From positions 1,530,001 through 1,562,000 of the forward strand of contig NC_008312.1 in assembly GCF_000014265.1 (NCBI RefSeq): DNA of 32,000 nucleotides, in the 5' to 3' direction. Positions 1-32,000 of this stretch are shown one piece after another. This DNA is from Trichodesmium erythraeum IMS101 (GTDB taxonomy: Bacteria > Cyanobacteriota > Cyanobacteriia > Cyanobacteriales > Microcoleaceae). The notes beneath the pieces were generated by a model. It worked only from the letters and a program-made list of their open reading frames with translations, was not told the origin of the DNA and ran no database searches. Position 1 is the stretch's first letter. Each line of letters begins with the position of its first letter. Position numbers and translations under genes: made by a program.

Positions 1-207
1 GTTATCCCATAAAGTGGAGCATGAAGATCGCGCCTTTTTTTGTCATGCACTATATATAGTGTCTTTGCGTAAGTCCTATATTTATCATATTTTGTTTCAT
101 CTCAATTTCTCAAAAGTCTCTTCCAAAAGCTTTCCCATACTTAGTCTGAGCAGGAGAATATATTTATCCAGTTTTTACTGGTCATCAGCAGCTTCTCTTA
201 TTCTCTA

Positions 208-535
208 AGTTTTCACTTCCTTGATCGCTTTTTCTGCTTCCTCTTCCTCTATTTCACAGCCGTATTTTTTCCAGTAAGCTACAACGTTACCATTAAATGG
301 TTTAGCACCTATTTCCCCAGAAATTATATTTAATGCCAGAGGATAAGCTTCATAAGCTGCCTCGATAGGTTGTAAATATTGTCAGTGGATAAATGTGTAT
401 CTAGTTCTAACCAAGTTTTCTGATCTCAATTTCGACTTATTTCTTACAGTTAACTTACCTAATAGTATGCAGTGCCCAAATTTTTTATAAGGCTCTGGTA
501 TTTGATGGGGGAAATATTGAGAAGTTAAAATGATT
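208..535 (-). pseudogene. Decayed ORF relic with no start codon and an in-frame stop; family uncertain (weak NB-ARC/STAND-like impression)
   Basis: The minus-strand frame reads ...FPHQIPEPYKKFGHCILLGKLTVRNKSKLRSENLVRTRYTFIH*QYLQPIEAAYEAYPLALNIISGEIGAKPFNGNVVAYWKKYGCEIEEEEAEKAIKEVKT*. The in-frame TGA is at 382-384 and the terminal TAG at 205-207. A long open stretch without ATG suggests a gene relic. The family guess rests only on a PLAL-like motif. Confidence 0.25.
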
Positions 536-1675
536 CAACTTTGATAATATTCTACTGCTAACAAACTCTTAAAAAAATTCTGCTGCCATTCATCTTTAAA
601 ATTGTTCCAACTTTTCTCCTCATTTCTCTCTATAATATTTTCCTAAGAAACTATTAATATTAAATATTCATTATCTTGTGACTGCTTCACAAAAAGGTTT
701 AATTATCTGTAGGTATTTTTGCGGTCTTTTTCCTGGAAGCGATCGCCCCACTTTTCCACCTATCAACTTGTTACACTAGCAAAGTCTGAAGTTTGTCGAT
801 CAGATTCAAAATTTTCATTGTTGAAAAACTAATAGAAATTGAAATATATTGTGGCTATCGTCAGGTATGGGTTTATTATAGTACTTTAAAAGATCAACTC
901 TCTAAATATTTTACATTATAAAGACTGTTTAAAGTTTGCATCTAAACTCCGATATAAATCTGGGTAGGCGTAGCATTTGTGACAATAATTTCAATCTATC
1001 TAAATTAATATCAAAATTTGACTGTATACCAATTACTATAGAAATATAAATTTTTTTTTAAAAATATGTAAAAATATATAAAAATATATCAAATTTTTTT
1101 CCATCTCCTAAAATCTCAGATGTTTGTTATACGATTCAAATAGGATTTCTCTAAAAGTAATGCTATACTTATACTGTTGATTTGTAATATTGTTAATTAT
1201 ATCTTATTACACTGAATATTCTCATTTTTTATTGAGTGCAATTTAATAAAATAAATATTACTAGTACCAGTAAAATTTGTGCTCCTTGAAAGAATAGCTT
1301 TTCAACCTTTTCTAAAAAACTACTAAATTAAACACAGGAAAATTAAATTTGGTATTTTTTCTACTCTCTATTCCTTAGTAACGGAGATTGCGGTGATTTA
1401 GTTCGGTTATACCAACATAAGTAATAGCTAAATACCTATATCTTAAGTATTAAGTAAGGTATACTTCTATAAGGATAACCAATCAACAAATATTAAAGCC
1501 TTTATAGAAGTCTAAATTTATTACTTAACTAGCTATCAGCTTTTAGTATCGAGTGATCAAATTTTTGAATTAGGGTTTAATTTTTCTTATCCCATCTCAA
1601 AAAGATTTTCCGACTGATCGCTGACTGTTTTTTTTATAGATTAAAATTATTTATTCATTTATTTGCACAAAAAAA

Positions 1676-3391
1676 ATGGACAACTATATATTACCAACTT
1701 TAAGTGACATTTTTGCCTCAGAAAAGTCAAATATTGATGTTTATGCAACAAAAATGGAACTGTCAAAAGAAAATTACCCTCCTTCCATAACAGAGAAAAA
1801 TAAAGATTTATATTTAAAGGCTCAAAAGGAATGGTATAGTGCTGTTGCTACGATTAATCAACTGCTAGAAAAGTTAGTAAGAACCTCAGATTCTCAAGAT
1901 TTAAAAAATCAAGAAATAACAAAAACTTACAAACAGAAAGAAATTAAAAAAACTACTCCTGTACTAGAAAATTGGGAATCTCAAACTAGATCAAAATTCC
2001 CTACTTCTAATTCCTTGCTTTCTCATCTCAAATCATATCATGGATTAGTATTATCTGGTATGACTCCTGTGTTAACAAATCCTGCTTTAACTAGCAGTTT
2101 TTATACTTCAGTATTTACCAGTAAAATATCAGAATCTTTAGAATGGTTATCCATGTTTAGATGGCAAAGCTTACCTTTGTTACCACCAGCAGATCATATT
2201 AATTCTTTACCTGCTGCTATACCAATATTACCTTTATCCACTAAAGACCCGATAACAAATGAACAGTTTTGTTTAGTTTTAACTGCTGAATTTAGTTTGA
2301 TTATGGTCTTAGGAAAAAACCAAGATAATACACCAGCTTTTCTATTTTCTTTTGAGCCAGAAATAGTAAAAAAAGCATGGCTTGTCTTACAGCAACGAAG
2401 AGTATTACCAAAATATTTTGATTTCAATAATCTTGATAAGTATCAAAGTTTTATTCACCAATATTCTCAAAAGTTAGCTATTTTAGATGATATTTTTGAG
2501 CAGTTTTTACCTGTAGCTCCTGACTACAAAATAGTGATGGAGTTTAGCCGCTTATTATTATCTAATTTACCAATTACAGATACTAAAAATGAAACATTAG
2601 AAGTCAATATTTATAACAAAAATGGAGAAAAGCAAGAAGCTACTACATCACTAAAATCTACTATTGAAAATCTCAAGTCTCCTGATGTGGAATTGTTACA
2701 GGCGATCGCTCACGAAGTTAAAACTCCTTTAGCAACAATTCAGACTTTAACCCGCCTTTTATTAAAACGTCTTAATCTAAATCAGGAACTAATGAGAAAA
2801 CATTTACAAATGATTGATACTGAATGTACTTCTCAAATAGAACGCTTTAACCTGATTTTTAGAGCGGCAGAATTAGAAAATCAGCAACCTTTAAAAGAAC
2901 AACATCCATATTTACAATTAACAAGTATTCCTCTGGCTCAAGTATTTAAAAATAGCATTCCCCGTTGGCAACAAAAAGCAACTCAAAGAAATCATACTTT
3001 GAAAGTTATTTTACCTCCAAAAATGCCAAGTATCATTAGCGATCCTACTATGCTTGACCAAGTATTAGGAAATTTGATTGAAAATTTCTCCCGTAATTTA
3101 GCCCCTGGCAGTCTTATAAAGGTGGAAGTAATGTTAGCTGGTAGTCAACTAAAATTACAGCTTAAGTCTGATTCTGATATTGGTGAAAAAAGTTCTTCAC
3201 CTTTTACTAATTACACAAAAACACCTTTGAAATCTATTGGTCCTTTATTAATGTTTCAACCAGAAACAGGTAGTCTTAGTTTAAATTTAAAAGTGACTAA
3301 AAATTTGTTTCAAGCAATAGGAGGAAAATTAGTGGTTCGACAAAGACCAACTAAAGGGGAAGTAATGACTATTTTCTTGCCAGTTCAATAA
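1676..3391 (+). CDS. Sensor histidine kinase, orphan, with an N-terminal ~340 aa of unknown type
   Basis: 571-aa ORF starting at ATG. The H-box is ELLQAIAHEVKTPLATIQTL (His346, codon 2711-2713). An N-box-like QVLGNLIENFSRN follows, and the C-terminal end is ...KGEVMTIFLP. The G1/G2 glycine boxes look degenerate. No response regulator gene is adjacent. Confidence 0.8.
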   Translation: MDNYILPTLSDIFASEKSNIDVYATKMELSKENYPPSITEKNKDLYLKAQKEWYSAVATINQLLEKLVRTSDSQDLKNQEITKTYKQKEIKKTTPVLENWESQTRSKFPTSNSLLSHLKSYHGLVLSGMTPVLTNPALTSSFYTSVFTSKISESLEWLSMFRWQSLPLLPPADHINSLPAAIPILPLSTKDPITNEQFCLVLTAEFSLIMVLGKNQDNTPAFLFSFEPEIVKKAWLVLQQRRVLPKYFDFNNLDKYQSFIHQYSQKLAILDDIFEQFLPVAPDYKIVMEFSRLLLSNLPITDTKNETLEVNIYNKNGEKQEATTSLKSTIENLKSPDVELLQAIAHEVKTPLATIQTLTRLLLKRLNLNQELMRKHLQMIDTECTSQIERFNLIFRAAELENQQPLKEQHPYLQLTSIPLAQVFKNSIPRWQQKATQRNHTLKVILPPKMPSIISDPTMLDQVLGNLIENFSRNLAPGSLIKVEVMLAGSQLKLQLKSDSDIGEKSSSPFTNYTKTPLKSIGPLLMFQPETGSLSLNLKVTKNLFQAIGGKLVVRQRPTKGEVMTIFLPVQ

Positions 3392-3768
3392 TTTATTAAG
3401 GTAGGATGATTTTGGAAAAAAAAATACTAATACTATGTTATTTTTAACAAGAAGTTTTTATTTGATTTCATGAATTAAGGTACAATTATTAGGGTTCAAA
3501 CTTGCGATAATTTACTGGGATTTATCAAAATAGGCAGAAGTGGTTGGTGGAAAGTAACTGAATACTGAGAACCTAATTTTAGATTTGTGGAAGTATAGAA
3601 ATCAGGTATAATTTGTGAGATAAAAGTTTAGTATTTATAGCTACAAGGGACAGCTATTCTTATTAAGAAGAAATTGTATTTTATTATTTTTATAATATTA
3701 AGTACTATTTATTGAACATGATCACCCCTCATGTTTTGTTGTCAGTATCTAGGTTATAAATTCTATAA

Positions 3769-3921
3769 TAGATTTGTTAGGAATTAAGCAAAAAAAAATA
3801 GCTAAAACTAAAAACAAATTTAGGTTTATAGTGCTTTTAAGAATTAGAGCTATGAAAATTTATAATTTATAGAAGTAAGCTTTTAAGCATTTTCAATTTT
3901 CCACACCCAATAAATTTATTA
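3769..3921. mobile_element. MITE-like repeat, degenerate copy
   Basis: Alignable along its length to 3923-4065 and 21147-21287. Shared blocks include AATTAAGCA-A(n)-T(G/A)GCTAAAAC, TTTATAGTGCT, TATAGAAGTAAGCTTTT(A/G)AG and ATTTTCAATTTTC. The terminal inverted repeats are degenerate (TAGATTTGTTAGG ... CCAATAAATTTA). Confidence 0.55.
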
Positions 3922-3922
3922 T

Positions 3923-4065
3923 TAGAGTGTTGGGTAATTAAGCAGAAAAAATGGCTAAAACCAATATTTAGTTAAAGTTTATAATGCTCTTTATGTCTAA
4001 AATCCTGAAAAGTTTATAGAGTAAGCTTTTGAGAATTTTCAATTTTTCTATACCAAATAACTATA
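3923..4065. mobile_element. MITE-like repeat, second copy in head-to-tail tandem with the first
   Basis: It starts TAGAGTGTTGGGTAATTAAGCAGAAAAAATGGCTAAAACC and ends ATACCAAATAACTATA. It has the same internal blocks as the copy at 21147-21287. Confidence 0.6.
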
Positions 4066-4252
4066 TTAGCAGTTATCACTTTGAGCGCAGAAACAATTAT
4101 AAAAAACTAGATAAAAATAGTTAATAATTAACAAGAAGTATCTGTAATACTATAAAGCTTGTAAAAAATAGCGATCGCTACCTGAAAAATAGTTATAGGA
4201 AGGGAAGTGATAATTTTTGGATATATCTATTGTGGGAGCTACAAGTACCTCT

Positions 4253-4444
4253 TTATAATTTGATTACTATATATACAGAAGTACCAGTTATTTGAGCAAT
4301 ATTTTTCCGTTGACTTTCTCCTAATAACTAGGCTAAATAGCCAGGAAATCCATTTTTTTTACTAAGAGTATTCCAGAAATCATCAAATTTTTGACAGCAT
4401 TTTTCCAAGTATGGTGGTAGGGCACACAAGGTTATTTCTTTCAT
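4253..4444 (-). pseudogene. N-terminal fragment of an IS4/IS701-type transposase
   Basis: From ATG 4444-4442 the minus strand reads MKEITLCALPPYLEKCCQKFDDFWNTLSKKNGFPGYLA*LLGESQRKNIAQITGTSVYIVIKL*. The pattern (F..F.., ..YL.GLL....RKN...IA) matches the N-termini of this transposase type as I recall them. It has an in-frame stop and then ends. Confidence 0.4.
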
Positions 4445-4515
4445 CGGCTAGCATTTTCTATTGAAAGCCATAATATACAATATCTACACTAAAACTGACT
4501 TGACTGCATTTTTTC

Positions 4516-5817
4516 TTAAAGTCCAGTTAAGTTAGTTTGATCAGAAATAAACTGATGAGTTGCCAAAATAGCACTACCATAAGCTGCATCTGTATAAACA
4601 GCTTTAATTGTAGGTACTCCTAAATAACGTCCCCGAATTGTGGTAAAAGTAGAATTCTTGGCACCACCTCCGGCGGTATAAACCTTGGTAAGTGTATCTG
4701 CGCTTAATGCTTGCAACAATTCATATCCTCGTAATTCAATTTTAGCAATACCTTCAAGTAAACCATGAAGAAATAATATGGAATTTTCTGGTCTAGGGGC
4801 TAGTTTTGGGAGTAATTCCGGATCATTAATAGGAAAGCGATCGCCCTTTTCTAGCAAAGGATAATAATCTAATCTACTTTCAATATTAGGGTCTATTTGC
4901 CTACTCAAACTTTCCAACTCAGCTTCAGTAAAAAAATGTCGCAAAACAGCACCTCCAGTATTAGAAGCACCTCCTACTAACCACAAATTTCCGAAGCGAT
5001 GACTATAAATGCCATATTTACTATTATCAACTCTAGTATGACTCAATAGTTTCAATACCAAAGTTGAACCTAAAGAAGTTACGGCTTCTCCAGGACTATT
5101 AGCACCACTGGCGATAAAAGCTGCAATGCTATCTGTTGTACCGCCACAAACAACACATTCAGGAGACAAGCCAAAATTATTAACTATTTCTGTTGTGACA
5201 CTGTCGACGGTCGCACCTGGTTTAACTACTTCTGGTAACTGAATATTTTTCCCAACCTCAGAATTAACAAAATTATTTAACCAGTCTGGATAACATAAGT
5301 CGTTTACATCATAACCTAGTTTCAAAACATTGTTATAGTCACTTACTCCTAGTTTTCCATGAAGCAAAAACCCTAGCCAGTCAGCTTGATGCAAAAAATA
5401 ATATGTTTGATTTTGATTTAAGGTAGAAGTATTTTCAGTCAACCATAACAATTTTGCGAAACTAGAGGTGACGCTAATAACAGAATGATTAGAAGGGGCA
5501 ATACTTTTCAATTTATTCATCATTGTCACCCCTCTACTATCATTATAAAGTAGCGTTTCAGTCACAGGTTTACCATCACTATTGCACAATAATACAGTTG
5601 CCGAAGTACCATCAATAGCGATCGCTCGAATTTTTCTTCGTATTTCCTGAGGAATATTAGAAATAAGATTAAACAGAGCTTTTTGCCAAACATGAGGTAA
5701 TTTATTTTCCTCAGTTTCCCAAATATATTTTGTTTGTGCTTTAACCCGAAAATTAGAGTCAATAACAACAGCACGCGCTCCGGAAGTGCCAAAATCAATT
5801 CCTAGGTATAAGTTCAT
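4516..5817 (-). CDS. FGGY-family carbohydrate kinase (xylulokinase/ribulokinase-like)
   Basis: The N-terminus MNLYLGIDFGTSGARAVVID is the FGGY/actin-fold phosphate-1 motif. Later motifs include GGTTDSIAAFIASG and AGGGAKNSTF. The track ORF starts at TTG 5826. I prefer ATG 5817-5815. Confidence 0.85.
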   Translation of the reverse strand: MNLYLGIDFGTSGARAVVIDSNFRVKAQTKYIWETEENKLPHVWQKALFNLISNIPQEIRRKIRAIAIDGTSATVLLCNSDGKPVTETLLYNDSRGVTMMNKLKSIAPSNHSVISVTSSFAKLLWLTENTSTLNQNQTYYFLHQADWLGFLLHGKLGVSDYNNVLKLGYDVNDLCYPDWLNNFVNSEVGKNIQLPEVVKPGATVDSVTTEIVNNFGLSPECVVCGGTTDSIAAFIASGANSPGEAVTSLGSTLVLKLLSHTRVDNSKYGIYSHRFGNLWLVGGASNTGGAVLRHFFTEAELESLSRQIDPNIESRLDYYPLLEKGDRFPINDPELLPKLAPRPENSILFLHGLLEGIAKIELRGYELLQALSADTLTKVYTAGGGAKNSTFTTIRGRYLGVPTIKAVYTDAAYGSAILATHQFISDQTNLTGL

Positions 5818-5863
5818 TTTCAACAAATATCTGCTATCATTTTAAAGTGTATATAGCAATTAT

Positions 5864-6603
5864 CTAAGTACAGGCTAAAAAGCTTGACTTATCAAACAGG
5901 GAAAGGTTTCATAGAACTTAAATCATAATGTCCATGAAGTCTGAATATGAATTAAATTAGTTTACTACAAATAGCTTGAAAAAACTACTTTTCTTGCCAT
6001 CGAGCCAGAATTAAATTTTTCCCTTTATTTCTCTAGGCTGTATTTAGAAAAATATCAACTTGGCACAAATAGCAACTGTATTTTTATCTAATGCTCAAGT
6101 AAGTTTTAATTACAAAGGGCTACAAAGGTTTTTCCCACTTTGATATAGATATTAGGGAATTTTTCCAGGTTATAATTGCTATCATTGATGCTCGCAAAAA
6201 TGGGTTTTGAGTATTTACTGAAGTCAGTTACAGCTTGGTAAGTATACATACAATATTCTCATTTTAGGAATGAAAAAGGAAATTCTCAAACAGCAGAAGG
6301 TCTAGATGTGATCGAAAAATTTGCCTCGTTGTTATAAAAGTAGAGGTTGTGACCTTGAGTTTACTCATATAACTGAACCAGAGCGTCTAACTAAAATGAT
6401 ATTTTTATTGACTTTGACACTGTGTTGGTTACACCGAGTGGTTTTTTGCTTAGATGAGCATTGTTTTGTGATCGTCAAAAAAACATGGGGGTAAAGTTCA
6501 AAGTTTTTTCCCTCTGCTCTAGATTTTTGGCGTAATATATTCTTCGATATAACTAGCAAAATATCTGATTTTTATAGGATTTAATTTTTTTTCCTGTACT
6601 TAG
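5864..6603 (+). mobile_element. Internally deleted, non-autonomous IS4-family element with intact terminal inverted repeats
   Basis: CTAAGTACAGG at 5864-5874 is matched by its reverse complement CCTGTACTTAG at 6593-6603. Internal + strand frames give broken transposase pieces: LAQIATVFLSNAQVSFNYKGLQRFF and GCDLEFTHITEPERLTKMIFLLTLTLCWLHRV, with many stops and deletions. A second partial copy lies at 29307-29556. Confidence 0.65.
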
Positions 6604-6954
6604 TGAAAGTCTTTATATGACATCTATTATAGTAGTTTATTTAAATTATAAAATATATATTTTTCAGAATTTACATTAGAGAAAAAAAATATTTTATAGA
6701 ATTATTTATTGTCTTTAATTAATTTTAGATTATATTTTTTTAATTTATTAAATTAGCAATTATATTTTACCATAAATTAAGGAACTTTGAAGCTTTATTT
6801 TAAAAAAATTAAAGGATTTAATATTATTATTAATATACAATAAATTTAAGGCCTAAAATTTTTATTAAAACTAAAATAATACGACGGGGCAAAACATACT
6901 AGGTTCAAGCCCAGCTTTGTGTAATTACTGTTTTTAATAATTACTACTTTTTCA

Positions 6955-8265
6955 ATGGTTAAAGCGATGAAAGTTACTTTGTTACAACGTTATCAACAAT
7001 TATTAGATAAGTTAAATAATTCTAATACTCCTCTATCAGAAAAGGATGTTTTAGATATTTTATTGGCTAGAGATGCTATTTCTAAGGCTTTATCTAGTAA
7101 GGTTATACCTGATGCTTCTGTAATCTTGAAAATTCAAGAATTAGATGAGAAACTTAAACAGAATTCTGAGAAATTGATTCAATCTATTAATTTGGCTAAA
7201 TATCGAAATAATTTCCCTAGGTTGCCTAATTCTTGGTGGTGGGATTTGGATATTTATGTTCAGGAAAAAGCGAGAAAGTCTCACCCTTGGAATCGTTTTG
7301 ATGGGTTTATTAGAGTTATTAGAGTTATAGTTTGGACGGGAAATTTAACTCTTTTGGGAACTTTGGCTAGTCTTTTTCTGAATAGTGCTTCTGGGTTAGG
7401 GGGTGCTTTGACTATTGCTATTCCTAGTATTTTATCGTTACTTCAAGCTCAAAGTGAGTTAACAGAAACGGGAAAAAAAGGGTTTGATAAAGTTTTACAA
7501 GTGGTGAAAATTCCTCAACATTTTCATGAGGAGGCAAAGTTGGTTTCTAGTTTATTGATTACAGGATTTTTGTTAAGTATTTGGTTGAATTTACCATCTA
7601 TTTCTAATGGCTACAAACTGACTGGTCAAAAATTAAGAGAACAGGAAAAGTTAGCGGCGGCAGAAGAGAATTTTTTACAGGCAATTAAGTTGAATAATGA
7701 TAATTTAGATGCTCGTTATAAGTTGGCAAAAGTTTATGAAGAGTTACAAGATTTGGAGAATGCTAAAAAACAATATATAGTTGCGGCTAAAGCTGGGTTT
7801 GTGGATGCCTATAATAATCTTGCTTATTGGTATATTCAGGAAAATAAGAATGAGAAAGGGATAGATTTGTTGAAACAGGGTTTGCAGCTTTTAGAGCAAA
7901 AGGAAAAGAATTTTGAGAGGTTAACAGATGTAGAAAAGAGTGATTTAAGAACTGAACAATATAGTATATATAAAAATTTAGGATGGGCAAGGTTTCAACA
8001 ACAGCGATATGATGATGCTATTGATTATCTTTTGCCGGCAATGGCAATTGCTAAAAATTCTAAATATCAGAAGTATATCCGAAACCCAGGGGCGGCTTTT
8101 TGTATCTACAGTAAAATTTTGTCAAAGACAGATCAACTATCTTCTAAAGTGAAAGAAAATTGGCAACAATGTCGTCAATTAATTGAACTTCGTCTAGCTG
8201 GAGGTGATACTATTTCTTCTGAAGAAGATGGATGGTTATATGAAGCTAAACAACTATTAAATTAA
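6955..8265 (+). CDS. Membrane protein with an N-terminal coiled region, about 3 hydrophobic segments and C-terminal TPR-like repeats
   Basis: 436-aa ORF. Hydrophobic stretches are VIRVIVWTGNLTLLGTLASLFL, GGALTIAIPSILSLL and LVSSLLITGFLLSIWLNL. TPR-like helices include AEENFLQAIKLNNDNLDARYKLAKVYEELQDLENAKKQY. It is the first gene of a same-strand cluster with 8888-9967 and 10186-13833. Confidence 0.7.
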   Translation: MVKAMKVTLLQRYQQLLDKLNNSNTPLSEKDVLDILLARDAISKALSSKVIPDASVILKIQELDEKLKQNSEKLIQSINLAKYRNNFPRLPNSWWWDLDIYVQEKARKSHPWNRFDGFIRVIRVIVWTGNLTLLGTLASLFLNSASGLGGALTIAIPSILSLLQAQSELTETGKKGFDKVLQVVKIPQHFHEEAKLVSSLLITGFLLSIWLNLPSISNGYKLTGQKLREQEKLAAAEENFLQAIKLNNDNLDARYKLAKVYEELQDLENAKKQYIVAAKAGFVDAYNNLAYWYIQENKNEKGIDLLKQGLQLLEQKEKNFERLTDVEKSDLRTEQYSIYKNLGWARFQQQRYDDAIDYLLPAMAIAKNSKYQKYIRNPGAAFCIYSKILSKTDQLSSKVKENWQQCRQLIELRLAGGDTISSEEDGWLYEAKQLLN

Positions 8266-8274
8266 CTAGTCTTA

Positions 8275-8387
8275 TGTTAGGTTTTAGGTTTTAGGTTTTG
8301 GGTTTTAGGTGTTAGGTTTTAGGTTTTAGGTGTTAGGTTTAGGTATTAGGTATTAGGTATTAGGTGTTAGGTTTTAAGTGTTAGGTT
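8275..8387 (+). repeat. Heptanucleotide tandem array (TTAGGTN, about 15-16 units), STRR-like
   Basis: Read directly: gttaggttttaggttttaggttttgggttttaggtgttaggttttaggttttaggtgttaggtttaggtattaggtattaggtattaggtgttaggttttaagtgttaggtt. It starts 10 bp after the stop codon of 6955-8265. Confidence 0.9.
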
Positions 8388-8397
8388 AATAGAAAGA

Positions 8398-8490
8398 ATG
8401 AAAATGATTGAAGTAAAAAGTTATCTGGATTTAACGGTGTGGCAAAAATCAATGGATTTGGTAGTAAGATGTTGTCAATTAACTTCTTAA
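8398..8490 (+). pseudogene. Truncated N-terminal fragment of a four-helix-bundle (23S rRNA intervening-sequence family) protein
   Basis: The 30-codon ORF MKMIEVKSYLDLTVWQKSMDLVVRCCQLTS* carries the ..DL.VWQK..DLV.. opening motif that I recall for this family. Full-length members are about 120 aa. Confidence 0.5.
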
Positions 8491-8520
8491 CTAAAGCATC
8501 AGTAAGGTGATTTATTTTAT

Positions 8521-8646
8521 CTGCTAAAGTGAAAGGGAATTGGCAATAATATCGTCAATTAATTTAACTTTTTCTAGGGGCAGGTGAGACTATTTCTCCT
8601 GAAGAGAATGGATGGTTATATGAACCTAAATAACAATTAAATTAAT
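8521..8646 (+). pseudogene. Decayed duplicate of the 3' end of gene 6955-8265
   Basis: Alignable base-for-base to 8141-8265, with identity of roughly 85 percent by eye, including the terminal ggatggttatatgaa.ctaaa.aac.attaaattaa. It has acquired in-frame stops (caa taa tat; att taa ctt; aaa taa caa). Confidence 0.85.
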
Positions 8647-8715
8647 AGACTTCTCCAAAGTAAAAATCAAGGTAAAATTGTAGTGGCAAATTATATAATA
8701 TAATGACTAAGTTAT

Positions 8716-8790
8716 ATGTTGAATTGGAAATGGAAAATCCAGGTTAGGATGCAGGGATAATTTTGTGGTGAGTTTGGCGATCGCTCCCAG
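8716..8790 (+). pseudogene. Decayed duplicate of the 5' end of gene 8888-9967
   Basis: atgttgaattggaaa at 8716-8730 is identical to 8888-8902. The following bases (tggaaaatccaggttaggat...taattttgtgg) align with gcaaaaattcaggcaggattaattttaatatttgtgg, with indels and substitutions. Confidence 0.65.
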
Positions 8791-8828
8791 GAGCACATTG
8801 ATAATTGTTTTCTGGTTGTTAATATTTA

Positions 8829-8875
8829 AACCTAAAACCTAACACCTAACACCTCAAACCTAACACCTCAAACCT
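8829..8875 (-). repeat. Heptanucleotide array of the same family as 8275-8387, in inverted orientation
   Basis: aacctaaaacctaacacctaacacctcaaacctaacacctcaaacc is the reverse complement of GGTTTGAGGTGTTAGGTTTGAGGTGTTAGGTGTTAGGTTTTAGGTT. It ends 12 bp before the start codon at 8888. Confidence 0.9.
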
Positions 8876-8887
8876 TATAAAAATTTT

Positions 8888-9967
8888 ATGTTGAATTGGA
8901 AAGCAAAAATTCAGGCAGGATTAATTTTAATATTTGTGGGATGGGCAACTCCTGTGTTAAGTAGTCCTCTTCATATCCTAATTGATGTTCGGGGGAATGT
9001 TGAAGTCAAAAAGGCTGAATGGAAGACATTTAATAAGGCTGAGTCTGGTATGACTCTCAGTAGTGAGGACAAAGTTAAATTAGGTAGTAATGCTTCTTTA
9101 ATCATTTATTGTAGTGATAAGAATAAAAGGGTAGTGGAGGGACCAGGAACCTATCTTGTTTCTGAGAAATGTCTTCCAGGAAAGCCTACTATTAAAGTAT
9201 GTCCAAGTTGCAATAATGATGATGCACGTCCTGTTGGAGTTAAAGAGGAAGGGTTAAAACAACTACCTTATCTCATTAGTCCCCGTAAGACTTATGTTTT
9301 CAATAACCCCTTAACTATTCGTTGGAATGAAGTTTTTGGAGCAACTCTATACAAGGTTAAGTTTGAGTTGGGAGGATGGGAAAGGGAAACAAAGAAAACC
9401 CAAATTGTTTATGATGGGGAGTTGGAACCGGGAGATTGGAATAGTATAATTATAGAGGCGGATAATGGAGCTACTTCTTCAGAAGTGGATGCTCAGAATA
9501 GTTGGTTTCAGGTGTTGAAGGATGAGGAAGCAAAGATTTTACGAGAACAAGTAGCGGCTATTAAGCGGCAGGAATTAAGTCGGGAGCAAGAAGGCTTGGT
9601 TTTAGCTTATTTTTATCGAGGGAATGAGTTAAATTTTGAGGCTATTCAGGTATTGGAAGGCTTGGTAAAGTCTAAGAGTCAGAGAGCAACGGTTTATCAG
9701 TTGTTGGGGGACATTTACCTACAGGTAGGATTGATTTTAATGGCCAAGGATGTTTATCAGCAAGGGTTGGCGTTGACTATGGAGGAGGAGAATAAAGAAG
9801 TTAAGGCAATGATACAATGGGGTTTAGGGGAGATAGAATATCTATTAGGTAATAAGAATGGGGCTGTAAAGTGGTTGGAAAAGGCTAAGGTAAATTATTT
9901 TGCTTTAGGTAAGCAGCTAAATGAGAAAGAGAAAGAGCTAATAAAGAAAGTTTTCGGTGGAAGTTAA
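8888..9967 (+). CDS. Secreted protein with an N-terminal FecR-like beta domain and C-terminal TPR-like repeats
   Basis: The signal-peptide-like N-terminus is MLNWKAKIQAGLILIFVGWATPVLSSP. The segment ILIDVRGNVEVKKAEWKTFNKAESGMTLSSEDKVKLGSNASLIIYC fits the FecR-domain pattern (G.V.V....W..A..G..L...D.V..G..A) from memory. C-terminal TPR-like helices include ATVYQLLGDIYLQVGLILMAKDVYQQGLAL. Confidence 0.6.
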   Translation: MLNWKAKIQAGLILIFVGWATPVLSSPLHILIDVRGNVEVKKAEWKTFNKAESGMTLSSEDKVKLGSNASLIIYCSDKNKRVVEGPGTYLVSEKCLPGKPTIKVCPSCNNDDARPVGVKEEGLKQLPYLISPRKTYVFNNPLTIRWNEVFGATLYKVKFELGGWERETKKTQIVYDGELEPGDWNSIIIEADNGATSSEVDAQNSWFQVLKDEEAKILREQVAAIKRQELSREQEGLVLAYFYRGNELNFEAIQVLEGLVKSKSQRATVYQLLGDIYLQVGLILMAKDVYQQGLALTMEEENKEVKAMIQWGLGEIEYLLGNKNGAVKWLEKAKVNYFALGKQLNEKEKELIKKVFGGS

Positions 9968-10185
9968 TTATGAAAAAAGGTTTGATGAATTTATCTATTT
10001 TGTCTGTTGTTACTCTTGTGGGGAGGATGGGTTTTTGAGAATAGAATTTTGTGAAATTTGAAATATAAATTTAAGACGTTTAACTATTATTAAAGGCTCT
10101 TAAGTGGAAAGTTTCTATTAAGGTTAAATATTTAATATATAGGAATAGGTTCCTAATCACAATCTTATACCATATTGATGTTTTT

Positions 10186-13100
10186 ATGTTTACAAAAATC
10201 CTTGGCAAAAATTACTTAGTCAAAACTTGGTTGATAGCTATTCTTGTTATTAATGGGTTAGAAGTTTTAGTTATGCAGGTTGGAAGGGCTGAGAATTTTG
10301 TCTTATCACAACAACCATTAACAACAGAGGCAACTGAAGAGCAGATAATTAATGGGACTCGCAATGAAAAAGGTAAACAGGGAAGTTATAAGCTAAGTTG
10401 GCGACAGGCTTCAGCTAAAGAAGAGTCTCTTACTTTTGCTACAGAACTTAATGACGAAGCTTTTGAACTATATAAACAAGGTAAATATGATGAAGCAGTT
10501 CCTTTATTAGAGCAGTCTTTGAAAATTAGGCTGCAGTTGCTGGGTGCTGAACATCCTGATGTTGCCACCTCCCTCAATAATTTGGCTTTTCTTTACCAAC
10601 GTCAAGGAAGGTATACAGAAGCGGAACCATTGTATATACAAGCATTAGATATGATAAAGAAGCTCCTTGGTGCTGAACATCCATTAGTTGCGACCTCCCT
10701 CAACAATTTGGCAGAACTTTACAGAGTTCAAGGAAGGTATACAGAAGCGGAACCTTTGTATCAACAAGCATTAAAGATGAGAAAGAAGCTCCTTGGTGCT
10801 AAACATCCTGATGTTGCCACCAGCCTCAACAGTTTGGCTTTACTTTACAAAGATCAAGGAAGGTATACAGAAGCGGAACCTTTGTATATACAAGCATTAG
10901 AGATGAGAAAGAAGCTCCTGGGTGCTGAACATCCTGATGTTGCCTCCAGTCTCAACAATTTGGCAGAACTTTACAGATCTCAAGGAAGGTATACAGAAGC
11001 GGAACCTTTATATCTACAAGCATTAGAAATGACAAAGAAGCTCCTGGGTGCTGAACATCCTGATGTTGCCTCCAGCCTCAACAATTTGGCAGGACTTTAC
11101 AAAGATCAAGGAAGGTATACAGAAGCGGAACCTTTATATCTACAAGCATTAGAGATGAGAAAGAAGCTCCTGGGTGCTGAACATCGATATGTTGCCTCCA
11201 GCCTCAACAATTTGGCTTTACTTTACAGAGTTCAAGGAAGGTATACAGAAGCGGAAGCATTGTATATACAAGCATTGGAAATGGATAAGAAGCTCCTGGG
11301 TGCTGAACATCCTGATGTTGCCACCAGCCTCAACAATTTGGCTTTACTTTACTCAGATCAAGGAAGGTATACAGAAGCGGAACCTTTGTATATACAAGCA
11401 TTAGAGATATTTAAGAAGCTCCTTGGTGCTGAACATCGATATGTTGCCTCCAGCCTCAACAATTTGGCAGGACTTTACAGAGTTCAAGGAAGGTATACAG
11501 AAGCGGAACCTTTGTATGTACAAGCATTGAAAATGTGGAAGAAGCTCCTGGGTGCTGAACATCCTGATGTTGCCACCAGCCTCAACAATTTGGCTTTACT
11601 TTACAAAGATCAAGGAAGGTATACAGAAGCGGAACCATTGTATCAACAAGCATTAGATATGAGAAAGAAGCTCCTTGGTGCTGAACATCCTGATGTTGCC
11701 ACCAGCCTCAACAATTTGGCAGGACTTTACAGAGTTCAAGGAAGGTATACAGAAGCGGAACCTTTGTATGTACAAGCATTGAAAATGTGGAAGAAGCTCC
11801 TGGGTGCTGAACATCCTGATGTTGCCACCAGCCTCAACAATTTGGCTTTACTTTACAAAGCTCAAGGAAGGTATACAGAAGCGGAACCTTTGTATATACA
11901 ATCATTAGAGATGAGAAAGAAGCTCCTTGGTGCTGAACATCCTTCTGTTGCCCAAAGCCTCAACAATTTGGCAGCACTTTACTATTATCAAGGAAGGTAT
12001 ACAGACGCGGAACCATTGTATCAACAAGCATTAGAGATGAGAAAGAAGCTCCTTGGTGCTGAACATCCTGATGTTGCCATCTCCCTCAACAATTTGGCTT
12101 TACTTTACTCTGCTCAAGGTAACATTGCCTCAGCAGTCCAATACCTTGAACGCGGCTTGGAAGTTCAAGAAAAAAACCTAACTTACAACTTAGCCGCCGG
12201 TGCTGAACCTCAAAAAGAAAAATATCTCGAAACTATCTCAGGAGCCAAGGATAGATCCATCTCTCTCCATCTGCAAATAGCACCAAATAATCCAGCCGCC
12301 ACCACTCTAGCATTAACCACCGTCCTACGCCGCAAAGGTCGCCTCCTCCAATTCTTAACCGCCAGCAGAAAAATACTCCGACAACAACTTGACCCTCAAG
12401 GACTACAATGGCTAGATGAACTTGATAGTATTAATAGTCAACTTTCCACTCTACTCTATAACCGACCGGAAAATCTCCCTCTAGAAACCTATCGTGATAA
12501 TTTTGCCAAATTAAAACAACAGGCAAATGAACTAGAAAACAAAATTAGTCGTCGTAGTAGGGAGTTTCGGACTTCGACCCAACCTGTAACCTTAGAAGCT
12601 ATTCAGCAGTTGATACCCGCCAACGCTGCCTTAGTAGAGTTTATACAGTATTATCCTTTTGACCCCAAGACAGAGACATGGGATGATCCACGCTATGGGG
12701 TTTACGTTCTGAATGCAGAGGGAGAACCCCAAGGCATCGACCTGGGAACAGTTGAAGAAATTAAATCAGACCTAGACAAATTTAGAGTTCTTCTAAAAAA
12801 GAAAAGAGCCCCTTTAGAGAAGCTTAAAAAAACCGCTAGAGAACTTGACGAAAAACTAATGCAACCTGTACGTCAATTAATAGGTTCAAAGGAACAAATT
12901 CTAATTTCTCCTGATAGTCATCTTAACCTAATACCTTTTGAAGCTCTAGTAGATGAAAATAATCAGTATTTAGTAGAAAACTATAGTATTACCTATCTCA
13001 GCTCAGGACGTGACTTACTTCAATTGACTACTAAAGCCAGAAAAACATCACCAGCGTTATTGTTAGGAGACCCAAATTATGAAAAAAAAGACAAAATTGC

Positions 13101-13833
13101 TACTGAGCGTGGTTTCAATAAAACATCTTCTAATATAGTATTAGGAAGACTATTAAAAACTGCTGATGAAGTCAAAGCCATAGGAAAATTACTAGGAGTT
13201 AAACCTTTGCTACGAGGAGCAGCCACTGAAAAAGCTATCAGGCAAGCACAAAATCCTTTTATATTACATATAGCTACCCATGGTTTATTTCAAGAATTTG
13301 AAGAAAAAGCTCAAAACCCTGGAGAACTGCCTATCATAGGGAGAAAATCCCTACTACGATCAGGTTTAGCTTTGGCTGGGTTTGAGGAAGAAAATATAGT
13401 AGGAGATAATAGTGTTCCGCCAGAATTAGAGCCAAAAGAAACAGACGAAGACAATGGTTTTTTGACTGCTTTAGAAGCCACAGGATTAAAATTACTAGGC
13501 ACAGAGCTCGTAGTGTTATCAGCTTGTGACACAGGGAGGGGGGGAATTAGTCCCGGAGAGGGAGTTTATGGACTACGAAGAGCCTTTTTTATTGCCGGTT
13601 CCCAGAGTCAGGTCATTAGTTTATGGCAAGTTGATGATGAAGGCACAAAAGACTTAATGGTCAAGTATTATCAACGTCTGTTAGATGGAAATATAGGACG
13701 AACAGAAGCCTTAAGGAAAACTCAACTCGAGATGCTGAGGGGAGAAGCAGGAGAAAACTACAGTCATCCCTATTATTGGGCTAGTTTTATTCCTTCTGGA
13801 AATTGGCAACCAGTTCCTCCAAGATTAAAATAG
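10186..13833 (+). CDS. Protein with 13 TPR units and a CHAT domain (caspase-fold peptidase-like), with an N-terminal hydrophobic leader
   Basis: 1215-aa ORF. There are thirteen 42-aa TPR_12-type units (RYTEAEPLY.QAL.M.KKLLGAEHPDVA.SLNNLA.LY..QG). The C-terminal CHAT signature is ILHIATHG (His1032, codon 13279-13281) and VVLSACDTGRG (Cys1114, codon 13525-13527), followed by YYWASFI. The N-terminus LVKTWLIAILVINGLEVLVMQVG is hydrophobic. Confidence 0.9.
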   Translation: MFTKILGKNYLVKTWLIAILVINGLEVLVMQVGRAENFVLSQQPLTTEATEEQIINGTRNEKGKQGSYKLSWRQASAKEESLTFATELNDEAFELYKQGKYDEAVPLLEQSLKIRLQLLGAEHPDVATSLNNLAFLYQRQGRYTEAEPLYIQALDMIKKLLGAEHPLVATSLNNLAELYRVQGRYTEAEPLYQQALKMRKKLLGAKHPDVATSLNSLALLYKDQGRYTEAEPLYIQALEMRKKLLGAEHPDVASSLNNLAELYRSQGRYTEAEPLYLQALEMTKKLLGAEHPDVASSLNNLAGLYKDQGRYTEAEPLYLQALEMRKKLLGAEHRYVASSLNNLALLYRVQGRYTEAEALYIQALEMDKKLLGAEHPDVATSLNNLALLYSDQGRYTEAEPLYIQALEIFKKLLGAEHRYVASSLNNLAGLYRVQGRYTEAEPLYVQALKMWKKLLGAEHPDVATSLNNLALLYKDQGRYTEAEPLYQQALDMRKKLLGAEHPDVATSLNNLAGLYRVQGRYTEAEPLYVQALKMWKKLLGAEHPDVATSLNNLALLYKAQGRYTEAEPLYIQSLEMRKKLLGAEHPSVAQSLNNLAALYYYQGRYTDAEPLYQQALEMRKKLLGAEHPDVAISLNNLALLYSAQGNIASAVQYLERGLEVQEKNLTYNLAAGAEPQKEKYLETISGAKDRSISLHLQIAPNNPAATTLALTTVLRRKGRLLQFLTASRKILRQQLDPQGLQWLDELDSINSQLSTLLYNRPENLPLETYRDNFAKLKQQANELENKISRRSREFRTSTQPVTLEAIQQLIPANAALVEFIQYYPFDPKTETWDDPRYGVYVLNAEGEPQGIDLGTVEEIKSDLDKFRVLLKKKRAPLEKLKKTARELDEKLMQPVRQLIGSKEQILISPDSHLNLIPFEALVDENNQYLVENYSITYLSSGRDLLQLTTKARKTSPALLLGDPNYEKKDKIATERGFNKTSSNIVLGRLLKTADEVKAIGKLLGVKPLLRGAATEKAIRQAQNPFILHIATHGLFQEFEEKAQNPGELPIIGRKSLLRSGLALAGFEEENIVGDNSVPPELEPKETDEDNGFLTALEATGLKLLGTELVVLSACDTGRGGISPGEGVYGLRRAFFIAGSQSQVISLWQVDDEGTKDLMVKYYQRLLDGNIGRTEALRKTQLEMLRGEAGENYSHPYYWASFIPSGNWQPVPPRLK
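10483..12120 (+). repeat. 13 tandem 126-bp coding repeats (the TPR units of the CHAT protein)
   Basis: The 126-bp periodicity is visible in the DNA. Blocks such as aggtatacagaagcggaacc and ctcaacaatttggc recur 13 times. A 159-bp stretch is identical between 11450-11608 and 11702-11860. Confidence 0.95.
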
Positions 13834-13880
13834 TGTAAAAACTTTTTTCTTATTCAATAGTTGACATCCTCCCAACGCTT

Positions 13881-14813
13881 TTACTCCACATCATTCTCTG
13901 TAAATTGCCTCTCTAATTGAGTAATTGCCAATTTGATAATTTTCTTAATATCTTCCTCTGACTCTTGTTCCCATGATGCTCGCAACGGTTCTAAAGCACT
14001 ATCGCAACGAATTTTCATTAAAGACAAAGCTGCAGCCTTGCGAGTTTCACCGCTACTAGGATCATTTAGTAACTCAACCAGAAAAGGAACCGCTGGTTTG
14101 TAAGCTAAATTTCCCAAAACTGCTGCCGCTTCAGTGCGTACCTCTTCCGACGAGTCTCCCAGAGCAGTTATCAAAATATTGATCCCCTCCTCTTCTTCTG
14201 AATATTGGGCAATTTTCGCGATCGCCCCTACCACAGCAGACCTAACTGCTACCTTTTCAGAATTAATCTCCCGATACAAATGCTCCTTGGCTGCAGAACC
14301 AATAAATGCCAAAGCCCAAGCAGCATGACCTTTTATGCTTTCTGAATATTCTGTAGACCCTAAAATTTCCAACAAAATAGGAGCGGCAGGTTCACCTATC
14401 CGAGCAAGTGCCCCAACAGAGGAGCCCTTAACCACCGTATCTTCATCATTAACCAGAGCATGGACTAGAGGTGAAAACGTCTCTGGATCCGCAATTATAG
14501 CCAAAGCCTTAGCACTAGCCCGTCGCACAACAGCATTTGAATGATTCAAAAGAGCTTCAGTCAAAAAAGGAGCAGCCGGTTTGCCAATTTCTCCAAAAGT
14601 CTCAGCAAAACCTAAGCGGACCATTCCCCGGGGATCACCCAAGCATTCTACCATTAATTGTAACCGTTGGCTATCACTAGTATCAAAAGTTTTTTCGGTC
14701 ACTTGTTGTTTAGTTTCTGCTAGAAAAGTATCTATTTCTTCTAGAGACAAAGTTTTTTGGGTTCCCTCTTCTCTAGGTTCTGCTAAAAAAGTATCTGTTT
14801 GTTCTTGAGACAT
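13881..14813 (-). CDS. HEAT-repeat E/F-type phycobiliprotein lyase, CpeF/MpeU-like paralog 1
   Basis: Clear paralog of 22440-23297: MVECLGDPRGMVRLGFAETFGEIGKPAAPFL versus MVEALADKRGMIRLGFVEAFGKIGKPITPFL, and LVNDEDTVVKGSSVGALARIGEPA versus LLNDEDTVVKSSSAGALAKMGALA. HEAT motifs of the ..VR..AA.ALG type recur. The track ORF starts at 14885, but its first 24 aa are non-homologous and hydrophobic. I prefer ATG 14813-14811 (MSQEQTD...). Confidence 0.75.
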   Translation of the reverse strand: MSQEQTDTFLAEPREEGTQKTLSLEEIDTFLAETKQQVTEKTFDTSDSQRLQLMVECLGDPRGMVRLGFAETFGEIGKPAAPFLTEALLNHSNAVVRRASAKALAIIADPETFSPLVHALVNDEDTVVKGSSVGALARIGEPAAPILLEILGSTEYSESIKGHAAWALAFIGSAAKEHLYREINSEKVAVRSAVVGAIAKIAQYSEEEEGINILITALGDSSEEVRTEAAAVLGNLAYKPAVPFLVELLNDPSSGETRKAAALSLMKIRCDSALEPLRASWEQESEEDIKKIIKLAITQLERQFTENDVE

Positions 14814-15004
14814 GGAAAAACTATAATAAATTATAACAACTAAACAATTAAAATATACAGGACTTACCGAGCCCAAACCATACATGGTGTAAATTTCATC
14901 TAGGTAGGTAAGTCCTGGTAGTCTTACTAAATTTAGTAAGTTCTATCATTCACATAGATCACTATTTAAGCAATAGTCCCCACACATTTACCTTAGGGAG
15001 TATA

Positions 15005-15634
15005 TCAAAGAATAGCAATATCAGGAATTTCACCGGAAAAATCTTGGACCTTATCAAATTTGAACGGACCGCTATTTGACCCCCAGATTTTTTCATGAGT
15101 ATTGACATCATAACCTGTATCTCTGCTAGTCCAGGTTTTTTGAGTAACTTTCACTTCACTAACTAAATAAGTCATTGAACCATCCCCACGAGGAATTAAA
15201 CACTTATGACCAGGTTCAACTCCTCCTACAAAAGTATCCCCTTGACGTTTGAAAATCATTGCACACCCTTTACGAAGTTCAATGTTATCAGGAGTAAGGG
15301 TTGCCAGAATTTCCAAATCTTGTCCCGCCCCCGTATGCAAGTCTGGATCTTTTAGGGCATAATTTTCGACCCTAACACTATCCCCTTGAGGAATAACTCG
15401 TTTGACAAACTGATAATGAGGATGCCAAGGATCGTGATCATAAATCTCCTCAGAATAAAAACCTATCCCACCAAAAAAATCATACGGTAAGGGACGGAAA
15501 AAGATACGAATATGAGGATTAGTTCGAGCATCTTCTAAAGTGTATTTGATACTACTATATTCACCAGCCAACCAACTGGCTAATGTAATAGCTTGACTTA
15601 CATTTTCTTGTGTTTTAAAATTTGAAGTTATCAT
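15005..15634 (-). CDS. cpeT: T-type bilin lyase (CpcT/CpeT family)
   Basis: LASWLAGEYSSIKYTLEDARTNPHIRIFFRPLPYDFFGGIGFYSEEIYDHDPWHPHYQFVKRV matches the CpcT/CpeT (DUF1001) N-terminal pattern recalled from memory. The length is about 209 aa and the context is PE. The track start is TTG 15640. ATG 15634-15632 is likelier. Confidence 0.8.
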   Translation of the reverse strand: MITSNFKTQENVSQAITLASWLAGEYSSIKYTLEDARTNPHIRIFFRPLPYDFFGGIGFYSEEIYDHDPWHPHYQFVKRVIPQGDSVRVENYALKDPDLHTGAGQDLEILATLTPDNIELRKGCAMIFKRQGDTFVGGVEPGHKCLIPRGDGSMTYLVSEVKVTQKTWTSRDTGYDVNTHEKIWGSNSGPFKFDKVQDFSGEIPDIAIL

Positions 15635-15700
15635 AACCAAAAAAAGTTTGTTTTATAATTTTGCCAATTACAAGTTTTTGAGTTTTAATACCTAAATTAA

Positions 15701-16360
15701 TTAATAACGAGTTTTGACTTTTGAGGCAGCCATGCGAGTCAAAGCTGCTTGAGCTGTTTCACGAATATAAGAATCTACCGTTTCATCCTCAGCAATTTTA
15801 GATAATAGATTTGCTATTCGATCATAGTCCTCTATGGTTTTAGGGTCATCTTCAGCACCTTTTAAGACATTTGAAGATACGATCGCCTGAATGACCGAAA
15901 GACGCAGTGCAATATCTTCTGTGTCTAAAGCCGACAGTAGAATTTCTAGAGCTGGCTTACCAATTGTTCCCAGAGCACCAGTGGCTGCAACTTGAATTGC
16001 AGAACTGGGGTCATTGAGAGCTTTGTGCAATGCATCAATAGCAACTTGAGGGAAAGTCTCTCCAGGATAATCATGAGGAAAGAAACGAGCAATTTCCGAA
16101 AAAGCTTGGACACAGGAAGCTCTAACTTGATGGCTGTCATTATTAATCAATTCTTCAGCTAAAGCAGGAATTGCTGGTAGACCAATTACTGTTAAAGTTT
16201 GGGTAGCTCCATTACGGTAATTAGGATTTTCATCTGATAAAATCTCTATCAACTGAGGAATTGATTCACTGGTAGGTTCTTCGACAATTTTGCTCATAGC
16301 TCTTTGTCGTAAAACAGGATTTTTATTTTTTAATTGTTGATATATATCTGTAGTTACCAT
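15701..16360 (-). CDS. HEAT-repeat protein, CpeZ-like paralog
   Basis: 219 aa, colinear with the CpeZ at 29925-30536: QQLKNKNPVLRQRAMSKIVEEPTSESIPQLIEILSDENPNYRNGATQTL versus EQLKYPDPGLRDQAMREITETRDETTIPRLMRILAEENTVYRRAAVKTL. The C-terminal DETVDSYIRETAQAALTRM matches DESADTYVREVANGALSRL. Confidence 0.75.
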   Translation of the reverse strand: MVTTDIYQQLKNKNPVLRQRAMSKIVEEPTSESIPQLIEILSDENPNYRNGATQTLTVIGLPAIPALAEELINNDSHQVRASCVQAFSEIARFFPHDYPGETFPQVAIDALHKALNDPSSAIQVAATGALGTIGKPALEILLSALDTEDIALRLSVIQAIVSSNVLKGAEDDPKTIEDYDRIANLLSKIAEDETVDSYIRETAQAALTRMAASKVKTRY

Positions 16361-17066
16361 AAATAGTTGACAAATTAACTAATTTTGGGGTATAATATTG
16401 GATTATAATTTAATTGATAAAACATTAGACTTTAGCTAAAACTGGCCAATCTGAATCTAATGCACAAATCTTTCTACCAATATCATCCCTTAAATAGTCT
16501 AAAGCAAGTAAACGAGTATAGTTAAATTTCCCAACTTTTGTGTTAGAGCAAAGTTTAGCATCAGGAATTGATTGTTAACTACCCAGAAAGCTAAGGGAAA
16601 TAGTCGCAGCGATTTTTAGTGTATCAATAAATAAGTCTTGCTTCTGGATATAATTCTCACATCAATTGACTTAGCCCGATAATAATGGCCAGAATTAGTA
16701 TTGTAGAGTTGTTCAATTACTTTCTCCAGGCTGGGCTTTTCAGAATATTCATCAGCCATGTTTATATTTTGAGAATTATCCCATAAAGCCAATTCCCATC
16801 AGTAATGCTAAATTTTTGTCAAACTTCAATTATTAAATAATTAATTAATATAATATAAAATAAATAACTTTTTTATTCTCTTGGAAAAAGAAGATTATTG
16901 TCAAGATAAAAATTGTAGAACAGACCTCTACCTGTTTTATGTTTAAAGATAGCTATTCTACAGAGTTGATTTGATTAAGGACTGACGCATAAGCACTATA
17001 TCTAGTAGGGGAAAACAGCCTTAAATCTACAGATATTGTATGATTTGATATTTTTGGTAAATCTTG

Positions 17067-17372
17067 TTATTTATTATCAGTGGCACCAGCTTCCCGAAGA
17101 ATATTTTCCATCTCTTTTAAATTAAGTTTTTTAGCATATTTTAAAGGACTATAGCCCCAGTCATTTACTGCATTGACATCTGCCCCTTTCTCTAGCAACA
17201 ACTTGACTACTTCTTTGTAATTACGTGAAACTGCCCTCATTAAAGAGGTAGCATTTTCCTTGTCTTTGACATTAACATCAGCACCCTGCGTAATTAGGGA
17301 TCTGACTAATTCTAGCTTCCCTTCTTTACTAGCTTGCAAGAGGGCTTCATTTAGGTCATCAGTATCACTCAT
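17067..17372 (-). CDS. Small ankyrin-repeat protein (about 2-3 ANK units)
   Basis: The 101-aa ORF contains LELVRSLITQGADVNVKDKENATSLMRAV..NYKEVVKLLLEKGADVNAVNDWGYSPLKYA, the canonical ANK consensus (G.T.L..A...G....V..LL..GADVN). It is on the same strand as the PE alpha-like gene and 145 bp downstream of it. Confidence 0.85.
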   Translation of the reverse strand: MSDTDDLNEALLQASKEGKLELVRSLITQGADVNVKDKENATSLMRAVSRNYKEVVKLLLEKGADVNAVNDWGYSPLKYAKKLNLKEMENILREAGATDNK

Positions 17373-17517
17373 TTAATTATTTTTTGAAAAACACTCCTTA
17401 ATCACATAGTGAAGGAAGCTGAGTCCATTACTTAACTGTTCCAGTCAAATAAAAGGCTGCAGAATCCTTCAGCTATCAAAAATCGTTACTTTTTTCTCAT
17501 TTGAGACATACCTATGA

Positions 17518-18024
<507 letters not shown>

Positions 18025-18091
18025 TTAAAAATTGTAAAAATTGATAAAGCACAAAAAAATAAAAAATATATGAACGAAAAATTCTTGGATT

Positions 18092-18649
<558 letters not shown>

Positions 18650-19105
18650 TTATTTTTTTCTTCGTCCCTAATAGAATGTGAGGGACTAATTATTTGGTTT
18701 ACTTAATTTAACCGTTCGGATATAATATAAAGGTTAAAGTCCCACTTTGTCTTTGATTATTATAAAGTAATTAATGTTTTGTAACAAAATAAACAATTGT
18801 AACAATTTGTTTTTCATAAGTTATTTATTATAATATAATTCTAAGTAATATAGATGCAAATACTTTAAATTATTCATTACAAAAATTTTCAGCTAATAGA
18901 CTATAGTAGTTGAATTTAAGTAATGTAGATTTATAGTAGGGAAAGTTCTACTAGAATATTAAGATTCTACTTTTGAAAAGCAGGGTAGGGAGCTTTACAG
19001 AAGTTGGAATTTTGTGGTTTAGCCAATTAAAAACTGCTATGGCTCCTTAAGTTTTAGAGAGCTGAGGATTTCTGTTTTTTTGTAATGTTTAAAAAATCAT
19101 AATTT

Positions 19106-19111
19106 AAGGAG
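19106..19111 (+). promoter_or_regulatory. Shine-Dalgarno sequence of the linker gene
   Basis: AAGGAG lies 6 nt upstream of ATG 19118. Confidence 0.5.
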
Positions 19112-19117
19112 AAAAAT

Positions 19118-19912
19118 ATGGGCAATTTAGCCTTATCAGCAACTTTAGGATTAGATGCTTTTGAAGTTGAACCATTAGAGTTGCGTTCTAATTTTACAGA
19201 AGATGACTTACAAACTGTTATTCGAGCGGTCTATAAACAGGTATTAGGAAATGAATATATGATGGAAAGCCAACGTCTTCACAGTCCAGAAGCTCTGTTG
19301 AGAAATGGATCCATTAATGTACGTGAGTTTATCAGAGTTGTGGCCAAATCACCTTTGTATCAGTCTCTCTTCTTTCATAGTTCTTCCCAAAACCGATTTA
19401 TTGAACTCAACTTTAAACACCTTTTAGGTCGTCCTCCTCTCGATCAAGCGGAAATTAGTGATCATGTTTTAATATATCGCGAGCAAGGATATGATGCGGA
19501 AATAGATTCTTACCTTGATAGTAATGACTATATTAATAGTTTTGGAGAAGATATTGTTCCTTATCCTCGTCAGATAAAGAGCCGACGTGGGATGAAGACG
19601 GAAAGTTTCAATCGGACATTTTCTTTATTAAGAGGACCAGCTACAAGCGATCGCGATCGCAGTGCCAAATTAATTTCCTCTTTAGCTGCTAATTTAGCAA
19701 CTCCAATCAAAGCACCAGCAGTTGGTAACGGAGCAGCTTCCAGCAATACATCTAAATCTTTCCTGATCGAGTTTTTATCTCGTACTGCTGATGCCAGGCT
19801 GAATCGTCGTGGGAAAAGAAAAAGGGTCGTTACCTATTCTCAAATGAACCAACAAGTTCGCAATATTCACAGAAGTGGTGGTAAAATTGTTAAGATAACT
19901 GAGTTAGTTTAA
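19118..19912 (+). CDS. Phycoerythrin-associated rod linker polypeptide (CpeC/CpeD/CpeE class)
   Basis: The PBS-linker domain pattern is present: VIRAVYKQVLGNEYMMESQRL...LRNGSINVREFIRVVAKSPLYQSLFF...QNRFIELNFKHLLGRPP.DQAEISDHV.IY.EQGYDAEIDSYLDSNDYINSFGEDIVPYPR. A C-terminal CpcD-like domain follows: RVVTYSQMNQQVRNIHRSGGKIVKITEL. It is divergent from the PE beta/alpha pair. Confidence 0.85.
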   Translation: MGNLALSATLGLDAFEVEPLELRSNFTEDDLQTVIRAVYKQVLGNEYMMESQRLHSPEALLRNGSINVREFIRVVAKSPLYQSLFFHSSSQNRFIELNFKHLLGRPPLDQAEISDHVLIYREQGYDAEIDSYLDSNDYINSFGEDIVPYPRQIKSRRGMKTESFNRTFSLLRGPATSDRDRSAKLISSLAANLATPIKAPAVGNGAASSNTSKSFLIEFLSRTADARLNRRGKRKRVVTYSQMNQQVRNIHRSGGKIVKITELV

Positions 19913-20131
19913 CTCCACTATTGGGAGGTTCAGAGCTTGGTACAACAAGAAACGTCTATGGGCGAGTCAAACCTTATTTGTAAAGCATTATGGGGGATTC
20001 TTTATATACTTTTTTAGTACTGAAATACTGAACCACAACAATGTAACTATAAAGTTTAGGAGCTTTCTGTGAAAGGAAGAAGCCATGATTCATTTTAAAA
20101 TTAAGGGCAGGTTTTTTTTGACTGAATAATC

Positions 20132-20161
20132 TTTCCTAGTTGTGTAAGCACAACTAGGAAA
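20132..20161. repeat. Perfect 13-bp-stem hairpin with a tetraloop
   Basis: tttcctagttgtg-taag-cacaactaggaaa. It is not followed by a T-run. It sits 220 bp downstream of the linker gene and directly upstream of the TnpB relic. Confidence 0.8.
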
Positions 20162-20167
20162 CTTCAT

Positions 20168-20925
20168 AAACTGGCAACTTATGTAGCCAAAACCAATGCT
20201 TAGAGGTCAATAGAAGATTTTAACCTCAAGGGTATTTTAGCTAACCCCGACTCACCTCCATCCCCTCATTCAGAGGGGAGCAAGAGGGGTTGGTACAGAC
20301 GATGAATTTTATGAGTTTAGGAGACAGCTTGAATATAAAACTCAGTGGTACCGTTCTGGGGCAGGTAAGCTGTTGGTTATAATCTAGTATTATTTCTCTC
20401 TATCTGTAATTATCTTTATTCATTTTACTTGGATTCAAAACTAAACTGCACTCAAATAACCAACAAAAAACATTGCTGGCTAAACATGAGCTTTGTAGTC
20501 GGTGAATAAATAAACCTTCGCGCAACCATGCTAAAGGTAATAATATTAATAAGATTAGCGCGGAGTCAACTCTAGAACTCTAGAAGTCAAGGTGGGAAGT
20601 AAGGGAAAATATAAACCTAATCTCAAAGTCACCCTAATTATCAGGATCCGAATGAGGAGCGAAACTCTCAAGTTTAATTTTGAAACAGAGGTCAAGGGTG
20701 GTGATACCCTCGTCGAATGTGACTTTCCATCATCAAAAACTGGCTAAATATTGCGGTCACGTCTAAGATATGCCATAGAAGTTTAAGAATTTATGACTGC
20801 CCTGAATGTTGTATATCTATAGACCGTGATTTGAACCCCAGTTTGAGTTATTAAAATGTAGTCGGCTTGAGAGTTGATGCCTGTGAATGAATCAAATGCT
20901 GACGAGCTAAGGATAAGCAGGAATT
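20168..20925 (+). pseudogene. TnpB (IS200/IS605-family OrfB) relic: C-terminal half only, frameshifted and interrupted
   Basis: The recognisable pieces are:
- KLATYVAKTNA*RSIEDFNLKGILAN (20168-)
- DEFYEFRRQLEYKTQWYRSGAGKLLVI (20301-)
- FPSSKT...YDCPECCISIDRDLNPSLS...KQE (20723-20925)
These match the RuvC-II / zinc-finger / RuvC-III order of TnpB from memory. About 330 bp of unrelated sequence (20390-20715) splits the relic. Confidence 0.55.
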
Positions 20926-20980
20926 AAAAATCAAAATATAATTTATATAACGTTTGATACTGATTTTATGAAGCAGTCTA

Positions 20981-21107
20981 ATAAAATAGAAAATAGTAGT
21001 CAGTAACAAGCAAAATAATTGCTTTTATTAAAATAGGGCTGTTTGAAATTAAGTAGTATGATAAAATAGAAAATAGTAGTCAGTAACAAGTCAAATAATT
21101 GCTTTTC
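20981..21107 (+). repeat. Two direct copies of a ~46-bp unit, 80 bp apart, with a partial MITE 5' end between them
   Basis: ataaaatagaaaatagtagtcagtaacaag(c/tc)aaataattgctttt occurs at 20981-21026 and 21061-21107. Between the copies, tagggctgtttgaaattaag resembles the MITE start tagagttgtttggaattaag. Confidence 0.8.
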
Positions 21108-21146
21108 TGACTATTATAGCTTTTTTTATATTTGTTAGTATATTAG

Positions 21147-21287
21147 TAGAGTTGTTTGGAATTAAGGAAGAAAAATGGCTAAAACCCTTATCAGTTAAAG
21201 TCTATAGTGTTTTTTTGCCTAAAACTATGAAAATATTATATAGTAAGCATTTGAGTATGTTACATTTTCACATACCAAACAACTCTA
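21147..21287. mobile_element. MITE-like element with perfect 13-bp terminal inverted repeats
   Basis: TAGAGTTGTTTGG at 21147-21159 is matched by CCAAACAACTCTA at 21275-21287. It is 141 bp long and homologous to 3769-3921 and 3923-4065. It ends 22 bp before ATG 21310. Confidence 0.75.
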
Positions 21288-21309
21288 TTTTTGTTAGAGG
21301 AACTTAATA

Positions 21310-22242
21310 ATGAAACAAATGACAACCATTGAAACTTCCCAAATGAGTAATTATGATGATCGCATTATTGAAATTGAGGTGACAGGAGTCTGTCGTCAAG
21401 ATTTTAAACGGGTCAGTACTTACAAAAAGAAAGTTTCTCATAAGCGTATGAATGAAGCACTGCGAGAGATTTATTCTTTAGGAGGAAAAATTGTAAGCGT
21501 TACATTGTTAGGAGAATCAACAGCAACTCAGCCACCAGTTGAGACTTTAGAGGAATCAACAGCAACTCAGCCACCAGTTGAGACTTTAGAGGAATCAACA
21601 GCAACTCAGCAGCCCGTTGAGACTTTAGAGGAATCAACAGCAACTCAGCAGCCCGTTGAGACTTTAGAGGAATCAACAGCAACTCAGCCACCAGTTGAGA
21701 CTTTAGAGGAATCAACAGCAACTCAGCCACCAGTTGAGACTTTAGAGGAATCAACAGCAACTCAGCCACCAGTTGAGACTTTAGAGGAATCAACAGCAAC
21801 TCAGCCACCAGTTGAGACTTTAGAGGAATCAACAGCAACTCAGCCACCAGTTGAGACTTCAGAGGAATCAAAAGCAACTCAGCAGCCCGTTGAGACTTCG
21901 GAGGAATCAAAAGCAACTCAGCAGCCCGTTGAGACTTCAGAGGAATCAACAGCAACTCAGCAGCCCGTTGAGACTTCGGAGGAATCAAAAGCAACTCAGC
22001 AGCCCGTTGAGACTTCGGAGGAATCAACAGCAACTCAGCAGCCCGTTGAGACTTCAGAGGAATCAACAGCAACTCAGCAGCCCGTTGAGACCGACGTCAC
22101 ATTGTCGAAGAAATCACCAGCAAATCAGCAGCCCGTTGAGACCGACGTCACATTGTCGAAGAAATCACTTGCAAATAAGCAGCCAGTTAAGAATAAGGGT
22201 AAAAGAAGAGGGAAGAAAAAAACAGCTAAAAAAGATCTTTAA
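21310..22242 (+). CDS. CpcD-like (small rod-cap linker) domain protein with about 15 tandem 13-aa acidic repeats and a polybasic C-terminus
   Basis: The N-terminus DDRIIEIEVTGVCRQDFKRVSTYKKKVSHKRMNEALREIYSLGGKIVSVTLLGE fits the CpcD domain (..RMN.....I...GGKIVS...). Compare the C-terminus of the linker at 19118-19912 and, from memory, the N-terminus of cyanobacterial FNR. Then come ESTATQ(P/Q)PVET(L/S)E in 14 full units plus a partial one, two TDVTLSKKS.AN.QPV units, and the tail KNKGKRRGKKKTAKKDL. Confidence 0.75.
   Translation: MKQMTTIETSQMSNYDDRIIEIEVTGVCRQDFKRVSTYKKKVSHKRMNEALREIYSLGGKIVSVTLLGESTATQPPVETLEESTATQPPVETLEESTATQQPVETLEESTATQQPVETLEESTATQPPVETLEESTATQPPVETLEESTATQPPVETLEESTATQPPVETLEESTATQPPVETSEESKATQQPVETSEESKATQQPVETSEESTATQQPVETSEESKATQQPVETSEESTATQQPVETSEESTATQQPVETDVTLSKKSPANQQPVETDVTLSKKSLANKQPVKNKGKRRGKKKTAKKDL
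21514..22191 (+). repeat. Tandem coding repeats: 14.8 copies of 39 bp followed by 2 copies of 51 bp
   Basis: The unit is gaatcaacagcaactcagccaccagttgagactttagag. The variants are cagccacca/cagcagccc, tta/tca/tcg and aca/aaa. The 39-bp units span 21514-22089. The 51-bp units accgacgtcacattgtcgaagaaatcac... lie at 22090-22140 and 22141-22191. Confidence 0.95.
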
Positions 22243-22439
22243 ATAATTGGTCAACTATTTGTGTGTTTATCCCTAAATTCACTTAAGTCTCAGTCTTGGC
22301 CTTTAAACTAAGAAGCTAATAAATTTAATATTTGTCTTTGACACAAGCACAGCAATAGGGTGGGCAAGACTTGTTACCCCTACCCCAGGCCTCTCCTCTA
22401 GAGATTAGGGGAGAGTTTTTTTTATAAAAGTCCTTAACA

Positions 22440-23297
22440 TTATTTAATTTGAGAAATAGCAATTTTAGCAACTTGTGAAATTCCAGGTCGATTATCTTCT
22501 AATTTAGCTTCTAAATAAGGTAAAGCTTCTTTTTCTCCTAATTTTCCTAATGCTAGAAAAGCTGCTTTTGATAATTCTAAATTAGATTCCTCTAATAGAG
22601 GAATAAGTTTAGCTAATGCCAATGCTGGTGGTATTTTACTTAAAGTCGCGATCGCTTCCAGACGCACTTCAATATCTCGATCCTCAAGGGCAGAAAAGAG
22701 AATTTGCTCTAAACTATTATCCCATCTGCTTTCTGCTATTCTCCCTAATGCTCCTACTACACTAACTCGAACATCTCTGTGATCTGATTGGTATGCTAAC
22801 AATAATTCTTCAATACCTTCTGAACCAATAAAGCCTAATGCCCAACTAGCTTGCCCCTTACATGTACCAGGATAATCTCCTTTTATGATTTCTAACAAAG
22901 GTTTAACGGCGAGGGCACCCATTTTGGCTAATGCTCCGGCAGATGAACTTTTGACCACTGTATCCTCATCATTTAATAGTGCATTAATTAAAGTGGGAAT
23001 AGAGGATGGTTCTTGAATTTGAGCTAATCCTTTTCCGGCCGAGCGCCTCACAACAGGATTAGGATGATTTGCTAGTGCTTTTAACAAGAAAGGAGTTATG
23101 GGTTTGCCAATTTTACCAAAAGCCTCAACAAAACCTAATCGAATCATACCTCGTTTATCTGCGAGGGCTTCTACCATTTTTTGTAATAGCTCAGAGTCTT
23201 TTGGGTCAAATGTTTTTTGGGTAAGTTGTTCATTAATTTGTTTTAATAATTGTTCAGTTTCTATGGGGTCTGGTAATTTCTCAGAAATATTAACCAT
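22440..23297 (-). CDS. HEAT-repeat E/F-type phycobiliprotein lyase, CpeF/MpeU-like paralog 2
   Basis: 285 aa, paralog of 13881-14813 (see that entry). The HEAT units include NPVVRRSAGKGLAQI, DEDTVVKSSSAGALAKMG, HRDVRVSVVGALGRIA and DIEVRLEAIATLSKI. Confidence 0.75.
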   Translation of the reverse strand: MVNISEKLPDPIETEQLLKQINEQLTQKTFDPKDSELLQKMVEALADKRGMIRLGFVEAFGKIGKPITPFLLKALANHPNPVVRRSAGKGLAQIQEPSSIPTLINALLNDEDTVVKSSSAGALAKMGALAVKPLLEIIKGDYPGTCKGQASWALGFIGSEGIEELLLAYQSDHRDVRVSVVGALGRIAESRWDNSLEQILFSALEDRDIEVRLEAIATLSKIPPALALAKLIPLLEESNLELSKAAFLALGKLGEKEALPYLEAKLEDNRPGISQVAKIAISQIK

Positions 23298-23318
23298 GAA
23301 AAATTAATAATCAATCAA

Positions 23319-23792
23319 TCAAGATTTTAATAATTCTACCATATCAGAATAATTGTATTTTTGAGCCATAATCAATGCCGTTAAACCATTCTCTTCCTGA
23401 ATATCTTTTCGGGCTTTATTTTCTAGCAACACTTGCACTGTGTCAGGATGATTATGGGCAACAGCCATCATTAAAGCAGTCCATCCTCGAGCATCTTGAA
23501 CATTAATATTTGCTTCATATTCAAGAATAGTTTTAACTGTTACAGTATGACCAAAAGAAGCGGATGCTTGTAAGGCTGTAACACCATATTTATCGGCAGC
23601 ATTAATATCTGCTCCTAGAGCTAGCAGAATTTTAACGGTGGCAGTTTCTCCTTGTCGAGCCGCCCACATCAAAGCTGTCCTATTAAAGATGATGTCTGTA
23701 GCATCTATATTATCAGCTTGTACAAGCAAAGTTTGTACTAGATCAACATGACCCTTTTTAGCCGCTTCTATCAATTTATCATTGGTATCCAT
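23319..23792 (-). CDS. Ankyrin-repeat protein (about 4 ANK units)
   Basis: The 157-aa ORF contains KLIEAAKKGHVDLVQTLL, NRTALMWAARQGETATVKILLALGADINAADKYGVTALQASASFGHTVTVKTILEYEANINVQDARGWTALMMAVAHNHPDTVQVLLENKA and GLTALIMAQ. Its stop is 21 bp upstream of the start of the lyase gene 22440-23297 on the same strand. Confidence 0.9.
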   Translation of the reverse strand: MDTNDKLIEAAKKGHVDLVQTLLVQADNIDATDIIFNRTALMWAARQGETATVKILLALGADINAADKYGVTALQASASFGHTVTVKTILEYEANINVQDARGWTALMMAVAHNHPDTVQVLLENKARKDIQEENGLTALIMAQKYNYSDMVELLKS

Positions 23793-23897
23793 TTTTCCTA
23801 TTCATTTATAAGTTTAAGTTGGTAGTATTTGTAGCTAATTCCTTGAATTAACTTATACCATTTATCCAAAACTTTTCACCTCGGATATTGAAAGTAG

Positions 23898-23925
23898 GTA
23901 GAGATGCTGCATGAAACATCCCTAC
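23898..23925. repeat. Small dispersed hairpin repeat (GTAGAGATG...CATC.CTAC type), copy 1
   Basis: gtagagatgctgcatgaaacatccctac. The arms GTAGAGATG and CATCCCTAC pair with one mismatch. Copies 2 and 3 are at 25231 and 26655. Confidence 0.6.
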
Positions 23926-25230
23926 TGTCAGAAGAATAATTAACATTAACTTGCAATTGAGAAAGCCAAGAAGGCTGGGAGCGGTGCTCAAAAGCTTTAA
24001 AAGCATTAATAAAGGATTTAGGAACATAATGGTCAAAAAAGATGAGGCTTAATATTGTCAACAATGATTGTCTAATGACAGTCATTAATGTATGTACCAT
24101 AAACATTTAAAAAGTCAATTAAAGTTGAATGTTTAGTTAATATTGAAAATTTGAATTTATCATTCTTGAAGATCGATGAATACCTTTAGAAACTCTGGCA
24201 AATAATTAAGCAATAATACTTATAAATTCCTAAACCAAATCTTAACTACCTGTCTTAACGAACTAATATTAACCACTCTACTTGTCTTAAATATGAGCTT
24301 GTGCATTCACTCTCATAAGTTAATTTTTATTACTTTTGCTACTTAATTGCTTGACAAAATTGCAAAAAACATTGTTGAAAAAAAATCCATCCTTTTGTTT
24401 TGCAGTAGAGATGGTTGACTTAATAAATCAATGATAGTATTCACCTTTTGGCATTAGGCCATGAGAAGAGCGCCGATGCACCCAATTTGATTGAGCCATA
24501 ATTAGGGGAAGAGATTGCTCACCAATGGACAAAAAGTTTTATCTTTCATCAGACAATCTCTAAACTTATAGCACAAATGTTTGAGGGAGTTAATTTTGTA
24601 AGTCTGAAAAAACCCATCTATGACATAAAAATCTTTGACCTGTTCTTTCCCCTTAAGAATCAGATAATTTATACACCAAATTCGTGCAACGTGCAAAAAC
24701 CTTGGGGTGGAAGGTGTGAACAATATTGTTATGTATTTGCTGATTTTTGCGTCTATGGCGAAGTAAGTAAAATGATTCAAGTTTTTGGTAAAAATTTGTT
24801 GGAAATGGAAGAAAGCTTAACAATTTGGGAAGATTTGTTGGGATTAAATGGGTACATTGCCTGAAAATGTGTAGGACTTCCTGAAGAGACCCAGTGGTAT
24901 TTTTACAAGCTATATTTCAGAGGAGTTAAAGGTCAGGGGATTAATTTATTTGAGCAAGAAGTTCTGAATTATTTAAAATCAAAGGGGAAAAATTATGTAG
25001 AACAATACTTTTCTGAAATAGAGCAGCGGTTTTCCGAAGTCTATAAAAACTACAACAGTATACCTGAGTAGTTGTGGCAAAAGATTCAGCTAGTCTTGGA
25101 ACAGGAGAAAGAAAGTATCTCAACTCTAGGTAAACAAAAAAATACAACATCAAAACTTACCGTTTGCTTAAGTTTTTCAGGAATGATTTTCAAAAAATGT
25201 TACACACTTTACCCTATATTGTAAAAAATA

Positions 25231-25258
25231 GTAGAGATATGTCTAGGAATATCTCTAC
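25231..25258. repeat. Small dispersed hairpin repeat, copy 2
   Basis: gtagagata-tgtctaggaa-tatctctac has a perfect 9-bp stem. It lies 92 bp upstream of the cpeY start. Confidence 0.6.
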
Positions 25259-25349
25259 AAAGGTTTTAGTGTATCTTTATGCCCCAAACTGCTATATGAT
25301 TTATTCAATCAAGAAATTAATTGTTGATTGTAATTAACATAGACTGAAA

Positions 25350-26627
25350 ATGGATAAGCGTTTTTTCAATATATTTCCTGGATTAACTGAAGAAAAAGCA
25401 ATTGCTTTGTTAGAAACACCTCTAGAAGAATTAGAAGATAAATCAGACCGTTATATTGCAGCTAGTCATTTAGTTAATTTTCCTAGCGAACGATCAATTA
25501 ATGCTTTAATTAAAACTATACAAGATACAAATCCTGTTTTAGAACAAAAAATTGCTAGACGTAAGGCGATCGAAACATTGGGGCGTTTAAATGTGGTATC
25601 AGCATTGCCCACAATTCGATCTTGTTTGGGTGATGCGGACTGCTACACTACAGAAAATGCTGTTTGGGCAATTGGCGAAATAGGCACTGAAGACCAAGAA
25701 ATTCTGGCAGAAATTGCTCAGTTGTTGGAAAAACCTGATCAAAGTTATCGTTTGATTATTCAGGTGTTAGGAAAGTTTAACTATAAACCTGCAATAACTA
25801 AGATTCAGCAGTTTACAGAATATGATGACAAACCTATTGCTAGTGCAGCGATCGCTACTATTTGCCGTTTAACGGGGGACTACTCACAAATAACAAAGGT
25901 GGTGGAGTTTTTACAGCACTCTAGTGTTAATGCTAGGCGGGGTTGTATTCAAGATCTGATTGATACTAAATATTATAAGTCGATTCCAAATATTGCAAAA
26001 TGCCCTGTATCCATGGTTTTTCGTCTCCGGGGCATTAGACTTTTAGCACAAGCAGGTATTCCCACAGGTGAGATTAACTTTGCTGAAATTGAACCCTTTT
26101 TAGATTCAGTTATTCGCGACCATCCCAATGATTTAGAATTAGTTCACGAATATGACCAAGCTCCAGCCTTAGAATTTGTGATTAAGGAATTATATAGTAC
26201 AGATTTTGGTAGGTGTTATTTAGCTAGTAAGACTCTTTTGCAACATTTTGATCCAGAAGTTACAGGTGCAACATTAATGGCAACTTTTGCAGAAAGTGCC
26301 CATAATGATTATGGTGCTCACTATCATGTAGTTAAACTTTTAGGTTGGCTTAAATATGTTGATGCTTATGATTTGTTGGTAGAAGCACTTTACAATAAAG
26401 CACCTCAGTTTCAAAAATCTCGTGGTGCTGCTGCACTTGCTCTGGCAAATTTGGGAGATGAGCGATCGATACCTTTGCTTAGAAAAACTATCAGTGATAC
26501 AAGAATTTTTGATTTGAAATATGCTTGTTTATTGGCATTAAGACAGTTAGGAGATAGTCAGACTGCTAAGGTGCTTGTTGATGATTCAGATTTATTGATT
26601 CAAACTAAAGCCAAAAGTATGATTTGA
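25350..26627 (+). CDS. cpeY: Phycoerythrobilin lyase subunit CpeY (large HEAT-repeat E/F-type lyase)
   Basis: 425 aa. The N-terminus MDKRFFNIFPGLTEEKAIALLETP...SDRYIAASHLVNFPSERSINALI...RRKAIETLGRL...DCYTTENAVWAIGEIGT matches CpeY as I recall it from Fremyella/Synechococcus. The size of about 430 aa is typical. Confidence 0.85.
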   Translation: MDKRFFNIFPGLTEEKAIALLETPLEELEDKSDRYIAASHLVNFPSERSINALIKTIQDTNPVLEQKIARRKAIETLGRLNVVSALPTIRSCLGDADCYTTENAVWAIGEIGTEDQEILAEIAQLLEKPDQSYRLIIQVLGKFNYKPAITKIQQFTEYDDKPIASAAIATICRLTGDYSQITKVVEFLQHSSVNARRGCIQDLIDTKYYKSIPNIAKCPVSMVFRLRGIRLLAQAGIPTGEINFAEIEPFLDSVIRDHPNDLELVHEYDQAPALEFVIKELYSTDFGRCYLASKTLLQHFDPEVTGATLMATFAESAHNDYGAHYHVVKLLGWLKYVDAYDLLVEALYNKAPQFQKSRGAAALALANLGDERSIPLLRKTISDTRIFDLKYACLLALRQLGDSQTAKVLVDDSDLLIQTKAKSMI

Positions 26628-26654
26628 GTTGTAATGTTTTAGTAAGGATAAGGG

Positions 26655-26680
26655 GTAGAGATGTTGCATAAACATCTTTC
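26655..26680. repeat. Small dispersed hairpin repeat, copy 3; possible cpeY terminator or stabiliser stem
   Basis: gtagagatgttgcataaacatctttc shares the core GTAGAGATG.TGCAT.AACATC with copy 1. The stem is AGATGTT/AACATCT. It lies 28 bp after the cpeY stop. Confidence 0.5.
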
Positions 26681-27474
26681 TCCGAATTCAAAAAATATCC
26701 TTATGACTCGTTTCCAAGTAACCTGAACAGTCGTTTTGATAGAAGCTTGATTTGATAATTTATTTTAGATTAAATTTGTACAATTTATTTTTTTAAAGGT
26801 GTGATTAGCTAGTTGAAAACTATATTTAGAGATTTTTTTAAAGGAAAACTTTATTGATAATGGTATGTTCCTAATCTCACAACCTTGGTAAATTTTGGAT
26901 TTAATAATGTTTTTTTATTCGACATTTTTATTCAATTAAAATATTTGGCAATATTTTTTGCTGACCATAGTTTACTTTTTTTGTCTTTATGCAAATATAC
27001 CTGATACTTTTTATATTTATTCAGCCAATATGAAAGGAAAAAGCGTATTAAATTATCCATATCTTACTACCCACATTTCTACTTCATAATGTATCACAAA
27101 AGGTTATATAAAACCCATCTATTTAATCAAGTAAAATTACTTTTGCTGTTTAATGACTTCAAGTGATATCATAAAGCTGATAATCTCATAATTTTTAATA
27201 TTAAAAAAATGTCTTTAATGGAATAAATAAAATTAAAAAATATCCGCCAATTAGGAATACTTAAATAACTAATTTATGAGATAAAAATAGTATAAATTAT
27301 CAACCAAATATTCAGATTTTATAGTCAAAAAAATAAATCGTGACAAGTAAAAAAGCCTTAATTATTAAGAAAATAGAAATGGTATAATATCCTCTATATT
27401 TATTTAGTAATTCTTATATTTATTTAGTAATTTATTTGAATACAACGATGTATAAAAATTATTATGGGCAGATA

Positions 27475-28111
27475 TCAAAAGTTAATATTTAAACGATGAT
27501 AAAATCGGTAGAGTAATCGATTATATTTATCAATCTCCCCAGTTGCCTCATTTACCCCCAAATGGAGCTTACGCCATGTCCGACCTAAGCCCACACCATG
27601 AATTCTTGTTTTCCATTCTCCCTTGCCATACACTTTTACTCCCGTAGAGTCTACTACCAGGTGTATGGCTTCTGTTGTTAGTAATATCCGTATCTTGATG
27701 TTCAGTTTACTCAAGCGACGACACAAAGTACTATGCTCTGGGACTGGTAAGTCTATTCCCATCAATTCAAATATAGATTCCAAGAAACCCTCAGTTTGTC
27801 CTCCTGCCAAACTAAACAAAGTAGCAAGGGTGGCCATTAGCTTGGCGGGGGACATTGCTATAGGTGTTGGATGCTCCCCTAAGTCCAGTTTTATTCTGAT
27901 TGAGCCACTGTTCTATCACTTCCTGACTCAACCAAAATGTGAGACTGCCCCTGGGCTTTAAGGAGGCATCATCCATAAGACCAATTACTTACCCGGGGTA
28001 TGAGATTTGGACTTAGACTTGGAGTTAGATTGAGACTTACTCATTGGTACAGTTTTTTGTGCCATACTCTACTATTTTTACCCTAAACATCATCTTTTGT
28101 GCAACAAAGCC
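27475..28111 (-). mobile_element. 3'-truncated, frameshifted IS5-family (IS903-like) element
   Basis: The end repeat GGCTTTGTTGCACAAAAG is the reverse complement of 28094-28111. From ATG 28044 the frame reads MSKSQSNSKSKSKSHTPGK*. Shifted frames then give ..FWLSQEVIEQWLNQNKTGLRGASNTYSN.., followed by the track ORF 27475-27855: ...EGFLESIFELMGIDLPVPEHSTLCRRLSKLNIKI...IHLVVDSTGVKVYGKGEWKTRIHGVGLGRTWRKLHLGVNEATGEI. Homology stops before the later catalytic residues and there is no second end repeat. Confidence 0.7.
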
Positions 28112-28172
28112 GTGACCAACTGAAAATAAATGATTCTCCGGACTATGAAACTAAGCCTAGTTATACCAATTT

Positions 28173-28764
28173 CCTAAAGTCCGACTACACATAATGCTTC
28201 AAGAATAAAATCATATCCTGTACAAGAAGCAATATCTTTTTGACTAAATCCAGTTAATATATTTCTCAGGATTCTGCGTCAGAAATCTAAGGAATCGAAA
28301 ACTCGATTTTTCAAGAATTTTTTCACCTCTTTCCACAGTCTTTCAATGGGATTAACTTCGGGACAATAAGGAGGTTGAAATAATAAAATGATGTGATCAG
28401 GGATAGATAAATCATTCCCTAGATGCCCTCGCCCGTTATCTAGTTGAATAATATGAATCTCTTCAGGATATGTTTGAGAAAAAAGCTCTAAAAATCTTTC
28501 AAAGCAAGGAGTATCTAGATGACTAAATTCATAAAAAAAGGAATCTCCTGTTTTTGGTTCTACTAAACCATAAAGCCATAGATATTTAAATAGCCATTGA
28601 TATAAACCAATGGGCTTAACACCGCAAGCAGTAATGACTTTACCTGTTATAGTTTTTAATCCAATTCTAGTCTCGTCTTGACACCAATAGCGAATTGGCA
28701 GTTGATTTTCCGAATATTTATTAATTAACTTAATTTTCTCTTCTAGTTGAGATGAGAGTTTTTT
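28173..28764 (-). pseudogene. IS630 transposase DDE part (orfB), in the -1 frame relative to orfA, with a premature TGA
   Basis: The frame reads KKLSSQLEEKIKLINKYSENQLPIRYWCQDETRIGLKT...IHIIQLDNGRGH...LLFQPPYCPEVNPIERLWKEVKKFLKNRVFDSLDF*RRILRNILTGFSQKDIASCTGYDFILEALCVVGL*. The DDE residues lie in QDE, LDN and NPIE. An in-frame TGA at 28279-28281 cuts off the last ~35 codons. Confidence 0.7.
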
Positions 28765-29246
28765 TTAAAGTTTTCTTGAGCTTCTTTATTTTGTTTTATG
28801 TGATTTGGACGTGGAACTTTTAATTTACTTTTTAATTTATATCTGACTAATTGATGAACTGTTCGATAAGACAGCTCGATGTCAAAACAAGTCGTTAACC
28901 ACTGTTGAATTTCACCATAGCTTTGGAAACCTTCCGGGTTTTGCAATTCTGCTTCTAATTTCTCGATTACATTTGGTGGAATTGAACTTGGCCTCCCTCC
29001 TAGATTTTTCTTTGGTTCTAGTAAAAGATTCAGTCCACCTGTACGATATTTCCCTAACCATTTTTGTACTGTGACTCGATTGCGTCCTAACATTATCGCA
29101 ATTTCTTTTACTGTTTCTACTGTTTGAGTTTTCAACCAGTAAATAGTTTGAAGTCTTTCCTTTTCTTGAGCTGTACTCGCACTTTTTAAAAGTTTTTTGA
29201 GAGTTTCTACCGATTCATTTATCTCAATTTTTACTACTCCTGACAT
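28743..29246 (-). CDS. IS630 transposase, N-terminal HTH part (orfA)
   Basis: The 167-aa ORF reads ...TVETVKEIAIMLGRNRVTVQKWLGKYRTGGLNLLLEPKK.LGGRPSSIP...SYRTVHQLVRYKLKSKLKVPRP, the typical IS630 double-HTH region. It ends just after an A8 run (28759-28766). Confidence 0.8.
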   Translation of the reverse strand: MSGVVKIEINESVETLKKLLKSASTAQEKERLQTIYWLKTQTVETVKEIAIMLGRNRVTVQKWLGKYRTGGLNLLLEPKKNLGGRPSSIPPNVIEKLEAELQNPEGFQSYGEIQQWLTTCFDIELSYRTVHQLVRYKLKSKLKVPRPNHIKQNKEAQENFKKNSHLN

Positions 29247-29306
29247 GGGGACATTTTCTATAATAGGTTACTTCTAAAAGTGTAGCTTAAGTTTATGAAA
29301 TTAGTA

Positions 29307-29556
29307 TAATTAGAACTTACTTGGGCATTAGATAAAAATACAGTTGCTATTTGTGCCAAGTTAATATTTCTCTAAATACAGCCTAGATAAATAAAGGGAG
29401 AAATTTAATTCTGGCTCCATGGCAAGAAAAGTGTTAATTTAGAAGTTTTTTCTAGTCAACTAATCTCCTAAATATTCAGATTTGATGGACATTATGGTTT
29501 AAGTTCTATGAAACCTTTTCCTGTTCTATAAGTCAAGTTTTTTCTCCTGCACTTAG
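29307..29556 (-). mobile_element. 5' fragment of a second copy of the IS4-like element, truncated by the IS630 insertion
   Basis: The reverse complement of 29307-29556 aligns with 5864-6107. Examples are cttgccat.gagccagaattaaattt, ctaggctgtatttaga.aaatat.aacttggcacaaatagcaactgtatttttatctaatgc.caagtaagtt.taatta and the end repeat CCTGCACTTAG at 29546-29556. Homology stops exactly at the IS630 border. Confidence 0.75.
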
Positions 29557-29558
29557 GT

Positions 29559-29816
29559 GCTACAGACCCATTATTTATAAACATAAGTCGTTCTAATTGG
29601 GGAAAAAGACTAGCTAATGACACCGTTTACAATATAGTCAAACATACAAATGCTAAACTAGGAATAGACAAACCAATGTCACCAAATAAAATCAGACATT
29701 CTGATATCACCTAGTGCTTATTTTAGTCTGATAGGGATATCAGAAAAGCACAAAAATTTTCCTGTCATAAAAACTTGGAAACAGTTTAAGTCTATGGCGA
29801 TAACAGGAAAATTATC
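29559..29816 (+). pseudogene. C-terminal fragment of a tyrosine recombinase/phage-type integrase, with three in-frame stops
   Basis: The frame from 29565 reads DPLFINISRSNWGKRLANDTVYNIVKHTNAKLGIDKPMSPNKIRHSDIT*CLF*SDRDIRKAQKFSCHKNLETV*VYGDNRK. It fits the integrase C-terminal pattern (..R.S.IT.....GDIRKVQK.S.HKNL.T...Y.DNR) that includes the catalytic Tyr region. The N-terminal part is missing and is replaced by the IS4-like end. Confidence 0.6.
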
Positions 29817-29924
29817 ATAAACATAGGACCGACTTAATAGCACAAGACTTTTACTTTAAATTATTGTGATCATTAAGAATTTCGGATTTCATTATTCCTC
29901 ATTGTGCAGAACCAAAAAGTTAAT

Positions 29925-30536
29925 TTAACCAGGGTGAGATTTAAACTTCAACATATCCAAGCGAGATAAAGCACCATTAGCAACTTCCCTTACATAGGTA
30001 TCAGCAGATTCATCATTTCCCAATTTGGTTAATATTTCTATTGAGCGATCATCATCAATAGAGCTAACAGCATTAATAATTGCTACTGCTAAGCCTACAT
30101 TATCAGTCTGATCAAGAACTTCTAGTAAGGTATCTAAAGCAGGCACACCAATAACCCCTAAAGCCATTGCCGAAGTAATCTGAACAACCGGATGAGAGTC
30201 ATTGAGTCCTTCCTTTAAACCCTTAATACCTTCGGAAGGAAAGGGAATATCCTTATAGTTATAAGCTATCTGAGCTAGAGCTTTAGCACAACTGCTTCTA
30301 ATAGTTGAATTATCACTCTTGAGCAATGAATCTACTAGAAGTGGTATAGTATCTATCCCAATAGCTCCTAGTGTCTTAACTGCTGCTCGCCGATAGACTG
30401 TATTTTCTTCTGCCAAAATTCTCATTAAGCGAGGAATAGTCGTTTCATCCCTAGTTTCAGTTATTTCCCGCATTGCTTGATCGCGCAAGCCAGGATCAGG
30501 ATATTTGAGTTGTTCAAATAATGACGGTTCTGTCAT
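29925..30536 (-). CDS. cpeZ: HEAT-repeat lyase subunit/chaperone-like protein CpeZ
   Basis: 203 aa. SLFEQLKYPDPGLRDQAMREITETRDETTIPRLMRILAEENTVYRRAAVKTLGAIGIDTIPLLVDSLL..DN.TIRSSCAKALAQIA matches CpeZ as I recall it. It lies downstream of cpeBA on the same strand. Confidence 0.8.
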   Translation of the reverse strand: MTEPSLFEQLKYPDPGLRDQAMREITETRDETTIPRLMRILAEENTVYRRAAVKTLGAIGIDTIPLLVDSLLKSDNSTIRSSCAKALAQIAYNYKDIPFPSEGIKGLKEGLNDSHPVVQITSAMALGVIGVPALDTLLEVLDQTDNVGLAVAIINAVSSIDDDRSIEILTKLGNDESADTYVREVANGALSRLDMLKFKSHPG

Positions 30537-30538
30537 TT

Positions 30539-30566
30539 CAGTTATCAGTTATCAGTTATTAGTTAT
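30539..30566. repeat. Heptanucleotide tandem repeat (CAGTTAT, 4 units), STRR-like
   Basis: cagttatcagttatcagttattagttat abuts the cpeZ start codon (ATG at 30536-30534 on the minus strand, 2 nt away). Confidence 0.85.
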
Positions 30567-31078
30567 CAACTATACCACCTCTGAATCATCAGTGCTCAAA
30601 AAACTTTTTCTTGTAAGTGCCTTTTCTTTCTTTGTTCCTTCTATTTTATGATTTCTGGCTTACTTTTTCCGAAGTGTAAGTATTTAACGGGACATGATAT
30701 TAGTATCCTAAAGAGGATCTTTGTTTTTCATGTTTAGTAGTGAAACAATCACTCTGGCTCAACCCGGAGGCTTGGAATCCGGTTTTTTTCCTATTGTTCA
30801 AAAACTTTTCAACTTGGCACAGTGAGTATCAGATTTAGGAGGGAGGTCTACAGGAGAAAATTTAAAAAGCTTATTTTCAGATAATGCTTTAAGTTTTATT
30901 TCCTCATTGACTCTGAGCTTTCTCAAATTACTTAAGGAACATTCAATTATGACGAGCTTATCCTCATAATACTAGCTAAGAAAGCAGGTGGGTATTTTTA
31001 AAACTATTCCTATTTTCACAAAAGTTGGCCAAAAATGCCTGAGCTTGTATTACAATTTTCCAGTAAAAAAACAAAGGA

Positions 31079-31128
31079 ACTCTTAGTTAGTTACTTATCT
31101 ACTATTAGGTAAATAACTAACTAAGAGT
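31079..31128. other. Long inverted repeat (15-bp stem, 20-nt loop) in the cpeA-cpeZ spacer
   Basis: actcttagttagtta (31079-31093) pairs with taactaactaagagt (31114-31128). Confidence 0.7.
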
Positions 31129-31157
31129 CCCAAACTTCTAAAATTAAAGTAGTTTTA

Positions 31158-31180
31158 AAGCCAAAGTGTGGCTTTGGCTT
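31158..31180 (-). terminator. Stem-loop 14 nt downstream of the cpeA stop (attenuator or mRNA-stabilising hairpin)
   Basis: aagccaaag-tgtgg-ctttggctt has a 9-bp perfect stem. On the minus-strand transcript it is followed by TTTAAAAC rather than a clean U-run. Confidence 0.45.
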
Positions 31181-31194
31181 AAATTCCTAGTTTC

Positions 31195-31704
<510 letters not shown>

Positions 31705-31760
31705 CTATATAAAAATAGATTGGATCAAAAGGTTAGCTCTTAGATTTCAATTAGGTGATT

Positions 31761-32000
<240 letters not shown>

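Follow-up and report, generated by a model that had tools for sequence, protein, structure and literature searches.

A CpcD-like small-linker gene with a repeat-expanded tail in the phycoerythrin cluster of Trichodesmium erythraeum IMS101

Gene content of the phycoerythrin locus

The window (the whole 32,000-nucleotide stretch of DNA that was analysed) carries a phycoerythrin (PE) cluster with CpeB/CpeA, CpeT, CpeY and HEAT lyases, and Tery_0986 lies within this cluster beside a PE linker gene, as the first-pass annotation had stated. The PE subunit genes cpeB (18092-18631) and cpeA (17518-18006) occupy 17518..18631 on the minus strand (NCBIfam equivalog matches of 305 and 286 bits), and Tery_0985, a PE rod linker of 264 aa with PF00427 and a C-terminal PF01383 domain (19118..19912, plus strand), is directly upstream of Tery_0986. 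The latter is a complete ORF on the plus strand (21310..22242) with an ATG start, encoding a product of 310 aa, 33.9 kDa and pI 4.5. The locus tag of T. erythraeum IMS101 was assigned by gene order: Tery_0979 (cpeT), Tery_0983/0984 (PE subunits), Tery_0985 (linker), Tery_0986. The annotation "CpcD phycobilisome linker-like" is already on record for the gene, and an exact-sequence look-up did not find the 310-aa product in the protein collection.

Tery_0986 is a real T. erythraeum gene that is expressed at the protein level. Its product was detected in every whole-cell proteome sample, with 6-22 spectral counts per sample (like ApcC) and an abundance roughly 5-fold below that of the adjoining rod linker (protein-level data; PMC6411698 supplement). 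Peptides that would mark the tail of the protein are ATQQPVETSEESK, ATQQPVETSEESTATQQPVETSEESK and SPANQQPVETDVTLSK, and those that would mark the N-terminal domain are IIEIEVTGVCR and EIYSLGGK.

Alignment to the T. thiebautii-type locus leaves a single conserved block upstream of the gene (about 35 bp before the ATG), and a GAGG inside it (21297..21300, plus strand) is the putative ribosome-binding site. An inverted-repeat element of 141 bp (21147..21287, no strand assigned) ends 22 bp before the ATG; its arms (21147-21162 and 21272-21287) are 16 nt each, 94% complementary and 109 nt apart. It had been taken for a MITE, and its structure and position were borne out. Its multi-copy nature was not: no second full copy was found in the window or in the metagenome collection, and an exact 20-mer of the arm recurs once in the latter, at a locus that shares only about 27 nt. 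Downstream, a terminator-like hairpin (11 pairs with a T-run; 22391..22425, plus strand) lies between Tery_0986 and the convergent HEAT-repeat gene; it was found as a consensus match, and such sites are no more frequent than expected from shuffled sequence. The promoter scan at the locus likewise did not rise above shuffle expectation.

The N-terminal domain has a CpcD fold

Profile matches and structural modelling together show that the first 68 residues (21310..21513, plus strand; pI 9.5) take the CpcD/PF01383 fold, in agreement with the first-pass annotation. The Pfam match to PF01383 covers aa 22-65 (21373-21504, plus strand) and scores 30.6 bits when residues 1-70 are searched alone, against a gathering threshold of 27; with the whole 310-aa protein, low-complexity tail included, the score is 26.9 bits, just below it. 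A profile of the Tery_0986 family has its best sequence match among solved structures with a CpcD (7sc8_BN, E=1.9e-6), and 27 positions of the domain are invariant among close orthologs. The AF2 model of the domain (33-sequence alignment, pLDDT 74.9) has a strand-strand-helix-strand order (E19-27, E36-43, H44-56, E60-67), and in a Foldseek search against the PDB all of its top 43 matches were phycobilisome small-linker domains, the best being the CpcD-like domain of FNR on the rod end (8hfq_m, TMq 0.69). Every solved occurrence of this fold among the structural matches sits inside phycobiliprotein rings. Searches of Pfam and NCBIfam revealed no DNA-binding domain in Tery_0986.

Repeat array, 17-aa units and basic tip

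The remaining 242 aa form a tail that starts with a tandem array of 39-bp (13-aa) units (21514..22098, plus strand), comprising 14 full units and a 15th that runs on into the first 17-aa unit. Tandem Repeats Finder reported 14.8 copies of the 39-bp unit at 21514-22091 (96% matches, 0 indels) and 2.6 copies of a 51-bp unit at 22061-22192. Read unit by unit, the array falls into two sub-blocks: units 1-8 end in ETLE and follow the order PP, PP, QP, QP, PP, PP, PP, PP, and units 9-14 end in ETSE, with T replaced by K in units 10, 11 and 13. Two 51-bp (17-aa) units (22060..22161, plus strand; ES/KS-xANQQPVETDVTLSK), recognized by Tandem Repeats Finder and by homology to relatives, are followed by a degenerate last unit and a polybasic C-terminal tip, read from the sequence as KSLANKQPV KNKGKRRGKKKTAKKDL (22162..22239, plus strand). 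The protein thus ends in KNKGKRRGKKKTAKKDL, with a charge of +8.7 over the last 18 aa. At the DNA level the 13-aa unit equals the 17-aa unit minus 12 bp. This reading reproduced the earlier unit counts (14 full and one partial 13-aa units, two 17-aa units, polybasic end) and the proposed recent, stepwise amplification; as far as sequence can tell, the expansion is recent and in-frame and has stretched the tail to record length. All reading frames across the 39-bp array are open, so the openness of the array is uninformative by itself.

The 13-aa array carries a net charge of -42 over 195 residues (0.215 per residue); its mean hydropathy is 0.38 and 11% of its residues are Pro, a composition that lies beyond the charge-hydropathy boundary, among disordered sequences. 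These values support the prediction that the spacer is a disordered acidic chain ending in a basic tip, as had been suggested before.

A family of CpcD-like paralogs in PE operons

A profile search recovered 152 cluster representatives and 482 proteins, most of which have the N-terminal domain followed by a low-complexity tail. In the first-pass annotation the long FNR isoforms were named as the sole further cyanobacterial proteins that combine a CpcD domain with a hinge, a claim that this family contradicts. Among 257 members, 182 have tails of at least 15 aa and 44 have tails of less than 10 aa. A polybasic tip, defined as at least five K/R among the final 12 residues, was found in 135 (74%) of the 182 tails that reach 15 aa, and the spacers between domain and tip are unalignable across the family. 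A unique architecture is not supported either. Such tips are frequent, and the gene itself was already annotated and its protein detected. All 33 sampled members match the NCBIfam CpcD equivalog weakly (best E=1.4e-14). The family carries generic database names only, and no specific name or description of it was found in the literature. A search of all family tails for a transmembrane-like stretch (18 residues of which 15 or more are hydrophobic) had no hit, which rules out a membrane anchor of the CpcL type.

Loci of Trichodesmium, Okeania, Symploca, Crocosphaera, Prochloron-type, Pleurocapsa, Waterburya and Oscillatoria were compared, and in each of the 16 (the present window and 15 others) the family gene comes immediately after the last of the PE rod-linker genes. 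One further contig, that of P0038, was too short to show any neighbouring genes. In 7 of the 16 it is followed by cpeS, cpeT and a putative cpeR. The latter is a separate conserved ORF of 101-113 aa with no Pfam match that comes after cpeT in loci L015-L017 and L019-L021, where the family gene precedes cpeS, and its position suggests that it is CpeR. An identity of Tery_0986 with CpeR was ruled out, because the slot of roughly 100-110 aa behind cpeT holds this other ORF. Tery_0986 carries both marks of the family, a stand-alone N-terminal PF01383 domain after the last PE linker and a low-complexity tail ending in Lys/Arg. It belongs to a widespread, uncharacterised family of PE-operon small linkers, and its architecture is not unique; judged from the sequences compared, conservation extends to the domain, to the place in the operon and to the basic tip, the Lys/Arg cluster being frequent and not universal.

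Variation of the tail among relatives

The tail varies strongly among close relatives. Homologs of the two 17-aa units form an array of four in Trichodesmium MAG_R02 and a single unit in Okeania SIO2B3. In T. thiebautii-type genomes a CAA-to-TAA change introduces a stop that removes the tail, and a relic homologous to the polybasic tip persists behind the stop codons; in Okeania the tail is likewise cut off by stops. Two independent T. erythraeum-like contigs have TAA/TGA within the array, and at one locus (L025) the units bearing stops were themselves duplicated. A GBR MAG has an array with a unit order unlike that of the present strain, and its final unit, 17-aa units and basic tip are identical and in frame. 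The tail is missing from Symploca, Crocosphaera and Prochloron-type members. The available alleles form a natural series: some tails have one unit only, others 4x17 aa or 15x13 aa, and others again are cut short by nonsense mutations.

Close relatives manage without the tail, and it is dispensable. An ORF broken in close relatives had been named beforehand as evidence against a functional gene, and breakage was found in part for the tail and not for the domain. Since truncated tails are found in sister lineages and also in some conspecific alleles, the extreme length is probably near-neutral rather than a tuned design, and the hyper-expansion is probably not adaptive.

Proposed role and alternative explanations

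We propose, with a probability of roughly 60%, that Tery_0986 is a paralog of the small rod-capping linker CpcD that sits at the distal end of PE rods, and that its disordered tail, typical of the family, was inflated by a near-neutral minisatellite. The domain would close the terminal PE hexamer at its open, core-distal face, in the way that phycocyanin rods are closed by CpcD or by long FNR through its CpcD-like domain. The tail would leave the rod end as a disordered chain with an rms end-to-end distance of about 12 nm (contour length about 87 nm in Tery_0986), and the basic tip may touch a surface of acidic character, for which anionic lipids of the thylakoid or the outer, acidic faces of neighbouring phycobiliprotein disks are the most plausible candidates. 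Such a contact might act as a weak electrostatic tether or cross-link, the partner of which we purely infer. The spacer, at -42, lies beside a tip of +9 and might neutralise it intramolecularly, which counts against a tether. The array itself may have originated when an ancestral 17-aa unit was duplicated and then lost 12 bp to yield the 13-aa unit, which a process of the replication-slippage type would have multiplied until about 15 copies, arranged as two sub-blocks, were present; units would always have been gained in multiples of three bases, so that the basic tip stayed in frame. A rod-distal cap with a tether had been suggested in the first-pass annotation. Its cap-plus-extension topology makes sense, given that FNR's rod-end domain gave the best match in structure; the hyper-extended tether as a selected design is unlikely in view of the nonsense losses and the differences in unit order.

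The tail may instead be functionless. In that case a small cap gene, of which only the 68-aa domain matters, would carry a selfish or neutral minisatellite at its 3' end, and the array would persist because such an acidic, disordered chain is harmless outside the rod. The nonsense truncations in T. thiebautii-type loci and Okeania, the duplicated stop-bearing units, the different unit order of the GBR MAG, the uninformative openness of the array and the frequency of tail-less members (44 of 257 with tails under 10 aa) all fit this explanation, which we regard as possible, if rather unlikely. Against it, 74% of the tails of at least 15 aa end in Lys/Arg across distant cyanobacteria, and since these tips are kept despite unalignable spacers, selection on the tip is indicated. 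Furthermore, in-frame units of 39 and 51 bp occur in two species, each leading into the conserved basic tip, and these two independent expansions (51-bp x4 in MAG_R02, 39-bp x15 here) hold the frame.

The place of the gene next to cpeS, cpeT and cpeR in many operons could also point to a regulator or assembly factor rather than a structural cap, either a rod-end competitor that blocks FNR or rod elongation, or a co-regulator of PE genes that binds nucleic acids through its tip. Polybasic tails are able to bind nucleic acids, and an abundance roughly 5-fold below that of the adjoining rod linker would be consistent with such a function. We consider it improbable, however, since the putative cpeR ORF exists separately after cpeT, no DNA-binding domain was found, and the sole fold is that of a phycobilisome small linker, whose solved cases are all inside phycobiliprotein rings.

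An ordered stack of beta-hairpins, in which the 13-aa repeats would build a rigid acidic rod and not a random coil, appeared in a single model out of five that AlphaFold built from the sequence alone (short strands at regular spacing from residue 71 to 256, pLDDT ~80-88 over most of the array), but the other four had a mean pLDDT of 39-46. Perfect repeats are known to yield over-confident repeat folds in prediction, and the stack was set aside as unreliable; with -42 over 195 residues, 11% Pro, low hydropathy, a composition on the disordered side of the boundary and family spacers that cannot be aligned, a rigid rod is very improbable. That Tery_0986 is an expanded-repeat pseudogene, or that its tail is untranslated in the present genome, is hardly credible: truncated alleles in related populations and the missing 310-aa entry in the protein collection would agree with it, but the ORF is intact from the conserved putative ribosome-binding site and ATG through to the basic tip, the protein was detected in every proteome sample, and the GBR MAG keeps the identical final unit, 17-aa units and basic tip in frame.

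Going beyond the proposed cap paralog with an inflated tail, one could speculate that the family is an unrecognised class of PE-rod distal 'tether' linkers, in which the polybasic tip links rod ends electrostatically with the surface of the thylakoid or with adjacent antennae and the repeat-prone spacer is an evolvable ruler for reach. We think this unlikely; if it were true, T. erythraeum would be the extreme case, and the repeated loss elsewhere would reflect a different packing of thylakoids and phycobilisomes.

A dedicated cap is usually missing from drawings of PE rods, and the published PE-rod descriptions that we found name only linkers of the CpeC/D/E type. A paralog of CpcD that is conserved and expressed and belongs to PE linker operons, in most cases with a basic-tipped disordered tail, would be an overlooked component of the antenna, with candidate roles in rod termination, antenna-membrane contact and antenna packing. 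Trichodesmium is a globally important nitrogen fixer, and the locus offers a clean natural series on whether such tails matter; the 39-bp array could double as a strain marker. For genome scans, the striking repeat is the least informative part of Tery_0986.

Comparison with known systems

The array resembles the N-terminal repeats of lysostaphin (PF25533), which are also 13-aa acidic tandem units rich in Thr/Glu/Pro/Val. The match to Lysostaphin_N (35.5 bits against a cutoff of 60) was rejected as low-complexity resemblance to an unrelated secreted staphylococcal pro-enzyme, and the likeness is most likely convergent.

CpcL is a rod-membrane linker with a hydrophobic C-terminal helix, and ApcG is a core linker with a disordered, charged region. 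Compared by description, both resemble Tery_0986 in joining a phycobiliprotein-binding module to an extension thought to reach the membrane or a photosystem. The hydrophobic helix of CpcL, however, is absent from all family tails, and ApcG binds the core, not rod ends, and lacks PF01383. The C-terminal PF01383 domains of CpcC and CpeC-D-E as well as ApcC (L_C 7.8) have the same fold, seated in the central cavity of the ring; they are fused behind PF00427 or belong to the allophycocyanin core, whereas the domain of Tery_0986 stands alone at the N-terminus.

Long FNR (FNR_L / PetH) shares with Tery_0986 a CpcD-like domain at the N-terminus and a flexible C-terminal extension that projects from the distal rod end. 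The FAD/NADP-binding reductase domains of FNR_L were not found in Tery_0986 by Pfam and NCBIfam searches (FNR models match only residues 1-116, with 25-28 bits against cutoffs of 600-635), and in place of a folded domain its extension has a short basic peptide at the end; the gene context is that of a PE operon.

CpcD (L_R 8.9), the small linker that caps phycocyanin rods, is like the Tery_0986 domain in its PF01383 fold and small size, and the genes of both terminate a string of rod-linker genes. Tery_0986 differs from canonical CpcD (NCBIfam NF058509, cutoff 80 bits) in its scores, 36.9 bits for the domain and 31.2 for the whole protein, and in its tail with a polybasic tip, a feature that would not fit into solved chains of CpcD, which measure 70-83 aa. 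In all 16 loci, moreover, the Tery_0986 family is found in cpe clusters and not behind cpcC in the cpc operon.

The Tery_0986 Reading Frame and Its Flanks

Tery_0986 is an intact ORF of 310 aa on the + strand (21310-22242), in which an N-terminal domain of 68 aa (pI 9.5) is followed by a repeat array. Tandem Repeats Finder recovered 14.8 copies of a 39-bp unit (21514-22091; 96% matches, 0 indels) and 2.6 copies of a 51-bp unit (22061-22192). Split in register, units 1-8 read ESTATQ(P/Q)PVETLE and units 9-14 ES(T/K)ATQ(P/Q)PVETSE, with K at units 10, 11 and 13, and unit 15 merges into the first of two 17-aa units (…ANQQPVETDVTLSK-KS), after which the protein ends in KNKGKRRGKKKTAKKDL. The 13-aa array has a net charge of -42 and the last 18 residues one of +8.7. 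The ORF, the unit-by-unit split and the ends bear out the sequence description of the first-pass annotation in all details.

A candidate MITE with 16-nt inverted repeats (21147-21287) ends 22 bp 5' of the ATG, the 5' block conserved with the T. thiebautii-type locus comprises only about 35 bp before the ATG (including GAGG), and a terminator-like hairpin lies at about 22391-22415. The 1.4-kb upstream spacer exceeds its T. thiebautii-type counterpart by about 950 bp, is mostly unalignable with it and contains a 59-nt direct repeat (20968-21026 and 21048-21106; 90% identical, 80-nt spacing).

The N-Terminal Domain and Its Family

Residues 1-70 matched PF01383 with 30.6 bits and the whole protein with 26.9 bits (Pfam cutoff 27 bits). 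A profile of ten orthologs matches the solved CpcD chains 7sc8_BN (E=1.9e-6) and 7veb_Y (4.4e-6), and also the N-terminal parts of FNR. AlphaFold, with 33 family sequences as input, predicted a strand-strand-helix-strand topology (pLDDT 74.9), and all of the top 43 PDB matches of this model in Foldseek were phycobilisome small-linker domains; the best of them, 8hfq_m (TMq 0.69), is FNR's CpcD-like domain, located distally on a CpcL rod. Together, the PF01383, profile and structure matches establish the fold. Canonical CpcD identity was ruled out, because the domain reaches 36.9 bits with the NCBIfam CpcD equivalog model, the cutoff of which is 80 bits. The same model was matched weakly by 33 of 33 sampled relatives.

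Searching 1.84 billion cluster representatives with a profile returned 152 family members (33 at E<=1e-10), and a broader profile 482 proteins with generic names only (“rod-capping linker protein”, “phycobilisome linker polypeptide”); in the open-access literature no published description or name for the family was found. The first-pass annotation had held FNR to be the sole other protein with such a layout, a belief that proved wrong, since tailed members are widespread: among 257 fetched members with the N-terminal domain, the tail reaches 15 aa or more in 182, and 135 of these tails (74%) contain at least five K/R within the final 12 residues. K, S, A, E, T and P are abundant in the tails, several have internal repeats of their own, and a transmembrane-like stretch was found in none of the tails of the 257 members. 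The longest low-complexity tail of the sample is that of Tery_0986 (242 aa; runner-up 164 aa). Protein P0037 (284 aa) and L021 17827-18267 represent a further “cap domain plus payload” architecture beside FNR.

Genomic Context and Expression

The window holds a phycoerythrin (PE) cluster with CpeT (15005-15640), cpeBA (17518-18631), CpeY (25350-26627), several HEAT-repeat lyase-like genes and, directly upstream of Tery_0986 on the same strand, the gene of a 264-aa PE rod linker (19118-19912). PE genes were mapped by tblastn around 15 loci besides the window, and with gene calls the family gene was located immediately 3' of the last PE rod-linker gene in all 15. The order cpeC-cpeD-cpeE-[family gene]-cpeS-cpeT-(~100-aa ORF, presumably cpeR) was found in Pleurocapsa PCC 7319, Waterburya, Oscillatoria SIO1A7 and Prochloron-type genomes. 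The constant place after the PE linkers and the separate ~100-aa ORF past cpeT indicate that the family is a fixed member of the PE linker operon and not CpeR.

Two tandem 264-aa PE linker genes precede the family gene in Trichodesmium MAG_R02, Okeania SIO2B3 and Symploca (L005 3778-5423; L007 4021-5751; L010-L012), and a single one in the window and the T. thiebautii-type loci. Two ankyrin-repeat genes lie inside the window cluster (17067-17372, 23319-23792), and the 157-aa one of the pair has a counterpart (83% identity) in this position of the T. thiebautii-type loci. At one such locus, a 225-aa PBS linker gene and psaK lie between the ankyrin gene and cpeY (L001 10846-11865 vs window 23792-25350); neither had a tblastn match in the window, so the species differ in gene content there. 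DDE transposase and HTH fragments (27475-27855, 28743-29246) break the window cluster between cpeY and a second PE gene set, which has its own HEAT-repeat gene (29925-30536) and an alpha/beta pair (31195-32000) 65-72% identical to cpeA/cpeB at 17518-18631. Immediately 5' of the PE cluster a 1215-aa TPR and CHAT-domain protein is encoded (10186-13833). The database record of Crocosphaera watsonii WH 8501 places the PE cluster and family gene on the 53.8-kb plasmid pCW2 (L013 4355-11553). A MAG labelled Prochloron sp. (L015 1686-9495) has the full PE linker gene string, the family gene and cpeS-cpeT-(putative cpeR); Prochloron is a genus known for lacking phycobilisomes, and either the MAG is loosely labelled or its lineage retains PE rods.

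Close homologs of the protein belong to T. erythraeum, and CpeT of IMS101 is Tery_0979 in a published table (PMC2408579). The T. erythraeum proteome supplement (PMC6411698) lists Tery_0983 and Tery_0984 as phycobilisome proteins, Tery_0985 as “Phycobilisome linker polypeptide” and Tery_0986 as “CpcD phycobilisome linker-like” (Q117F8), and the gene order of the window agrees with this series; the gene thus had an annotation before this analysis, and its protein is produced. Its spectral counts (6-22, present in all samples) are comparable to those of the small core linker ApcC (16-27) and about five-fold lower than those of the adjoining rod linker (PMC6411698). Because these counts are at protein level and detectable tryptic peptides are computed for the tail (e.g., ATQQPVETSEESK), they may reflect the domain, the tail or the two together.

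Evolution and Dispensability of the Tail

The ortholog of Trichodesmium sp. MAG_R02 (155 aa) has four 17-aa units (ESQANNQPVKTDVPLKE) and the end QANNKSKVRSGKRRKKK; in Okeania SIO2B3 one unit (ESQANNQPVETDA) is followed by a stop and then, in frame, by SKTEEKKAKK. The T. thiebautii-type loci (Tara contigs, MAG_R03, MAG_R04) encode a product of 70 aa only, with CAA changed to TAA at the first tail codon, and the in-frame DNA past the stop (ES*VDNQS*QVSEKRRKKNLKND) aligns codon by codon to the final unit and the basic tip of MAG_R02. The basic-tail relic ES*VDNQS*QVSEKRRKKNLKNDRSK*, at L001 8205-8290 and also in L008 and L009, is severed by this change and a second stop.

Unit alignment showed the window's 39-bp unit to equal the 51-bp unit less 12 bp. 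The most parsimonious history starts in the Trichodesmium/Okeania clade with an ancestor in which the domain was followed by a single unit and a basic tip. The 17-aa unit would then have duplicated, loss of 12 bp in the T. erythraeum lineage would have given the 13-aa unit, and this shorter unit would have been amplified in two sub-blocks. Both unit lengths are divisible by three and the basic tip stays in frame in both independent expansions, which argues that the tail was translated during expansion.

In the comparison of array variants, which rests on short-read assemblies of repeat DNA, a T. erythraeum MAG from the Great Barrier Reef covers the locus, with 100 N interrupting the array, and has two extra units relative to the window on the resolved 3' side; it shows no difference in the last array unit, the two 17-aa units, the basic tip or the 3' flank. 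Two independent T. erythraeum-like metagenome contigs, L024 and L025, have N-domains 99-100% identical at protein level (203/204 bases identical in L025) and in-frame stops in the array: TTA has become TAA in the third unit of L024 (3280-3336), and L025 (1460-1585) has TAA followed by TGA twice. The L025 units have diverged codons (CAA CCA). Duplication of the stop-bearing L025 unit itself indicates that array dynamics persist without coding constraint. Tail-less members occur in Symploca, Crocosphaera and Prochloron-type genomes. Taken together, the array stops, the tail-less members and the truncated tails of T. thiebautii and Okeania show that selection on tail length is not strong; at the level of assembled sequence, the Tery_0986 tail is dispensable and its array unstable. 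The main alternative to a tethering role, that the whole tail is functionless, is favoured by the frequent tail losses, and conservation of the basic tip over distant lineages speaks against it. Most likely, the spacer of T. erythraeum was hyper-expanded as a near-neutral minisatellite.

A Putative Rod-End Tether

The array (net charge 0.215 per residue, mean hydropathy 0.38, 11% proline) falls well within the disordered side of the charge-hydropathy boundary, and as a coil the tail is computed to reach about 12 nm (rms), its contour length being about 87 nm; phycobiliprotein disks have a thickness of about 6 nm. Of five AlphaFold models run on the single sequence, one shows the 13-aa repeats as short beta-hairpins (pLDDT ~80-88), a predicted fold that is probably a repeat artefact, and the remaining four models have an overall pLDDT of 39-46.

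Tery_0986 is a known, annotated gene of an uncharacterised but widespread family of PE-operon CpcD paralogs, and the T. erythraeum form, with its long spacer, is an extreme, recently expanded and, probably, near-neutral variant. The earlier interpretation holds for the components of the protein, while the claimed uniqueness falls with the wide occurrence of tailed members; the interest of the gene rests chiefly on the family-level question. The basic tip would contact an acidic partner (anionic thylakoid lipids or acidic surfaces of neighbouring phycobiliproteins), a contact that would make a weak tether or cross-link. The tail would leave via the rod end, and the domain would cap the terminal PE hexamer on its distal face, by analogy with CpcD and the FNR N-domain on phycocyanin rods.
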